From the UHGV virus genome UHGV-0311442: a stretch of DNA of 64,000 nt. One strand, given 5' to 3'. This document shows positions 1 to 64,000 of the stretch, one piece after another. The translations under genes and the position numbers were made by a program. Source of the stretch: a virus. Each line of letters begins with the position of its first letter. Position 1 is the first letter of the stretch. The notes below the pieces were generated by a model, which was given only the letters and a program-made list of their open reading frames with translations, was not told the origin of the DNA and did not search any database.

Positions 1-1
1 G

Positions 2-1849
2 CTCACAGGCTCTCTGTATTCGCGTACTGAGCCAATTCAGAGTATTGCAGTTGACCCTGAGCGCGGTTATATCGGCTACGTTGATATTGTTGCCGGTGAA
101 TCTTACTCGAATAAAACCGTGAGTTTTGAAACCACGTTTGATTTCGGGAAAAGTACCGAGGTTAGTGAGCACATCGACGCTCGTAAAGCACACGGACTCA
201 GTTCTGTAGACTGGACGTTAACGGATAACCCACGGTTGCCGTTATTAAATCGTGCGATTGCTGAACCGAGAACGTGTATTTTTAGAAAAGCGTTAACGGC
301 CGGTACTGGTGATGTTTTTCATCTGGTAAGTCGTGGTCTTTATACCTACGCACACAACCAAAACGTGAAGTCCAGTCTTCAATACGTTGTGATACCTGAG
401 GGTGCTACACCGTATTGCTGGTTTACACCGTTTAACCCGAAAGAAAACAACGCGCCGACGTTCGAAGGTTCGTTTGCGTTCGACGTTGACGATGTCGGTG
501 GAACACAAGCACTCACGGCTGCACCGGATTTGGTGCTGTGTACGTCAACACAAGGTAGCAGCGTTAAACGTCGTTACGTACGTATTGACCTAACTGCCAA
601 AGCGTGTAAGCTGGGGATTGGTTCTCGTTCAGATTCTGCTGTTACGGATATCCCGTTAGTGATGGAGGAATCTGGGGAAACGGCGGTGGTGGCAACGTTT
701 AAGGATGTGTTGTTCAACGGCGAGGAAACCAACGCAGCGATACTCGACTTGATAGGCTGGGGTCCAAATAAAGACAAAATCTCTGCAAACCATGCGCCAC
801 GTGGTATGATTCGTTATCGTTACAACGTAAACACTCGGGTATTACGTTTAGCACTCTCATTCTCACAGTTCGGAACGACAACAGTTAAGCAACGTCAGTT
901 GGAAATTCAATTCCCGTTTGATTTAGTGGATTACTTCACCGGTGACGGTGTAGGGTTGTCGTTTAAAGAACTGTCTGCGAAATGCCGTGTAACGATTAGC
1001 CACGCACTGATTGATCCGGTCACGACTAAAATCGATATTGATAAGTACCATTACTTACGCTCGTTATTTGAGTCGTATTTGGACGCATCTGTTGGTTATT
1101 TGGCTGATACCAAAGACGTCGACTTTAGTCAGTCTGTGATTGACCCAGCGACTTATGAGATTAGTCAGAAATACCGCGTTACCGAAAGCATTGCGCTGCC
1201 GACCGGCCAGGGAAGTGTTGCTGTTTCCCATGACGGCCAGTTACCTGCGCAGTTCTTTGACCGTAAGCTTTCTCGTGGTGCTTTGATGGCCAAGAAAGGT
1301 GAACTTCATGCCTCCTGGAACAATGAGTGGAGTACATCCAAAGCTGCCGCAAACCGGTATCGGCATAAACTCATTCTACGCTTTGCGCAAGGTGCTGATA
1401 AACAGCAGTACCGTGTTGCAAAAGTGGCAGGAACGGTGAAGTGTAACTGGCCGGGTAAGGTGATTATCGGCGATGCTGGGAAGGACGCGTATGTATCAGC
1501 TATTGATAGCGTGCCGTTTGCGCTTTCGACCAGCGCGGACACAGGTAAAGCAGTTACCCTTACGCCAAAGGATCTACGTGTAGGGCAGGATATTTATATT
1601 GTCTTAGAACCACCGGGTAATAATCCTGAAGGCTACGAGCTTAACTTTACCTGTTCGTTAGATGTCACTGACGAGAACGGTGTTCGTCAAGACCAACTCA
1701 ATGCGCAGAGCTTCGAACTCCGTAGCGGCGAAAGTCAATTCTTAATGGAGAAACGCAATCCGTACCACATCACGAGTAAAGCGTGGAAGTGGATTTTGGC
1801 TGTACTGAAACGAGAACTTAACGGGAAGCAGTTAGGGAATCGTACTTAG
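2..1849 (+). CDS. Virion structural protein, probably 5'-truncated by the window edge (ORF-track start 119 is a GTG without RBS; frame is open back to nt 2)
   Basis: Long ORF in same-strand late block; no in-frame stop between nt 2 and 119; terminator hairpin follows the stop. Confidence 0.6.
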   Translation, partial: LTGSLYSRTEPIQSIAVDPERGYIGYVDIVAGESYSNKTVSFETTFDFGKSTEVSEHIDARKAHGLSSVDWTLTDNPRLPLLNRAIAEPRTCIFRKALTAGTGDVFHLVSRGLYTYAHNQNVKSSLQYVVIPEGATPYCWFTPFNPKENNAPTFEGSFAFDVDDVGGTQALTAAPDLVLCTSTQGSSVKRRYVRIDLTAKACKLGIGSRSDSAVTDIPLVMEESGETAVVATFKDVLFNGEETNAAILDLIGWGPNKDKISANHAPRGMIRYRYNVNTRVLRLALSFSQFGTTTVKQRQLEIQFPFDLVDYFTGDGVGLSFKELSAKCRVTISHALIDPVTTKIDIDKYHYLRSLFESYLDASVGYLADTKDVDFSQSVIDPATYEISQKYRVTESIALPTGQGSVAVSHDGQLPAQFFDRKLSRGALMAKKGELHASWNNEWSTSKAAANRYRHKLILRFAQGADKQQYRVAKVAGTVKCNWPGKVIIGDAGKDAYVSAIDSVPFALSTSADTGKAVTLTPKDLRVGQDIYIVLEPPGNNPEGYELNFTCSLDVTDENGVRQDQLNAQSFELRSGESQFLMEKRNPYHITSKAWKWILAVLKRELNGKQLGNRT

Positions 1850-1887
1850 GACAGGCTGCCTGCGGGCAGTTGTGTGTCCGTAGGTAA

Positions 1888-1925
1888 CCCCTCCCTGTAA
1901 TGGGGAGGGGTATCCATTTTATTTA
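1888..1925 (+). terminator. Rho-independent terminator
   Basis: GC stem cccctccc / gggagggg with 7-nt loop followed by T-rich tract; lies between stop at 1849 and RBS aggag at 1931. Confidence 0.55.
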
Positions 1926-1943
1926 AAAGTAGGAGTCTTTACG

Positions 1944-4900
1944 ATGCCGAGAGAAGACGCGGCGCAGTTTAACGGTACGCTAAGCACAGCGACGTACCCT
2001 AACCGATTTAACGTGGTCATTCCGCCTGAAGGACCTTTTTATCGTATCGGATTAAAACTCACAGTAGCCGACGATACCGCGCCTAACGGACGTCGTACTC
2101 TGATTGAGGGGTTGGACTACTATTTAGGCTATTACTTTAAAGAACTCGCAGAAGCTGAGCAAGATCAGATTTACGGCGGGTTCATGTTGCTGACCGCAAC
2201 AGAAATCGAATATGAGATTTTAGGGGTAGCACGCCAGTATCGTGTACCACAATCTGAAATCGGAAAGTTCTTAGTTCGTACTGACCTGAAAGACCCACGT
2301 AACGTGGACTGGTCAGAGTTAATGGCGTATGCGCCAGTTATTCAACCCATCGATCCTCCTGCTAACTTAGAAGAAGCTATTCTGAGGGATGAGGTTGTTA
2401 AAGCGTTAAACGATATCCGTAAGAAAATCGTTCAACGTTCAACAGAGTTAGATGCAGCGTTTACCGAAGTCACTAACCTGATTTACGAGAACGGTAAAAA
2501 GGTTTTCGACGAGGAGTTATACCAACACCACCTTAATCCTAACGCACACCAGTATACGACCACTGATGTTGGTGCCCTTCCGGTTTTGGGACGTGCTGTC
2601 GACGCTACAAAAGCGTTTGGACTGACGATTGACGAATTGGCTACGCTGATGGGTTCGGCGGGTATTGAGCAATCAGACGTTGATCAGTTAATGGGTGAAG
2701 CCCTTGGTACCGTTTACGGTCGTTGGGGTAGCACAAACGGTAACGAGCTGACGTTTAAAACCGCAGGCGGACACATCATCAGTATCCGTGGTGATAAGTG
2801 GTTAATTACCTCACCGCAACCGTTGGTGATTAAAGCAGACCAGGACAACAACGAATCGGGTTTGGCGGTTGAATTTAGTGCGGGACTGAATACGCTTTGG
2901 GTGCACTCTGGGACAGAACAGGATGTATTAGCGCCGGTTTACAACTCTGTGTATTTGGTTACACCAGAAATGGTGAACATGTACCTGACGTCTGTAACGT
3001 TACTTGAAGCAAATGCCTATTTCAAACCATCAGACAGCGTAAAACCATACGGTACAGCGAAGCAGTCTAATCCGCTAACGTTGAACGCGAATATTCCCAC
3101 AGCAACCGAGTCGGTTTATGGGGTGTTTTCGATTACGAATATCGCAACCTCCGTAGCACTAGGCACTGCTATTTCCCAAAAGGCGGTGACCGAATTAAAA
3201 GACCGGTTAGACTTGTACGTTGACGATGACTACACGGTTAACGGTAAAGGGTTTGTTAAGACAGGCGATAAAATGGTGTTAACCTTAACGAAAACCGATT
3301 TCGGTATCGATAAGATGGATAACACCATGCCGATCGCTAAACCGGTAACAAAAGCGTTAGCGAATGTGCTGAAAAATAAAAGTGTGAAGGAGCACACGCA
3401 CACTACCGCCGATTTGGATAATGTCCCGATTGGTAGTGCGACTGTAGATGGTATTTTACAGTTGTGGGATGCGATTGATGCCACGAATGATAAAGCCGTC
3501 ACGTCTCGTCAAGGGTGGTTGTTCGCAAAAGAGATCAAGAAGGTTTCCGATAAACTGAATACCATCTTACCTGCGTGGACTGTCGGTGGGGCGAAGTTCG
3601 GTAACAAAAACTTCTTACCCATTCCGGCACTCGGTAATTATTCAGGTTTTACAAAGAACCAGTCCTATCAGAAAGGCGTTGTAGGATATCAACAAGGTAA
3701 AGTTTATTCGTTACGTAATGCTTCTAATGGTGTACCTGGTACAGAGGCTATTTATTACGGTTATGCTGATATCAATACGTCGAATGCATTTGAGAACCCT
3801 CAGCAAACTTCGGTGAAATACCATCCTGCTGGGATGAGTAAATATCCTGGAGTGACCTTAAAAGCTATTTTGATCGGTGGTCAGGAAGCGATTATTTGTC
3901 TGGGTTCTGACAATAACCGTTATCTGGTCTTGTTCAATGGCTCGATGGACCACAGTAAGCACACAGTGGTGTGCCGTGTTACAATGCCGAATTATCGCGA
4001 TAATAGTCCCACTGGTTCAAACGAGATTCCGTGGAATCCTCGGCCAGAATCTGACGATGTTGTTCTGGTTGACGACCACGTTTACCTTCTTCGCTCCACG
4101 GTAAATAACGCTGCTTATGCCGTGGCGGCATGGCGTTTACGTAAAGCCGATTTGTCTACTAATGTTGCGTTAGAATTTGAACGTGTAACGTTAAATGGTG
4201 AAATGGGACAATTCGGAGATAACCTCTGCCTAAGAATTGGCCAGAAGACCGAAGAGTCGCAGACTGGTCAATTCTTCACGTATTACCCACCCGAGGCACG
4301 GGCTAAATGGACAATCGGTCACAACTTTGTCCATGGTCCAGAATGTAACCATGCTTGTGCGGTGCGTGACAGTGTGATTCGTGTGAATCATGTACCCACT
4401 GTGTGGTTTGCGGCTGCCGACGGTTCGACGATTAATTTCCGTCAATGGTCAACAAGTTTCACAATCGATACGTTAACGGGTAGAGTTACGTTGGAGGGTG
4501 CCGAACGTTTCCCCATTAAGGCTGATACTACCACACTGACGTTCGCGGATGGTTCAACTGTAGAAACCAGTCGTAAGTGGGGCGGTGGTCAAGCAAACAA
4601 TCGTTGTTTTGCAACGTATGCTAAACCTAACGGCACCGGAATGATGCTTTCCTGTTGGCAGGTTAACGATGCGGACCAGATGCCGAATGTTTCTATTAAA
4701 GGAACGCAAGGCAAAGAGTTTTTCGATTATTTGCGTTACGATAACCCGAACAATACCTCAGGCGAAGGAACGTTTACTTGGGATAAAGGCCGTGGTTCTA
4801 TCTATACCATCGGTCTTTCTCATCCTGTCGGTATCGGTGGTTCGAATAAGGTTTGGCTATCCAATCCACGCAACCGTTATACGATCGAAGTAGAAGTTGA

Positions 4901-7127
4901 CCCAAGTAAACCTTATGACGTTCCTGGATATAGCGGTTATGGCCCGAACAACAACCGTCGAGAAGTTGATGCAACCCTTTACGAACAGTTAAGCTGTATG
5001 GCTGCTTGCATGACTCCAGAGGAGCGTCACGGCCAGTTAAACGGTTGGTATTTGACGAAAGCGGAAACCTTCCCATATCGAAACATCTACGGTAACTTTG
5101 CCCTGTCATCAGAACGGCTGACGTTAGAGGAAGCGGATCGCCAGAAGATGATTAGGATGATTGTCGATGGTGCACCATCTGGTCAGGCAAACGGTTACGC
5201 GAACGAGCGCATCAGCGCAGCACACCAAAGCGGTAACGCGTTGTTTGCGCTCTGGTTGCTAGGCATTAACACTGTTTGTGAGTTCGACTTATTACAAGTC
5301 TCATGCATGAAAATCTTGAGTAACGGACGTCGAGTTCTCGACATCTATTATTTCATGGTGAGTCCGACTAAAGAAAACGGTTATCTACGTTTTAACTCGG
5401 CTACTTTCAAACTCGTTGATTGGTTCTTAGACCTTGATTACGGCTTAAGTTATCAGTCTCTGAGGGAAGAAGCGGGTAATAAAACGCGACGTGTAGGCCA
5501 GCCAATTTTTGCTTCTGCCGACGGTGTAAACTTCGGTCTATGGCTACCTTATACGCTGACAATACGGAATATCGGGGACCTAAATGCTTTGGGTTACGCT
5601 GCGAAGTATACCTTCGACCCTGGGTCGGGTTGGACTCGCGTTCCCGGTAAGTCACAATTGCGTCGGATGGCCCCTGCTCATAATCCCGAAACAGGCTGCT
5701 ACATGGGTGCGGGTAATTGGGACAAGATGGCACTAATTTTCTCTAAAGCAGATCGTGTCTTCTGTTCAGGTAACGCATATACAGCCGAAGAGTTCGTTAA
5801 TGACACCAGATTCACAACTGGGGGACAGGCGGTTATTATCGCTGGTGTGGAAACTGCCGAAGGTTGGATTCTATATTTGACGGAAGAGGTCAGGTTAGAT
5901 TTCGGTAGTAATAGCTATACATTACCGACGTGGTTGGTGGATTTAAGCAATGAATTCCCAGAAAACCATGCTAACCAGACGTTCTATGTTCATGCTGCTC
6001 TTGTAGGTTCGAAAGCTCAATATCAGATCGGTCTGGAAAAGCTGCCGGATACGAGTTCGCGATTATTTGTTGGTACAGTTACAACCGATAAAAAGCGCAT
6101 AGTTGCTATTAACATCGATAAAGTGAAACGGTTAGGCAGGGTTCGTGAATTAGAAGAACACGCTGCTGTTAGAGATCAGCACGACGTTGCAGCGGCGTAC
6201 GATCGAAAAACGGGTCCACTCCAAACCTTGGTTAACCAACCGCTGAAAGCCCCCACGGCATCTGCGGGCAAGGGTGCAGGGTATGCCGATGGTCAGAGAT
6301 GGAATGCGTTGACCGGGATCACAACACGTCCCAAACTGCCGATACAGGAAACCTACGCAGGTTATAAAAGTATCGGTAGAGTAGCGTATGAGAACTGCGC
6401 TGATCAGTTCTGGCAGAAAGCGGTCGCTGCAAACGTTGCAGCGGCTACTGCGTCTGAGAACAGTCAAGCGGCAGCCGCGAACATGAAGTGGTTGGGCGCG
6501 TATACGAAACCGACTACAGGTGCGAATGCATATCTGGCGCTGAGTCTGCGTGTTAAAGTGCCTGGTAATCCCGGCACCGCTAATCGTAGACTAAAAATCA
6601 GGCTTGCGGCTCCGACAGGTATAACCCAAGTTCGTTACGGGTTAAACCAGTCTGGTGGCACGATGACTGAACAGACAGTAACGTTAACTGCTAACAGTTA
6701 TCTGGAAAAAGAACACGCCGGATTTAAGCCAGCCGAAGAAGTCCGTGTACATGCTACGTTTGTCATTCCAAAAAATGAATACGATAGCTACCGTACGAAG
6801 TTCGGTGCTGTTCAGCTGATTGACGTTGAGTCGAACACTGTCATTAAACAGACAGATATCGACACACCGTTTATCGTGTATACCGACACGGAGTTAGCAG
6901 CGCAATCTGGTTTGGTGTATAAAGCGGTTAAGGGTCAGTTCCATCAACTCCCGTCTCAACCTGTCGTCATTGTAACTGATGGACAGACAGGGACTACGCC
7001 ACCGGTGAAAACCTCGTTTGCTGACGGGACATTAACGGTCTACGTGGCAACCACGTACGATGCGGTTAACCCAGCACAAACCCGCGATATCGATAAGCTC
7101 CAGTTCAATCTTATGTTTACATCTTAA
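1944..7127 (+). CDS. Giant (1727 aa) tail fibre / virion structural protein
   Basis: Uninterrupted 5.2-kb ORF with RBS aggag 8 nt upstream of ATG; sits directly upstream of fibre genes; no catalytic motif recognised. Confidence 0.8.
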   Translation: MPREDAAQFNGTLSTATYPNRFNVVIPPEGPFYRIGLKLTVADDTAPNGRRTLIEGLDYYLGYYFKELAEAEQDQIYGGFMLLTATEIEYEILGVARQYRVPQSEIGKFLVRTDLKDPRNVDWSELMAYAPVIQPIDPPANLEEAILRDEVVKALNDIRKKIVQRSTELDAAFTEVTNLIYENGKKVFDEELYQHHLNPNAHQYTTTDVGALPVLGRAVDATKAFGLTIDELATLMGSAGIEQSDVDQLMGEALGTVYGRWGSTNGNELTFKTAGGHIISIRGDKWLITSPQPLVIKADQDNNESGLAVEFSAGLNTLWVHSGTEQDVLAPVYNSVYLVTPEMVNMYLTSVTLLEANAYFKPSDSVKPYGTAKQSNPLTLNANIPTATESVYGVFSITNIATSVALGTAISQKAVTELKDRLDLYVDDDYTVNGKGFVKTGDKMVLTLTKTDFGIDKMDNTMPIAKPVTKALANVLKNKSVKEHTHTTADLDNVPIGSATVDGILQLWDAIDATNDKAVTSRQGWLFAKEIKKVSDKLNTILPAWTVGGAKFGNKNFLPIPALGNYSGFTKNQSYQKGVVGYQQGKVYSLRNASNGVPGTEAIYYGYADINTSNAFENPQQTSVKYHPAGMSKYPGVTLKAILIGGQEAIICLGSDNNRYLVLFNGSMDHSKHTVVCRVTMPNYRDNSPTGSNEIPWNPRPESDDVVLVDDHVYLLRSTVNNAAYAVAAWRLRKADLSTNVALEFERVTLNGEMGQFGDNLCLRIGQKTEESQTGQFFTYYPPEARAKWTIGHNFVHGPECNHACAVRDSVIRVNHVPTVWFAAADGSTINFRQWSTSFTIDTLTGRVTLEGAERFPIKADTTTLTFADGSTVETSRKWGGGQANNRCFATYAKPNGTGMMLSCWQVNDADQMPNVSIKGTQGKEFFDYLRYDNPNNTSGEGTFTWDKGRGSIYTIGLSHPVGIGGSNKVWLSNPRNRYTIEVEVDPSKPYDVPGYSGYGPNNNRREVDATLYEQLSCMAACMTPEERHGQLNGWYLTKAETFPYRNIYGNFALSSERLTLEEADRQKMIRMIVDGAPSGQANGYANERISAAHQSGNALFALWLLGINTVCEFDLLQVSCMKILSNGRRVLDIYYFMVSPTKENGYLRFNSATFKLVDWFLDLDYGLSYQSLREEAGNKTRRVGQPIFASADGVNFGLWLPYTLTIRNIGDLNALGYAAKYTFDPGSGWTRVPGKSQLRRMAPAHNPETGCYMGAGNWDKMALIFSKADRVFCSGNAYTAEEFVNDTRFTTGGQAVIIAGVETAEGWILYLTEEVRLDFGSNSYTLPTWLVDLSNEFPENHANQTFYVHAALVGSKAQYQIGLEKLPDTSSRLFVGTVTTDKKRIVAINIDKVKRLGRVRELEEHAAVRDQHDVAAAYDRKTGPLQTLVNQPLKAPTASAGKGAGYADGQRWNALTGITTRPKLPIQETYAGYKSIGRVAYENCADQFWQKAVAANVAAATASENSQAAAANMKWLGAYTKPTTGANAYLALSLRVKVPGNPGTANRRLKIRLAAPTGITQVRYGLNQSGGTMTEQTVTLTANSYLEKEHAGFKPAEEVRVHATFVIPKNEYDSYRTKFGAVQLIDVESNTVIKQTDIDTPFIVYTDTELAAQSGLVYKAVKGQFHQLPSQPVVIVTDGQTGTTPPVKTSFADGTLTVYVATTYDAVNPAQTRDIDKLQFNLMFTS

Positions 7128-7167
7128 CGCCACGAGACAAGGACGTCTCGGATTAAGGAGAGTGGCC

Positions 7168-8367
7168 ATGGCCTCCATTGTATATCAGTACCCTTTAGAT
7201 TTAACGGGAACCCTAACCTCTAACGCCGTGGAGCGTCAGGTTACGTTAGGTACAGGTAAAGTTAACCGTGCGTTTGCTTTTCCTGACGGACCGTTTTATG
7301 CTGATACGTTCCGCTTGCGGGTTGCCAATCGACCCGACGCGACGTATGAACGCGGAACGGACTATGAGTTGATTTTTGCACACCCGGGTTACGAGAAATT
7401 GACGAAGAACCGGGAAGTGGTAATGGCGGTTGTTGTAACGAACACCGCGATTCCGACCGATATCACGGTATCGGCGCAAGTAGTCGGTGGTCCGCAGTCT
7501 GCAAACGTGACTGCGATAGAACAGGCGATTGCCGAGTTGAATCTCGATAATCGAACTGTTGGCTTTAAAGACTTGCGAAATGTGCCGGACACGTTTCCTT
7601 CGGCACCAACGTATAAAGACGTCGGCGATATTTACGGCTTCGAATATATCATTACAGTGCTCGCTGGCATCAAAGATGCGATAACGGCGGGTGATGCTGT
7701 ACAGCTTGAGAACATCAAAGCGATTCTCGAAAGCCTGAAAAACGATTTCCTGGACGCGCTGAACGCGCACATTAACGCCACGGGTAATGTCCACCATCTG
7801 GATATTCATCAGGTTAACGGGTTAACAGAAACGGAGATCCGTGCACTTATCCGTGACGTACAATCTGCCATCGATGCAACCATTACTGATATTAATGCGT
7901 TGAAGAAAGCAGACGAAGCGTTAGGAAAACGTATTGATGCTGTTGTCAAATCTTTGGAAGCGTGGAACGACCAACTTAACATCGTTGCCCAAAACTACCA
8001 GAAGATGGCATTGGCATTGGCGAACCTAAATTCGCTAGTGTTACAGTTACAGAAAAATATCAACGATCTGAACACCAAACTCAACCAAGCGATTCAGCGC
8101 ATTGCTGCGTTAGAACAACGGGGTAATGAGTCCGATCAGAAAATTGATAATCTGCAACAAAACCTGGATGCGCTTAAACAACAGGTTGCGAATAACACGA
8201 ACGCAATCAGTCAGGCGAATCAGAACCTACAAAACCATATTGCGGCGGATAACCCGCACACAGGTTATCTCCACAAGAAATACGGCGGTGTGGTTCAGGC
8301 TCCAGTGCACGTTAACGCTAACTTGACGTCCCGTGATGACGTTCAGGCAGAAGCGGGTACGAAATAA
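7168..8367 (+). CDS. Coiled-coil fibre protein (fibritin / tail-fibre-like)
   Basis: RBS aaggagag then ATG at 7168 (ORF-track start 7060 lies inside the upstream gene); C-terminal half is heptad-rich, Q/N/L coiled coil. Confidence 0.75.
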   Translation: MASIVYQYPLDLTGTLTSNAVERQVTLGTGKVNRAFAFPDGPFYADTFRLRVANRPDATYERGTDYELIFAHPGYEKLTKNREVVMAVVVTNTAIPTDITVSAQVVGGPQSANVTAIEQAIAELNLDNRTVGFKDLRNVPDTFPSAPTYKDVGDIYGFEYIITVLAGIKDAITAGDAVQLENIKAILESLKNDFLDALNAHINATGNVHHLDIHQVNGLTETEIRALIRDVQSAIDATITDINALKKADEALGKRIDAVVKSLEAWNDQLNIVAQNYQKMALALANLNSLVLQLQKNINDLNTKLNQAIQRIAALEQRGNESDQKIDNLQQNLDALKQQVANNTNAISQANQNLQNHIAADNPHTGYLHKKYGGVVQAPVHVNANLTSRDDVQAEAGTK

Positions 8368-8376
8368 CTTTATTAC

Positions 8377-8422
8377 AGGAGGAACTATGCTTATGGGCGT
8401 AGTCCTCCATTCTTTTTTATTT
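8377..8422 (+). terminator. Rho-independent terminator separating the fibre genes from the Cys-rich peptide genes
   Basis: Stem ggaggaactatgc / gcgtagtcctcc followed by ttcttttttatttt. Confidence 0.6.
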
Positions 8423-8434
8423 TAAGGATACGTG

Positions 8435-8830
8435 ATGGCGATCAGTGTTAAAAATGTACGTGACCGAATCACCAACGTAGAGAACCAAATGGCAACTGGC
8501 CCACGTGTTGATCCGCAAGTTGCGTCGAAAGCACATAATGCCGCCGACACTTTTTCGGGTTGGACGCCAAGTCGGTTAGACTGCGGGGGAAGCTGTAGCT
8601 GGACGTGCTCAAACGGTTGTACGCATGGCTGTACGAGTTGTTCGGGCACCTGTACGTCGGTGTGTGTAGGTAGCTGCTCCTCTGCGTGCGGTAACCAGTG
8701 TACTGGATGTAGTTCAACGTGTTCTGGTGGCTGTTCAGGTTGCAGTGGGACCTGTGGAGGTGCTTGCTCGGGCCGTTGTTCTACGGGTTGTTCTGGTGCT
8801 TGCTCCGGTGGCTGTTCTGGCCCAACCTAA
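8435..8830 (+). CDS. Cys-rich repeat peptide 1 (~131 aa, ~26 Cys in CxxxC / CxxC repeats of C-S/T/G); candidate RiPP precursor or crosslinked structural protein
   Basis: RBS aagga 6 nt upstream of ATG; N-terminal ~50 aa leader-like and Cys-free, then the motif Y/L-D-C-G-G-S-C-S-W-T-C-S begins the Cys repeat core. Confidence 0.75.
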   Translation: MAISVKNVRDRITNVENQMATGPRVDPQVASKAHNAADTFSGWTPSRLDCGGSCSWTCSNGCTHGCTSCSGTCTSVCVGSCSSACGNQCTGCSSTCSGGCSGCSGTCGGACSGRCSTGCSGACSGGCSGPT

Positions 8831-8840
8831 GAGGTGAAAA

Positions 8841-9239
8841 ATGGCAATTGGATTACCTGCGCTACAAGCGCGGCTAAATAACATTGACAACACTGCATTG
8901 AAGAATACGGGTGCAGTACAAAACTATATTCGTGGGAAAGCGACGAACAACGCAGACCTATTCGGTGGGCAAGCTCGCAACCACTATGACTGCGGGGGAA
9001 GCTGTAGCTGGACCTGTTCGAGCTGTTCTGGTGGTTGTACAGGGAACGCATCAGGCGGCTGTGGCTCTTCCTGTTCTGCAAACTGTGTATCAGGTTGTAG
9101 CGCGGGCTGTAGTGGATGTTCGAATACCTGTTCTGGTGGCTGCTCAGGAAGCTGTACGGGGAGTTGTTCTAACTCGTGTGTAGGAAACTGTTCTGCAGGC
9201 TGCTCTGGTGCTTGCTCCGGTGGCTGTTCTGGGAGGTAA
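8841..9239 (+). CDS. Cys-rich repeat peptide 2 (132 aa), paralog of peptide 1
   Basis: RBS gaggtg; shares the YDCGGSCSWTCS motif and a 29-bp identical 3' DNA segment (GCSGACSGGCSG) with peptide 1. Confidence 0.75.
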   Translation: MAIGLPALQARLNNIDNTALKNTGAVQNYIRGKATNNADLFGGQARNHYDCGGSCSWTCSSCSGGCTGNASGGCGSSCSANCVSGCSAGCSGCSNTCSGGCSGSCTGSCSNSCVGNCSAGCSGACSGGCSGR

Positions 9240-9241
9240 TT

Positions 9242-9448
9242 GTGATTAGCCTTAAGAACCTTCGTGATCGGTTAGTAACAGCGGAAGGGTATATTACGAC
9301 CGCTAACGCAAACAACTATATTGCAAACCAGGGCACCGTGTCTTCAACCAATAACCTTGCCGGTTTACCTTTAAGCCATTATAACTGTAACGGCGGATGT
9401 AGCTGGTCGTGCAGTGGTAGCTGTAGTAAAGGTGCGGGGGGAAGGTAA
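9242..9448 (+). CDS. Cys-rich peptide 3 (68 aa, GTG start), short paralog with 4 Cys
   Basis: RBS gggagg 5 nt upstream of GTG 9242; N-terminus ISLKNLRDRL parallels peptide 1 (ISVKNVRDRI); core YNCNGGCSWSCSGSCS. Confidence 0.6.
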   Translation: MISLKNLRDRLVTAEGYITTANANNYIANQGTVSSTNNLAGLPLSHYNCNGGCSWSCSGSCSKGAGGR

Positions 9449-9597
9449 CTAAGCCCTCCAGTGGTAGTATGTCTATTACGCAATAACCGAGTTAATCGTA
9501 CGGGTTTACTACTGAGTTTCAAGTTACCGGTAGGCAATGGTGCGGTGGTTTCTATACCCTGAATGTCCGTTTGACCGTGAAATAATTGGAGCAATCA

Positions 9598-10485
9598 ATG
9601 AAGAATGATTTACATTTAGCGTACAAAACAATTTTCAATCATCCACTTCACATTTCTTCCCCTGATTCCGTACGTGCACACTTAGCAGATGAAGTTCGTC
9701 TGTTGACTCAGTTGCCGGGCGAATGGCCTAAAGTGCGCGGACGTTTCTTTACCGATCGTAAAAACTATCGTGTGGAAAATACGTTTAAGATTCGTGATCT
9801 GACGGCAGAAAGTGTAGTGGTCTTTACCGGTGACTCCGAGTTGCGTGGTAAACTGGTTGCGGGTAAATATTTCTTTAGTGACGGGATTTTGAATAACTCC
9901 GTAGATATGGAATTGTTCTTTACCCCATTTGAAGAAATGGGCGCAAAACCAGTTGCCCGTCGTTGGTGGTCGCCGGATTACTTAGGCTCGTTCCCGTATT
10001 TCTTTACCCTGGTAACACCAGAAACGAAGAACTATTTCGATACGGAATCGTATATCGAAATTGAAGGGTACGAAGCGTTAGGGATTAATTGCTTAGCGGA
10101 TTTAATGGCGTATAGCTATAAGTTCGTGTGGGATCGTGAACGTTCCGTGTGGGTTGCCCTGACGGATGAACACGAAATTACAAAACGCATCCGTAAGCCT
10201 TGGATGCAGCATTTGATTCAAACGCGTATTGGCGAGCATCCGTCAACAGAAGCGGATCTGGCAAAACTCGTTAGTTTCTTAATGACGAAAGTCACGTTAA
10301 CTGACGAAGAGAAAGCAGCAGTGTCGGCGGTGTTGGACCGTAACGTAACGTTAGCGGATTTAGAACGTTTAAATGTCCGTTATAAAGACCTTAATCGTAT
10401 TTTGGAAGCGTATAACTCTCCATTCTTGTTAACCCCTGGTGCTAACGTAGACGACGATCCTTTGTTCGCCATTGATTATATTTAA
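9598..10485 (+). CDS. Hypothetical protein inside the Cys-peptide / radical-SAM cluster (possible accessory or recognition factor)
   Basis: ORF with RBS ggag 6 nt upstream of ATG 9598 (ORF-track TTG at 9586 overlaps the RBS). Confidence 0.65.
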   Translation: MKNDLHLAYKTIFNHPLHISSPDSVRAHLADEVRLLTQLPGEWPKVRGRFFTDRKNYRVENTFKIRDLTAESVVVFTGDSELRGKLVAGKYFFSDGILNNSVDMELFFTPFEEMGAKPVARRWWSPDYLGSFPYFFTLVTPETKNYFDTESYIEIEGYEALGINCLADLMAYSYKFVWDRERSVWVALTDEHEITKRIRKPWMQHLIQTRIGEHPSTEADLAKLVSFLMTKVTLTDEEKAAVSAVLDRNVTLADLERLNVRYKDLNRILEAYNSPFLLTPGANVDDDPLFAIDYI

Positions 10486-10506
10486 AAACGACCGGAGTCA
10501 CCTGCA

Positions 10507-11430
10507 ATGACAACCAATGCAGAACCAAGGTTATCGAATCGTTTATACGATAAACCCACCGTATTGTCCGTAGTCGCTACGTCCAAGTGTAACCTGGATT
10601 GTAGCTTCTGCGGTGGAGCCTATTACATGAATCGTGAAGATTCTCCGCGAGAGTTTCAACGTGAGCGAATTTTGGAAGCGCTGGAAGCTAATCCAACCAT
10701 TACCGAAATTCAGTGGACGGGTGGTGAGCCATTACTGGCAACCCGTAAAATTGAGGCGTTTGTTGACGAATTAAAAGTGATTCGTCCAGAACTCAAACAC
10801 CAGTTGTATACCAATGGCTTAAAGATGCGTAAATCGCATCTCCCGTTGCTAAAACAGTTTGACAATGTCTACGTTAGCATCGATGGGTTTAAGTCGTCTG
10901 AGCGCCCGTTTATGCGCTTTATTGACGAAGGCTGTTACGAAGCACTGGAAACGATCTACGAGCTGGATAATGTCCAGACTTGGGGTGTCCTGACACGGGA
11001 CCGTTTAGGGGACAAACGCTGGCACGAAGATATTATTCAGCTGCACAGCGCGATTTACCATTACGGTTTCCGTGCAATGACGTTACTCTTAGATGCGAAA
11101 ATGCCAAAACCTTTATCGCCTGACCACGTCATGAACTTTATTTACGGCTACTATCAGGTTCAGGACAACATTGAACGTCTGAATGTAGTAAATGGACGTG
11201 AATGTGGCTTTACGGTAAGTAAAGTGTTTGAAGAAGGGTGTAACGTTTGCAGCGAAAGTCTTTGGATTAATGCAGACGGTGGTGAGCACCAACTCCAGAA
11301 TGCACCTAACGTTCTGGAATCGGGATGTAACCAACTGGCCTTCTCTATCGGTGTAGAGGCGTACGAATATATTCGTCGCGTAGTGATGGCAGGACGTAAT
11401 AGAGGGGCGGCAAATGAGCCAAGCAAATGA
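10507..11430 (+). CDS. Radical SAM enzyme (CxxxCxxC), candidate peptide-modifying maturase
   Basis: N-terminal CNLDCSFCGG cluster; GGEPLL SAM-binding motif; YTNG and SIDG motifs; four C-terminal Cys (possible twitch-like auxiliary cluster). Confidence 0.8.
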   Translation: MTTNAEPRLSNRLYDKPTVLSVVATSKCNLDCSFCGGAYYMNREDSPREFQRERILEALEANPTITEIQWTGGEPLLATRKIEAFVDELKVIRPELKHQLYTNGLKMRKSHLPLLKQFDNVYVSIDGFKSSERPFMRFIDEGCYEALETIYELDNVQTWGVLTRDRLGDKRWHEDIIQLHSAIYHYGFRAMTLLLDAKMPKPLSPDHVMNFIYGYYQVQDNIERLNVVNGRECGFTVSKVFEEGCNVCSESLWINADGGEHQLQNAPNVLESGCNQLAFSIGVEAYEYIRRVVMAGRNRGAANEPSK

Positions 11431-12736
11431 ATTCCCTAAGCAGTTAACGTATCAGATCGTAACCAACCTTTCGTGTAACCTGGACTGCGAATATTGTTAC
11501 GAACGTAAGTACCCGCGTAACAACAAAGCGGCCGACATTGTTGATTTCTTACACGCCTGTTTTGAACGTGATAAAAACGAACCGAATGTTGAAGTTATTA
11601 TCGACATTATCGGCGGTGAACCGTTCATGCAGCCTAAGTTGCTGCTGGCAGCGTTTGAAACCGCAGAGCAGTTGTGTAAAGAACACAACCGTCCGTTTAT
11701 GTTTAGTATCTCCACGAACGGGACCTTGTTAGATCGTCCGTTGAACCGTGAGATTGTAGAACGTTGGAAAGACAAACTTTCGGTTGGGGTTTCGATTGAT
11801 GGCTTGCCTGAGTCCCATGACCGTTATCGTATCTTCACAACAACGCGCCAGGGTTCTTACGAAGCCGCAGTACGTGGCTATAATTACTTAAAAGAGGTTG
11901 GCATTGCAGAACTCGGCGTAAAAGCGACCTTTACGTTAGAAACACTGCCGTTCTATGCTGCAGGGATGAAGTCATTAATTGACATTACTGGCGGTGGGAC
12001 AATTTCTGGGAACGTAACCTTCGAAGACGTTATGCCACGTAGCATGGCGACGTCAATCGCTTTACAGATGATGGATGTGATAGATTATTGGGTTGAGAAA
12101 GGATTACACACCAACCCACGTAATATCTTATCGCACATCATTCCAGAAGGGTTGGATTTCGATACGATTTGGGAACCGAACTGGCGTGACCAGTTACTGT
12201 ATAATGACACCGTACGGTTGAACCCAGAACGTTTACGTCCGTTCTGTGGGACGTTAACGCACATGACGTGCTTAGGATTTGACCGTAAGATCTTTGGCTG
12301 TAACCGCTTTATGTCAACGGTAACGTCGCGTTCTGCGGTGTTTGAGTTGGTAGGTCGGGAATTCGTCAGTCTGGACAACGGTAAATTGTTAGAAGAGATT
12401 CAAACGCAATATACCAACTACCCAGAGACCTGTTTAGGTTGTCCGATGAAACACGCTTGTGGTAGCTGTGCGGCGGCTTCTTACGAGAACGGGGAAGGAA
12501 CGTTAGAAGACCGTAAAGCGTATCACGCTGAACGTCGTCAGTGTGGCTGGACGACAGCGAAACTGATGGTGGCGGAATACTGGAAACAGAAGATGGGTAC
12601 GACGTCAGCAAAAGCGTTCCACGACACGAGCATGTGTTATTGCCCACGCTGTGTTCGTGAACGTGCCCAAAAGGAAAAATTATTAAGAGAAGCCAAAGAT
12701 GAAACCAATTCTGATCAACAATATTACGAAGCGTAG
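11414..12736 (+). CDS. Radical SAM enzyme with SPASM-like C-terminal domain, candidate peptide maturase
   Basis: CNLDCEYCY cluster; GGEPFM; STNGTLL; SIDGLPESHDRYR (SxDGxxxxHDxxR as in PqqE/anSME/AlbA-type enzymes); C-terminal CLGCPMKHACGSC plus further Cys; start overlaps upstream rSAM gene by 17 nt. Confidence 0.85.
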   Translation: MSQANEFPKQLTYQIVTNLSCNLDCEYCYERKYPRNNKAADIVDFLHACFERDKNEPNVEVIIDIIGGEPFMQPKLLLAAFETAEQLCKEHNRPFMFSISTNGTLLDRPLNREIVERWKDKLSVGVSIDGLPESHDRYRIFTTTRQGSYEAAVRGYNYLKEVGIAELGVKATFTLETLPFYAAGMKSLIDITGGGTISGNVTFEDVMPRSMATSIALQMMDVIDYWVEKGLHTNPRNILSHIIPEGLDFDTIWEPNWRDQLLYNDTVRLNPERLRPFCGTLTHMTCLGFDRKIFGCNRFMSTVTSRSAVFELVGREFVSLDNGKLLEEIQTQYTNYPETCLGCPMKHACGSCAAASYENGEGTLEDRKAYHAERRQCGWTTAKLMVAEYWKQKMGTTSAKAFHDTSMCYCPRCVRERAQKEKLLREAKDETNSDQQYYEA

Positions 12737-13271
12737 AATTCGACTTCTGGATAAGTTTCTGGAAAACAGTAAGCTATTCGGTTGTTATGTGGTGATTAAC
12801 GGTGAAGATTTTACCGATGACGTAAAACGCTTACTGATTCGTCACGGTGTGACTGTAATCATCCCAATGTACTGCACCGAACTTACTGACCTGTCGGTCG
12901 CGGAAATTGAAAAACGTAACCCAGGGTTTGAAGAACGGGTATTGGATTTCCCACGTCACAAAATTGCGTTTCTACGCCGCTCTTTAAGCGAACCCAGCGC
13001 AGAATCTATCACTGTGTTGGCATTGTCCTTCCCCGGCATTACTATCTTCGCAACACGTAACCCGAACTCACCGATTGATGGGTTTTACGATGAGCGAGAG
13101 AAATTTAATACCGTGATTTTTCCTGAGCTAACGCCAGAAGAATGCCAGGGTATCCGTATCGATTGGGAATCGGACTTCGACACAAGATTCCGTCATATCG
13201 ATTTTGAACTGTTAATCGAATTAGGGTTGATTAAAGGAGACGATGAATGTCTGCTACTGGTGAAGGCTTAA
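12699..13271 (+). CDS. Hypothetical protein (cluster-associated)
   Basis: ORF overlapping the 3' end of the rSAM gene; same operon. Confidence 0.55.
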   Translation: MKPILINNITKRRIRLLDKFLENSKLFGCYVVINGEDFTDDVKRLLIRHGVTVIIPMYCTELTDLSVAEIEKRNPGFEERVLDFPRHKIAFLRRSLSEPSAESITVLALSFPGITIFATRNPNSPIDGFYDEREKFNTVIFPELTPEECQGIRIDWESDFDTRFRHIDFELLIELGLIKGDDECLLLVKA

Positions 13272-13918
13272 CGAAAGAAGAAATCCGTCGCCGTTATTTT
13301 GCGCACGATTTACCGATTGACCGTCATGGTAACTACATGGAGAAAATCGGTAGTGAAGATCACGGCCGTACAGGGTTTTGTGCGTTACTGCACTATAAGT
13401 TGATTGATGGGATGTCTGATCGCGAAGCATTGGAACAAATGCGTAACTACGACATGTCTGAAATCGAAGCACGGTTTACGCTACAGAAAGCGAAAGACTT
13501 TGTTAACGACACGTTGGGGATTGACCTGGAAGAAATTCGTGCAGGTTTACGTTCCACGGTGCGGTACATCTTTACCGATGTTCAGAAAATTCTAAGCGCT
13601 CTGGAATTCCGTTATCAGGATGCGCGCTATGCTGAGATTCAGGTAGGTGATTTCACTTTCCAGGCAGATGAGAAGTCACAGGTAGCACTGAGTCGTTATA
13701 TCCAGTCAGAAACTGCGCCAGCGTATTGGTTAACGGCTAACAACACCCGTATCGAACCGTTTACGTTAGAACAGTGCAAGACGTTGCTGGCAGCAATCGT
13801 TGAGCGCGATCAAAGACTACACCACGCAATGTCTGAGCAGAAAAGAGAAGTCAGAGCTTGGGCTGAAGCACGTGATTACGATTCAATTAAAGCGTTTGCG
13901 TTAGAGCAAGGGCTGTAA
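13247..13918 (+). CDS. Hypothetical protein (cluster-associated)
   Basis: RBS aaggaga 6 nt upstream of ATG; last gene before the bidirectional terminator. Confidence 0.65.
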   Translation: MSATGEGLTKEEIRRRYFAHDLPIDRHGNYMEKIGSEDHGRTGFCALLHYKLIDGMSDREALEQMRNYDMSEIEARFTLQKAKDFVNDTLGIDLEEIRAGLRSTVRYIFTDVQKILSALEFRYQDARYAEIQVGDFTFQADEKSQVALSRYIQSETAPAYWLTANNTRIEPFTLEQCKTLLAAIVERDQRLHHAMSEQKREVRAWAEARDYDSIKAFALEQGL

Positions 13919-13939
13919 TCGACAGCGAAAAAAAATAGT

Positions 13940-13981
13940 ATACCTACCTCCTATTACGGGAGGTAGGTATTTTTATTTTTT
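13940..13981. terminator. Bidirectional rho-independent terminator between convergent genes
   Basis: Perfect 12-bp stem atacctacctcc / ggaggtaggtat flanked by an A-run upstream and a T-run downstream. Confidence 0.65.
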
Positions 13982-13982
13982 C

Positions 13983-14513
13983 TTAGGACGTAAAACCGTC
14001 CAGCTCACCGTTGGTGGTGGCCAGGTCAATACGATTATCAACAACTTTCGGCGTAATTACGAAAGTTGCCATTACACCTGGTTTATAACGGAGGTTCTTT
14101 TCAGTAACGGTGCACGTTACCGTACGCAGAGTGACGTTTTCATGTTCGTCTTTCTGGTCTTCGGTGTTGTACACAACGTCGCCTGGTGCGATAGCATCGT
14201 TCGGTTTAACTTTATTGATGTAATATTGTAACCAAGCGCGCAGTTCATTTTCTTGAACCCAGCGAGACAGATCGTCAGTTAGTTCAATACGGCCTACAAC
14301 ACCCGGTTCCAGACGATCGTAATGCAGTTCGATTGCACCTTTGAAATTCTCAGAACCTGGTAGTGCAGTCATGGTAACTTTGGTATTCTTACCTTCGCCT
14401 TCCAGCGCAGTAGGGAGACCAAAGGACACTTCTTTATCAGTTACCTGATGTGGTAGCTCAGTGTTAGCAGCATTATAAAGCGCGACCAACATCATCTGGT
14501 TAGTAGCGGCCAT
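13983..14513 (-). CDS. Paralog family A protein (176 aa), probable fibre-associated virion protein
   Basis: Tandem paralog of 14579..15109; both share architecture and C-terminal GELDGFT. Confidence 0.7.
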   Translation of the reverse strand: MAATNQMMLVALYNAANTELPHQVTDKEVSFGLPTALEGEGKNTKVTMTALPGSENFKGAIELHYDRLEPGVVGRIELTDDLSRWVQENELRAWLQYYINKVKPNDAIAPGDVVYNTEDQKDEHENVTLRTVTCTVTEKNLRYKPGVMATFVITPKVVDNRIDLATTNGELDGFTS

Positions 14514-14548
14514 TATCTTAAATCCTCAATAGTACGAGTTAAAGAAAT

Positions 14549-14574
14549 ATCGGGGAGGTTACCCCCCCCCCGAT
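14549..14574 (-). terminator. Hairpin terminator containing a C10/G10 homopolymer
   Basis: Stem atcgggg / ccccgat with a 10-nt C run (14562-14571); T-rich on minus strand after the stem. Confidence 0.45.
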
Positions 14575-14578
14575 TTAA

Positions 14579-15109
14579 TTATTCTTTAGGAGACGGTGCG
14601 GTGAAGCCATCCAGTTCACCTTCCAAACCGCTCAGTGCTACTTTCTCAGGAGCCGGAGGAGTAACTTTATACGTCGCGACAGTACCAGGCAGGAACTTCA
14701 AGTGGCCAGCCACAACCGTTACCACGTAAATGGTTTTGCCTTCTTCTTCACGAGAAATAGTTTGCAGGTCGTTTTCACCGAACTCGTCATCGGTGTACCC
14801 TTTCTCAGCCATGGCTGCGTTAACTTTCGCCAGGATCTTCGTTGGTGAATCGAAATCGGTAGTAGGTGCAGTTACTTCAACTTCACCAACGATGTCGCAG
14901 GAAAGACGAGTATAGTGGAATTCTTTCTCGCCTTTGAAGTTCTGGCTTTCTGCCTTGGCGGTCAGAGTAATTTTAGTGTTGCGGCCAGCTTCTCCGGTGA
15001 ACTCAGCGACAGCACTAAAATTAACATCATTTACAGTCAACTTAGAAGCAGTTTGGTTGTTTTTAGCAATTACAATCTCGATAAGCTGCTGTTGAAAAGT
15101 TTTAGCCAT
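14579..15109 (-). CDS. Paralog family A protein (176 aa)
   Basis: Paralog of 13983..14513. Confidence 0.7.
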   Translation of the reverse strand: MAKTFQQQLIEIVIAKNNQTASKLTVNDVNFSAVAEFTGEAGRNTKITLTAKAESQNFKGEKEFHYTRLSCDIVGEVEVTAPTTDFDSPTKILAKVNAAMAEKGYTDDEFGENDLQTISREEEGKTIYVVTVVAGHLKFLPGTVATYKVTPPAPEKVALSGLEGELDGFTAPSPKE

Positions 15110-15248
15110 TGTTTTACCTCGTAAGTAGTATGGGTGGTTTGCATAGTATTGTTCGGATTATAGAAGTGTTGTTAATAGTTATGACAGACAGCAGTAAGGG
15201 TTGTCTGTAAAATTATTATTTTTTAACTTTTTATAGAAGGGTGAAAAC

Positions 15249-15728
15249 ATGCTAAAACGTTTTCTACTTGTTGTAACTGCAGCACTTTCGTTGGCAAGCT
15301 GTGCCCTACAACCCACCGCTAACGGTCAATTCTCGACTGTACCCGTAGAGCCACACGACATGGTTATTTACACCTGTATGGGTGTTGAGCAAGATTTTGC
15401 AAATTACAAACCTGTCGTCAGTTCGACTAACCTAATGTTAGGTTCAGTAACTGTAGTCGATACTGGTGCTAACTGGGTAGCCACTTGGCCAAACGGTAAG
15501 ATTGAATCACCACAACTTTATAAAGATCTATTAGGTAAAGTTAATGGGAATATCGATCCTATCACGGGACAACGTTACTACCGTGTAAATGGACTACTTT
15601 CAAAAACGCCAACATTTGCGTATTCTACTTTAGAATATAAAACGGGCGATGGTAAAGGCATTACTTTCTTCCACTGTAAGGAAGGTGTAGCTCCTGACAG
15701 TGGAACAATGCTCCATCCTGCGGAATAA
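15249..15728 (+). CDS. Predicted lipoprotein (159 aa), moron-like gene on the opposite strand
   Basis: Signal peptide MLKRFLLVVTAALSLASC with lipobox L-A-S-C; RBS gaagggtg; own terminator downstream; only plus-strand gene within the minus-strand block. Confidence 0.7.
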   Translation: MLKRFLLVVTAALSLASCALQPTANGQFSTVPVEPHDMVIYTCMGVEQDFANYKPVVSSTNLMLGSVTVVDTGANWVATWPNGKIESPQLYKDLLGKVNGNIDPITGQRYYRVNGLLSKTPTFAYSTLEYKTGDGKGITFFHCKEGVAPDSGTMLHPAE

Positions 15729-15737
15729 TAAAAACTA

Positions 15738-15773
15738 CCCTACTCCCGATAAGGAGTAGGGTATATTGATTTT
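15738..15773 (+). terminator. Rho-independent terminator of the lipoprotein gene
   Basis: Stem ccctactcc / ggagtaggg followed by tatattgatttt. Confidence 0.6.
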
Positions 15774-15846
15774 AACCGTCAAATCGTGCGTAAAACGCAT
15801 TCTAAGCGTCTTTATACAAAATAAGGTATAAACGCCTTAGAAATAG

Positions 15847-16362
15847 TTAAATCTCGACTAAAGCGCTCCAATCGATTGGTTTTTGCTTAACCACTTTCAC
15901 AGTACCACGATTTGGTGACCAGAAAGTAATGTTAGGTTGATTACGAACGTCGATGTGTAACCAGCTGATGTCACATTCAATAAAGTGAATGAACGGAAAC
16001 TCATCAGGGTTAGCAGCGATATAGTCGTGAACCTGTTTTACGGTGCTATCCAACAACGTTGCATCAATTGCGTTACCGAATTTGTGTTGACTTCCTGAAT
16101 CGGCGTAAAGCTGTAACGCACGTTGTTTATAACTACCGCCCTTAGGCTTTTCTTGATTAATAAAGAAATCTAAAGTTCTTAGTCCGCGTTGTTGCGCAGC
16201 GGTTGAGTTAATCACCATTCTACCGAAACGGTTACGAATCTGTTGCAGTGAAATCATTAGCAACGGGTTCATAAACCGGATTGCAGAATCGCCGTATTTG
16301 GCAATATAAGACTGTGGTACTAACTCTCTGAGTTTAAAATTACTCGGATTTGGATGAAACAT
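15847..16362 (-). CDS. Peptidase M15-family cell-wall hydrolase (L-Ala-D-Glu / D-Ala-D-Ala peptidase-like)
   Basis: SQHKFGNAID (H-x3-G-x-A-x-D zinc-ligand motif) and downstream WLHIDV histidine, as in T5-type endolysins and VanY-like enzymes. Confidence 0.6.
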   Translation of the reverse strand: MFHPNPSNFKLRELVPQSYIAKYGDSAIRFMNPLLMISLQQIRNRFGRMVINSTAAQQRGLRTLDFFINQEKPKGGSYKQRALQLYADSGSQHKFGNAIDATLLDSTVKQVHDYIAANPDEFPFIHFIECDISWLHIDVRNQPNITFWSPNRGTVKVVKQKPIDWSALVEI

Positions 16363-17014
16363 CTTCCCTCCCAGACAGAAAAGCGCGTTTGATGTTCAGG
16401 TATTTGACATTAACGGGCTGATCTGTGGTGATATCAATACGTTCGTGGTCAGGGATTGCAGGTTCCTTAAACTCGCGAACGAATAAATAGTTTCGATTAT
16501 AATCTAACGTACGAAACGCGTTAGTGTTGTAGGATGGCTTTGCATTAGGATCTACGTAGGAATCCCAGCCGAATTCAACGACGGCCTTATAAAATGTTTG
16601 GCAGATATAAGGTGAGATTTCCAACGACTGCATAATACGCAGGAACGTTAAATCAGAGAACTCTTTATCGATAATACGCGAAACGTTACCACCCGGTGTC
16701 ATGGGATAGCTACGCTCCGTGTTACATTTTTGATAGAGTAGGTCGTGAATGCAGGCCGCAGGTGCCCACGGTCCGTCAGGATGGAAAATTCCCTGGAGGT
16801 GTTCAGGAATTGACGCTAAATCGGTAACGAACCCTTTCGGTGCTGTTAACCACAGTTGCGTGTCAGGCAATACACCCGTTAAATAAACCGCACGGTCTAA
16901 GTGTACGTGGTCGTGATAAATCTCACGTAACGTAAACGGATAATGGTAATCCTCCGTTAATACAAACCACTTATTGTCTAAACGTTTATATTGAAACTTC
17001 TCCATTACCCACAC
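16340..17014 (-). CDS. Hypothetical protein; TDLASIP...HDLLY motifs are reminiscent of DUF1353-type proteins
   Basis: ORF; probable ATG at 17005 with RBS ggaagg upstream. Confidence 0.6.
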   Translation of the reverse strand: MWVMEKFQYKRLDNKWFVLTEDYHYPFTLREIYHDHVHLDRAVYLTGVLPDTQLWLTAPKGFVTDLASIPEHLQGIFHPDGPWAPAACIHDLLYQKCNTERSYPMTPGGNVSRIIDKEFSDLTFLRIMQSLEISPYICQTFYKAVVEFGWDSYVDPNAKPSYNTNAFRTLDYNRNYLFVREFKEPAIPDHERIDITTDQPVNVKYLNIKRAFLSGREDVSSKSE

Positions 17015-17020
17015 CTTCCC

Positions 17021-17125
17021 TTATAGAAACCAGAAAAATTCGCATCCACGCTTTTCGTCTTTACGTTTTCGTCCAGACGTTAACGCTTTCCACAATAGTG
17101 CTAAGAGTTTAGCAAACCAGTTCAT
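17021..17125 (-). CDS. Small ORF (34 aa, MNWFAKLLALLWKALTSGRKRKDEKRGCEFFWFL), possible lysis-associated membrane peptide
   Basis: ATG overlaps the endolysin stop codon (ATGA coupling); amphipathic/hydrophobic N-terminus and basic C-terminus; below the 60-aa ORF-track cutoff. Confidence 0.3.
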   Translation of the reverse strand: MNWFAKLLALLWKALTSGRKRKDEKRGCEFFWFL

Positions 17126-17712
17126 TTTACTAACCCCGCCTTCACTACATAATCCGGCATTTCCCTGAACACACGTGCGTACCAGCCGTAAGCGAATTTT
17201 TCATTCTTCTTACGCTTTTCGGAGATTTCTGTGTAGTAGGTTACCTGGTGTGAGATTAACGCAAAGATTAAGATGCCTAACCCCTCGTCTTTACGGTAAT
17301 TCAGATAAGCATTCAGGGCACCTAGCGTTTTAGGTCCCATACCGCCGTCGGTGTCAATATCTGCGTAAAGTTTCCCTTCGTTATTTAAAACGTTCAGAAT
17401 ACGTTGTAACGATTTCACACAGTTAACGCGGCCAGAGTTAATAGCAAAATCAAACATCCGGTCTGCGAGTAAGGGTGAAATAGCTAAAATCTCATCGAGT
17501 TTAAGTTTCTTCCACCAACCGCGATCGTAAATATCAAACGCCTGCGCACGGGTCAGATCCTTCATTTTTCCTTTATACCCGTATTCGCGTGCAGTTGTTA
17601 GTGTTACACCGTGACAGGTTTCCCCACCTTTATCGTCAGGGTCGTTTACGTACCCGCCTTCTAAATCTGTTTTCGAAGCAATAATACCTTCTTTAGTCCA
17701 ACGTTCGGCCAT
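17122..17712 (-). CDS. Endolysin: GH108-family muramidase with C-terminal peptidoglycan-binding domain
   Basis: N-terminal EGGYVNDPDDKGGETCHGVT signature of glycoside hydrolase family 108; C-terminal region typical of the PG_binding_3-type domain. Confidence 0.8.
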   Translation of the reverse strand: MAERWTKEGIIASKTDLEGGYVNDPDDKGGETCHGVTLTTAREYGYKGKMKDLTRAQAFDIYDRGWWKKLKLDEILAISPLLADRMFDFAINSGRVNCVKSLQRILNVLNNEGKLYADIDTDGGMGPKTLGALNAYLNYRKDEGLGILIFALISHQVTYYTEISEKRKKNEKFAYGWYARVFREMPDYVVKAGLVK

Positions 17713-17773
17713 TTTGTTTAACTCCTCTTTTACACAAAAAAAGAAAAGAGGGTGGGATTACCCCACCCTGTCG

Positions 17774-18250
17774 TTATTTCTTCTTAGCGCGTGATGGCTT
17801 AGCTGGCGGTGTTTCAACAGTCGGTTTACGCGCAACGCGCACTGTAAAACCACCGACCCAGGTTAGGCACTCAGGACGGAAGAAAATGCCGTGCTCGATT
17901 GCACTGCCGCCCAGCGGTAACTCACCAACCTGCTCTACCCATACGTCGTCTTCAGTAAGGGTTAAGCCATACTGTTCGTTAATTACAGGCAACAGGTCCG
18001 CAGTCGTGGTGGCTGTTTCAACTAACAGTTTCGGCAATACGTTGAGGAAATACAAACCGGCATCGATGCGGTTATACTGGAACGTTTGCTTATTAGCATA
18101 ACCGAGATTCTTAACCGCCACAACCGTAATTTCGGTATTGTACGCACCGGTACTTACGACGGGCTCACCCAATGTAACTTTGGCGGTGTCGAACTCAGCG
18201 TCTGGGTTAGCCTTTTTAATAAGGTCGAAGATAGTTTCTTGACTGGTCAT
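17774..18250 (-). CDS. Paralog family A protein (158 aa)
   Basis: Shares the FQYNRID and ADLLPVINEQYGLTLTEDDV motifs with the other family members. Confidence 0.65.
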   Translation of the reverse strand: MTSQETIFDLIKKANPDAEFDTAKVTLGEPVVSTGAYNTEITVVAVKNLGYANKQTFQYNRIDAGLYFLNVLPKLLVETATTTADLLPVINEQYGLTLTEDDVWVEQVGELPLGGSAIEHGIFFRPECLTWVGGFTVRVARKPTVETPPAKPSRAKKK

Positions 18251-18263
18251 TACTGTAATCCTC

Positions 18264-19112
18264 TTAATCTAAGAATCCCGGTAAGACCGAATTAGTTTTA
18301 GCTAATTCAATCTTCGACTTCGGACGATCGGTACCGTTAAAGTGGATTAACAGATTACCGGTCAGGTTAGCACACAGTCCACTGAGTGCGAGTACCAGCA
18401 CACGTGTGTACTTTGTGTTTGCGCCTTCGTAACCTGCGGTAGGCCCATCGTAGATAACCTTAGCACCGTAGAGGTTATTAGCAGCGTTCTTAGGTACGCT
18501 TACCCATATCTCATCAACGACGTTAGTCAGTTTAGTGGCTAACTCAGCCAGGTCGACGGTGTCGTTAATGGTAATCGGATCAAGGTAATCTTTTTCTGCT
18601 GTGAAATCAATTGGATAAGAATAAACCGCAGCGTTACCTTTCTTAGTGGACGGATACTCTACCAGGTTTTCTAATTGAGTAACAGGTAACAGTTTAGCCA
18701 GATCAATAGGATCGCGTAGCGTAAGTGTTACTTCGCCACACCACTCGTAGGATTTCTCGTTAGCGGTAAGCTGATGGGTTTCACCTTCAACTTTCGCATC
18801 AACGATATCCGACGGCAGAATATTTAAATCGTATTTTGCATTGATTGCATTAAGCAAATCTGCAGCGGTTACAACACCGTCGTTACCAAACACCAACTCA
18901 CCTGTTAGGTATTCGGGCAAATTACGACGATGGTAAGTCACAGTTAAAGTAGTAGACTCATCGCCTTTGAGTTTAGAAGTCAGAACCACCTGGGTATCAA
19001 CCCCAGTACCAGTAGGTTCGCCGATATCAACATCACTGAAGGTCAATGGCGGAACAATATTGTTTTCAGTGTTGATGAGTTTTAGCAGTTTCTGTTTTGA
19101 CGTAAGAGACAT
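18264..19112 (-). CDS. Paralog family A protein (282 aa, extended C-terminus)
   Basis: TYHRRNL and AADLLNAINAKYDLNILPSDIV motifs. Confidence 0.65.
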   Translation of the reverse strand: MSLTSKQKLLKLINTENNIVPPLTFSDVDIGEPTGTGVDTQVVLTSKLKGDESTTLTVTYHRRNLPEYLTGELVFGNDGVVTAADLLNAINAKYDLNILPSDIVDAKVEGETHQLTANEKSYEWCGEVTLTLRDPIDLAKLLPVTQLENLVEYPSTKKGNAAVYSYPIDFTAEKDYLDPITINDTVDLAELATKLTNVVDEIWVSVPKNAANNLYGAKVIYDGPTAGYEGANTKYTRVLVLALSGLCANLTGNLLIHFNGTDRPKSKIELAKTNSVLPGFLD

Positions 19113-19244
19113 CGCGTTAACTCACAATAAGTAAAAAGGTTTAAGAGGTCGTTTTACATCCCTCAGCCAGCATAGGAATAGTCGAGTAGAGGGTAAGCAA
19201 AGTAGTGTCGAAATAACAAAAAAGAAAAGGGAAAGAAAATTAAT

Positions 19245-19272
19245 TCCGCTATAGACCGAAGCCTATAGCGGA
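19245..19272 (-). terminator. Rho-independent terminator
   Basis: Stem ccgctatag / ctatagcgg; T-run on minus strand after the stem. Confidence 0.55.
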
Positions 19273-19278
19273 GAGAGG

Positions 19279-19710
19279 TTAGCGAACGTTATGTGCTAAG
19301 TACATCAGAGAACGAGTGTCGGTGTCACGATAAGTTTGTGACATCTGGCTCAGTAACTTGTTGGCGGTAGGATCGCTATAAAGACGTTTTAACCATTCGT
19401 CAACCATTTCTGGTACAGTGTCGACCAGCAGTGGATAGTTAAGATTTTCCAGTGTGTATTCAACGAATTCGTGCATCAGATTCTGGTCACGATGCATGGT
19501 GTCACCTAACTCACCTGCGGGATACTCTTCACGAGGACGTTTACCCCAGCTGCAAATCTCCATATAGGCCGTGTTTACAATCTCTTTGTATTCCTCTAAC
19601 TTAAGTAAATCGAAGCCAGCATTCGGGCGGCAGAAACCTACTAAAACGCTCAGAGCAATAGGGTTGTTACGAACGTAGTTACGGATTTCATCATTTAATA
19701 CGAAAAACAT
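19279..19710 (-). CDS. Hypothetical protein (paralog of 20914..21342)
   Basis: Similar N-terminus and length to 20914..21342. Confidence 0.65.
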   Translation of the reverse strand: MFFVLNDEIRNYVRNNPIALSVLVGFCRPNAGFDLLKLEEYKEIVNTAYMEICSWGKRPREEYPAGELGDTMHRDQNLMHEFVEYTLENLNYPLLVDTVPEMVDEWLKRLYSDPTANKLLSQMSQTYRDTDTRSLMYLAHNVR

Positions 19711-19779
19711 TTTAATACTCCTTTAGGTAAATACAATAATGGAGGGGTGGTTTACCACCCCTTGTACGATTTTAGTTAA

Positions 19780-20892
19780 TTAACGAAATTTTTGACAAGC
19801 AGGGCAATCGCAGCCTATGCCAGATGATATTTCTCTAAAGATCGCGTCGATCGAGTGCTCATTATTCTTAAGAAAACGAGCTCCCGCCAAGTCACGCAGA
19901 TGAGTTTTTAACTTTCCGATAATACCGGGTTCATAGTTGAGTAGAATGGTAAGTGTATTGTCTGTGTAAGTCCACTGACGGACTTTCTCAGGAAACCAAC
20001 GAGCGATATCACGCATAAACTTATCGGCATCTTCTTTCCCAATAGTAGTGATTGTCAGAAGACGTAGACGATTGTCAACAATCTCATTAATGAGGTTGCT
20101 AATTTCTTCGTCAAGAGCAGCGTCCCACCATTTCCATTTAATGATGAGTTTTTCGCCCTCGAGTTTAGTCTCTACTTTGGTAGGATAGAAAGCTGTCAAG
20201 GTATCATTAATCGCTTCGGCCTCTGGGCCAGTGTAAGTAAAGGAATACGGTTCTTCGAACCATTTAATAACGTCAGGATCATTATCAACAAGCACGGTTA
20301 GCGTGCCGTCGACATAATTAGACCCACGAATTTTCTCCTTGTATTCGTGAACAGCACTACGCATGAGTTCATCAGCGGTATCTTTTCCGATACCATGAAT
20401 CGAAATAAGTCGAACGGCATCGTTATCGATCAGCTCAGCGATAGAACTAATTTCTTCCATGAGATTACGATCGTCTTTCTTCAATCGAACGACGATCTTA
20501 TCGTTATCCGAATAAATGCCTAAATCGTCGGGATAGAGGGTCTCTAACGCTTCTTTAATTTCCTTAATCTTCTTACCTTCGTACCAGAGGACGTGTGGTT
20601 CGTCTTTCTGCTGTTCTTCTACTTTCGGTTGTTCAGTCTCGGTCGTTTCCACCCGAGTGTTCGTGGTACCTTCTGCTGGGTTGAGTAACTCACCGATTTC
20701 TTTCGCGATAGTGTCGCAAAGATAATCGTTGCAGTGAGTCCAGTAGAATACGATGCTTTCATCGTTGACCTGCTCTACACGGAAATGTACACCTTTATCC
20801 AGGAATATGCGATAAAGTTGATCAAGTAACTGTGCTTCAGGAACCGGACGGATTTCAGTTTTAACGAGCGGGGTAATTTCGATATTAAACAT
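19780..20892 (-). CDS. Hypothetical protein with internal tandem domain duplication
   Basis: Two ~110-aa repeats (..RLISIHGIGKDTADELMRSAVHEYKEKIR.. and ..RLLTITTIGKEDADKFMRDIARWFPEKVR..). Confidence 0.7.
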   Translation of the reverse strand: MFNIEITPLVKTEIRPVPEAQLLDQLYRIFLDKGVHFRVEQVNDESIVFYWTHCNDYLCDTIAKEIGELLNPAEGTTNTRVETTETEQPKVEEQQKDEPHVLWYEGKKIKEIKEALETLYPDDLGIYSDNDKIVVRLKKDDRNLMEEISSIAELIDNDAVRLISIHGIGKDTADELMRSAVHEYKEKIRGSNYVDGTLTVLVDNDPDVIKWFEEPYSFTYTGPEAEAINDTLTAFYPTKVETKLEGEKLIIKWKWWDAALDEEISNLINEIVDNRLRLLTITTIGKEDADKFMRDIARWFPEKVRQWTYTDNTLTILLNYEPGIIGKLKTHLRDLAGARFLKNNEHSIDAIFREISSGIGCDCPACQKFR

Positions 20893-20913
20893 GTCATTTT
20901 TCCTTTTGGTAAA

Positions 20914-21342
20914 TTAGCTGTAATTGTGCTTAAAGAACTCTAAAGCACGCTGGTCGTTTGTAATCGCCGTTGTGGACATTCGTTTTAACGCCTGGCGGCA
21001 GTAAGGGTCGTTCAGAATACGTTGCTGCCAAGCGTTGACTATTTCCGTCACTGTTTCCCCTTCTACAGCAGTGTTAAGTTTATCGAGGCAGTGCCGTCCT
21101 AACAGAAACGCAACTGCGTAATCGGTAAACATCTCGGTGCCGAAATCCCCGTCGGGATAATCGCAACGTTTACGTACCGACGTTGCGGTAATGGAGTTAT
21201 AAGCGGTTTTTATTATCTCGTGGAACTGTTCCACCGTTAAGATGTTAACGTCAGTACCTGAAAGCGTAAGCGATGCCAGTACAGGAATACTGGCTGGGTA
21301 CTGACGGATGTAATCACGCAAATCTGAATTGAGCGTTTTCAT
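20914..21342 (-). CDS. Hypothetical protein (paralog of 19279..19710)
   Basis: ORF. Confidence 0.65.
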   Translation of the reverse strand: MKTLNSDLRDYIRQYPASIPVLASLTLSGTDVNILTVEQFHEIIKTAYNSITATSVRKRCDYPDGDFGTEMFTDYAVAFLLGRHCLDKLNTAVEGETVTEIVNAWQQRILNDPYCRQALKRMSTTAITNDQRALEFFKHNYS

Positions 21343-22090
21343 TCATGAACCCTTTTGTTTTTATCCAATATAAGCAATTTGCACCAACCTGAACTGGCTC
21401 GATCCTATCAAGTTCTTCCATCAGAGCCAGATAAGTTTGCCAAACGGTTTGACGTTCGAAGAAAAATGATGTTGTGCCATTAGACCTAAGACATGCACGT
21501 ACTAAGTGCTCGGTTTGTGAAAACTGTATATTAACGTTGTTCAGGACACGTTGTATAGTATCAGAGTCGTAATGCGCGAAACGATCTTTGTGTACCAGAA
21601 CCATCTCTATAGGCGAGGAATCGTCATTGACTGAAAAAGGTTCGTCAATGCGAATAAGGTTATTCCGGTGAGGTACCCCATCGTAACCGAGCGTATAGAC
21701 ATCCATACCTTCCCCCGGGTTACAGTCGAAATACTCCAGAATTTTATCAGCGTTTTTCTCCGCCGAACGTTTAAAGTAAACAATATAAACGGTATGACTA
21801 ATCTTCTCAACTTCGTATACTTTTTCGGAGAACGATCTGAAAATTGCCATGACGTTTAATCTTCCTTTGTCTTTAGCAACGTAACTTGCAACTAAACACG
21901 TTGCTTCACCACGAAGAACATCGTCAATGAACTCTTTTGCTCGTTTTAATTCATCCTCGTTAAAACCACCGATAGTGAGCTCATTCCCATAAATCTGATA
22001 AGCAAGATGTGGAGTAACGTTTTTCAGGAAACTCGTAATGATGTGCGTGTATGCCCAAAGACTACTATTCTTAAACTCGATAGTTTTCAT
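21314..22090 (-). CDS. Hypothetical protein
   Basis: ORF in same-strand array. Confidence 0.6.
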   Translation of the reverse strand: MKTIEFKNSSLWAYTHIITSFLKNVTPHLAYQIYGNELTIGGFNEDELKRAKEFIDDVLRGEATCLVASYVAKDKGRLNVMAIFRSFSEKVYEVEKISHTVYIVYFKRSAEKNADKILEYFDCNPGEGMDVYTLGYDGVPHRNNLIRIDEPFSVNDDSSPIEMVLVHKDRFAHYDSDTIQRVLNNVNIQFSQTEHLVRACLRSNGTTSFFFERQTVWQTYLALMEELDRIEPVQVGANCLYWIKTKGFMNENAQFRFA

Positions 22091-22134
22091 TTTATTTTCC
22101 TTTTGGTTTTACAAGCTGAAACGTTAATTTACGC

Positions 22135-22629
22135 TTAGAGGTGTTTTCCGATAACTTCCGAAACTAATTCGTAAAGGTCATCGTCACTGCACACGTCTAC
22201 GCTAATTCCGATATCGATACTACGACTGCGGAACCCTACTTTGAGCGTTTTACCGAATTCGGTTTGTAGGGCTTTATAGAGTCTATTCTTATCTTCTTTA
22301 AAGAGAGGAACAGGTAGTCTAACAGTGAACTTGTAATGTTCTTTCGAAACAAGTTCGTTAGAATAATTAAAACGTTTAGCCACACGGGTTCCGACAATCT
22401 GTGTTATCAGCTTAAACATTTCTTCGTCACTATACGGAGTTGCGCCATAACCGATATCAATAGAATTTCTACGGAATCCTGCGCAGAATAATGCACCGAA
22501 TTGCTCACGGAATTCTTTGTATAGAACATCTTTTTCTACATCCCACAGCCCGTAACCCAAGTCAACAGTGAATTTGTATTTTTCTTTGTCAACTAATTCG
22601 TTAGTGTAATCAAGTCTAGTGAAGTTCAT
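22135..22629 (-). CDS. Hypothetical protein made of two tandem ~80-aa repeats
   Basis: Repeat NELVxKExYKFTVxL...FRxRSIDIG present twice; RBS ggag. Confidence 0.7.
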   Translation of the reverse strand: MNFTRLDYTNELVDKEKYKFTVDLGYGLWDVEKDVLYKEFREQFGALFCAGFRRNSIDIGYGATPYSDEEMFKLITQIVGTRVAKRFNYSNELVSKEHYKFTVRLPVPLFKEDKNRLYKALQTEFGKTLKVGFRSRSIDIGISVDVCSDDDLYELVSEVIGKHL

Positions 22630-22659
22630 GGTATATTCTCCTAAAATGGTTTTCGTTAA

Positions 22660-22713
22660 GTGAGAGCTTTTGTACTCTCACCTAAGTAATATATATCTGA
22701 AATTATTTTTATT
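22660..22713 (-). promoter_or_regulatory. Conserved promoter-like motif plus 5'-UTR hairpin (copy 1 of 4)
   Basis: Plus-strand gtgagag..ctctcac hairpin followed by CTAAGTAATATATATCTGAAATTATTTTT; near-identical motif at 26566-26623, 46526-46579 and 41221-41263. Confidence 0.45.
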
Positions 22714-22993
22714 AAAAACCCGCAATAAAACTGCCTAGCGAGACACGTTGCAAGTATTTTGGTTTGCGTGCCAGGTAACAGTTCTTAGGATTACCTATTG
22801 CCATCTGTGCAACTGCACGTTCTAAACGCGGCGCTTCTAAGATGGCACGATAGTTCCCTTCGTAGTGCATCAACCACGCACACTCTTCAACAAAACGTTT
22901 TGCTTCTCGGTATTCTAACGTACGAATTAACTTCTTGCCCCGGTATTGTTTTACATCACCGTTTTGACAAAATACAATAGTTTCACGCTTCAT
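22712..22993 (-). CDS. Hypothetical protein
   Basis: ORF. Confidence 0.55.
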   Translation of the reverse strand: MKRETIVFCQNGDVKQYRGKKLIRTLEYREAKRFVEECAWLMHYEGNYRAILEAPRLERAVAQMAIGNPKNCYLARKPKYLQRVSLGSFIAGF

Positions 22994-23330
22994 TGATAAT
23001 CTCCCAGTTCGCTCTTATAATCTCACGTTTACAGTCTTCAATATCTTTACGGTAAAACGTCGTTTTTTCTTTTAATAGCTTTAATATCTCCTCTTTAGGC
23101 AATTTCCCCTCACAACCCAATTCAGCAATAGCACAAACGAGAACAGTCAAATATTCTACTGAACCGGTTTTCGCACGATATTCAGAGATAAGTTCTTGTT
23201 GTGTTTCAACGGTTTCTTCTAATAACTTGATATATTCTTCGTGCTTTGCGCACGCTTTGCATTTTCCGAAACCTAGCAATTTAAAAACCACTATTACCTC
23301 CTTTGGCAATCCAGGTCGCCACACGCACAT
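22983..23330 (-). CDS. Hypothetical protein
   Basis: ORF. Confidence 0.55.
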   Translation of the reverse strand: MCVWRPGLPKEVIVVFKLLGFGKCKACAKHEEYIKLLEETVETQQELISEYRAKTGSVEYLTVLVCAIAELGCEGKLPKEEILKLLKEKTTFYRKDIEDCKREIIRANWEIINEA

Positions 23331-23592
23331 GAGCGTCTTGAAAAGACGATATGAGCAAGATCACACCGCCTAACGTACGAGGGACGCGTAAGGCTTCGTA
23401 ACGACGGCAGTAAGAACGTACGCAATACTCGGAACCTAAGATAACGATTTCGCAGTATTCTGAACGAATAGGTAGTAGTTGAGAAACGAGTTTATCGCAC
23501 GTTTCTTTATTGTCTTCTAACAACCCACCACGGAGAATATAGTTGACAATGTTCTCAGGTACCGATGTGTTTGTGATTTTACTTTCCATCAT
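23281..23592 (-). CDS. Hypothetical protein
   Basis: ORF. Confidence 0.5.
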   Translation of the reverse strand: MMESKITNTSVPENIVNYILRGGLLEDNKETCDKLVSQLLPIRSEYCEIVILGSEYCVRSYCRRYEALRVPRTLGGVILLISSFQDAHVRVATWIAKGGNSGF

Positions 23593-23978
23593 TAAACTCC
23601 TATAGTGATCTCCGTAATGTGCATTCTTCGCATCTCACGGGTCATTCTGTCTATTGCTCGTTGACACTCGAATAAATTGTCGTAGTATTTCTGGGCGGTA
23701 ACGTTGAATATAATCCGACCTTCTTTCAATTGTTTAGCAACGACTTTTGTAGTTTCCGATTCAAACAGCAAACCACCTTCCCTGCCGATCTTAACTAAAA
23801 CGTCACGAATGATAACGTTTATAAGCTCACCATTTGGGGAAACCACGATTTCCGTATACCAATCGCCCTCGCTAACGATACGTTGTACCCTTTCACCGCA
23901 TAGCCAGTTTTTAACTTTCCCGTTAACATACAGTTGGGCTTTCAGTAACAAACGTCTTTTAATGTAAGATAAACGCAT
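23592..23978 (-). CDS. Hypothetical protein (tandem paralog pair, member 1)
   Basis: Shares SGDWYTEI...GREGG...NGTAQ motifs with 23982..24356. Confidence 0.65.
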   Translation of the reverse strand: MRLSYIKRRLLLKAQLYVNGKVKNWLCGERVQRIVSEGDWYTEIVVSPNGELINVIIRDVLVKIGREGGLLFESETTKVVAKQLKEGRIIFNVTAQKYYDNLFECQRAIDRMTREMRRMHITEITIGV

Positions 23979-23981
23979 CTT

Positions 23982-24356
23982 TTAAACCTCCACCGTAGTT
24001 CGTTCAGTTTCTTTAATAAACTTACTAAGCGATTCATTTAAACGTTTTACTCTTTCACCAAACTTAACTACTGTATCGTAAAGGCATTGTGCTGTACCGT
24101 TAAATAAAATCGGACCGTTTTTTAACTCCAGGGCAGAAACTTGATAGTATTCAGAGTTGAAGATTGCTCCTCCCTCGCGTCCTATTCTAACAACTACGTT
24201 ACGAACTTGTATGTTTTGTAACCCACCGTTTGCTAACGTAATAATCTCTGTATACCAGTCACCCGATTTAACTACCGTTGTGACATTCTTGCCGCAAGCC
24301 CAGGTTTTAAACGAAGTGTCTAGCCAACATCTGAATTTGTATAACAGTAATGACAT
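23982..24356 (-). CDS. Hypothetical protein (tandem paralog pair, member 2)
   Basis: Paralog of 23592..23978. Confidence 0.65.
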   Translation of the reverse strand: MSLLLYKFRCWLDTSFKTWACGKNVTTVVKSGDWYTEIITLANGGLQNIQVRNVVVRIGREGGAIFNSEYYQVSALELKNGPILFNGTAQCLYDTVVKFGERVKRLNESLSKFIKETERTTVEV

Positions 24357-24398
24357 ATCGTTACTCCTCCCTCTCAGGATTTCCTGAGAGGGGTTATA

Positions 24399-24680
24399 TC
24401 ACAGTTTCTCTTCTATTGTATCTAATCGAACTAACGCATCGTGACTGACTTTCCGTGCGTGTCCGATTGTCCCACCGAGGGCTTTTGTTGTTGGGTCTAA
24501 GGTATTCAGACGGTGATACTGATAATCGATATCACGTATACAACGCGCCTGTTGTTTTACCATCCGAATTAATAGTCGTTTGGTTTGACGATTGTTACTA
24601 AGCTCCTGCCGTAATCGCGTGTTTTCTTTATAAAGCTCCTGTTGACGTGAGTTAATTAAACCCAACAACCAATCTAACAT
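24399..24680 (-). CDS. Hypothetical coiled-coil protein
   Basis: ORF. Confidence 0.55.
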   Translation of the reverse strand: MLDWLLGLINSRQQELYKENTRLRQELSNNRQTKRLLIRMVKQQARCIRDIDYQYHRLNTLDPTTKALGGTIGHARKVSHDALVRLDTIEEKL

Positions 24681-24682
24681 TT

Positions 24683-25198
24683 TTACCCCCGGTGCAAGAA
24701 AATACGGTTAGTGTTTTCGAATTTCGGTTCTGTCCACTCTAGTTCCCAGTAAGCCTGGTTAATATCGCGAGACGTGAGTTTCAAATTCGAAACACCGGGG
24801 ATATCGATCTGCTGCAGTAAATTAATAATCGTCACCAGCTCTTTACGAGGACGGTTCCAGATAACTTCAAGATACTCTTTCAGACGCTCCGGATAAGCGA
24901 CAGGTCGAATATAAACTAGTCCAGCGGGATACTCAATTGCTGAGGGTGTTCTAGGCACTAACCAAACCCAGTCTTTTAATAACGGTCCTGGGTGATAGTT
25001 AGAGAGTTGAGTAAGCGCGTTTGCGACCGAACAACAACGGAAGTAGGTGATATCCCAATCGTGTTCATGGCAATTTCGCGCAACGATAACTTTTAAACGG
25101 TCAATAGGTTTACCGTCGATGGTCGTAACACCAGGTTGATTCGCCAGAATCTGACGTTCACGTTTAGTGTAAAGATTCATGTTAATATTTACTGACAT
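24683..25198 (-). CDS. Hypothetical protein
   Basis: ORF. Confidence 0.6.
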   Translation of the reverse strand: MSVNINMNLYTKRERQILANQPGVTTIDGKPIDRLKVIVARNCHEHDWDITYFRCCSVANALTQLSNYHPGPLLKDWVWLVPRTPSAIEYPAGLVYIRPVAYPERLKEYLEVIWNRPRKELVTIINLLQQIDIPGVSNLKLTSRDINQAYWELEWTEPKFENTNRIFLHRG

Positions 25199-25244
25199 TT
25201 AATGCTCCTTTAGGTAAATGGTGGGGTAATTAAGCTACGGTTCC

Positions 25245-25688
25245 TTAAATCATGCCTGGGAATTCGAAATCGATTTTATCTAAAAGTTTGTAGTCGTCTT
25301 TTAGCTGAAGCATTAGCGTATTCTTAAACAGTTCAAGCGAACCGATAAAGTAAGCCGTATAGCAGCTACCACGAACAGAAGAGGAAAGACCCAAGTCTCT
25401 TAAACACTGTTTCAAGATTTCATGTTCTTCAGCGGTACCGAAAAGTTGGAAATTGATAACGGTAATCTGTTTATTAATGATTGCCGATAACCATTCTTTA
25501 ATTCTTCTCGTGGTTATTCTTTCTTTGAAATCACTAGCTTCTGGCAGCCAGGTAATGTGAACAAACGGTGCATCGTAATCCACGAGAACTTTCTGCTGCC
25601 AACGTACTTGCATCAAACCACGAATACGGTTTGCTAACGTTTCAGAATCACAAAGTAGCATAATGCCGTTGGTAGTATTTGGTTTCAT
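25245..25688 (-). CDS. Hypothetical protein
   Basis: ORF. Confidence 0.6.
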   Translation of the reverse strand: MKPNTTNGIMLLCDSETLANRIRGLMQVRWQQKVLVDYDAPFVHITWLPEASDFKERITTRRIKEWLSAIINKQITVINFQLFGTAEEHEILKQCLRDLGLSSSVRGSCYTAYFIGSLELFKNTLMLQLKDDYKLLDKIDFEFPGMI

Positions 25689-26536
25689 AATTGCCCTTCC
25701 TTCTTAATGTAATCTTCAACCAACTTATCAAACACGATTTTTATCTTCTCGCGTTCTTCTTCGCCCAATTCACCGGAACAGGTTAGTCCGTTTATCTTTC
25801 CGTACCGTAATTCCAACACATACTTCAACCGATGACGTAAGGCTTGTTCAAAATGCGTTGGAATATAAATTGGTTCGAAGTTGTGCAATAAAATAAAATC
25901 GTCTTCGGTGTGTTTAGGAGGTTCGAATTTTACTCTATCTAAGATAGTAAGCCAGCGTTGTCTGTCGACTAGCCGATCGTCCCAATAAACAGGTTTTGTC
26001 TTAGAGGGGGTAAGTGTATTGTAGTCACTGGAATCGGAGATACGGAAATTTGCTGTGACGTAAGTCTTCGAGAGTAACGAGAGAAGACAAATCGTGCCTT
26101 CTTTAGGGTAGCTTAAAAGCTCTCCGAGTACGTCTTTAGCTTTCTTGAAGTAGTCTCTAATATAGTCTTCAGCAATTGGTTGAATTTCTACTTCCATACA
26201 GCTAATTTGGGGCCCGTCTATCCGTAAAGGAATTTTTAGTTCAGCAATATACTGCCTATCAGATGTATAAGCTCGCGTAATAATAGGGTACGTAACAGGC
26301 TTGGCCAAATGACGATATTCATCATTTCTAATGACTGAGTAACGTCCAAACCCGCCTTTATTCGATTTTGAAAAAGCGTAAAGGTCTTTTAGATACTCTA
26401 GATACTGGTCATCGGTCATTTCGTCGGTATTAAATTCACGAATGTAAAGTCGTTCAACAAATCCCTTTGTTTGTTCGTAGTAATAACTGGGGTCCCTATT
26501 TGCTAGAATGTGCGGGAGATAATACGGGTGTGACAT
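25685..26536 (-). CDS. Hypothetical protein
   Basis: ORF with RBS aaaggagg; preceded by the conserved promoter-like motif. Confidence 0.65.
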   Translation of the reverse strand: MSHPYYLPHILANRDPSYYYEQTKGFVERLYIREFNTDEMTDDQYLEYLKDLYAFSKSNKGGFGRYSVIRNDEYRHLAKPVTYPIITRAYTSDRQYIAELKIPLRIDGPQISCMEVEIQPIAEDYIRDYFKKAKDVLGELLSYPKEGTICLLSLLSKTYVTANFRISDSSDYNTLTPSKTKPVYWDDRLVDRQRWLTILDRVKFEPPKHTEDDFILLHNFEPIYIPTHFEQALRHRLKYVLELRYGKINGLTCSGELGEEEREKIKIVFDKLVEDYIKKEGQL

Positions 26537-26565
26537 CTAATCCTCCTTTCGGCTATAACTAATGG

Positions 26566-26623
26566 AGTGAACGTAAATTTCACTCTCCCCTAGGTAATAT
26601 ATATCTGAGAAAAAATATAAAAA
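26566..26623 (-). promoter_or_regulatory. Conserved promoter-like motif plus 5'-UTR hairpin (copy 2)
   Basis: Hairpin gagtgaa..ttcactc then TAGGTAATATATATCTGAGAAAAAATATAAAAA. Confidence 0.45.
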
Positions 26624-26652
26624 CCGTAGGATGGACTTAGTCCATCCTACGG
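26624..26652 (-). terminator. Rho-independent terminator of the tailspike gene
   Basis: Perfect stem ccgtaggatggac / gtccatcctacgg; T-run follows on minus strand. Confidence 0.6.
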
Positions 26653-26658
26653 TTTAAA

Positions 26659-28785
26659 TTAAATAACTACCCAGCTTTTACCATCGGAGCCAACTTGCAT
26701 TAGCGTAATACTTTCAGTGGTCTCAATGGGTTTGGCAAGACCTTCCGTCCCACCCTTTGGAGTGATGAGAACGTTCGAATTTTGCGGTTTAACGGTGATC
26801 GAACCAGCCTTATTTGCCACGATCTGTATATTTCTACCCACGCTATATTCTAGATCAGGAATAGTAAGTTGGCCGCCACGGTTGGTGGCTGGGAAATACA
26901 CATAAGACGATACATCTTCCTCAGATAACACTATACTACCAGAATCACGATTGACCGAGATCTCAAACTTAGAAATATCGATATCGTAGGCAGTAACTTT
27001 CGTAATATCTGTCAGAACCAATTCGTTCAAATTGGTCTTAGCTGTACTGTTCGCCAGATCAAATGGAGTGCCATTCTTGCCGTCAAGCACAGGCGTGACT
27101 TTGATTTTATTGTCACCCGGATAAATGATTTCAAACGTATGCCAGTTATTATCGTACGCACCAAAAGTTCCTAATTGCACATTCTGCTTTTTATGATGCA
27201 TCAGATAAAGATTCGTACCGTCGGTCTGTAAGAAAAAAGACATTAAGTACGGGTTCGTATCAGCCACACCAGCGTCAGCAAGTGTAGTACCAGAAGGTAG
27301 GTCGGACGCGGAAATACGCCAATAAAGTCCTAATCCGAAACGATCTGCTGCTAAATCACCTTTTAGTCTAAAAGTAACGGTCAGACGTCCACCGTAACGT
27401 ATCATGTCCGCAGCAGATGTCATTGACTTAGTTACATTCCAAGGTTTCATCGTTACAGCCTTTCTTAATTCGACGAAATGCCCGTTTCCATCCTCAGAAT
27501 CTTGCACGGTTACGTTACAATCAACGATATTGTTCCAACCCTGCCCTTTCAGGGAACCATCTCCACGACGTCCGTTATAACCCACAGACTCTACTAATGG
27601 GGTATAGCTTCTTACCACATTCATATTGTCTTTGAGCTCTTTAGTGTCGTTCTTCGTCAGGAGCATTGCACCATTCGCTGTTCTTGATAATATCTCAGCA
27701 GCTATTCTCTCTGAGATAATACCGCGTCGTGCCCAAGAACTGAAATGGCTATTCCTTGTTTCAGACGTCCAGTTTTTATTACTACGGGTGGCAGCACCGT
27801 AGTAGGCAGCACCAGCGATATCAGGATCGTCAGTGGGATCATTAGTCGGTACACGTTGGCCATTATCGTCGTACATGAATGGAACAAAAAAGATATTTTT
27901 TTGTTCATTGTTACGATAATTACCGTATATGGTTTCATATTGAACAGGATATTTTTCCTTCCAATAGTAGGTAGTGTCCCCGCAGATCCATGGTACTTCG
28001 GCGGTGTCGTACTCGGGCATCTGAGAGAGATGGTCAGAGAGATCAGTTCGGAAACGCTCTACCATTGCCATAAATAACGCTGGTTGTTGTGCGTAACCTA
28101 CTTTAGTCAGATCATACTCCCCCTGCATCCACACTACAGCCAAGAGTTTATTTTTAGGATTAACGTCCAGAGCTTTTTTGGTCCGGCTAACTAAATCTTT
28201 ATAAAGAGGTTTTTCCACCCCCCATACCGATGACGTCGCAGAGGCTCCTGTGGCTTCATCGAAGGTACCTTCTGCACCACCCGTGAAAGCAGAACCGCCG
28301 CGTGCGCAGGGTACTAGTAAGATACCAGCGTTGCTAGGAATATACGGGAGAAGACGCTTCGCGATGTGTAGACCTTGACCCACACATCCGTATTCACCTT
28401 TGTCCAAATTGGCTTTGGGGTGCGAGAATACGGACATATCTTGCACGTCGTGCAGACAGTGATCCGCTGGAATGACGTCGTTATACTTACAATCAGCACC
28501 ATTAGGCGTTACCTTCGCACGGCGCGCCATTTGTTTAATCCGCGGATCGGGAGCGTCCAACGTCGCTGGTAAAGGCAATCCTTCACCATAACTCATCGCA
28601 TTAGATTGCCCGGCTATAGGGATCACGAAGTAATAATCCGGTTCCGTCACCCCCCCCCCTTGAAGTTCTGCAATATCAATTTTATATTCTTTTTCTTCCT
28701 TAGAAAGGAGAACTACCGCACCTTTGAGATCGCCAGAGAAATTGTCGAGTTCATGGATACGTTTCTTTCCAATTGGTTGAACCAT
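26659..28785 (-). CDS. Tail fibre / tailspike with N-terminal SASA/SGNH-type carbohydrate O-acetylesterase domain
   Basis: IAGQSNAMSYG (GQSN block of sialate-O-acetylesterase-like esterases) near the N-terminus; ~700 aa; RBS ggagg before ATG 28785 (ORF-track TTG at 28797); G10 tract in codons for QGGGV. Confidence 0.7.
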   Translation of the reverse strand: MVQPIGKKRIHELDNFSGDLKGAVVLLSKEEKEYKIDIAELQGGGVTEPDYYFVIPIAGQSNAMSYGEGLPLPATLDAPDPRIKQMARRAKVTPNGADCKYNDVIPADHCLHDVQDMSVFSHPKANLDKGEYGCVGQGLHIAKRLLPYIPSNAGILLVPCARGGSAFTGGAEGTFDEATGASATSSVWGVEKPLYKDLVSRTKKALDVNPKNKLLAVVWMQGEYDLTKVGYAQQPALFMAMVERFRTDLSDHLSQMPEYDTAEVPWICGDTTYYWKEKYPVQYETIYGNYRNNEQKNIFFVPFMYDDNGQRVPTNDPTDDPDIAGAAYYGAATRSNKNWTSETRNSHFSSWARRGIISERIAAEILSRTANGAMLLTKNDTKELKDNMNVVRSYTPLVESVGYNGRRGDGSLKGQGWNNIVDCNVTVQDSEDGNGHFVELRKAVTMKPWNVTKSMTSAADMIRYGGRLTVTFRLKGDLAADRFGLGLYWRISASDLPSGTTLADAGVADTNPYLMSFFLQTDGTNLYLMHHKKQNVQLGTFGAYDNNWHTFEIIYPGDNKIKVTPVLDGKNGTPFDLANSTAKTNLNELVLTDITKVTAYDIDISKFEISVNRDSGSIVLSEEDVSSYVYFPATNRGGQLTIPDLEYSVGRNIQIVANKAGSITVKPQNSNVLITPKGGTEGLAKPIETTESITLMQVGSDGKSWVVI

Positions 28786-28820
28786 TGTAACCTCCAATTT
28801 TTAAACCAATACTCTTCCGG

Positions 28821-29069
28821 TTAGCGCGACATGCCGTTCTGTGATAAGGCAGTACTAACGATAAGTTTAACCGGGGTTTGTTCTTCCGTAATAGGGATTT
28901 CATCGAGATTGTTGATATCAATAGTAACATCATGGACTTTAGGCATTGTTACCAAGATAGTCAACATTACCACCGATGCTTTTGTGGAAGTATCCGCAAC
29001 GTAATATTTAACGTCCAGTAATTCGTTACTTTCAGATAAGTAGAGTATTTGCGGATAGATTGTTATCAA
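28821..29069 (-). CDS. Possible small ORF (82 aa) in the 320-nt gap between fibre genes
   Basis: Only ORF filling the gap; TTG start without a clear RBS. Confidence 0.25.
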   Translation of the reverse strand: MITIYPQILYLSESNELLDVKYYVADTSTKASVVMLTILVTMPKVHDVTIDINNLDEIPITEEQTPVKLIVSTALSQNGMSR

Positions 29070-29106
29070 TGTAAAAAAAATACCAACGCCATTTAAGTTT
29101 TAGCCA

Positions 29107-29622
29107 TTAATGATCTCCGAAGGTTAATGCACAATTATCTGCGGTAACGATTAAATCGTCGTCTTTTGTTACTGCGGCTTCTTCACTGTTACCGAAAACC
29201 AGAACAGAGAATTGACCTTTATAACCTAATGAATTAGGTGATACCTGTAACGTTACCGCGTCTTTTCCTACAGTGAAAGAATCATCTGTTAGATCTTCAG
29301 CTTGTAAGTTACTGCCACAAGCTGCGTTAATCGCTTCGATTAAATCGTGTGTGGTAAACCCTTCCCCGGCTACTTTTACCAGAATAGGTTGCTGGTTTAA
29401 CCACCGCTCTGCGGTTAAACGGTTGTAATAGATCTGCAACGTTCTGTTTCCAGGACGCTTAATCTTTACAACGGCAGTGGTATCACGATTCATTTCTTCA
29501 GTAGGATTTACGTTGCTGAACTCAACCTCGTTTTCTTGCAGATCGAGCTGAAGGTCGTAGTTGATCAGCGATATAACCATGTTAGTTGAAGTTAATGATA
29601 AATCTGGTGTGAATTGCCCCAT
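29107..29622 (-). CDS. Paralog family A protein (~171 aa)
   Basis: PDLSLTS...LINYD...IYYNRL...HDLIEAINAACGSNLQAEDL motifs; RBS ggagg before ATG 29622. Confidence 0.65.
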   Translation of the reverse strand: MGQFTPDLSLTSTNMVISLINYDLQLDLQENEVEFSNVNPTEEMNRDTTAVVKIKRPGNRTLQIYYNRLTAERWLNQQPILVKVAGEGFTTHDLIEAINAACGSNLQAEDLTDDSFTVGKDAVTLQVSPNSLGYKGQFSVLVFGNSEEAAVTKDDDLIVTADNCALTFGDH

Positions 29623-29720
29623 AAAGTTTACCTCCAACGGTTAGGGGAGTCATAAAATGTTGGCTAAAACATTTCACCCCTCCCCCGATTATGTTTTCAG
29701 GCACTATGACTTGAAAATAA

Positions 29721-30224
29721 TTAACTAATTCTCAAATCACGTAGTGCGCCTGTTGACTTCATCACGTTTTGGAACGCAGCGCTGATGTTATTAGTCCAGT
29801 AGTAATGCTGTCCGTTAATAACCTGCTGATAGGCCAGCGCGCAGGTGTTGCCACCTAAATTTACGGTAATGTTAGAGGCTCTGCCTCCTTGTAAGTAAAC
29901 CGCTAAAGTAGGCTTTGCGTTGGTAAATATCGTCGTTAGCATTAACTCGATACCTATTAAAGTCCCCACCCCGCAGTTACCCGCGTTTTGAATGGTCCCC
30001 TGATTTTTCTGGTTTAACGGCCAGCTTGGTCCTACTGCGCCCCATTTATTACCTAAAGAATCGCTATATGCAGCGGTTGCAATTTTACAGCCCATAGATC
30101 GTCCCACCATTTGACTCATCATAAAAGGTCTACCCAATCCTAATTTACTACCCGCAGCGCTCATCCATTGTTGGCCAGTTTCATTCTTAGCTGAAGATCC
30201 GTCCCATCCTGACGCTACCCCCAT
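29721..30224 (-). CDS. Tail-fibre tip / receptor-binding protein sharing its N-terminal module with 30241..31032
   Basis: N-terminus GWDGSSAKNETGQQWMSAAGSKLGLGRPFMMSQMVGRS parallels the N-terminus of the Gly-rich protein. Confidence 0.6.
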   Translation of the reverse strand: MGVASGWDGSSAKNETGQQWMSAAGSKLGLGRPFMMSQMVGRSMGCKIATAAYSDSLGNKWGAVGPSWPLNQKNQGTIQNAGNCGVGTLIGIELMLTTIFTNAKPTLAVYLQGGRASNITVNLGGNTCALAYQQVINGQHYYWTNNISAAFQNVMKSTGALRDLRIS

Positions 30225-30240
30225 CTACCCTCCTTTTTAA

Positions 30241-31032
30241 TTAAACACGTGAACCGTATATTGCACCTACTGCGTCCCATCTTGGCGCATTACCAGTAAC
30301 AGCTGCACCAGCTGCTCCGCCGTTATATTCTGTACCGTTACCTTGAGTATTACATCTTCCTCCACCAGCACCGACATTACCACCCGAACCGCCTGTATAT
30401 GCACTAAGAGACCCCTCACCAACAGATCCTCTACCAGGAGCGGAAATAGTACCAGCAGCCGCACCGGAACTCATATGAGAGGAAGACCCACCAGCACCGA
30501 ATGGGCGACCACCGCCACCACCAAATATTAGTCTACCCCTGTTACCGCCGCCACCGCCGCCACCGCCTCCGGCAATAGCGCCACGGTTGGTTATACGCAG
30601 TCTGTTTCCTATTCCGTTCTGTACTGCGGTTCCACCTGCACCGCCTGGCGAGTTAGAACCACCGTTGCCTCCTCTGCCGTATACTGTAACCCCAGGATTG
30701 ATGATGAGTGTAATATACGAATTTGGAAGATTGCTAGGGAATTCTAAACAAGGAACCCCGCTACTATAAGACACTAAATCCCCTGTAATGGTCACAACGA
30801 CAGCAGTAGAGCCTAAAGAACGTAAATAGTTAATAAGCGTATCTTTATTGTAATTGTGATTAGCTCCGATCGAATACTGAACCTCTTTTGATTTTCCCGC
30901 CAATTGCGACATCCAGCCTGGAACCGGCACACCGAGTGTGCGCATCGCGCCAGACATCCAACCATTACCAGCTTCAGCTTTTGCTGAAGAACCAATCCAT
31001 CCGGGAGTCGCTGATACAGACAAAATAACCAC
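30241..31032 (-). CDS. Glycine-rich adhesin-like protein (gp38-like glycine-rich motifs)
   Basis: Multiple poly-Gly tracts (GGGGGGGGGNRG, FGGGGGRPFGAGG) separated by variable segments; shared N-terminal module. Confidence 0.65.
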   Translation of the reverse strand: MVILSVSATPGWIGSSAKAEAGNGWMSGAMRTLGVPVPGWMSQLAGKSKEVQYSIGANHNYNKDTLINYLRSLGSTAVVVTITGDLVSYSSGVPCLEFPSNLPNSYITLIINPGVTVYGRGGNGGSNSPGGAGGTAVQNGIGNRLRITNRGAIAGGGGGGGGGNRGRLIFGGGGGRPFGAGGSSSHMSSGAAAGTISAPGRGSVGEGSLSAYTGGSGGNVGAGGGRCNTQGNGTEYNGGAAGAAVTGNAPRWDAVGAIYGSRV

Positions 31033-31078
31033 CTTATAACGTACTTGTGAGTCAGTGAGGGGAACCCCTCACTGATAA

Positions 31079-32170
31079 TTATAACTTGTTCTCGATTATC
31101 TCCGCCAACTCCTTTATTGCCTCAATAAGTAGAGCTATTTGGGCAGAGTTAGAGACCGTTAAAACGTCCTCACCATTAGCGTCTTTATAAGTAGAAACTG
31201 CTTCAGGTAACACTTTTTGTAAGGTCTGTGCTACAACGCCAGCCTCACGATGAACATTAGTGGATTTAAAGTTCTCCTTTTTGTCGTATATTAAACCTGA
31301 CAATTCCTTTACCTTCTCCAATGCATTAGTTATTGGAGAGAAATTACTTTTCAGCCGGGCGTCAGATCGTATATAAACGTCGTTAAAGTTACCGTTCCCA
31401 CCACAAACCCAAGTACCGTCGTTTTGCAAATAAGCATTGGCATCGGTGCCATTATCAGTACGTGAGTTGTTTATCATGTAAAAGCCGAATTGATAGTTAC
31501 CTAAACCACCAACAAAAAATTTCCTATCAGCATGGTCTTGTCTTAACAATGCCTGAGCAGAACTGGTTCCTACCGGATTAAGACCAAAAATAACGTTATG
31601 GTCTCTCATGCTAATCCAAGAACCTGAGTTGCTGTTAATAGAATATCTATTTGCATAAACCCAAGTATTGGTTCTTATATCTCCGGTAACGTTGAGAGGT
31701 TTATTGCTTTGAACAGCCCCACTCGTAAAGCGTAAAACATGAGCATTATTGGCGTAAACATCTAGAACGCCATCCCCGTTCTGCTTAAAGCCGGTGTCAT
31801 TATCCCCTAAAACTATGGAGTTCCCACCTAAAGCATTGGCGGTTCCAATACCCAATGCTCCATTCAATTGACCGCCAGATAATGGCAACGCCCCAACGTC
31901 GGCAGCAGTTGGCTTGTTTCTCGTATTGTACACGCGACGCCAACCTGGTGAGTAAGTATCGCCGTTAAATACGTAGATAAACTCCGCATTAGTGAGTGCG
32001 CCGGAGACGCTCGTCGTTGTGGCGGTCGTTATACGGATCGTGTAGTTGTTTGTGCTATTGCCATTACTAATCACTTCTATAACGGCCCCAGCTAACGGAA
32101 TAGCCCCCACAACCCGTCTCGCTGTGTGGTATGTGCGCACTAGCGGCATAAGCCCATGCACAGCGAGCAA
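31079..32170 (-). CDS. Tail-fibre distal segment with C-terminal intramolecular-chaperone (peptidase S74-like) domain
   Basis: C-terminus SDARLKSNFSPITNALEKVKELSGLIYDKKE...VSNSAQIALLIEAIKELAEI matches the auto-cleaving chaperone domain of phage fibres and endosialidases; no RBS-supported start; overlaps the upstream fibre ORF by ~100 nt. Confidence 0.65.
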   Translation of the reverse strand: MLAVHGLMPLVRTYHTARRVVGAIPLAGAVIEVISNGNSTNNYTIRITTATTTSVSGALTNAEFIYVFNGDTYSPGWRRVYNTRNKPTAADVGALPLSGGQLNGALGIGTANALGGNSIVLGDNDTGFKQNGDGVLDVYANNAHVLRFTSGAVQSNKPLNVTGDIRTNTWVYANRYSINSNSGSWISMRDHNVIFGLNPVGTSSAQALLRQDHADRKFFVGGLGNYQFGFYMINNSRTDNGTDANAYLQNDGTWVCGGNGNFNDVYIRSDARLKSNFSPITNALEKVKELSGLIYDKKENFKSTNVHREAGVVAQTLQKVLPEAVSTYKDANGEDVLTVSNSAQIALLIEAIKELAEIIENKL

Positions 32171-35100
32171 CCCACGATCTTGTGGTAAATGCGCCGTTAT
32201 TTTTCAATAACGTCACTAGCTGTGCTGTAGTTATTGCAGCGCCATCAGCGCCAGTTTCTAACCAACCACTAGGTGATGCCGGGCAACCTATATCGGCAGG
32301 CCCTAACGATATATTTCTAGTGCCGTCAAATGCGATACCGTTAATGGTACGAGCTGTCTGCAACTTTGTGGCCGTGGCTGCGTTTCCGGTAGTCGACTGA
32401 TTACCAGTCTGGTTTACACCAGGTAAACTGATGTCTTTAGTACCATCAAAAGCCACACCGCCTATATTTCGCGCAGTCTGAAGTTTAGTCGCTGTCGCAG
32501 CATTACCTGACGTATTCTGGTTACCGGCTTGGTTAACCCCCGGTAAATTGATATCCCCAGTACCGTCAAAGGTAACGCCACCTATTCTTCGAGCGGTTTT
32601 CAGTTTCGTCGCGGTAGCGGCATTGCCGGTAGTATCTTGATTACCTGTGGCATTTACGCCAGGAATGCTGTCACGGGCAGTATAAACTTGTGCCCAATCT
32701 GACCACGGTGCATCGTTAGTGTCTCGACGACTACGAATATAAACTGGCGCGTGCGCACCGCTCGTGCCAGACCAACCGATTAACAGTTCACCTTCACCCA
32801 CTGCGGTAGAGCCACCCAAATGCAGCAAGTTACCATAAGCGGTCGGATAACCGTTATTGTAAACTTCGTACATCTGAATACCGGGTGTACCTTTGTTTGA
32901 ACCGGATAGAGCAGTAACCCGACCACGGCCCACCAGGGTGTTGATATTGATGTCAGCAGAACCATCGAATCTCACGCCGTTAATATTTCTGGCAGTTTGA
33001 AGTTTAGTGGCTGTACCAGCATTACCCGTGGTGTTTTGATTACCCTGTTGGTTAACACCTGGGAGGTTAACGTCGCCGCTACCATCGAAGGCGACCCCAC
33101 CAATTCTACGCGCCGTCTTTAATTTAGTGGCGGTTGAAGCGTTGCCTGTTAACTCACCTGCTAACCCTTTTGCAAAGGTCTGTTTTTCTGCCCAGGTGTG
33201 CGAAGCGCTCAATACAGGCATCTGCCGTGGAGTAATAGTACGGTTACCTGGATTACCCGCAAGGCGAACAGCAAAGAATCGATAGTTGGCGGTAGACACT
33301 GTACTACGCCAAACCAACATACTCCGACCTGAGGATGCGCCATCTGATGGACCAACCAGAATGCTAACTAAGTTACCGTCAATAACACCCCAATCCATTC
33401 CCGCAGGAATGTTTTTCATGGTGTTAAGTGGTGTACAGATTAACTCGCCCGGTTTAAAGTCATAGGTTTGCCAGTCTAAAGGATCAACATTCGCGCGTTC
33501 ACCGCCGATACCTAATACCAACGGAAGCGAATACGATGTGAAAACCTCACGCCAGTCACTCCAAGCGTTACCCGTACGGATACGTTGGAATTTACGACCT
33601 TTAGTTTCTGCACCCGTACCGTATGTAGTATAATTCTGTTCGACCCCTGTACCGTCTAAGCGTAAGGTAACTTCACAAACGCCTAATATGGTTTCGCCAG
33701 AAGAACCGGTAAGTGGGCCGTTAGTTGCCTCACCAGTAACACTGAAACGACCCGGTTTAACGAGATCGTTAAAATTGGCTTTAAAGAAAGCACCGTCAGT
33801 CTGATAACCAACCTGAATCCAATCTTCCCATTGTGGGTTTGATGAATCCCACGTTGCAGTCAAACCACGGACATACATTGTACCACGACGCGTAGTGTAT
33901 CGCTGCAACCGTCCGAAAAGACCACCTTCCATTACTTCTAGTACGCCTTGCGCACCACCACCTTCTTCAGGGTAATGTCTGCTAAACACAGCCAGCGAAC
34001 TGCTTGAGTTTCGCCAGTTACCCATATGCTCAGCGCCACCCAGAGAGTTCAAGTCTATAGAGGTAGATAACGGACGTACACCAGTAGTTACCATTCTCCA
34101 CGGTGACCAGGGTCCATTGGCACCATTCCACGCACCTGACAACATACGGTTGTACACGTTACCATTACGACAGGTAAAACGTTGCGCACCGCTATAATTA
34201 CCGGCTTTATACACTTCCAGATAACCGACCGCACCGTCTTCTGGGAAGTGTTTTGCCATCGACGCATTGGTTGATGTCGACTTAGCCCACGTTCCTGTGT
34301 AATTGGCATCTGGAGCAAATGTGTTAATATCAGCATCTACAGGCATTTCGCCACGGAAACGCAGATAGGTATCAGGAGATAGGCCGATGTTTCGAGCAAA
34401 AGTTTCTTTATCTGGGATATCAGCGCCGTTAGAGTTTTTCTGTAACGCACCATTCGCTTTATCTACGGTGGTTCTTAATCCCAAGAAATTGATGATATCC
34501 GCAGTTGACCCTTTCGCTAACAAGGATCTGGCCGTTTCTGTAAAATCCGTTAATCCGACATTATTACTGCCGGTGAAATACATGAGTTTGTTTGCCGCTG
34601 TGGTGACTGCGGCAATAGCGGTGAGTAACGGACTGAGAGGTTGTTTCTGCGCAAGCTCCTCAGTAATCGTTGTTGCGAAGTTAGGGTCATTACCTAACGC
34701 CTCAGCTAATTCCGCTAAGGTATTTAGCGTCTCGGGTGAAGAACCAACCAATTCCGCGATTGCGTCACGCACCCAGGACGTTGTGGAGATACTCGTGTCG
34801 TTCGAGTCCTTCGGCGGTTTTGGGGATGTCGGCTTACCCGTAAAATTCGGCGAATGTTTATTGGCTTTTAACTGTAATTCGTCGTTCAGCTGTTTAACCG
34901 TGGACGGTGTGGCGGCCTCAGTCACAGATTCGCTAGTCAGTGTATTGTTAAGTTTAACAATGCCTTTACCGGTTGTAGTAGCGTCAACTAAACCCTGTGC
35001 AGCGATTTTCTCCGCACGTAGGGCGGCTGATTCCGATCGCGTTGCTGCACCTTCTGAACTTTCCTTATCTTTCGTGACCTGTGCAGCAATCTTCTCCACT

Positions 35101-35639
35101 GCGCCTTTACTGGCCTCAACTGAAGCCGCAGTATTTTCAACGCTGGTAGCCGTCTGTTGAACTTGTCCGGCCTGTTGCGTAACCGTTTCTGCTTTCTTAG
35201 TTACATCAGCCGCTGCAGCCGTCACCGATTGTTCGCTTGTAGCGATAGCTTGAGCTTTCTCATTTACCGACTGTAATACACTATCTACGGCAGTTTTCGC
35301 GGCTAAAACTTCAGCGTGTTTTTTGCTAACCTCAGCAGTTTTAGTGGCAACGGTTCCCGCTTGCTCGCTAACTGTGGAAGCTAACGTGTCAGTTTGTTGC
35401 TTCGCTGTTTCTGCTAAGTCTTTTGCTTGTGTGGCTTCTGTTGCAGACTGTTGCGATTTGGCCGCCGCCGTTTGTGCGTCAGCAACCGCGTTTCTGACGG
35501 TGTCAATATCCGCAACAATCTCGCGGACAGGTAACTGATAATCCCTTTCGTCTTTCGAAAAAAGTAAAACGCCTTCACCGATATCCCCGGTGTATGGACG
35601 TAAATCGTGTAAACGAATTTTCTTTACCGCTTTAGCCAT
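32067..35639 (-). CDS. Long tail fibre protein (1190 aa)
   Basis: N-terminal coiled coil; HSPNFTGKPTSP...TSWVRDAI side-fibre motif; five or more GNAxTATKLxTAR-IGGVxFDGSxDI repeats typical of myovirus tail fibres. Confidence 0.8.
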   Translation of the reverse strand: MAKAVKKIRLHDLRPYTGDIGEGVLLFSKDERDYQLPVREIVADIDTVRNAVADAQTAAAKSQQSATEATQAKDLAETAKQQTDTLASTVSEQAGTVATKTAEVSKKHAEVLAAKTAVDSVLQSVNEKAQAIATSEQSVTAAAADVTKKAETVTQQAGQVQQTATSVENTAASVEASKGAVEKIAAQVTKDKESSEGAATRSESAALRAEKIAAQGLVDATTTGKGIVKLNNTLTSESVTEAATPSTVKQLNDELQLKANKHSPNFTGKPTSPKPPKDSNDTSISTTSWVRDAIAELVGSSPETLNTLAELAEALGNDPNFATTITEELAQKQPLSPLLTAIAAVTTAANKLMYFTGSNNVGLTDFTETARSLLAKGSTADIINFLGLRTTVDKANGALQKNSNGADIPDKETFARNIGLSPDTYLRFRGEMPVDADINTFAPDANYTGTWAKSTSTNASMAKHFPEDGAVGYLEVYKAGNYSGAQRFTCRNGNVYNRMLSGAWNGANGPWSPWRMVTTGVRPLSTSIDLNSLGGAEHMGNWRNSSSSLAVFSRHYPEEGGGAQGVLEVMEGGLFGRLQRYTTRRGTMYVRGLTATWDSSNPQWEDWIQVGYQTDGAFFKANFNDLVKPGRFSVTGEATNGPLTGSSGETILGVCEVTLRLDGTGVEQNYTTYGTGAETKGRKFQRIRTGNAWSDWREVFTSYSLPLVLGIGGERANVDPLDWQTYDFKPGELICTPLNTMKNIPAGMDWGVIDGNLVSILVGPSDGASSGRSMLVWRSTVSTANYRFFAVRLAGNPGNRTITPRQMPVLSASHTWAEKQTFAKGLAGELTGNASTATKLKTARRIGGVAFDGSGDVNLPGVNQQGNQNTTGNAGTATKLQTARNINGVRFDGSADININTLVGRGRVTALSGSNKGTPGIQMYEVYNNGYPTAYGNLLHLGGSTAVGEGELLIGWSGTSGAHAPVYIRSRRDTNDAPWSDWAQVYTARDSIPGVNATGNQDTTGNAATATKLKTARRIGGVTFDGTGDINLPGVNQAGNQNTSGNAATATKLQTARNIGGVAFDGTKDISLPGVNQTGNQSTTGNAATATKLQTARTINGIAFDGTRNISLGPADIGCPASPSGWLETGADGAAITTAQLVTLLKNNGAFTTRSWVARCAWAYAASAHIPHSETGCGGYSVSWGRYRSD

Positions 35640-35841
35640 GATATTTAATTCTCTATCGGGAGCTAAAAGATCTGAGGAAGTGTTTTACCCCTCAACATTT
35701 TTATAAGCGGATTATTATACTGGTTTTAATCCATCATCTTCTAACGTGAAAGTGATGCCCAACTCCGCGCTTCATGATTTGGGATTTTTAAGTTTTGATA
35801 AAAGTTTGCTTTGGCCTCCATTACCGGTAAAACGGTCAAGT

Positions 35842-36402
35842 TCATGTAGCCGGGTTTTCTTCAGCTGTGTCGTCATCTGGAACCTCAAAGGTAAGAACGG
35901 CATCATCACCAATACAGAAGATCGCATCATCTTCGTTTGCTAATGCTCGTTCTGTTGTATCGAATAACGTCACCATAAACGCATTCATCCACGCAGGAGA
36001 ATCGTCAGCAACGTTAACAGCAATGGGTTCGTTACCTAAGGTGATATCTGCAGCACGTAAATCTTCGGGTTGTAAGTTCGTTCCGCAGAATTCATTTACA
36101 ACACCTAAAATGTCACGAAGGTTGTCTTCAGTACCGTCTAACGAAATCAAAATAGGTTCAGACGCTAACACTTCGTCCGCATCCAAACGGTCGTAATAAA
36201 CAACCACAGAAGCACCATCAGGTTTCCTGATTTTTGTAATCTCTGTCAGTGTGTTACGACGCGAAGTGGTCGGGGACGGGTTTGCCATAGTGTTGCTAAT
36301 ACGGATTTCGTTTAGAGACAACCGTGAACCGTTATCGTGGTTGATTAAAGCGACCACTAATTCGGCTGAGGCCAGACTTAAATCAGGTACGTAAGTAGTC
36401 AC
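35842..36402 (-). CDS. Paralog family A protein (~186 aa, GTG start)
   Basis: RBS gggagg 5 nt before GTG 36402 (ORF-track ATG 36447 reads through the upstream terminator); VYYDRL and CGTNLQPEDL motifs. Confidence 0.65.
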   Translation of the reverse strand: MTTYVPDLSLASAELVVALINHDNGSRLSLNEIRISNTMANPSPTTSRRNTLTEITKIRKPDGASVVVYYDRLDADEVLASEPILISLDGTEDNLRDILGVVNEFCGTNLQPEDLRAADITLGNEPIAVNVADDSPAWMNAFMVTLFDTTERALANEDDAIFCIGDDAVLTFEVPDDDTAEENPAT

Positions 36403-36439
36403 TAAAACCTCCCAGATCAAAAAAAAATAAAAACACCTA

Positions 36440-36460
36440 CCGCCCATAGAATCGGGCGGT
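36440..36460 (-). terminator. Rho-independent terminator
   Basis: Stem ccgccc / gggcgg followed by T9 on minus strand. Confidence 0.5.
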
Positions 36461-36489
36461 AGGCGGTCATTTTACAGCTAAATATCAAA

Positions 36490-36864
36490 TCAGACCGTTA
36501 GTTCTCCACATAACTCAACGTCGATACCGAACGTCATTCCCACTTCTTGAAGTTTGTTCGCCAGTAGGTGACGATGACAAAACTTACCTGCGGGACAATA
36601 GCACATCAAAACCAAATCTTCGTGTCTAAGCAACGAGACCAACGTTTCGGCATCGGTATCTAACAGTCGTTCGAGTTTGTACAAATACTTTACCGTGTAT
36701 TCACGCTCAGCGGCAGCGTCTTGGGCAGAATTTTTATACGCCATTAGGAAATCCCAGTCGGGGGCGAGTTCCTTTCGCCCTGACTTCACAGTGATATCCA
36801 CTGCGTGAAATCCTTTTTGCTTAGCTAACCGCCACTTAGCGAGTTGTAGCGTCCAGATACGCAT
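36490..36864 (-). CDS. Small conserved hypothetical protein with CYCPAGKFCHR Cys/His motif
   Basis: ORF; motif suggests possible metal binding; family not assigned. Confidence 0.55.
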   Translation of the reverse strand: MRIWTLQLAKWRLAKQKGFHAVDITVKSGRKELAPDWDFLMAYKNSAQDAAAEREYTVKYLYKLERLLDTDAETLVSLLRHEDLVLMCYCPAGKFCHRHLLANKLQEVGMTFGIDVELCGELTV

Positions 36865-37064
36865 TAGGAACGAGTCTGCGATTCAGCCATCAGCGCACAA
36901 CTTTTTACAGCCTGTGCATGAAGCTCTGTACCTGGTGTGTAATCCTTTATACAATCCTGATACAATTCACGTTTTGTTTCTAGAACACGATTATCGTACT
37001 CAGCACTTGCTAGTGCACCTGCGATAAGGATAAAAACTAGAATCGGCAACCAAATTTTCATCAT
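36864..37064 (-). CDS. Small secreted/membrane protein (66 aa)
   Basis: N-terminal hydrophobic signal-like segment MMKIWLPILVFILIAGALASA; paralog of the adjacent 69-aa ORF. Confidence 0.5.
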   Translation of the reverse strand: MMKIWLPILVFILIAGALASAEYDNRVLETKRELYQDCIKDYTPGTELHAQAVKSCALMAESQTRS

Positions 37065-37270
37065 CCATCTCCCATACGTTTAGCGTATTCCGTACACGCC
37101 ATTACTAATTCGGCGTAACGTGGATTATCTACAGTAGTACCTGACATACATTCACGGTAAAGGGTCTCTCTACGTGATTCGTCAGACGTCTTAACGTAGA
37201 ACATCAGCATCGATACAATCAGCGCAGTTGAAACAATTGCCGAGATGATATATCCGTCATTTATTTTCAT
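37061..37270 (-). CDS. Small membrane protein (69 aa)
   Basis: TM segment IISAIVSTALIVSMLMFYV; shares the LY..C...(9-13)...A...AC..A pattern with the neighbour. Confidence 0.5.
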   Translation of the reverse strand: MKINDGYIISAIVSTALIVSMLMFYVKTSDESRRETLYRECMSGTTVDNPRYAELVMACTEYAKRMGDG

Positions 37271-37787
37271 CTATAAAACACCATGGTTCTGGATAAAACT
37301 CTGTAAGTAAATCAACGTAAAAACTATGTAAATTTGTTAGCGTTATAACACGCCCTAACAAATCATGCTCAGTACGGTGATAAATCACTACAGAAGTTTC
37401 TGATACACGTTTAACATGTATATGGCCCACATCTTTAATGCTCTGATACAATCGTCCGAAATCGACCGTACCGACCGCATCAGATGAGTCCGTAACCGAG
37501 TACCGTATACGTGGGGTTTCATTCCCCACCATCGATAAAAATTCCGCTGCTGTTATTGCATAAACCTGCCCTGAAAAGGATAGGTGGGGAATTACCTCTT
37601 TACGTAATGCACTACTTGAAATCTTAGCAAAGACCTGAGTTTCCTTTAGGCGCATTATTTCGCCCAATTTCTTCAAGTCTTTGTTATAATTCAGAAAAGC
37701 AACCACCTTTTCATCGTGCGTAATCGGCGGCCATTCGACCGCCTTTGCCCGACATTGCCTAAACCAACTCACAAGTCGCGCTATCAC
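37257..37787 (-). CDS. Hypothetical protein
   Basis: ORF. Confidence 0.6.
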   Translation of the reverse strand: MIARLVSWFRQCRAKAVEWPPITHDEKVVAFLNYNKDLKKLGEIMRLKETQVFAKISSSALRKEVIPHLSFSGQVYAITAAEFLSMVGNETPRIRYSVTDSSDAVGTVDFGRLYQSIKDVGHIHVKRVSETSVVIYHRTEHDLLGRVITLTNLHSFYVDLLTEFYPEPWCFIDENK

Positions 37788-37789
37788 GT

Positions 37790-38482
37790 TTAGTAATCCT
37801 CTTCCTGATTCACTACCGATTGGATACGGGTTGCGACTTCGTTAGTGTCCAGGTCAGTTTCGTCTACTTTATCCACGAGCTTCTGTACTTTACGTACATG
37901 GGATTCAGTAACATCAAAACGACCACGATCGGCTAACAGCAACGTTACCATATCCTTACGCGAAACCATCAGTTCTTCTTCAGGTAAGTGTAAGGATTTG
38001 TCTAACAGACCCGAATGCATGAAGTTTTCCAGTAAGCGTTCTTCTCCCTGGTCAAAATCATAACGTTCGTTAGGTGCAGCAACAAAAGCGTAACCGAAGT
38101 AGTTTTCTTCCGTCTCACGTAGCGACTTGATGATCTTGTCACCGTGTTGACAGAAATCACTTAACGTGTAGTCGTCAAGCGTTGCCACGATGGTTTCTGC
38201 TTGCACGCCGTTATCTGTTTCGTACAGATGCGCAACCCAGAGTTTCCAGTTACGTGGCTCGTCAAACAAACCACCGATTAACATATCGGTAGCCGCCATG
38301 CGCATACGCGGTGACGTTGTAAACTGGAAACCACGACCTGCGTACGGACCGATAGGACGAATAGAGCTACCGACGAAAGTAATGCGGTTTAACGCATTCT
38401 CAGCAATAGTGTGCGCAGTGCGCTTAGCGGCTGCTTTCGGGTTATACTTTTTGTTACGAGGTTTCTTTTGTTTGGTAGCCAT
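37790..38482 (-). CDS. Hypothetical protein (basic N-terminus)
   Basis: ORF. Confidence 0.6.
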   Translation of the reverse strand: MATKQKKPRNKKYNPKAAAKRTAHTIAENALNRITFVGSSIRPIGPYAGRGFQFTTSPRMRMAATDMLIGGLFDEPRNWKLWVAHLYETDNGVQAETIVATLDDYTLSDFCQHGDKIIKSLRETEENYFGYAFVAAPNERYDFDQGEERLLENFMHSGLLDKSLHLPEEELMVSRKDMVTLLLADRGRFDVTESHVRKVQKLVDKVDETDLDTNEVATRIQSVVNQEEDY

Positions 38483-38964
38483 TATTTATTCTCAACTAAT
38501 ACGGTGTGAAATGCTTTATAAAGAGCTTGACGTGTCTCAACTAACGCAGGGCGATTAATCAAGCACATGTATCCGATTTTCCAAGACCAGTAAGAAGTGT
38601 CATCGGTATTTAATCCATAGTCAGGTTCAAGATATACCAAATCCGTGTATGCATCTGGTATATAAAGACGACACAAACTAAGATTCCAGAAATTCGGTAA
38701 ATCTGATTTTGCAAGTTCGGTCATAACCTGCATTGGAATCTGACTTCCAATAGCGTCTGTTGCAAAAACGATATGCAAATTTCCAGGTGACTTAGAATAC
38801 ATACCGTGACCTTCACAACTCCACATTGTCGCCAAGTGCGGATGGTCGTTGATTAGCTTGCAGGTGTCACGAACACCTTTTTCAATATAGCCGTTTTTAA
38901 CTGCAAACTGAGCACGCTCTTTAAATGACGCCAACCTTTCTGCATCAACAGAAAATTGATTCAT
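38482..38964 (-). CDS. Hypothetical protein
   Basis: ORF. Confidence 0.6.
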   Translation of the reverse strand: MNQFSVDAERLASFKERAQFAVKNGYIEKGVRDTCKLINDHPHLATMWSCEGHGMYSKSPGNLHIVFATDAIGSQIPMQVMTELAKSDLPNFWNLSLCRLYIPDAYTDLVYLEPDYGLNTDDTSYWSWKIGYMCLINRPALVETRQALYKAFHTVLVENK

Positions 38965-39467
38965 GTTGGGTTCTTCCCTAAAATTATCTCACGCATTTCC
39001 AGGTAGGTGTCAAACGGCACCACGGTGTCTTTATAACGTAGCGTTACGTAGGTTACAAAATGTTGGGGTGCCAGGAAAGGACGTTTTGGTGACCCGTCGT
39101 GATTGTAATACTGCTTCGGACGATATTTGTTGAAAATATCTTCCCGTGGGAACAATGATTTCTGAATAACCACTTCCCAACGGTGTGGCGTTTCCAAGAG
39201 CCCAATACGGATCAGCATACCGTCTACCCACCGGCTCATGTTTTCGGTTAATACGAAACTGACGTGGTGGTGCTGTACCTCTGCTAACGCGACTTCGGGT
39301 TCTTTATCCAGTCGCATTAATACCGCAAACAGTGGGCGATAATCAGAATCGTACAAGTCACGGAAAGCAGTTTTCTCACGCTGTTTAAACAACTCAACAA
39401 TTTCTTTAGATTCGAAGTAATTCATTTTGAAATCCCCAATTCGTAAGTAACTAAATCGAACAAACAC
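38961..39467 (-). CDS. Hypothetical protein
   Basis: ORF. Confidence 0.6.
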   Translation of the reverse strand: MFVRFSYLRIGDFKMNYFESKEIVELFKQREKTAFRDLYDSDYRPLFAVLMRLDKEPEVALAEVQHHHVSFVLTENMSRWVDGMLIRIGLLETPHRWEVVIQKSLFPREDIFNKYRPKQYYNHDGSPKRPFLAPQHFVTYVTLRYKDTVVPFDTYLEMREIILGKNPT

Positions 39468-39817
39468 ATTTCCAGCATCGCTTGATACAACGTGTGTTCC
39501 CCATTACCCACAAAACCATTGTTCAACATTTTATACGTATCTATTCCAAACATCGTCTTTACGTCTATAGGACGTTTTTCGAGAATACGTAATAGCGATA
39601 TTTCCATTACAATCCAATAAGCAGGCTCAACCTTAATTCTGAATAACGGATTGATTTTACTTATTGTTTTATCCCAAATATTAAACCAGCGAACCCATTC
39701 TGTGCTATTCTGGGGTTTACGCAATCTAAGACGCGTATACGGTGAGTTGTTATATTGGTCGATAAATGTCCTAACGACATCAGCTTTTCTTGACATTATA
39801 CCTATTATTGCGGTCAT
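39422..39817 (-). CDS. Hypothetical protein
   Basis: ORF. Confidence 0.55.
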   Translation of the reverse strand: MTAIIGIMSRKADVVRTFIDQYNNSPYTRLRLRKPQNSTEWVRWFNIWDKTISKINPLFRIKVEPAYWIVMEISLLRILEKRPIDVKTMFGIDTYKMLNNGFVGNGEHTLYQAMLEMCLFDLVTYELGISK

Positions 39818-39863
39818 CTCTATATTCTCCTAATCATTAAAATAGCCGCAGTTGTAAAAAAGA

Positions 39864-40385
39864 CTACGGGTTAAAAGGCAGCGGTTTGCAATCCCGCTTT
39901 TTCAACTCCTCTACTAACTCAGGTAATGTACACCAACGTTTAAATTGGTTGTTAGCTTTAAAGTGGCTGAGAATCTCCTCAATGCGCTCAATAGACCACT
40001 TCCCTTTCCCTACGTTGTCTAGATCCTTACGTACCGAGAGCGTCTCAATGGTAAACGCTAACTCTGAACTATCCGAGTGGTCGTACAACAATCTTACTGG
40101 TGTTGGTTGGTGTAGCGTAACACGCCACCCTGACTCTTTAGCCCAGTAGACGTCTTTAATTCGACCGCTGACGTCAATTACGGAACTGATATAAGTCCAA
40201 TCACTATCCAGTTTGTTCTTTTCGGCGGTTAATGCATCTTCTAATCGTAAGGAGTTAGGGGACGGAATCCACCAACCGTACTTACCGTAATAATCGTCTA
40301 TTACAGTAATACCTTCGTAATACAAATATTGTGTTTTTGTATTAACGAATATTTCATCGCCAATTAAAACCGCGTTTATCTTCAT
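39864..40385 (-). CDS. Hypothetical protein
   Basis: ORF. Confidence 0.6.
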   Translation of the reverse strand: MKINAVLIGDEIFVNTKTQYLYYEGITVIDDYYGKYGWWIPSPNSLRLEDALTAEKNKLDSDWTYISSVIDVSGRIKDVYWAKESGWRVTLHQPTPVRLLYDHSDSSELAFTIETLSVRKDLDNVGKGKWSIERIEEILSHFKANNQFKRWCTLPELVEELKKRDCKPLPFNP

Positions 40386-40870
40386 CGTAAGTGCTTCCTG
40401 TAAAACAAGTCATAGGCGGTCGAGCTAGATGGATCAATAGAACCTACCAATGGCATAATTTTCTTTTCTGATATTCCAGTTGCCCAAGCAGCTCGCGCAA
40501 AACCTCCGCCAGAACCCGTTGTCCAAACCGCATTTTTATTTATTACAAACGTTTTAAACTTATCTGCTACTAATGTCAGCCAATGTGTTTCTTTAGCCGT
40601 AAAAATGACGATTTGATCGTATATTCGCTCTTTTTCGATAAGATCCGCAAGCAAGGGCTCAACCTTCTTACGTTTATCCTCGTCTAAATATTCTTCTATA
40701 GCAGCGGTAATCGACATTTTCCAAAACTCGGTGTCCAGTACACGTTCACCTGTATAGAAAACAAACTTGTTTTTGTGTTTATGCAGTTTGGGCAATTCTT
40801 TAACCGTACCAGCATAATCCACAAGTCGGTCAGCTAAAATGTAATCCTTTGTTACCAATACCGTTGTCAT
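40382..40870 (-). CDS. HslV-like Ntn-hydrolase (proteasome beta-subunit homolog)
   Basis: RBS gaggtg before ATG 40870 gives N-terminus MTTVLV (Thr at +2 as in HslV MTTIV); C-terminal TGSGGGFARAAWATG matches HslV IGSGGPYAQAAARAL; ORF-track start 40984 reads through the upstream terminator. Confidence 0.55.
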   Translation of the reverse strand: MTTVLVTKDYILADRLVDYAGTVKELPKLHKHKNKFVFYTGERVLDTEFWKMSITAAIEEYLDEDKRKKVEPLLADLIEKERIYDQIVIFTAKETHWLTLVADKFKTFVINKNAVWTTGSGGGFARAAWATGISEKKIMPLVGSIDPSSSTAYDLFYRKHLR

Positions 40871-40897
40871 CACACACCTCGAAGAAAAATAAAAGTA

Positions 40898-40922
40898 CCC
40901 TCTCTCCAGACGGAGAGAGGGG
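40898..40922 (-). terminator. Rho-independent terminator (repeated hairpin, copy 1)
   Basis: ccctctctccagacggagagaggg palindrome with T-run on minus strand; near-identical copy at 41963-41988. Confidence 0.6.
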
Positions 40923-40928
40923 CACTGC

Positions 40929-41198
40929 TTAAATCTTACGGCTGCTACCGTAGCAGCCACAACCTGCTGTCGTTTTCGCAGCACTGACCGGTGCTAACGC
41001 AGCCATCGTACCATCGGCCTTAACAATGTGTAAGTTATTTACGCGAGTCAGACCTTTAAAGGTAATCTTCACACCCTTGCGTAAACTCTTCACATCAAAA
41101 CCGTCGAGTTTGAGTGTTTTAACCTTTTCAGGTTTACCTTCTTCGTAATAGGAAAGAACATTACCTGCACGTTTTTCAACAATATAAATCTTACCCAT
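40929..41198 (-). CDS. Hypothetical protein (89 aa)
   Basis: ORF preceded by the promoter-like motif. Confidence 0.55.
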   Translation of the reverse strand: MGKIYIVEKRAGNVLSYYEEGKPEKVKTLKLDGFDVKSLRKGVKITFKGLTRVNNLHIVKADGTMAALAPVSAAKTTAGCGCYGSSRKI

Positions 41199-41220
41199 TT
41201 TAGATTACTCCATTTAGTTA

Positions 41221-41263
41221 AGTGAGAATTCTCACATAGATGAAATATATCTTAAATTTTTTA
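41221..41263 (-). promoter_or_regulatory. Conserved promoter-like motif plus hairpin (copy 4, diverged)
   Basis: gtgagaattctcac palindrome then ATAGATGAAATATATCTTAAATTTTTT. Confidence 0.35.
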
Positions 41264-41271
41264 GACAATTA

Positions 41272-41592
41272 TCAGCATAGCGCGATGTTAACCGACTTAC
41301 CAGGTAGCGGGAAATGCTGAAGTTCTATCGATAGAAGTTTCCTGTCAATAGTCAGTATTTCATCAACGTTGGGCGTAAGACGGAATACAGCGCGCGGTAA
41401 CGTGAATGGCACATTCGACGAGCAGTTGTTTAACAGTATCTGATCCTGAGAATAGTCAATTTCTACCACCCTCGCAATTACCCAACGTTCGTGAATCTCA
41501 CCACCTAGAGGTGCGGCGAGTACCCGTTGCAAGCGCTGTGAATTCGTTTCATCGGTATTAGTGTGGTTTTGGTTCGACATAAGTTTCCCCAA
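41272..41592 (-). CDS. Hypothetical protein
   Basis: ORF. Confidence 0.55.
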   Translation of the reverse strand: MGKLMSNQNHTNTDETNSQRLQRVLAAPLGGEIHERWVIARVVEIDYSQDQILLNNCSSNVPFTLPRAVFRLTPNVDEILTIDRKLLSIELQHFPLPGKSVNIALC

Positions 41593-41893
41593 ACACGTAT
41601 ACGTGTTCAGTCACGTATGCAGATTCTGTTTCAAGCGTCGGTTTAGCGACACGCCACTTCCATGCGCCGGTTTCAGGATCTTGCCAGGACAACAAAAGAG
41701 AACCCTCACAAATTTCAGAGGTATCGACCTCAGGGTGGAACAACATGAATTCGTTTTCGTTGTCGTCCACTACGACGAATTGGCCTTCTTCTACCCTTTC
41801 GAACTTAGCAACACCTACTACAGTTGCCGGTTCCCCAACGGTAAACACCATTTCTTGTTTTGGTAAATCACGGTGAATCGCACTTAACCACAT
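41558..41893 (-). CDS. Hypothetical protein
   Basis: ORF. Confidence 0.55.
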   Translation of the reverse strand: MWLSAIHRDLPKQEMVFTVGEPATVVGVAKFERVEEGQFVVVDDNENEFMLFHPEVDTSEICEGSLLLSWQDPETGAWKWRVAKPTLETESAYVTEHVYVFGETYVEPKPH

Positions 41894-41962
41894 TTAAGCT
41901 GTTCCTCAATTAATTTTTGTTTACGTGTGCATAATTAGACACGAAAGCGTAAAAATAAATAC

Positions 41963-41988
41963 TCCCTCTCTCCAAACGGAGAGAGGGA
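41963..41988 (-). terminator. Rho-independent terminator (repeated hairpin, copy 2)
   Basis: tccctctctccaaacggagagaggga with T-run on minus strand. Confidence 0.6.
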
Positions 41989-41992
41989 AAGT

Positions 41993-42499
41993 TTACAGTA
42001 CGTTTTCTTCGCGATCGTCTACTAAAATAGAAGTAATCACATAGCGCGCTAAGCGACTGCGTGCTTCTTCCGTTTCTTCTTCAGAAGGTAGCTGTTCGCC
42101 CGCAGGTGCACACAACGTTAGCCCAGACTCACGAAGCTGTTCGGTATAGTCTTCCACGGCGGAGTCGAACGTACCGCGAATACCTGCTACCGCATCCATA
42201 ATCTCGTCGTTCGGAATAATGGATTCTTTTAGCACAGCGTGAGCATCCGTAGGCTCTACCATTTGCAGGTTCTGTTCTACCAGCAACGCCTGTTTCGCTA
42301 AGCTGTCGGTGATAAAGCAAGACAGAATCTTTTCGAAATCGTCTAACGAGAATTCGGTGTCTTCAGATGCCCCGGTAATCAGTTGCCCGTAGCGATTAAA
42401 GAATTCTTTACAACGTGTTTCGTAGTCAGCTTCTAAGTCGCGAACACCGAGATCAAAATCGTGCTGCTCAAGCTGATTAAAATCCAGAGTCTCTTTCAT
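41993..42499 (-). CDS. Hypothetical acidic protein
   Basis: ORF. Confidence 0.6.
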   Translation of the reverse strand: MKETLDFNQLEQHDFDLGVRDLEADYETRCKEFFNRYGQLITGASEDTEFSLDDFEKILSCFITDSLAKQALLVEQNLQMVEPTDAHAVLKESIIPNDEIMDAVAGIRGTFDSAVEDYTEQLRESGLTLCAPAGEQLPSEEETEEARSRLARYVITSILVDDREENVL

Positions 42500-42537
42500 C
42501 TCTAAGTCTCCAGTTAAGAGGTCATATTACCTGCTGG

Positions 42538-42765
42538 TTAGAGTGCCAACGTTAACCCGGTATGGGTTTCTACTGAACCAACACCGTCACGCGCTTTTGC
42601 TTTGGCGATGAGTTTGTCAATCACGCGCTGATGGCTACGAGTAATGACTTTACCTGGATAACCGATAATCAGCACGTTCTCAGTATTAATAACCGCCGAG
42701 AATTCGTTATCACCTGCGACGTAAGTAATCTTTTTGTCTTTGGTTACAATACGTTTGATTTCCAT
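42538..42765 (-). CDS. Hypothetical protein (75 aa)
   Basis: ORF. Confidence 0.5.
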   Translation of the reverse strand: MEIKRIVTKDKKITYVAGDNEFSAVINTENVLIIGYPGKVITRSHQRVIDKLIAKAKARDGVGSVETHTGLTLAL

Positions 42766-42774
42766 TCAATGTCC

Positions 42775-43548
42775 TTAAAAGATAAAATGGCCAGTTAATG
42801 CTTCTACTTCAACACCAGACATTGCTGGAGGTGCTGAGTATGGAAAAGTAAGACGCACGGTTGCACCCTTTAAATACGCAATACGGCAGTATGCGGTCAA
42901 GAGCGCATTCCCGTAAGTACGGTCGTTATAGAAGAAACCTTCGGTTGCAAACGTCTTTTCGTTGATTTTCGAATAGACTAAAATACCTTCAACTTTACCG
43001 TCTTTACGACAGCACAGCCCTTCGGCAGCCCCAATAGCTAACAATCCCAGGGAGTACGTATCCAAACTGACATTAGCCACCTTAGGAATCGTAAACGTTT
43101 CTTCTAACGTTAGAGATTCAATGTCAACTACATCAGGTAAATCGGTGGGAACTTCGGGTTCTTCAGTAAACGTCAGGTCATAGTCGATAGACGTCGGCTG
43201 CATACCCAAAAACGCCATTAACTGATCACGATGATTTAGGTCATTGGCAGGGTAGGCGACATCAAACATCTCCACATTTAACAACCGTTTGAGTTGTGCG
43301 AAATTGATGTTCTTCTTCGCAAACACAACGATTGCTGACATGTAGAAAATCTTACCGTCAGTGCGGCCGGAGAAGATTCCTTGCAGCTGATTCGTGTTCG
43401 AAAGAATGATAAAGGTCGGATCTTCAGATTCGCGAATGACGTCCTTTTCCAGTAACCCTTTCCGTACACGGGTTAGTGAAACCATTTTCCCGTCCACACC
43501 AATTGCTAAATGGTCATTACGATAATCGTGGATATCCACTATGCGCAT
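42775..43548 (-). CDS. Hypothetical protein
   Basis: ORF. Confidence 0.6.
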   Translation of the reverse strand: MRIVDIHDYRNDHLAIGVDGKMVSLTRVRKGLLEKDVIRESEDPTFIILSNTNQLQGIFSGRTDGKIFYMSAIVVFAKKNINFAQLKRLLNVEMFDVAYPANDLNHRDQLMAFLGMQPTSIDYDLTFTEEPEVPTDLPDVVDIESLTLEETFTIPKVANVSLDTYSLGLLAIGAAEGLCCRKDGKVEGILVYSKINEKTFATEGFFYNDRTYGNALLTAYCRIAYLKGATVRLTFPYSAPPAMSGVEVEALTGHFIF

Positions 43549-44363
43549 TAGAGCACTCCCAGTAATTCAGTCACTGTTTTCCGAGCGGCACCAGACGCAC
43601 CCATATAGCGACCAACTTCAATACTACGCCACTCAAAACCGTAATAAATTTCTCGGGTGAGTAGGGTGTCTGCATTTGACAAAACGACGCTGTTGCCACG
43701 TTCCACCTGCTGCTGTAGTAACTTGGCTAATTCACGATGATCCGTTTGTGAGAATTCTTTACGGTGGTATTGCGCATGTTTCGCGGTATCCGATAACGGA
43801 ATATAAGGAGGATCAGCATAAATCACGGCATCCTCAGGTGTCCGTGCTAATACAGAACGAAAGTCCTCACAAACAATTTCCAGATACTCAACTTCTGCGC
43901 AACGTTTAGCCCAATCCCGAATTTCTTCTAATGGATAATAAACGCCGTTCGGGTAACGTCCAAACGGAACATTGAACCCACCACTACTGTTATAACGACA
44001 CATCCCGTTATAACCGTGACGCATTAAGTATAAAAACATTGCAGCACGTTCAACTTCGGTCATCGTTTTACCGCTATTAAACAGTTCACGACGTTCCATA
44101 TACTTTACAGTGGTATTGCCGTCTAAGAACAACGGTTGCGATGCAGCGATCAGTTCTTCAGGCTGTTCACGCGCAACACAAAGTAAGCGTATCAAATCGG
44201 GGTTAGAATCCGATAGAATATACCGGCTGTAATTCGTATTTAGGAAAACAGACCCTGCGCCCACAAACGGTTCTACAAAGGTTGTACGTTTAGGTAAGAC
44301 CTTTTGTAATTCACCCAAAACGCGCGTTTTCCCACCCATCCATTTAATTATCGGTTTCCGCAT
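43548..44363 (-). CDS. dam: DNA adenine methyltransferase (Dam-type, GATC N6-adenine MTase)
   Basis: VEPFVGAGSVFLNT (SAM binding), LFLYLMRHGYNGMCRYNSSGGFNVPFGRY and catalytic DPPY motifs, co-linear with E. coli Dam. Confidence 0.9.
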   Translation of the reverse strand: MRKPIIKWMGGKTRVLGELQKVLPKRTTFVEPFVGAGSVFLNTNYSRYILSDSNPDLIRLLCVAREQPEELIAASQPLFLDGNTTVKYMERRELFNSGKTMTEVERAAMFLYLMRHGYNGMCRYNSSGGFNVPFGRYPNGVYYPLEEIRDWAKRCAEVEYLEIVCEDFRSVLARTPEDAVIYADPPYIPLSDTAKHAQYHRKEFSQTDHRELAKLLQQQVERGNSVVLSNADTLLTREIYYGFEWRSIEVGRYMGASGAARKTVTELLGVL

Positions 44364-45342
44364 TATATCCGCCTTGTAACGATGACACTTCGTCGACTAA
44401 CACCAATTTGACATGATTTTTCTGACGCTCCCAACTGACGACGTTTTCGTCACGCACTAAAACAAATTCGTATTCGTAGGGGCGGAATTTAAATAATTCG
44501 ACGGCCAGGTGCCTGAATGCAGGGTTGTTATTGAAACACCCTATCTCTAATGGTGCCGCTGTTGTCGATGCAATTTGTAGAGCACGATACAATAAAGTCC
44601 GTCCGATACCACGACCCCGATGTGTCTCACTTACCGCAATGGCTTTTAATTCACATTCGTTAAGATTACGCAATTTAACTTGCACCGCGCCCACAACATC
44701 GTTGCCGTCCATCCAAACGTAGGTGTGGTGGTTGACATGACGTACTAACTCCACCAACGTTTCGACTTGTGGCATGATTTGACGTGAGCGACTCACAGGG
44801 TCAGCGTTGATGTTTTCAACGACACTCGTACCCAAAAGCAACATAAGCTGTTCACGTTGTGCAGCGGTTAGCTCTTTATAAAAATCGCCGGAAATGTTCT
44901 TCACGTTTGTTGGTAGAGCGATATCCAATAACGAGCGTGTACCTAAACGATACGTAGTGTGGGTGTGTCTAAATCCTAAGTCATTAAGCTCAGCGATTTC
45001 TTCTACACCACTGGCGATTCGATTAAGATACGTAAAACCGGTATAGTCGAGTACCAGTAGCAGGTTCAGTTTGTTCAAACAACCCGGTACAATTTCATGC
45101 ATATACAAACAGTGTAACGTTGGGTCGCCGTAAATGTGTTTTGTGATGATAAACCCTTGGATTGTTTTTCCTTTTTGTAAAGAGAACGTATTCAGTTCAC
45201 TATTGCACAACGCCTCACGAATCACCGCGCCGTTAGGGCCCGATAAACATGCCTGAAGTTGAGGGTTGCGAATATCTCTACGTGCTAACCGACCTACTGT
45301 TAAATCCGTGGCGGTATGTTTTATAATCTTCATAAAAGCCAT
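44344..45342 (-). CDS. Protein with C-terminal GNAT acetyltransferase domain
   Basis: HRGRGIGRTLL acetyl-CoA binding motif (R/Q-x-x-G-x-G/A) near the C-terminus. Confidence 0.6.
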   Translation of the reverse strand: MAFMKIIKHTATDLTVGRLARRDIRNPQLQACLSGPNGAVIREALCNSELNTFSLQKGKTIQGFIITKHIYGDPTLHCLYMHEIVPGCLNKLNLLLVLDYTGFTYLNRIASGVEEIAELNDLGFRHTHTTYRLGTRSLLDIALPTNVKNISGDFYKELTAAQREQLMLLLGTSVVENINADPVSRSRQIMPQVETLVELVRHVNHHTYVWMDGNDVVGAVQVKLRNLNECELKAIAVSETHRGRGIGRTLLYRALQIASTTAAPLEIGCFNNNPAFRHLAVELFKFRPYEYEFVLVRDENVVSWERQKNHVKLVLVDEVSSLQGGYNAETDN

Positions 45343-45406
45343 GTTAATTACTCCTTAAAAGGTCGTCTCAAAACAATACGCTAAAGTTGTAAAAACAAAA
45401 AAGAAA

Positions 45407-45424
45407 GGGGAACCGAAGTTCCCC
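45407..45424 (-). terminator. Rho-independent terminator
   Basis: ggggaaccgaagttcccc hairpin with T-run on minus strand. Confidence 0.55.
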
Positions 45425-45436
45425 AATTATTAAACA

Positions 45437-46108
45437 TCATGCAGAAGGGGCAGAGTTTGTAAAAGCAAGATTGGGTGTCAAGCCAGCTTTCCCTAATTTT
45501 TCATACAGGTAATTGAAAAATCTGAGATGGGCGTCGTAGTGGCCAGCCGCTACTCGCTGACCGTAAACTTCTACCAAGTCAGGCGAAAACTTAATATGGC
45601 AGTTTTGTCTAGAGAACAAAGGTTGTTGCACCCCACCCTTAATTAAGATGCGATACTTTTTACCGTCGTCTGTTACGGCGTGAAGAATATTTGTACTGAA
45701 ATGGAAATAGATAGAAGGGTTAAAACACAACCAGGTGGCGGCAGTGATTAGTAAGTCAGCTAACTTAACAGCGATTTTGTCAAGTTCAGGCCCTTCAAAC
45801 TTATGCATTAACCGCAGAAGAATTTCAGTAATAACCGTGCCTGTAAGTAATTTGTCTCTATTGAGACCAGGTGCAACCGCCAAAACATCACCATTATAAG
45901 TGCAGACAAGTGTGAATAAGTTGAAAGGCTGGTCTTGATAAAGTTCGAAAACCAGGTCAGTATACGGGCTAAAAGTTAAGAATTTCACCCCGAGTATTTC
46001 ATTAACGCAGGGTAAAAGCTCAACTTTCACAGGCGGTTGTGCTTCGTTAACTTTAGTCTCGTTCTTTACAGTTTCTTCAATTACAGTTTTACCAATTTTC
46101 GGTGGCAT
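45437..46108 (-). CDS. Hypothetical protein
   Basis: ORF. Confidence 0.6.
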   Translation of the reverse strand: MPPKIGKTVIEETVKNETKVNEAQPPVKVELLPCVNEILGVKFLTFSPYTDLVFELYQDQPFNLFTLVCTYNGDVLAVAPGLNRDKLLTGTVITEILLRLMHKFEGPELDKIAVKLADLLITAATWLCFNPSIYFHFSTNILHAVTDDGKKYRILIKGGVQQPLFSRQNCHIKFSPDLVEVYGQRVAAGHYDAHLRFFNYLYEKLGKAGLTPNLAFTNSAPSA

Positions 46109-46129
46109 GATAATACTCCTTCAGGTTGA

Positions 46130-46489
46130 TTAGTGCGTTGCGGTGTTAGTGATAAAACGCACATTCTTCGTGGTGCGTTTAATGGACGTGTTTGCAACGT
46201 AGTCCAACGCTGATTCTACGTGAACGGTTACTGAGCAACGACCCTTAACGGAATTAAAACTAATCTGGTATTTCAGACGAATCGCATCAGCAACTTTCAT
46301 CATAATCGGCAAGCTTAAACGTTCTGAGTGATCGTTCTTAATAGACGAGATAACAGGTTGTGAAACTTTCGCAAGCTGGGCAAGTTCACGCTGGGTAATG
46401 TCTTTTGTGGTCAAGTGACGAATTACGTAAGACAAGTGAAGACCGAATTTACGTTTTGCCAGAACGATGGAATTGTGATTGTAAGCCAT
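46130..46489 (-). CDS. Putative HTH DNA-binding protein
   Basis: ITQRELAQLAKVSQPVISSIKN resembles an XRE-type helix-turn-helix; preceded by the promoter-like motif. Confidence 0.5.
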   Translation of the reverse strand: MAYNHNSIVLAKRKFGLHLSYVIRHLTTKDITQRELAQLAKVSQPVISSIKNDHSERLSLPIMMKVADAIRLKYQISFNSVKGRCSVTVHVESALDYVANTSIKRTTKNVRFITNTATH

Positions 46490-46525
46490 TGTAAATACTC
46501 CTTTAGGTTAACAAGTCGGTGTAAA

Positions 46526-46579
46526 GAGTTAGTTGTAACTCTCATCTAAGTAAAATATATCTGAGAAAAAATAAAATAT
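46526..46579 (-). promoter_or_regulatory. Conserved promoter-like motif plus 5'-UTR hairpin (copy 3)
   Basis: Hairpin gagtta..taactc then TCTAAGTAAAATATATCTGAGAAAAAATAAAATAT. Confidence 0.45.
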
Positions 46580-46603
46580 AGGTACCACCCAACGGTGGTA
46601 CCT
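46580..46603 (-). terminator. Rho-independent terminator
   Basis: aggtaccaccc / gggtggtacct hairpin with T-run on minus strand. Confidence 0.55.
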
Positions 46604-46609
46604 AAGCGG

Positions 46610-47233
46610 TTAGTTTGCTAAAATGTGCGTAACAATCTCAGCGGCTTTCAAACGGTAATCGTCATTCTGCGTTACTGGTAATAATGCGTGAAGACAACCA
46701 CCTTCTGTTAAGATGTGATGCGCGAAACGATAATGGTCGCGTAGGCCATCCCAACATTGATTGTCCATTAGATACTTAACCGTAAGTACCTCATCGTCCC
46801 AATTCTTACCTTGTTCTTCTACACGTTTCTTAAATCGCGCTAACGCTGTTGGGTAATCAACATCAGTCCAAACATAAAGGTCGGGTGCGTGGAAATGACG
46901 AGTTAGCTTACGTTGGAAAACTACGTCCTTGCCATCTGTCCCCTGATAAACAATCGTTGAAGGGCAAAAACGATCGAAAATGACGACATCGTACTCGTCA
47001 ACAACATGGTCTAACGTGTGAAGGAAGTCATCACACATTGCTTCAGCAATTTTTGTTTTCGAAGCAGACTGTACAACCAAGCTACGTGCACGAATACCCG
47101 CCTCGGTTTCAGACGTCGGATGGTTCCGAATACACACTTTTAATCCTGCGGACTCCAACATCGCTTTTACCATTTTACACAACGTTGATTTCCCAGAAAA
47201 ATCAGGACCATCAATAGACACGGTCTTAAGCAT
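46610..47233 (-). CDS. P-loop nucleoside-monophosphate (thymidylate-type) kinase
   Basis: Walker A IDGPDFSGKST and DRF (TMK DRY-like) motif. Confidence 0.6.
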   Translation of the reverse strand: MLKTVSIDGPDFSGKSTLCKMVKAMLESAGLKVCIRNHPTSETEAGIRARSLVVQSASKTKIAEAMCDDFLHTLDHVVDEYDVVIFDRFCPSTIVYQGTDGKDVVFQRKLTRHFHAPDLYVWTDVDYPTALARFKKRVEEQGKNWDDEVLTVKYLMDNQCWDGLRDHYRFAHHILTEGGCLHALLPVTQNDDYRLKAAEIVTHILAN

Positions 47234-47295
47234 TATTGTTTTACCTTTACGCGCTTTTAGATAAAAGGGGTGTAAAAAACACCCCTTAGTTTTAC

Positions 47296-47910
47296 TTACA
47301 ATTCAAAATATGTGGAAATTAAGCTCTCAAGGTTACGTTCTTCGTACACTTCCTTACTCGTAGGGTAACCGACGGTATGGTATTTCGCTGTAAAAGAAAT
47401 GGCCTTGTTTGCAACGACGTACCGGTCATCGATACTCACCTTTTCAGGATGCTTGAGGCTGAGCGTGACGGTACGTATATGGGTCACCTCAAAATCTTTG
47501 ATGATAACGCGATCTCTGTGTCGTGAGATAGCAAAATTGCTACTGCCCGCCACGAACTCCTCATAACCGCCGACCAATTTAAGAGCTGCTAAACATGCAG
47601 TATAAGCGGGATATTTATCAGCCAATAGTTGTTCTTTTGTTACAAAGAGTTTATAGTCTTCCTCATCGCGAAGGTATCTCAGCAATAATTGGGAACGGAA
47701 TTTCGACAACAGTCTTTCGTACTGCGATTCCCAGAGTTTTCCATTTTCAGTGAAGAGATGACCAACGGTATACTTTAATTTCTCACCTTCATAAATCAAA
47801 AGCGAATTTTTCGAGACAAAGCCCGCATTCTTTCTATTTTCGCCAATTTCATTTTCAGCAACTTCAACTAAAGTGTAGTTGTTAGGGAGTTCAAAGCGCT
47901 TAATTTCCAT
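47296..47910 (-). CDS. Hypothetical protein
   Basis: ORF. Confidence 0.6.
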   Translation of the reverse strand: MEIKRFELPNNYTLVEVAENEIGENRKNAGFVSKNSLLIYEGEKLKYTVGHLFTENGKLWESQYERLLSKFRSQLLLRYLRDEEDYKLFVTKEQLLADKYPAYTACLAALKLVGGYEEFVAGSSNFAISRHRDRVIIKDFEVTHIRTVTLSLKHPEKVSIDDRYVVANKAISFTAKYHTVGYPTSKEVYEERNLESLISTYFEL

Positions 47911-48038
47911 AATTTATCTCTCTTTAAATTGGTGAGTTACCGACTCACTACGGTTGTCACATTGATAATATCAATCTGTAATAAAATTTAGGGTAAAAAA
48001 AAAGAAACCCGCCCCTACCGTTAAGTAGGGGTAAGGTT

Positions 48039-48644
48039 TTATTGGTGATCAACAATCGGACCACTCCACACTTCTGACGTTTGTGGTGCGGTGAGGTTAG
48101 CAGCCTGTGCAGACGTTACGCACAGCAAGACTAACCCTTGTTTAGCAAGATAGTGTTGCATTCTTGCTGCCTCCACGGAGGTGTCCACAATAACGAGCTC
48201 AGCGCCACGTAGAAGCGTTAGAGCCGCTTGTCCCTCCTGTGGCGTGGTTAAAGCATCACTGTCGTCCAGAATGCGTTTAAGGCGGTTATACGCCAACCCA
48301 GTTACATTACTCCGACCTGCACGAAGATCAACAACCATATCGTTATATTCCCCCACCACTTGTTGCGTCGAATTGGGATAAAATCGAAACGCGGCACGGC
48401 GGCGTTTACGACGCACCTCAGAAATCGCGCGTTGTAAAACCAGCAAAACGTATTTCGGTGCCGCTTCGCTATTCGGTCGACGCATCTTGGCTAAACGCGC
48501 AGCTAAATCCAAAATTTTCGTTAAGGGATAGCGATGTTTAAACCCGTCACGTTCGATAGTAACGCCACGTTTAGGCAACTTGCCCGTTTTGTTGATATAC
48601 GATACTGTAATCAATAGTAATGAATCGAGAATCATCTCTGACAT
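48039..48644 (-). CDS. Hypothetical protein
   Basis: ORF followed by a terminator hairpin (48011-48030). Confidence 0.6.
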   Translation of the reverse strand: MSEMILDSLLLITVSYINKTGKLPKRGVTIERDGFKHRYPLTKILDLAARLAKMRRPNSEAAPKYVLLVLQRAISEVRRKRRRAAFRFYPNSTQQVVGEYNDMVVDLRAGRSNVTGLAYNRLKRILDDSDALTTPQEGQAALTLLRGAELVIVDTSVEAARMQHYLAKQGLVLLCVTSAQAANLTAPQTSEVWSGPIVDHQ

Positions 48645-48658
48645 TACAAGGCCCTCTC

Positions 48659-49030
48659 TTAGAACCCCTCAAGAACAGCTTTCACAAATTCGTAAACCGT
48701 GCGTCGGTGTTCTTCAAGCGGATAAACAAACTTAGAATAATCGTTGTTCCAGACAACCGGATAGAGGTCGCCATCACAACTTAAATAGCTCTTACGAACC
48801 ATGTAATAATCTAAACCTACACGGAAGTTTAACGACAGACTACCGTGTTTACTACAAACGTGTAACTGGAGCGATTTCACACCGTCGTGAGTTGGTGATT
48901 CAATCGTTTCCGCATACAATACATCCGAACACTGTTCTATAGCGCTAACGACATCTCTGAGGTTGTTGTCTGCATCGATGGTCGCTTTTCGGAGAGCGTC
49001 GGTGTATTGCTGAAGTTCTCGATAGAACAT
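48659..49030 (-). CDS. Hypothetical protein
   Basis: ORF; overlaps upstream gene by 94 nt. Confidence 0.5.
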   Translation of the reverse strand: MFYRELQQYTDALRKATIDADNNLRDVVSAIEQCSDVLYAETIESPTHDGVKSLQLHVCSKHGSLSLNFRVGLDYYMVRKSYLSCDGDLYPVVWNNDYSKFVYPLEEHRRTVYEFVKAVLEGF

Positions 49031-49569
49031 CCTGCTAATCTCCTGTCTCTACCGTATGGCAGAGGAAATGCTTTGTGTTCAAATTCTGCAACGACATACG
49101 CAGGATAGAACAAAAGGTATTTATAGAACGTAGACAACGTAACGTTTTTCTGGGTGGCTAAAAAGTAATTAAGATCGGGGTTGTCTGGAAAAGCAAAATG
49201 CAACCCTGTGTATACCTGACCTTTATACTCCCCATTAAAGGGTGTGACTGCACATCGTGGGTGTGTCGGCTCGACGTGTAACCAACGACTTCTTACGTGA
49301 TAAACGCCACGGACTGTCGCGTTTCGTGTTTTACCCAAATAACGGCAACGGATATTCTTTTCCCACGCCGCACGTTGAGTGGGTGAACCCAGAGAAACAA
49401 ACCGCGTTAAAGCTTCAGGTGTAAAGTAATCAAAAATGCCGGTCGGTAAACACCAACACGCTTTATCGATTCGTACCACTCTCCAACCAGGACGAAAACC
49501 CACAGCGTAACGCTCTACACCAAAAGTATATCTAGACCCGTCATGAAACGGTACTAATCTTGCAGCCAT
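48937..49569 (-). CDS. Hypothetical protein
   Basis: ORF. Confidence 0.55.
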   Translation of the reverse strand: MAARLVPFHDGSRYTFGVERYAVGFRPGWRVVRIDKACWCLPTGIFDYFTPEALTRFVSLGSPTQRAAWEKNIRCRYLGKTRNATVRGVYHVRSRWLHVEPTHPRCAVTPFNGEYKGQVYTGLHFAFPDNPDLNYFLATQKNVTLSTFYKYLLFYPAYVVAEFEHKAFPLPYGRDRRLAGCSIENFSNTPTLSEKRPSMQTTTSEMSLAL

Positions 49570-49570
49570 T

Positions 49571-50038
49571 TTAGATTTCCTTTATCATTTCCCTGCATTC
49601 GGTACGGAATCCCATTTTCTCATACAAGGAGATAGCTTTAACGTTGTTGTCTAACACATCCAGACTCATCCAACCACAACCTTTGGACTTTCCGTATTCA
49701 CGAACTTTGTCCATAAGCGCACGTCCTACCCCTTGAGAACGTGCTTCGGGAATCACATAGTAGTTCCCAATATAAACAAATGTGTCCTTCGAGCAAGAAC
49801 CTATTGAGAACGTCATGAAACCCAGAAGTTGTTCGTTGTCATCCACGGCACACGCACAGAGATAATCTTGGGGCCAAATCTCTTCTAAGTGTTCAATTGG
49901 GTTGAACGTGTCGCGACCGGTTAACTGACTAATACGCACTTTTTCTTCTGCGAACAGCATGTTGTGCAGTTTGAGTACCTGGTCGCCGTATAACTTTCCG
50001 TATTTACTGTCGGGTTTGAGAATAATAGTAATACGCAT
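49571..50038 (-). CDS. GNAT-family N-acetyltransferase
   Basis: ARSQGVGRALM motif A and typical ~155-aa length. Confidence 0.7.
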   Translation of the reverse strand: MRITIILKPDSKYGKLYGDQVLKLHNMLFAEEKVRISQLTGRDTFNPIEHLEEIWPQDYLCACAVDDNEQLLGFMTFSIGSCSKDTFVYIGNYYVIPEARSQGVGRALMDKVREYGKSKGCGWMSLDVLDNNVKAISLYEKMGFRTECREMIKEI

Positions 50039-51171
50039 TATTTAACCTCAATCAGCGACAACCTGCACCACACCAGTAACCCTTCCGCAACGCGCACTAA
50101 CGAGGTAGTAAACGCATCTTCTAAACGCAGTGCGTTTTTATAACGTACGGTAGCGTCGCGTAACTCCCGCCCTTCAAGCGACTTAAGTTCCTTACGCATA
50201 CGCTGAATTTCGTCATAAATTCCTGTATACCCTACACTACGTCGTTTCGCACCACGCTGACGTAACGCTCGGATAATGTTTCTAACGGCGTCGAGTGCTG
50301 AACCGATTTCGTGCAAGTTCAGAGATTTGATTGTGTGGCCAAAATCACCGTCGCGAGCAATCGCCCACTCAATCTTACCGTTGTTGTGTTCAACGACCAC
50401 CACGTTACCTGGCCACGGGTATGCTTTCACCGTTTTAAACGGATCGATAATACCGAACAGCCCTGCGCTTCGTTTAATCGCCCAGTTCGTTGACCGGCCC
50501 ACTTTCTCCAAACCACTCTCGGTAACTTTCTTGCTCTTACCGATTAACGTACGTGTTTTAACAGTATACTCGTTGACCATCGCATCCATTGCACTCAGGT
50601 TCTTACTGAACTCAATACATGCTTTTACGTTAGGCTTGTCTTCTAAACAAACTTTGGTTGTCCAACTTCCCGTGTCACAGTCAACCGGTTCTAAAGTGTC
50701 CTTGATACCGAGTAAACTTAAACGTGCTTCTAACTTCTGTAGCTTGCGCTCTAACGACGATGCTTTGGACGTCGCTTCTTTCAGTTCATTAATAACTTCT
50801 TTACCGGCGGCTTCCGCGAAGTCGATAAAACGTAAGGCCAATTGCTTAGAATGTTTACCTGCGAATTTTCCAGACGCTTTGGCTCCCGCCACTGCTGCTT
50901 TTCCAGCAACGCGTCCAACTCCCTTAACCGCTCTGCCGGTCGCACGCGCGACCGCTTTACCTACCCCTGCGTAAGGCTCGGTGTCCGCAACAAATTGCGC
51001 GCGTTCCATCATCGCTGCAGACTCCAACGCAACGTGGACATCATCTAAAGCCCACCGTTTTCGGATAGCGACAACCGCCGGATAATTGTCTTTAACATTA
51101 AGCGATTCTAACGCGACCAAACGATCGTAGTCATCGCAAAGGACTTCTAAATCGGAATCTAATGTTGACAT
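50038..51171 (-). CDS. Hypothetical protein
   Basis: ORF. Confidence 0.6.
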   Translation of the reverse strand: MSTLDSDLEVLCDDYDRLVALESLNVKDNYPAVVAIRKRWALDDVHVALESAAMMERAQFVADTEPYAGVGKAVARATGRAVKGVGRVAGKAAVAGAKASGKFAGKHSKQLALRFIDFAEAAGKEVINELKEATSKASSLERKLQKLEARLSLLGIKDTLEPVDCDTGSWTTKVCLEDKPNVKACIEFSKNLSAMDAMVNEYTVKTRTLIGKSKKVTESGLEKVGRSTNWAIKRSAGLFGIIDPFKTVKAYPWPGNVVVVEHNNGKIEWAIARDGDFGHTIKSLNLHEIGSALDAVRNIIRALRQRGAKRRSVGYTGIYDEIQRMRKELKSLEGRELRDATVRYKNALRLEDAFTTSLVRVAEGLLVWCRLSLIEVK

Positions 51172-51221
51172 CCTTTACCCCATTTTAAGCTAAAGCGGGG
51201 AGAAGCCCGCCCTGACTAACT

Positions 51222-51770
51222 TCATAATAAGCGTAGGTCTTCTAACCACTTAGATGCATCCGTAACATGATAATAACAAGGGATGTTCAGTGACTGTGCG
51301 TAGCGGACACCCATCGCCGTACCCCCTTTTGGATTTCCCTTTTTATCATGCTCAGCGTAATAATAGACGGCGTCTACATGATCGTCCAAAGAATCACCTG
51401 ATACAATATTTAAGTTTCGTCCATGCAACACCCAAGCTATTTCCGATAGCTTATCAGGATTAGGGTGAAGCGATGCCACAATCCCACGATAACGGACGTC
51501 TTGTGGAATAACGCGAAAATCCACATTCGGATGTAACTTACGTAACCACAACTTACGTTCGTCAGGCAAATAACAAATATGTGGTCCTGGTTCAGTACGT
51601 GCTAACATAAACTGTAATTGGTCTGGTCCTTTGTAACAACCGCCTGACCGCGTTTCGATACTGTGCTGTTTATTACGAAGAATTTTGAACCCGCGTTGCA
51701 ACACATCCAACATTTCATGCATCGTGTCTTCGGGCGTTTCTCGAGAACCAATAATAGCAATTTTATACAT
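51222..51770 (-). CDS. Hypothetical protein with N-terminal IAIIGSR Rossmann-like motif (SLOG/DprA-like fold?)
   Basis: ORF; motif only; followed by terminator hairpin 51816-51843. Confidence 0.4.
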   Translation of the reverse strand: MYKIAIIGSRETPEDTMHEMLDVLQRGFKILRNKQHSIETRSGGCYKGPDQLQFMLARTEPGPHICYLPDERKLWLRKLHPNVDFRVIPQDVRYRGIVASLHPNPDKLSEIAWVLHGRNLNIVSGDSLDDHVDAVYYYAEHDKKGNPKGGTAMGVRYAQSLNIPCYYHVTDASKWLEDLRLL

Positions 51771-51857
51771 TTGTCACCTCCATACTGAAGTTGTGAAGTG
51801 AAAAAAAAAGAAAGCAGGAGAGAACCTTTTCAGGGTTCTCTCCTATCGGTGATGTTA

Positions 51858-52520
51858 TCACGCTTCTAAACCACTTAAAACGACGGTCTCGAGTAACGCT
51901 TTGCCCATCCAGACGTCCAACTCACCATCTAAGCCCCCTAAAGGACGTTTATTCAGTTCGTTGTTGTAATTAAGTCCGTCAAGGGTTTTATTCGTAATAA
52001 TTTGCCCAATATGAAGCGGTAGAATAAATCGATTTCGTGCGCTATAAATAAACGAATCACATTCGTAAATTACCACATAGCGCTCGAGATCCTCATCATA
52101 CTCAACGTGACACTGCGAGCCCGTGTCCCATGCACGCGACAAAACCATACCACGGTCTTGACACATCTTCTCCACCGACACTTTCGCGGACTCTGCCCAT
52201 TTATCGTAATTTTTAGGTTGGCCGTTTTCGAAATCGAACCAATCCAGATACTTACCGGGAATATCAAGAAAGTCGTTCAATTGAAGTTTCGTGTAAGATA
52301 TCATCACCGCGTCGTTAATATCATTGCGGTTAGTTAACTTTACTCGATACCGACCTTCCGGTGTGGGTGCGCCTATTAAAGAAACATCCACTTTCTCAGC
52401 CGAAAGCTTTTTACGTACACTGCCGCTATTACAGTAACTAACGAGGTTGAGTAAGTTCTGTCTATGACCAACTTCAAAATCAATTACAAAAGACATACAA
52501 ACTCCGCGGGGGTTAATCAC
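51858..52520 (-). CDS. Hypothetical protein
   Basis: ORF. Confidence 0.6.
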   Translation of the reverse strand: MINPRGVCMSFVIDFEVGHRQNLLNLVSYCNSGSVRKKLSAEKVDVSLIGAPTPEGRYRVKLTNRNDINDAVMISYTKLQLNDFLDIPGKYLDWFDFENGQPKNYDKWAESAKVSVEKMCQDRGMVLSRAWDTGSQCHVEYDEDLERYVVIYECDSFIYSARNRFILPLHIGQIITNKTLDGLNYNNELNKRPLGGLDGELDVWMGKALLETVVLSGLEA

Positions 52521-52912
52521 TAATACCCGTATAATGGGTACCGTGCGGTGATCTCATCACCAACATAGAAAGTTAAACGTTGAACATTAATACTTTTATT
52601 TGCGTAGGGTACAGTTTCTAACGTTACCTTTACACTGGCAGAACAACTACCCGGATCAACAAACTGATATGTACGCCGTTTGATGTTTACCAAATAGTAG
52701 CCGCCTGCCGGGCACAATTCGGTTTTACCGTAATTTACCGTGGCGAACTCATCGTTTTGAACTGCAACAACTGGCTGGTCGGTAGATTTAAAAACGACGG
52801 GTTTATCGCCCGGCACTGTAGGTTCAAAACGACTAATATCGTGCGGTTTAAATTCCGCGAACGCGGAAAATGAAAGTAACGTTAGAAATAGGGTAATGAC
52901 AGTTCGTTTCAT
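52520..52912 (-). CDS. Secreted protein (signal peptide)
   Basis: N-terminus MKRTVITLFLTLLSFSAFA is a typical Sec signal peptide. Confidence 0.6.
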   Translation of the reverse strand: MKRTVITLFLTLLSFSAFAEFKPHDISRFEPTVPGDKPVVFKSTDQPVVAVQNDEFATVNYGKTELCPAGGYYLVNIKRRTYQFVDPGSCSASVKVTLETVPYANKSINVQRLTFYVGDEITARYPLYGY

Positions 52913-53388
52913 CGGTCTACCTCATCAAGATGATCGCGTAGCCATGGCATCGACTCTAAGCGCGGAATCATATTCCGTGTGTTCGGCGAAAACCATAGCG
53001 CTTCACGATATTTCTTTTTGAAACGTTCCCAGTGATACGAGAAAGGTTTGGGTGTAAAACCGCGCTCTTTTAGCACCTCCTCCCAAACCAAGTCTTTAAT
53101 AAAATCGTCCACTAAAATTAATACCAACACTTTCCATTTACTGCGTCGGTAGTGCCGTGTAAAAGATTTGCGGAGATCAGAAAAGTCCTCTCGACGACGA
53201 GAACGTACTGCTGGAGTTGCCTTCTCTTTAAATTGCGAACAAGGATTATGTTGTAGTATCGTTACAGGAACTCCCCGAACACGGCCTGTACGTAAATCAA
53301 CCTCGTGTGCGGGGATAACTTCAACGCAACGTAACACTTTTGCTTTATTGCCTTCCAAGCACCGCGTCTCATATTCGACACGAATCAT
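52909..53388 (-). CDS. Hypothetical basic protein
   Basis: ORF. Confidence 0.55.
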   Translation of the reverse strand: MIRVEYETRCLEGNKAKVLRCVEVIPAHEVDLRTGRVRGVPVTILQHNPCSQFKEKATPAVRSRRREDFSDLRKSFTRHYRRSKWKVLVLILVDDFIKDLVWEEVLKERGFTPKPFSYHWERFKKKYREALWFSPNTRNMIPRLESMPWLRDHLDEVDR

Positions 53389-53407
53389 TTTGGGCTCTCA
53401 ACTGTTT

Positions 53408-53884
53408 CTAATAAATCTTATCCGCAACAGAGAGAAAGATGGGGGTGTTTTCAATAAAATCCACCAAATATCCTTCTTCCGGCGGGGCGTATGACGAATC
53501 AACGTTACTGTTCGTCATACGAAAATACCGACGGGAGTCACTGGCAATAAACCATCGGTCTATTTGGAAGCCTTTTTTGGAAAAGAAACACAGTCCGTCA
53601 ATGTTTGAGGGATGCACACGACACATCACCATTTGACGATCTGAATTAAGTTGAACGTATTTCAGTAAAAAGGAACCTACACCGCTACGACGAGAACCTT
53701 CGGCCACTACCAGATAGATAAGATTCCCCGGCTCCCAGATTGCAACCCCATGTGTAATATCATCTTCAACGGCCAACGTAATTTTAACTGGCGTTTCTCG
53801 AATCGAATTTAAGTCTTTGACGTATTCACGTAATTCAGGAAATTTAGCGGAAATTTTGTCTTCGGTAATATCTAACTGCTGCAT
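53408..53884 (-). CDS. GNAT-family N-acetyltransferase
   Basis: RRSGVGSFLL motif A. Confidence 0.6.
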   Translation of the reverse strand: MQQLDITEDKISAKFPELREYVKDLNSIRETPVKITLAVEDDITHGVAIWEPGNLIYLVVAEGSRRSGVGSFLLKYVQLNSDRQMVMCRVHPSNIDGLCFFSKKGFQIDRWFIASDSRRYFRMTNSNVDSSYAPPEEGYLVDFIENTPIFLSVADKIY

Positions 53885-54564
53885 TATTGTTCCCCTATCG
53901 ATAAAACGTTTTTAACAAATTCATCCCACGTGGTGTTCCCACCAGAAGTAAATAAACTGCTAAGTGGAACGTTTCGATGCTGTGGAATAATCGCATCGAG
54001 TTTCGTTACTGGAACTTCGGCCCATAAAGCCCAACCGTACAACCCCTCCACTGTTTTTCTCTCACCACGTAGGGACGGCACCCACCAGGTAAACTGTATG
54101 AATCTTTTACCACGACAGATTTTAAGGCTGGTAGTAAAACCGTGGTCTAACATCCGAACGTCGTCAAACTTACAATTAATCGAGAAAAGACCATAACGGG
54201 CAAGCAATCTCCTTATCTGTAACATTAGGTCGTTTTGGTATTTGTTCAGTGTGACAGTGTCTACAAAAACCTGTCCCTTCCCGACCCCAAACCCTTTCTT
54301 TTCTAAATGCTCCGCCATTAAGGCAGACGTACTCCCCTCTACACCCGGACAATCTAGACTGCCGGATAAAGGTACTGCACGATAATAGCGATGGAGCGTC
54401 TCTTGAAAAGCCGCCGTAACAATTTTTTCCTCTTTAACGAAATCAACAATTTCCCCATTGGAGGTGACCAACGGTCCAACCTTCAGATCCTGAATAGGTA
54501 TCAGTAACGTTCTGGTCATTAAGCGTAATGGTTCCACAATAGCACTCCTTCTTTTAAGTCTCAC
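53884..54564 (-). CDS. Hypothetical protein
   Basis: ORF. Confidence 0.6.
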   Translation of the reverse strand: MRLKRRSAIVEPLRLMTRTLLIPIQDLKVGPLVTSNGEIVDFVKEEKIVTAAFQETLHRYYRAVPLSGSLDCPGVEGSTSALMAEHLEKKGFGVGKGQVFVDTVTLNKYQNDLMLQIRRLLARYGLFSINCKFDDVRMLDHGFTTSLKICRGKRFIQFTWWVPSLRGERKTVEGLYGWALWAEVPVTKLDAIIPQHRNVPLSSLFTSGGNTTWDEFVKNVLSIGEQ

Positions 54565-54626
54565 AGTATGTTTAAAAATTGTAAAAATAAAAAGAAGTAA
54601 CCTCTACCCGAAGGTAGAGGTTAATG

Positions 54627-55205
54627 TTATTTCGTTGTTGGGCTTTCTGTCTTCGACTTAAGCTGGCCTGATTTCTCAAGCTTCTTCTCAACAACTTTTG
54701 TGGCTATCTCAAGAGACTTATAAGCCAACGTTTTAATCGGCCAAGTCGCAAAAACAACCAATGCAAAGAACGGTACCAATGTCACAATCAGAACATCTAA
54801 ACTGTCTTCTGGAAAATGCTGGTGCGTGTCGTAACCCAGGAACCCGGTTACAATAACCGTCGCCAACGTCAGGAGGACAATAATGAACTTCTGGGGACCG
54901 GCTAATTTCGGCCATAAGGTTAGCATGGTTTCTTTGCTAATCTCATCCCCTAGAGATTCCACAGCGTCAGTTGCCTGCTGATGGAATTGTTCTGATATTT
55001 TGCCTAAGTTATCGATTAGCGTCGGGCGTAAGTCGGAAAGAATCTTTGTTCCCGAACGGGTAACGTCAACGTCGACGTCATCCCCATACGCCGCTTTCAA
55101 GAGTTTCGTTAACTGTTCAGACTGTTCTTTACTTAACTTTCTGTTTCCAGCTTGGATCAATAAGTCAAGTATTTCAGTGGGTAGTGCTTGTGTGCTCGGT
55201 TCCAT
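54627..55205 (-). CDS. Membrane protein (2 predicted TM helices)
   Basis: Hydrophobic segments FIIVLLTLATVIVTGFLGY and IVTLVPFFALVVFATWPI; terminator hairpin 54601-54620 downstream. Confidence 0.6.
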   Translation of the reverse strand: MEPSTQALPTEILDLLIQAGNRKLSKEQSEQLTKLLKAAYGDDVDVDVTRSGTKILSDLRPTLIDNLGKISEQFHQQATDAVESLGDEISKETMLTLWPKLAGPQKFIIVLLTLATVIVTGFLGYDTHQHFPEDSLDVLIVTLVPFFALVVFATWPIKTLAYKSLEIATKVVEKKLEKSGQLKSKTESPTTK

Positions 55206-55849
55206 TATCGTTTTCTCCGACGCCTTCTCCGCCTGGAGGTCTTAGTCGACTTTTGTTTAGGCGGTAGCAGGCTGTTTAAGTTTAACAGATTTACCCTGAC
55301 GAAAATATTTCCCACCGCCACAGCATCAATACTGTGCTCATCTAACGTTGTAATATCAAACAAAGCATGTTCGCGATAGAGCTTGGTCACGGCCCGAAAC
55401 ATATCGGTTTTATCCGTCCCCTTCGCTTCCACCCCAACGAATGATTTTACAATGATAGGATTGAAGCCGTGTAAAATTTTCTCCGGGTAAACGTCCCACA
55501 AAGTACGTCGCAACATTAATTGTAGTTCGACACCAGATTCATAAGCGGAGAGTTTTGCTCTCCGCATAAACGGTGTCTCTGTTGCAACGAAAGTTGGGCA
55601 GGCAATCCGAAGAAATTCACGGTAACAAGCTTCGAGCTTAACTAAACGATCGTCACGTTTACCGACACACTCTGCAAACGCATTTGGATGCGTTGGGTCT
55701 AATACATGCATGGTATCAGCCCAAACCACTTCGGCTTGATCGCTGCCGTATTCCCAATCCAATACTGCCATACCAAGATGGCTCGTACCGGGGTCTATTG
55801 CCGCGATTCTTACCATCTTATCTGGAAGTCTCGGCTCGGGTATCAACAT
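55205..55849 (-). CDS. RuvC-like Holliday-junction resolvase with poly-Arg C-terminal tail
   Basis: N-terminal RIAAIDPGTSHLGMAVL (RuvC-fold xIDPGxxxxGxAV motif); C-terminus KTSRRRRRRRKR. Confidence 0.65.
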   Translation of the reverse strand: MLIPEPRLPDKMVRIAAIDPGTSHLGMAVLDWEYGSDQAEVVWADTMHVLDPTHPNAFAECVGKRDDRLVKLEACYREFLRIACPTFVATETPFMRRAKLSAYESGVELQLMLRRTLWDVYPEKILHGFNPIIVKSFVGVEAKGTDKTDMFRAVTKLYREHALFDITTLDEHSIDAVAVGNIFVRVNLLNLNSLLPPKQKSTKTSRRRRRRRKR

Positions 55850-56736
55850 CAGTTAGCTGTCCCCAGGAAGAACGGTGCAGGCTGTCCGATACGAATGGTC
55901 AAAGACAATTTGTCATTCGTCTGTGCCAGGTTGGTAAACATCGAAATATAGTACAACGCCTGAACACCGATCGCCTCGTTATAGCTGAATTTAGACCCAG
56001 TTGCAGAATCCCCGGACGCGACCTGGTCTAACCCTGAGCAGAGCGCCAGTTCAGAGATAATTGAACTACGCGGGCTACCACGCATAATGCTCGTTACGTT
56101 CATATATTCCTGAACATCAAAGTCTGTCCACGGAATAACCAGGTCAGCACCTGACTCCACATAACGGCCATCTGGGATTGCAACGGTACCATCGTCGTCG
56201 TAATCGTAGTCCGGCAATACTTTCGGTACGGGGTTTAATTCCGTGTCTGTGTACACAAAGTCTTCGACGGTCTCAACACCGTTCTCACGCCTGATATCGT
56301 AATCGGTGGTTTTTACAGCGCGCATGTCGATGCGTTTTAAATAATACGCCCAGTATTCGCGTTTGTTAAACGTTTCCAAAGTACGAAAAGCGTAGTTCTT
56401 ACGTTGTTCGTCAGACAGATCATTGTCTTTTGTACGCAGGACAAACGGAACGCGGGAAAACATCCCGGAAGCAATAGGTTCTTTACCTACAGGCACAACG
56501 TCAGCCACCACATCAGAGGTGTCGACCATATGGCCACGGTTGCCAATTGCCATGTACTGCAAATGAGGACGCGCTTTACCGTCCGGCACTGGCGTTTGCA
56601 TGAGTTTATAAAACTCATTCAGTGTGGATTTTTGCGGGTATTGCACGTCAGCACCGGTAATTAATGCGGTAGCCAAACGCATCGCATTAAGCGTTACCGT
56701 CGAGAGTTTACCGTCGTAAACTTTGACATTAGACAT
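55849..56736 (-). CDS. Hypothetical protein, possibly virion structural
   Basis: ORF adjacent to a family A paralog. Confidence 0.55.
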   Translation of the reverse strand: MSNVKVYDGKLSTVTLNAMRLATALITGADVQYPQKSTLNEFYKLMQTPVPDGKARPHLQYMAIGNRGHMVDTSDVVADVVPVGKEPIASGMFSRVPFVLRTKDNDLSDEQRKNYAFRTLETFNKREYWAYYLKRIDMRAVKTTDYDIRRENGVETVEDFVYTDTELNPVPKVLPDYDYDDDGTVAIPDGRYVESGADLVIPWTDFDVQEYMNVTSIMRGSPRSSIISELALCSGLDQVASGDSATGSKFSYNEAIGVQALYYISMFTNLAQTNDKLSLTIRIGQPAPFFLGTAN

Positions 56737-57256
56737 TGATTAATTCTCCTGGGCGGAACCCATCCAACGCCAATTTCGTCACAAGAGACGCCAATTTGCG
56801 TGGGGTGGAATCAGTAAATACGACCGGAATCGTTCCTTTAAAAGACAAATGATTCGGGACGAGACGAACATCATAAGAATCCAGCTCCTCTGAAATCGGC
56901 TCAATCATAATGTCGTCGGCACGCAGGTCAATCCCTGTTTGCGCAACGATATAATCAGCCAACTCTTCGCTGGACGTTACTGCGCCTTTCGGTACACTCA
57001 CCGGTTCATCGGCCAGGAACGTTGCCAAATCAACGCGAGTTAAAATGAATTCCTGGTTTCCGACAACGCCGTTACGGAAGACGGCAGCAACCTTTGATTC
57101 TAGTCCGTAACGTTGACGTTCTGCTAAAGTTAGTGGTTGAACGCCGTTTGCGTTAAACTCGATGTTATCAGCAGTATAGGATAGACTAAATACGTAGTTA
57201 ATCCGGTCTACTAAAATTTGTTTAGGTGCTTTCGTTAAATCGACACGATATGCCAT
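56729..57256 (-). CDS. Paralog family A protein (175 aa)
   Basis: FILTRVDL and SSEELADYIVAQTGIDLRADDIM motifs. Confidence 0.6.
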   Translation of the reverse strand: MAYRVDLTKAPKQILVDRINYVFSLSYTADNIEFNANGVQPLTLAERQRYGLESKVAAVFRNGVVGNQEFILTRVDLATFLADEPVSVPKGAVTSSEELADYIVAQTGIDLRADDIMIEPISEELDSYDVRLVPNHLSFKGTIPVVFTDSTPRKLASLVTKLALDGFRPGELINV

Positions 57257-57263
57257 GATTCTC

Positions 57264-59447
57264 TCACTTAGGTAGCTGGTCTAACGTAAACCCTTCGAGA
57301 TCGTTAATTTTCACCTGTTCGTTTAACGCCCAGTCGTCAAGTGAAGACTTGACCTTAACAACCCCGGTGGTCGGTTCATTAATATCCACCACGACTTGCT
57401 GATTCACTCTCACACGGATACCCATGTAAATGTTCATCCGTAGTTTGATGTGTTGCGGCATGGACAACTCTTTAATCACCGGCGCAGCGGGAAGCACTTT
57501 GTCCGTCGTCATGTGTTGATGTCGCGTAACTGACTGTACGCCTAAGAGAGGTTCAATGATGGTAACTGTACCCTCCCCACTCATAGGGATATCCCCTAAG
57601 ATCGGACAAAGCGGGTCCATAACGTCGTAAGAATCTGACCCCATCCGCGCAGCAAAATGTACGGTATACGACGAAAGCTTGGTCATCAATCGAACCATCG
57701 CGCGCTGTATTTCAGATTGCGAAATGGTTGCACGCGTTTCAAGGTTTGTTGCGGTGTTCAATGCATCGACTGCAATATCTTGCCACGTCTCTGCAGAGAC
57801 CAACGTATAGTCTAACCCAAAGGTCTTAAAGAACTCGTCGTAGTTACGATACTTTAACTTTAAATCACAGCGATAATCGCGATAATGGTAATCGAACAGC
57901 ATTAAACCCGCAGCACGATCGGGAATCTTACGGCGGTTTTGGCTGTAACGCCAACGGCGTCGCTTCTGTAAGATAATTTCATTAATCGTATCGTAAAGTT
58001 CGTCGGCACTGAGAATGGTCCCGACTACCTCGGTGTGGGTGTCGGTGTAGTAGTTAATCAGCGCATCGAAACGGTGTTCCCAACTCGGGATAAGATGTTG
58101 TTCCATTTCATCGAAGGGCACCCAACGTTTAATCAACACATCAAAAACGTTAAATACGGGGATTTCTTCAAGGGCAACATCGGAGTAACCTTTATACGCC
58201 GCGTACAAAAACAGTGCCAACAGTTCTTTCGAACTTAACTTTAATGTATCGCCGTTCGTTGGGTTAAGAATCTCGTGGTAGATGTTGTATTTTCCCTTCG
58301 CTACCAAATGTACCCATTCATTAAAGAGGTTATGTGTGTATTCAAAACGCTCAATAGCTTCTGGGTCAACGGCGGTTACTTCTACGAGCTTCGTCGTTAA
58401 GTTAGGATATTGTGTCAGACTCAGTCGCGTGTCTAAGTCTTCTTGGTACTCTGGTTCGTACGCCGGGTTGTTATACGCTAACCCCACCTCTTTTTGGATT
58501 ATGTCCGTAGTGGTAACAATATCCAAATCGCGTCCAGAGTCTTTCTCTGTGTAGTTTAAAGATTGCTGATAACCGATAGGCAACGGTGTTAAGGTTGAAT
58601 CGTCATCATCTTTCGGTTCGTGAATCTGCTGCGCAACATTATACCCAACCGCAGGCATTCCCCAGCCTGTCAGTAGCGCATCGATTTGCCAATCGAAGAT
58701 CTCCTCTTTCCCTGAATTGCGTTCCCAGTATCGAATATTTCGATAAAGAATGAATTTTTGTTTCTGAGTCAGGTACGGCATAAACTCATGCAGTTCCTGG
58801 TGCGAAGCTAAAAATTCGGTAACGAAGAAAGAGTGTGTTTCTGTCGTATGCTGTAAAGAAGAACGAATATAACCAATTATGCCCGGTAGCTGCGGAAACA
58901 ACATGCAGTAGAAAGCTAACACAAACGCATCGTTGTGGACCTTCCAACCCTCAGCCATGTACCGGACGTGGGCTGCACGAATTCTCGCTTCCAGTCGGCT
59001 AATCAATGACGTCTCTTGTGATTCTACTAACGAACTGTCGTAGTACAAAATAGAACAATCGTCTACACGTAACGCGTAATTTAAATCGATTGGCGTAAAG
59101 ACGCCGCGAATATAAACCGCGTATTCGGGATAAGTTGCGATCAACGCCTCGATATACTCGACATTCGAACGAAAAACGTTAGAGGTCTTTTTATGACGGG
59201 ACAGGTTGGCTGTCGTTAATTCTATCTGCTCTTGCGTGTCGAGCGACGTGATGTAAATGGGTTTATCCATTTCGTGACGTTGTCCTGCTAAATGCAGGTA
59301 GTATCGCCACGTACTACGGTTATCGGAAACGAAACCGCCGTTCTCGGTTATTGCCAGATTCATCTGTTGTGCGATTGATTCTGATTTAATAATCAGCGAT
59401 TTCGCCAACGCGATGTTCTGATCACGAAATATGTTAAATCTCTGCAT
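57264..59447 (-). CDS. Hypothetical large protein (~727 aa), possibly virion structural
   Basis: ATG at 59447 (ORF-track TTG at 59459); 11 nt from the divergent plus-strand gene. Confidence 0.65.
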   Translation of the reverse strand: MQRFNIFRDQNIALAKSLIIKSESIAQQMNLAITENGGFVSDNRSTWRYYLHLAGQRHEMDKPIYITSLDTQEQIELTTANLSRHKKTSNVFRSNVEYIEALIATYPEYAVYIRGVFTPIDLNYALRVDDCSILYYDSSLVESQETSLISRLEARIRAAHVRYMAEGWKVHNDAFVLAFYCMLFPQLPGIIGYIRSSLQHTTETHSFFVTEFLASHQELHEFMPYLTQKQKFILYRNIRYWERNSGKEEIFDWQIDALLTGWGMPAVGYNVAQQIHEPKDDDDSTLTPLPIGYQQSLNYTEKDSGRDLDIVTTTDIIQKEVGLAYNNPAYEPEYQEDLDTRLSLTQYPNLTTKLVEVTAVDPEAIERFEYTHNLFNEWVHLVAKGKYNIYHEILNPTNGDTLKLSSKELLALFLYAAYKGYSDVALEEIPVFNVFDVLIKRWVPFDEMEQHLIPSWEHRFDALINYYTDTHTEVVGTILSADELYDTINEIILQKRRRWRYSQNRRKIPDRAAGLMLFDYHYRDYRCDLKLKYRNYDEFFKTFGLDYTLVSAETWQDIAVDALNTATNLETRATISQSEIQRAMVRLMTKLSSYTVHFAARMGSDSYDVMDPLCPILGDIPMSGEGTVTIIEPLLGVQSVTRHQHMTTDKVLPAAPVIKELSMPQHIKLRMNIYMGIRVRVNQQVVVDINEPTTGVVKVKSSLDDWALNEQVKINDLEGFTLDQLPK

Positions 59448-59458
59448 CGGAGACCCCA

Positions 59459-62176
59459 ATGGACGATATTAGTAAATTAACGGGCGACCCCGCCGTAGCT
59501 GCAATTCTTCGTAAAACTACGGGCCCAGCACCCCAGCAACAACGCGGTACGCGTAGCGAGGGTGGTTCTACGCCAACACGTCAGGAACTTGCAGGAATTG
59601 TAAGTTCGCGTATTCGTACTATCAAAAATGCGGAACGTATCTTTGATGCGTTACCTGAACTCGAAACGATTGTTACCATTGCAACTTCGAGCTTGCTGTC
59701 GACAAAAGACTTAATCAACACCACGTTGATTTACGACAACATCGCAGACATTCCAATTGACTTACGCAATGACCTACTGACACCAACGCGTGATTATCAT
59801 GATAACGTACGTCAATTACCTAAGAAATTATATCAGTGGATTTACGACGCGTTAAAAACAAAAGGCGCAAGTCCAGTGATGATAATCTCGGACAACGGAT
59901 TTGACCAGTTGTTCGGTTTAGACGCCAAAGTCGCTACCGAGTCCGTACGTCGTTCTCAAGCTGCCTTTTTCGAAGACCAGCTCGGTATTCTCGGCCCAAT
60001 CAACGGGCAAGAAGACGGGCAACGCGTAGGTGTGGAATCTATACTGAGTCGTGTTCGTGGCCCTGTTAAAGGACCACAGTCGCTGAAAATCAATTTCAGT
60101 AACCACGATAAGATGTTCTCAGATAAGTTCGAAATGGACATCTCGATCACCGACAACCCACGTATCACGTTACTACCCCATGCTTATCGTCGAATCGCTC
60201 ATGAGAACGCACGTACTGGTCTCTACGGCCAATTAGAGCAAGCCGCATATGAAAAGCCTGCCACACCGACAGGTGCTACGCCGTATGAAGTTAATCAACA
60301 GTTTAACGATCGTCAGCGTGACGCGGCTGAAAAAGGCTTCATTAACTTAGGCGATCTGAACGAAGCGTACAAAGGTACACCAAAAACTCAGACTTATGGT
60401 GATATTCCGATTATTTCGATGAATGAAAACAACCAAATCGAATATTTCGAATGTCTATTGCCTGCTGAGTCTACCGCACCGTTGGTTATCGGCGACGACG
60501 TTCGTAACCCTATTGGGTTTCTGACCATTATTGACGATATGGGTAACTTCATCAACTCACGTTCTTCACTTTACGGGGACGCGAACTTTATGAACTACCT
60601 TAATAACGATGGCATGACGGACAGTATTATCAACCGCTCTAATTTAGGTTTGGGTAATACCTCTCGTATAACGCCAGAGATCGCCAACCGTTTAAGTGCC
60701 CGTTGTAGCGAGATTGCTGAGAACGAATTTACCCGTGCGTTAAGCCAGGCATTGGGTGGAGCTGAAATCAGCATGAAAATTACCGAAACTTTCGGTCGTA
60801 TTCTGCTGGCACGTCACCTCGCAAAACGTCACACACAGGTTGTCTATATCCCGGCTAATAACTTGTGCTACTTTGCAACGGACTTTAACGAAGATGGTAT
60901 TGGGGTGTCTATCACCGAACGTTCCTTTATCATCTCTACGGTCAGGATGGCACTGTTGTTCGCAACGATGAACTCCTCAGTGTTGAACTCAGCACGTCAC
61001 ATGCAATACGACATTGAGTTATCGCCAGACGATATGAACGGTCAGAAAACGGTTGACCAAGTTAAATCAGATATTCTCAACTCCTATAACCGTCGTTTAC
61101 CGATGTGGGGTGATATCAATGACGCTTGGTCAATGGGGGCTAATGCCGGGATTGCATTTAACGTGACGGGTAACGAATACTACGCCAGTCATAAAGTGTC
61201 GGTTTCGGACACAACGCCTGAGTATAAAGTGCCCGATCAACAAATCGATGAAAACTTACTCCGTCGTACTTGTCACATCGCGTGTGTAGACCCGGATCTT
61301 GTTTTGACGCCGGAAAACCTGGAATTTGCTTCACAGATTTATTCCAAGTCACTGCTGGTGACTCAGCAAATCGTGAAAAAACAAGAAATTCTGTCTACGC
61401 CGTTAACACGCTACGTGACAAACAGTTTGCAAGCCTCTCCTAAGTTACAAGCAGAGCTGATTCGTGTTATCGTTGAATATATTCGCAATCAAAATCCTAA
61501 TGTAACAGGTGAAGACTTGACCAAACAAACGTCAGAGTATCTGGCGAAGTTCATCAATGGCATGAAGGTCACCTTACCACCACCAGACACATCAGCTTCT
61601 TCTTCACAAGCGGATCTGTTTGATAAACGCTATGAGTTCATTGAGAAACTGGCGGATCTGGTTGTTACCGACGATATTTCGAATATGCTTCAGAATGAAG
61701 GTATCGAAATGCAGCCTGATGATCTCAAGACGATGATTAAATCGTTCTATACGCGTAACTGGCTACGCAATCAGGGCATCGAAACCGATCTGTTTGATTT
61801 GATCTACGACGAAGATAAGCGTGGTGAAAACGTCAAGATGATTTCTGATGAAATCGCAGCAGCATCGAAGACGCTGATTCAGTTAGCTAAGCGAACAACA
61901 GGTAAAGTTGAAACCTTAGCAAAAGCGGCTGATTTGAATCCTGAGGACGCCAATAGCTTCGGCGGGGGTAGCGACTTCGGTGGCGGCTCTGAAGACGACG
62001 GTGGCTTAGGGGGCGATGAGGACTTAGGTGGCGACGATATGGGCGGTGATGAAGACTTGGACATGTCTGATGATGAAACGACGGAAACCGATACGACAAC
62101 GGAAGAAGACGTTTCTGCTGAAGACACAGACGAGACGGATACCGGTACAGACGACAACGCCGACGAAACTCTCTAA
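59459..62176 (+). CDS. Large protein (905 aa) with poly-acidic Gly/Asp/Glu/Thr C-terminal tail
   Basis: Long ORF; last ~90 aa are GGGSDFGGGSEDDGGLGGDEDLGGDDMGGDEDLDMSDDETTETDTTTEEDVSAEDTDETD; bidirectional terminator follows. Confidence 0.75.
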   Translation: MDDISKLTGDPAVAAILRKTTGPAPQQQRGTRSEGGSTPTRQELAGIVSSRIRTIKNAERIFDALPELETIVTIATSSLLSTKDLINTTLIYDNIADIPIDLRNDLLTPTRDYHDNVRQLPKKLYQWIYDALKTKGASPVMIISDNGFDQLFGLDAKVATESVRRSQAAFFEDQLGILGPINGQEDGQRVGVESILSRVRGPVKGPQSLKINFSNHDKMFSDKFEMDISITDNPRITLLPHAYRRIAHENARTGLYGQLEQAAYEKPATPTGATPYEVNQQFNDRQRDAAEKGFINLGDLNEAYKGTPKTQTYGDIPIISMNENNQIEYFECLLPAESTAPLVIGDDVRNPIGFLTIIDDMGNFINSRSSLYGDANFMNYLNNDGMTDSIINRSNLGLGNTSRITPEIANRLSARCSEIAENEFTRALSQALGGAEISMKITETFGRILLARHLAKRHTQVVYIPANNLCYFATDFNEDGIGVSITERSFIISTVRMALLFATMNSSVLNSARHMQYDIELSPDDMNGQKTVDQVKSDILNSYNRRLPMWGDINDAWSMGANAGIAFNVTGNEYYASHKVSVSDTTPEYKVPDQQIDENLLRRTCHIACVDPDLVLTPENLEFASQIYSKSLLVTQQIVKKQEILSTPLTRYVTNSLQASPKLQAELIRVIVEYIRNQNPNVTGEDLTKQTSEYLAKFINGMKVTLPPPDTSASSSQADLFDKRYEFIEKLADLVVTDDISNMLQNEGIEMQPDDLKTMIKSFYTRNWLRNQGIETDLFDLIYDEDKRGENVKMISDEIAAASKTLIQLAKRTTGKVETLAKAADLNPEDANSFGGGSDFGGGSEDDGGLGGDEDLGGDDMGGDEDLDMSDDETTETDTTTEEDVSAEDTDETDTGTDDNADETL

Positions 62177-62202
62177 ATAGCAAAAAAAATAATTCGAGCT
62201 TA

Positions 62203-62243
62203 CTCCGACCCTTCTGGGGTCGGAGTGGCTTTTCTTTTTTTTC
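62203..62243. terminator. Bidirectional rho-independent terminator
   Basis: Stem ctccgaccc / gggtcggag flanked by an A-run upstream and T-run downstream. Confidence 0.6.
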
Positions 62244-62541
62244 ACCACGCTATCTCGTCTTTCTTAATAGCAAGGTCTAGCATCACTCCTATTGCTAAGG
62301 GATCGTTATCGTACGCCGTCAGTTTCGCTAACAGTTCCGACTGACCTGATTTCTTGACGGCTTTCAGTAGCTCATTACGGGCATTATAGTAGATAAGCCA
62401 GTATCTACCGTGATTGATTTTGGTGTTTGAATGCTCTAATAAGTAGCGATTAAACTCCATGGTTGCTTTGGTTTCAGGTAACTCAAAACGAAAACGTGGG
62501 CTACGTTCGTAGTCTACATTAATAACGACATATTTAATCAT
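62242..62541 (-). CDS. Hypothetical protein
   Basis: ORF. Confidence 0.55.
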   Translation of the reverse strand: MIKYVVINVDYERSPRFRFELPETKATMEFNRYLLEHSNTKINHGRYWLIYYNARNELLKAVKKSGQSELLAKLTAYDNDPLAIGVMLDLAIKKDEIAW

Positions 62542-62628
62542 TTCCTCATTCCCTCACTATAGTGGGCGGCTATAATAAATTGGGGAATAAAAATAAAGGA
62601 GGAGAGCCGAAGCTCTCCTGTGGGGCGA

Positions 62629-62913
62629 TTAGACAATAGCGGCAATACGTTCTTCTAACAACAACTTCTCTGCGGCCATTACCTCCAGTTCCGCAGTGAT
62701 CAGTTTCACTTGGCGATCGTCAATGAAAATTGGGCGTTTTTCAATGAACTGTTCGCGTTCGTGCATCCGAACTTGGAGTTGGTATAATTCCAGATTAAGT
62801 TGTTGCTTTAAACGAGCGGCGGTATCAATCTCCTTTAACTCAATTTTTGTATTACTATAATCAACATAGGCTGCCATGTTACTGTCCTGTGGTGTCTGTA
62901 GATTAGGGGGCAC
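62629..62913 (-). CDS. Hypothetical coiled-coil protein
   Basis: ORF (GTG start with aagggg RBS); terminator hairpin 62598-62619 downstream. Confidence 0.55.
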   Translation of the reverse strand: MPPNLQTPQDSNMAAYVDYSNTKIELKEIDTAARLKQQLNLELYQLQVRMHEREQFIEKRPIFIDDRQVKLITAELEVMAAEKLLLEERIAAIV

Positions 62914-62921
62914 GAAGCCCC

Positions 62922-63968
62922 TTAGTAACGCACTGGTGCGGTAATTTCACCATTGCTAAGCAGTGTATACGATGCCGACGGGGTAGCCAGCTTCACAATA
63001 GCTTCAGGTGCGCGTTGGTTAATTGCTTCATAGATACCGACAATAGGTTCAAACGCATTACCGAAGGAGGAAATCTCTACGATATTGCGTCCTTTTGCAG
63101 ACGGGTAATCCGCAGGCAGCTGGATAGTGTAAGTTACGCGGCAAATTTCAATAGCACGATCGTTAGATTTCAGACGGAAGTGCAGCTTACGAACAGAACG
63201 TGCAACCAGCAAGCACAGTTCGCGGAAGAAATCCGCAGCCGTGGTTACGCCATTTTCACCGATAGTGCGCGGGAACAGCGTGTCACGGAAGTATTCGAGA
63301 TCGCTTAAGTTACAATCGAATTGTACAAATTTCGTACCTGGAATTCCTTTACCGTAGTTTGTCGCAACAGAAATCGCGTTATGAACCAAAACCGTGAGTG
63401 TTGCGTTAAACTGCTGACAAAACTCCACACAGCTTTGTTTCAGTGTATCCGGCTCCTCTGCCTGAGTATTGAAATATTGCAGTAGGCGCTCAGACATTTT
63501 ACGGATGCGGAACACCTCATCGATCGTACGCTTCAGCATTTCTTCCGGATCGTCAATATCGCGAATATCTTCGATACCATCGATTGCCTGGCGGGTGGCA
63601 GTATAAAATTCTTGAAGGTAAGTTTTGCTCGAATCCGTACTCACCATCGGGAACAATTTATACTCGCTTTCGGTTTTCACCATCACATCCGCTTCATCAT
63701 AAACGCAATAATCGACGTCTTCATTATCGATGATTTCGTCAACCTTTTCTGACCAATTGTGATGGCTAGAATACGGTGAATTTTTGATGCGTTCATTGAG
63801 TTCTTTCGGCGTAAGAATATTTTTCTTAATCTGTTCTCTAAGTTCGTGATCTAAATAGTCTTCCACAATTTCCACCCGGAAATGATCGATGATAGGTTTA
63901 TTGTAACGTTCGACAAGTTCTTCGATAGTTTTCTCGTCGAGCTCACGCGGCTTGTTAGCTTCCACCAT
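62922..63968 (-). CDS. Hypothetical protein, possibly virion structural; may extend past the window end
   Basis: ATG at 63968 lacks a clear RBS and the frame stays open to nt 64000. Confidence 0.6.
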   Translation of the reverse strand: MVEANKPRELDEKTIEELVERYNKPIIDHFRVEIVEDYLDHELREQIKKNILTPKELNERIKNSPYSSHHNWSEKVDEIIDNEDVDYCVYDEADVMVKTESEYKLFPMVSTDSSKTYLQEFYTATRQAIDGIEDIRDIDDPEEMLKRTIDEVFRIRKMSERLLQYFNTQAEEPDTLKQSCVEFCQQFNATLTVLVHNAISVATNYGKGIPGTKFVQFDCNLSDLEYFRDTLFPRTIGENGVTTAADFFRELCLLVARSVRKLHFRLKSNDRAIEICRVTYTIQLPADYPSAKGRNIVEISSFGNAFEPIVGIYEAINQRAPEAIVKLATPSASYTLLSNGEITAPVRY

Positions 63969-64000
63969 AGACTGCGAAACAGTCGGTTTAGGCTGTGCCT

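Follow-up and report, generated by a model that had tools for sequence, protein, structure and literature searches.

The 905-aa protein encoded in the 64,000-nucleotide stretch of the virus genome UHGV-0311442 that we analysed (the window) is the portal of a phiKZ/SPN3US-like jumbo phage (Chimalliviridae-type, PHROG 3004), and it ends in an acidic tail, predicted to be disordered, the sequence of which drifts while its length, charge and motif architecture stay conserved family-wide. This conserved architecture runs from a Gly-rich proximal part with FGG and [DE][DE]ΦxΦ motifs, through a distal part that is acidic, to a hydrophobic/Pro tip at the C-terminus. Seen across more than 1000 sequence clusters, the tail is a family-wide module, though it is not visible in the published cryo-EM models; the gene itself is an unremarkable member of a familiar family of jumbo-phage portals. 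We tentatively propose, giving the idea a little less than even weight, that the tail is a polyanionic leash on the portal crown, which would dock internal head proteins and keep DNA off the channel mouth.

Identity of the 905-aa protein

The protein matches PHROG 3004 over residues 2-902 (E=0), is 73-74% identical to the proteins of the phiEaH2, Asesino and SPN3US group (tblastn) and retrieves by sequence two portals from the PDB, phiKZ gp129 (9xpe, 1.9e-41) and Goslar gp36 (11ed, 7e-26). Its AlphaFold2 (AF2) monomer, of moderate confidence (mean pLDDT 62.7, pTM 0.55), has 9xpe_M as its best Foldseek match (E=6e-22, probability 1.00), the other matches being weak (E of at least 0.1) and nearly all portals. 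No Pfam domain was found in the portal or in its tail. By analogy with its homologues, the protein would form a dodecamer at the unique capsid vertex.

Acidic tails occur on DNA-mimic or ejected internal proteins, and the initial annotation, made from the DNA alone, had named both of these, along with some portal or scaffold-interacting proteins, as possible bearers of such a tail. The portal option is the one that the PHROG 3004, 9xpe, 11ed and Foldseek matches confirm. The high carboxylate density would suit a DNA mimic or an ejected internal head protein, a reading that we find barely credible: about 820 residues are homologous to structurally solved portal dodecamers, which refutes either identity for the protein as a whole; portals are not ejected, the 905-aa protein being a fixed structural component of the virion; and the tail, with neither a predicted fold (pLDDT 26-29) nor a Pfam match, is not of the Ocr/ArdA type and offers nothing on which to display a DNA-like charge pattern.

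The N-terminal region may be processed as in SPN3US. The ATE-161 and AHE-249 sites of the window portal share alignment columns with the ATE-161 and AQE-254 of the SPN3US type, which in gp81 are the experimentally mapped cleavage sites of gp245 (PMC5694885, PMC10052503), and this correspondence suggests that an A-x-E propeptide may also be removed from the UHGV-0311442 portal. The features of the gene and of its 3' flank are listed in the table.

Table. Features of the portal gene and its 3' flank (positions in the window).
Feature	Positions	Strand	Basis
Portal protein gene, 905 aa	59459..62176	+	Orthologue of SPN3US gp81, phiKZ gp129 and Goslar gp36
Predicted N-terminal propeptide, aa 1-249	59459..60205	+	Prohead-protease A-x-E sites ATE-161 and AHE-249
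Last crown helix, aa 788-823	61820..61927	+	AF2 secondary structure; precedes the tail
Predicted disordered polyanionic C-terminal tail, aa 824-905	61928..62173	+	Composition, pLDDT, homologues
Proximal Gly-rich sub-segment, aa 834-869	61958..62065	+	Sequence, family motif enrichment
Distal Thr/Asp/Glu-rich sub-segment, aa 870-905, hydrophobic tip ...NADETL	62066..62173	+	Sequence, positional profile
Predicted intrinsic terminator hairpin, 13 bp, 7 GC, plus T-run	62200..62238	+	Terminator scan

Composition, limits and predicted disorder of the tail

The C-terminus of the ORF reads ...NSFGGGSDFGGGSEDDGGLGGDEDLGGDDMGGDEDLDMSDDETTETDTTTEEDVSAEDTDETDTGTDDNADETL up to the stop. The acidic G/D/E/T/S-rich character first ascribed to it is clear from its composition (D 27%, G 18.5%, E 13.6%, T 13.6%, S 6%): these five residues make up 64 of the 82 positions (78%), versus 33% in the remaining protein (binomial P=1e-16). 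D and E alone account for 33/82, versus 13% elsewhere in the protein (P=9e-10), and with K, R and H all missing (P=4e-5) the net charge is -33. The start proposed in the initial annotation, 61930, is the last base of codon 824; the length of about 90 residues is to be corrected to 82. Throughout the six frames of the 64-kb window, the tail is the sole 40-aa stretch with at least 40% D+E.

Disorder is what AF2 predicts for this segment, with a pLDDT of 26-29 and no secondary structure, the drop beginning where the helix 788-823 ends; the model, computed for the monomer only, displays no docked conformation of the tail. The crown helix itself terminates in a conserved anchor (...LIQLAKR..GK[VI]ET[LV]AK, consensus of 49 homologues). 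In the proximal sub-segment, which can be written F-GGG-SD-F-GGG-SEDDGG-L-GGDED-L-GGDD-M-GGDED-L-D-M, single hydrophobic residues are set amid acidic residues and glycines.

Conservation across the family

All of the 49 full-length homologues (42-98% identity) carry an acidic tail, 80-111 aa long (median 94) with a net charge of -24 to -52. So do 133 of 137 distant representatives, if a D+E share of 20% or more over the final 70 aa is required (median D+E 36%); these 137 are the full-length representatives of 50%-identity clusters, 22-61% identical to the query, in a family of 1104 clusters. The four other representatives fall below 20%, and a few short-tailed members still keep an acidic stretch with an aromatic ending (e.g. 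...DDANSFY and ...DDFSFPDM). Because the tail is carried by 49/49 homologues and 133/137 representatives, it is not an unconserved extension, the reading that the initial annotation had tied to its absence from orthologues.

The tblastn alignments end at aa 822-834, and past about 75% core identity the tails can no longer be aligned. This loss of alignment, together with the low-complexity composition, is what a functionless extension arising by slippage or compositional drift would display, yet we consider such a neutral origin very improbable. First, essentially every member of the family of more than 1000 clusters has the tail, within a narrow range of length and charge. Second, tail length is unchanged among relatives at 91-98% identity, and the DNA holds no repeat on which slippage could act. 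Third, the enrichment of motifs and of the tip, given below, is non-random.

As to the DNA, it had been described as a low-complexity GA-rich repeat, of which the purine richness stands (61.5% versus 51% in the remaining gene) and the repeat does not. A tandem repeat was rejected, Tandem Repeats Finder (minimum score 30) returning 0 arrays, and only two weak imperfect two-copy direct repeats occur (one of 45 nt at 71% identity, the other of 18 nt at 72%); the purine bias stems from the GAN/GGN/ACN codon content and not from a repeat.

Motifs and hydrophobic positions

Compared with within-tail shuffles, the family tails are about 5-fold enriched in Φ-G-G-[DEGS] (89 versus 18.3±4.2) and in FGG (52 versus 9.2±3.0), and 8-fold in [DE][DE]ΦxΦ[DEG] (42 versus 5.2±2.3). 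Around the hydrophobic residues of the tails, D/E are enriched at -2 and G at +1 (z=6.5 for both), z-scores that overstate independence because the shuffle controls ignore sequence relatedness, an effect partly offset by taking one representative per 50%-identity cluster. Phe is retained (2.5% of tails versus 3.3% of cores), and I, V, Y and L are strongly depleted in the tails.

Positions were compared between tails at 60-85% core identity, in a test that is approximate because low-complexity tails align poorly: hydrophobic positions align at 0.48 versus 0.30 in the shuffled-partner control and Pro positions at 0.30 versus 0.13, whereas the D/E, G and S/T positions barely exceed the control. 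Along the tails, S/T/A are found in the distal deciles, and P and hydrophobics in the final one. A hydrophobic residue lies within the final three positions in 37/49 homologues (14.5±3.1 in shuffles), and it is the C-terminal residue itself in 59/142 representatives (16.9±4.0 in shuffles).

These data bear on whether the tail could be a purely electrostatic and entropic brush that binds nothing specific. About 400 negative charges and chain entropy would then keep packaged DNA and adjacent DNA strands off the crown and the channel mouth, and would thereby help packaging, ejection and headful sensing, making the tail a disordered counterpart, in function, of the P22 portal barrel. Consistent with such a brush, the net charge (-24 to -52) and the length (80-111 aa) show the most even conservation among the traits of the tail, its sequence not being conserved, the tail is predicted to be disordered, and the authors of the T4 portal structure suggested that negatively charged upper portal surfaces avoid binding packaged DNA (PMC4493910). 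A brush, however, leaves unexplained the retention of Phe, the 5- to 8-fold enrichment of acidic-hydrophobic motifs, the conserved hydrophobic and Pro positions and the hydrophobic C-terminal tip. We therefore regard it as rather unlikely to be the whole explanation; a brush function is compatible with docking, as a second role of the tail. Were the tail only a DNA-repelling brush, its interest would be local, for packaging biophysics.

Comparison with other portals and with acidic tips

The closest portals, those of SPN3US (gp81), phiEaH2, Asesino and SPAsTU, are about 73% identical to the window portal over aa 1-830 and belong to the same length class (904-920 aa), and their A-x-E maturation sites align with its own. 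Past the common LAKR..G[KR].ETLAK helix, their tails (82-97 aa) are acidic and Gly-rich, and open with ...GGFGGGF.... The two types of tails cannot be aligned: the distal half of the SPN3US type is TE/TEG-rich and ends in ...TTDDNPDNVL or ...DDDIPL, whereas the window tail has four regular Φ-GG-D/E units.

At a larger distance, phiKZ gp129 (9xpe) and Goslar gp36 (11ed) have homologous portal cores, only 17-25% identical to the window portal, and their C-termini are likewise acidic G/S/T-rich tails that contain the motifs of the window tail (...GGYGDFGSDMDD... in phiKZ, with a net charge of -27 over the last 80 aa; ...SSDDFGGGDDFGDTDFD... in Goslar). Neither structure describes the distal tail: 9xpe models 633/896 residues, and in Goslar the crown is said to span residues 778-923 of 969, residue 923 lying already inside the acidic region, directly before FGGGDDFGDTDFD, as counted on the PDB-match alignment. 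The phiKZ and Goslar portal structure papers do not discuss the tail, a search for acidic portal tails found no mention of it in the searchable papers, and in the Avs5 paper the portal is not the trigger.

The portals of T7 (gp8), P22 (gp1) and lambda (gpB) have no acidic tail, unlike the window portal. Acidic tails that are 2- to 10-fold shorter occur in T4 gp20 and SPP1 gp6, two proteins of like portal architecture with no Pfam-detectable homology to the window protein: in SPP1 gp6 the tail measures about 35 aa (...LLDDEGGDDDLEEDDPNAG..., the final 40 aa of the protein having a net charge of -12), and T4 gp20 has eight disordered acidic C-terminal residues with an aromatic tip (...PDQEQEDF; PMC4493910).

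Outside portals, the orthologue tails ending in ...DDDIPL, ...EEDIPQ, ...PDDIPL and ...DFDLPV resemble the acidic tips of the SSB type. In E. coli SSB (...DDDIPF) and T7 gp2.5, a disordered linker is followed by an acidic stretch and a hydrophobic or aromatic tip that docks proteins. The SSB-type proteins are entirely different from the portal and not homologous to it. They lack the likeness of a whole protein to the portal, the tail of which is much more acidic and has internal Φ motifs, and the likeness serves only as a lead to the mechanism.

Probable retention of the tail in the virion

The tail probably persists in the mature virion, as may be judged from its homologues. SPN3US gp81 loses only its N-terminal propeptide, and the mature protein migrates at 72.3 kDa, the mass calculated with an intact C-terminus (PMC5694885, PMC10052503). 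Lacking K and R, the tail is invisible to tryptic proteomics; one SPN3US proteomics supplement lists no tail peptide, and peptide lists were possibly not included in it. In the phiKZ TnSeq data, trimming leaves gp129 with 0 insertions, against 18 single-read sites in the untrimmed set (gene-level counts, not specific to the tail), and neighbour genes also at 0 after trimming have a similar single-read background.

The opposite possibility is that the tail acts in the prohead only, for instance in a scaffold-like manner, until the prohead protease cleaves it away and it is expelled, in parallel with the N-terminal propeptides of phiKZ-like head proteins. Several observations are consistent with it: the N-terminus of gp81 is processed at A-x-E sites, the window tail contains [SAG]-x-E triplets of the phiKZ type (GSE-845, GDE-854, GDE-865, SAE-888 and ADE-903), the loss of a tail that yields no tryptic peptides could go unnoticed, and just 633 of 896 residues are modelled in 9xpe. 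We nevertheless find such a transient propeptide improbable, from the following lines of evidence. First, the conserved junction between helix and tail, GK[VI]E-T[LV]AK with K at P3, has no A-x-E or [SAG]-x-E. Second, the sole strict A-x-E of the tail (ADE-903) is not conserved and its cleavage would remove two residues. Third, all eight SPN3US substrates, the protease itself excepted, have N-terminal propeptides (PMC10052503, PMC5694885), and the gel migration of gp81 fits an intact C-terminus. Fourth, the Goslar virion model reaches residue 923, within the acidic region.

Proposed role of the tail

The crown lies innermost in all solved portals, as at the top of the T4 and Goslar dodecamers (PMC4493910; bioRxiv 10.64898/2026.04.21.720040), and the twelve tails, with about 400 negative charges, would accordingly extend into the capsid interior, surrounding the inner opening of the DNA channel. 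We propose that, during nucleation of the procapsid, they may serve as a multivalent docking platform at the portal, where the single Phe, Leu and Met residues amid Asp, Glu and Gly, along with the hydrophobic tip, would bind those internal head proteins that are basic or that bind DNA, such as the scaffold, inner-body or ejection proteins. Such docking would resemble the way in which SPP1 gp6 targets the DNA-binding protein gp7 into the procapsid interior, a function reported for gp6 and not specifically for its tail (PMC6316719). After packaging, the polyanion would repel DNA from the crown and the channel entrance. A docking tail of this kind offers a concrete hypothesis for the loading of internal and ejected proteins, tens of megadaltons in all, by phiKZ-like phages, bears on how the inner body is built beside the portal, and can be tested through the amber-mutant genetics of SPN3US and the genome-wide transposon mutagenesis of phiKZ.

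A bolder version, which we think quite unlikely, is that the tails are DNA-mimicking leashes the acidic-hydrophobic motifs of which tether DNA-binding ejection proteins (the virion RNA polymerase or components of the inner body) at the inner portal mouth, or that they partly fill the wide channel before packaging. A fully stretched 82-aa chain would span about 30 nm, versus the reported height of about 12 nm of the T4 portal assembly, so that a reach into or through the channel is geometrically conceivable. If so, the portal would set the order in which proteins and DNA exit at infection, and its tail would organise the loading and ejection of internal proteins in nucleus-forming jumbo phages.

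Other features of the region

The out-of-frame and antisense ORFs over the tail DNA were judged to be by-products of base composition. A 712-aa ORF considered as a chimallin was rejected as such, being a NanS-like esterase instead. The predicted terminator starts 24 nt past the portal stop codon, between convergent genes.

Identity of the tail-bearing protein

The 905-residue protein that carries the acidic tail is the portal of a phiKZ/SPN3US-like jumbo phage, and its gene belongs to an already known portal family. PHROG 3004 matches the whole protein (E=0). Among phage records, Erwinia phiEaH2 and Asesino come closest, together with the Salmonella SPN3US group (73-74% aa identity over residues 1 to ~830, tblastn). 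Four metagenomic relatives are 91-98% identical; their contigs reach 226 kb, three of the four measuring 142-226 kb. Two solved portals were matched by sequence, phiKZ gp129 (9xpe, 1.9e-41) and Goslar gp36 (11ed, 7e-26). Searched with an AlphaFold2 model (49 homologues as input, mean pLDDT 62.7), Foldseek returned 9xpe as the sole strong match (6e-22), the weak remainder being nearly all portals. Other genes of the window encode virion structural proteins, tail fibres and one internal head protein. The PHROG, sequence and Foldseek matches thus bear out the portal option of the initial annotation and not its other options; that the protein as a whole mimics DNA or is ejected is very improbable, since it is a portal.

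The SPN3US portal, gp81, was assigned experimentally and loses a 254-residue N-terminal propeptide through cleavage at ATE-161 and AQE-254 (PMC5694885, PMC10052503). From the aligned sites, the window portal is predicted to have a propeptide of ~249 residues and a mature mass of ~72 kDa.

Features of the portal locus and of other genes in the window
Feature	Position (nt)	Strand	Remarks
Portal ORF, 905 residues	59459..62176	+	C-terminal end ...AKAADLNPEDANSFGGGSDFGGGSEDDGGLGGDEDLGGDDMGGDEDLDMSDDETTETDTTTEEDVSAEDTDETDTGTDDNADETL
Predicted N-terminal propeptide, ~249 residues	59459-60205	+	ATE-161 and AHE-249, in the alignment columns of SPN3US gp81 ATE-161 and AQE-254
A8 run, 13-bp GC-rich hairpin (62200-62228), T-run	62183-62238		Between portal gene and 99-aa gene 62242..62541 (-)
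731-aa gene, PHROG 3222	57264..59459	-	Divergent; listed TTG start on base of portal ATG
712-aa NanS-like 9-O-acetyl-N-acetylneuraminate esterase	26659-28797	-	3pt5 (E. coli NanS/YjhS), E=1.2e-121
440-aa radical-SAM domain protein, PHROG 1802	11414-12736	+	E=1e-114; among virion structural genes

The acidic tail and its conservation

The acidic tail is a real, non-random and family-wide feature. Its poly-acidic nature stood at the protein level, and its length was corrected from about 90 to 82 residues (824-905), the annotated interval 61930..62176 running from the last base of codon 824 to the stop codon. G/D/E/T/S account for 78% of these residues vs 33% of the first 823 (binomial P=1e-16), D+E for 40% vs 13% (P=9e-10); Lys, Arg and His are absent (P=4e-5). 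The tail has a net charge of -33. Across all six reading frames, the window has no second 40-residue stretch with at least 40% D+E. In the AlphaFold2 model, a final helix (788-823) precedes the tail, which has a pLDDT of 26-29 and no secondary structure.

The tail sequence is unconserved, as tblastn alignments to close relatives end at residue 822-834. Absence of the tail itself from orthologues had been set beforehand as the refutation, and the opposite was found: all 49 full-length homologues (42-98% identity) possess a tail of 80-111 residues (median 94; net charge -24 to -52), preceded by a conserved ...LAKR..GK.ET.AK helix. Used without its tail as the query of an exhaustive HMMER search, the core (residues 1-824; E≤1e-3) matched 1104 clusters, the best 150 of which supplied 137 full-length representatives (22-61% identity). 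Their last 70 residues have a median D+E content of 36%, with at least 25% in 114/137 and less than 20% in only four. Such breadth makes a functionless extension highly unlikely, the tail being family-wide and non-random.

Among named portals, phiKZ gp129, whose last 80 residues carry a net charge of -27, and Goslar gp36 show the same tail pattern, whereas T7 gp8, P22 gp1 and lambda gpB have no acidic tail. SPP1 gp6 (record L001, 2334-3845) ends in a shorter acidic, Gly-containing tail of ~35 residues (...LLDDEGGDDDLEEDDP...), and T4 gp20 (record L005, 6208-7782) in ...PDQEQEDF, acidic with an aromatic tip, its eight C-terminal residues being reported as disordered (PMC4493910). Judging from the homologue survey and these comparisons, the long acidic tail characterizes portals of the phiKZ-like family; it may have grown out of a short acidic tip that is older and common to the T4/SPP1-like portal lineage. 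The phiKZ and Goslar portal structure papers do not discuss the tail, though both solved homologues have it, and no mention of it surfaced in literature searches.

A few distant homologues (P0176, P0208, P0094 and P0125) have very short tails or extra non-acidic C-terminal extensions. The very short tails (~15-20 aa) are acidic all the same and end in Tyr, while P0125 has a Pro/Ala-rich tail with repeated LDLD(D/Q)HL motifs. These rare members are possible natural experiments on tail function.

At the DNA level, the description of a GA-rich repeat held for base composition (61.5% purines vs 51% in the remainder of the gene) and failed for the repeat: Tandem Repeats Finder reported nothing on the tail DNA, which has only two imperfect two-copy repeats (71-72% identity). 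The purine bias results from runs of GAN, GGN and ACN codons. Two antisense Ser/Pro-rich ORFs (92 and 98 aa) and an out-of-frame Lys/Arg-rich 50-aa ORF overlap the tail DNA (61879-62183); they look like by-products of the same codon-run bias (GAN/GGN) rather than genes.

Conserved architecture and possible role

Beyond charge, the tails share an architecture. Gly lies mostly in the proximal half and S/T/A distally, with Pro and hydrophobic (Φ) maxima in the last decile. Hydrophobic residues are single, with D/E at -2 and Gly at +1 (z=6.5 for both); Phe is nearly as frequent as in cores, whereas Ile, Val, Tyr and Leu are 2.4- to 5-fold rarer. Against within-tail shuffles, which ignore phylogenetic relatedness, 142 representatives contain 42 [DE][DE]ΦxΦ[DEG] motifs (5.2±2.3 expected), 52 FGG (9.2±3.0) and 89 ΦGG[DEGS] (18.3±4.2), and 59 of them end in a hydrophobic residue (16.9±4.0). 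Frequent tail endings are ...DDDIPL, ...EEDIPQ, ...DFDLPV and ...PPVV. At 60-85% core identity, same-class alignment, approximate in such low-complexity sequence, exceeds a shuffled-partner control for hydrophobic residues (0.48 vs 0.30) and Pro (0.30 vs 0.13), and barely does so for D/E, G and S/T. The window tail conforms, with F-GGG, F-GGG, L-GG, L-GG, M-GG and L-D-M units followed by a half rich in T/D/E that ends in ...DETL.

SSB and T7 gp2.5 have acidic tails with a hydrophobic tip. The portal tail resembles them, a likeness that offers a lead to mechanism and not evidence of membership.

The C-terminal crown is innermost in the portal dodecamers of T4 (PMC4493910) and Goslar (bioRxiv 10.64898/2026.04.21.720040); by analogy, twelve tails should extend into the interior of the capsid, surrounding the inner opening of the channel. 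It is improbable that the tail is transient, a propeptide cut off by the prohead protease, from the following lines of evidence. First, the helix/tail junction has no A-x-E (prohead-protease site) or S/A/G-x-E, and the lone strict A-x-E of the tail, ADE-903, is unconserved and would take off two residues. Second, all SPN3US protease substrates have N-terminal propeptides, the protease itself excepted, and the gel migration of mature gp81 fits 72.3 kDa, the mass expected if nothing is lost from its C-terminus (PMC10052503, PMC5694885). Third, the description of the Goslar virion takes the portal crown as far as residue 923 (of 969), which, counted on the 11ed alignment, lies inside the acidic stretch and directly before FGGGDDFGDTDFD. 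In 9xpe, 633/896 residues are modelled. No tail peptide was found in one SPN3US proteomics supplement; the tail has no tryptic sites.

We tentatively propose, by analogy, a dual role, which has somewhat less than an even chance of being right. During procapsid nucleation, the tail would be a multivalent leash on whose acidic-hydrophobic motifs internal head proteins that are basic or bind DNA could dock, much as the SPP1 portal gp6 strongly binds the DNA-binding protein gp7, which so reaches the procapsid interior (PMC6316719). It would also form a polyanionic brush holding packaged DNA off the crown, extending the explanation that portals, that of T4 included, avoid DNA through an acidic upper surface (PMC4493910). 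A brush with no docking function is rather unlikely, and we prefer the dual role because both the motifs and the C-terminal tip are conserved.

Neighboring genes and elements

The element at 62183-62238, where the convergent portal and 99-aa genes meet, looks like an intrinsic terminator that works in both directions. Upstream, Met-5 is the likelier start of the 731-aa gene, since residue 5 is the first one covered by the PHROG match. Whichever start is used, the gap to the portal gene is at most ~12 nt (59447-59459), and there is therefore no space for intergenic promoters; in phiKZ, gp128 and gp129 are 35 nt apart. The NanS-like ORF also matches the prophage enzyme NanS-p (6yp6, 5.5e-37) and lies ~2.3 kb from tail-fibre genes (31079..35639, -). 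Such a jumbo-phage sialate O-acetylesterase could serve to modify a receptor or could be of host origin.
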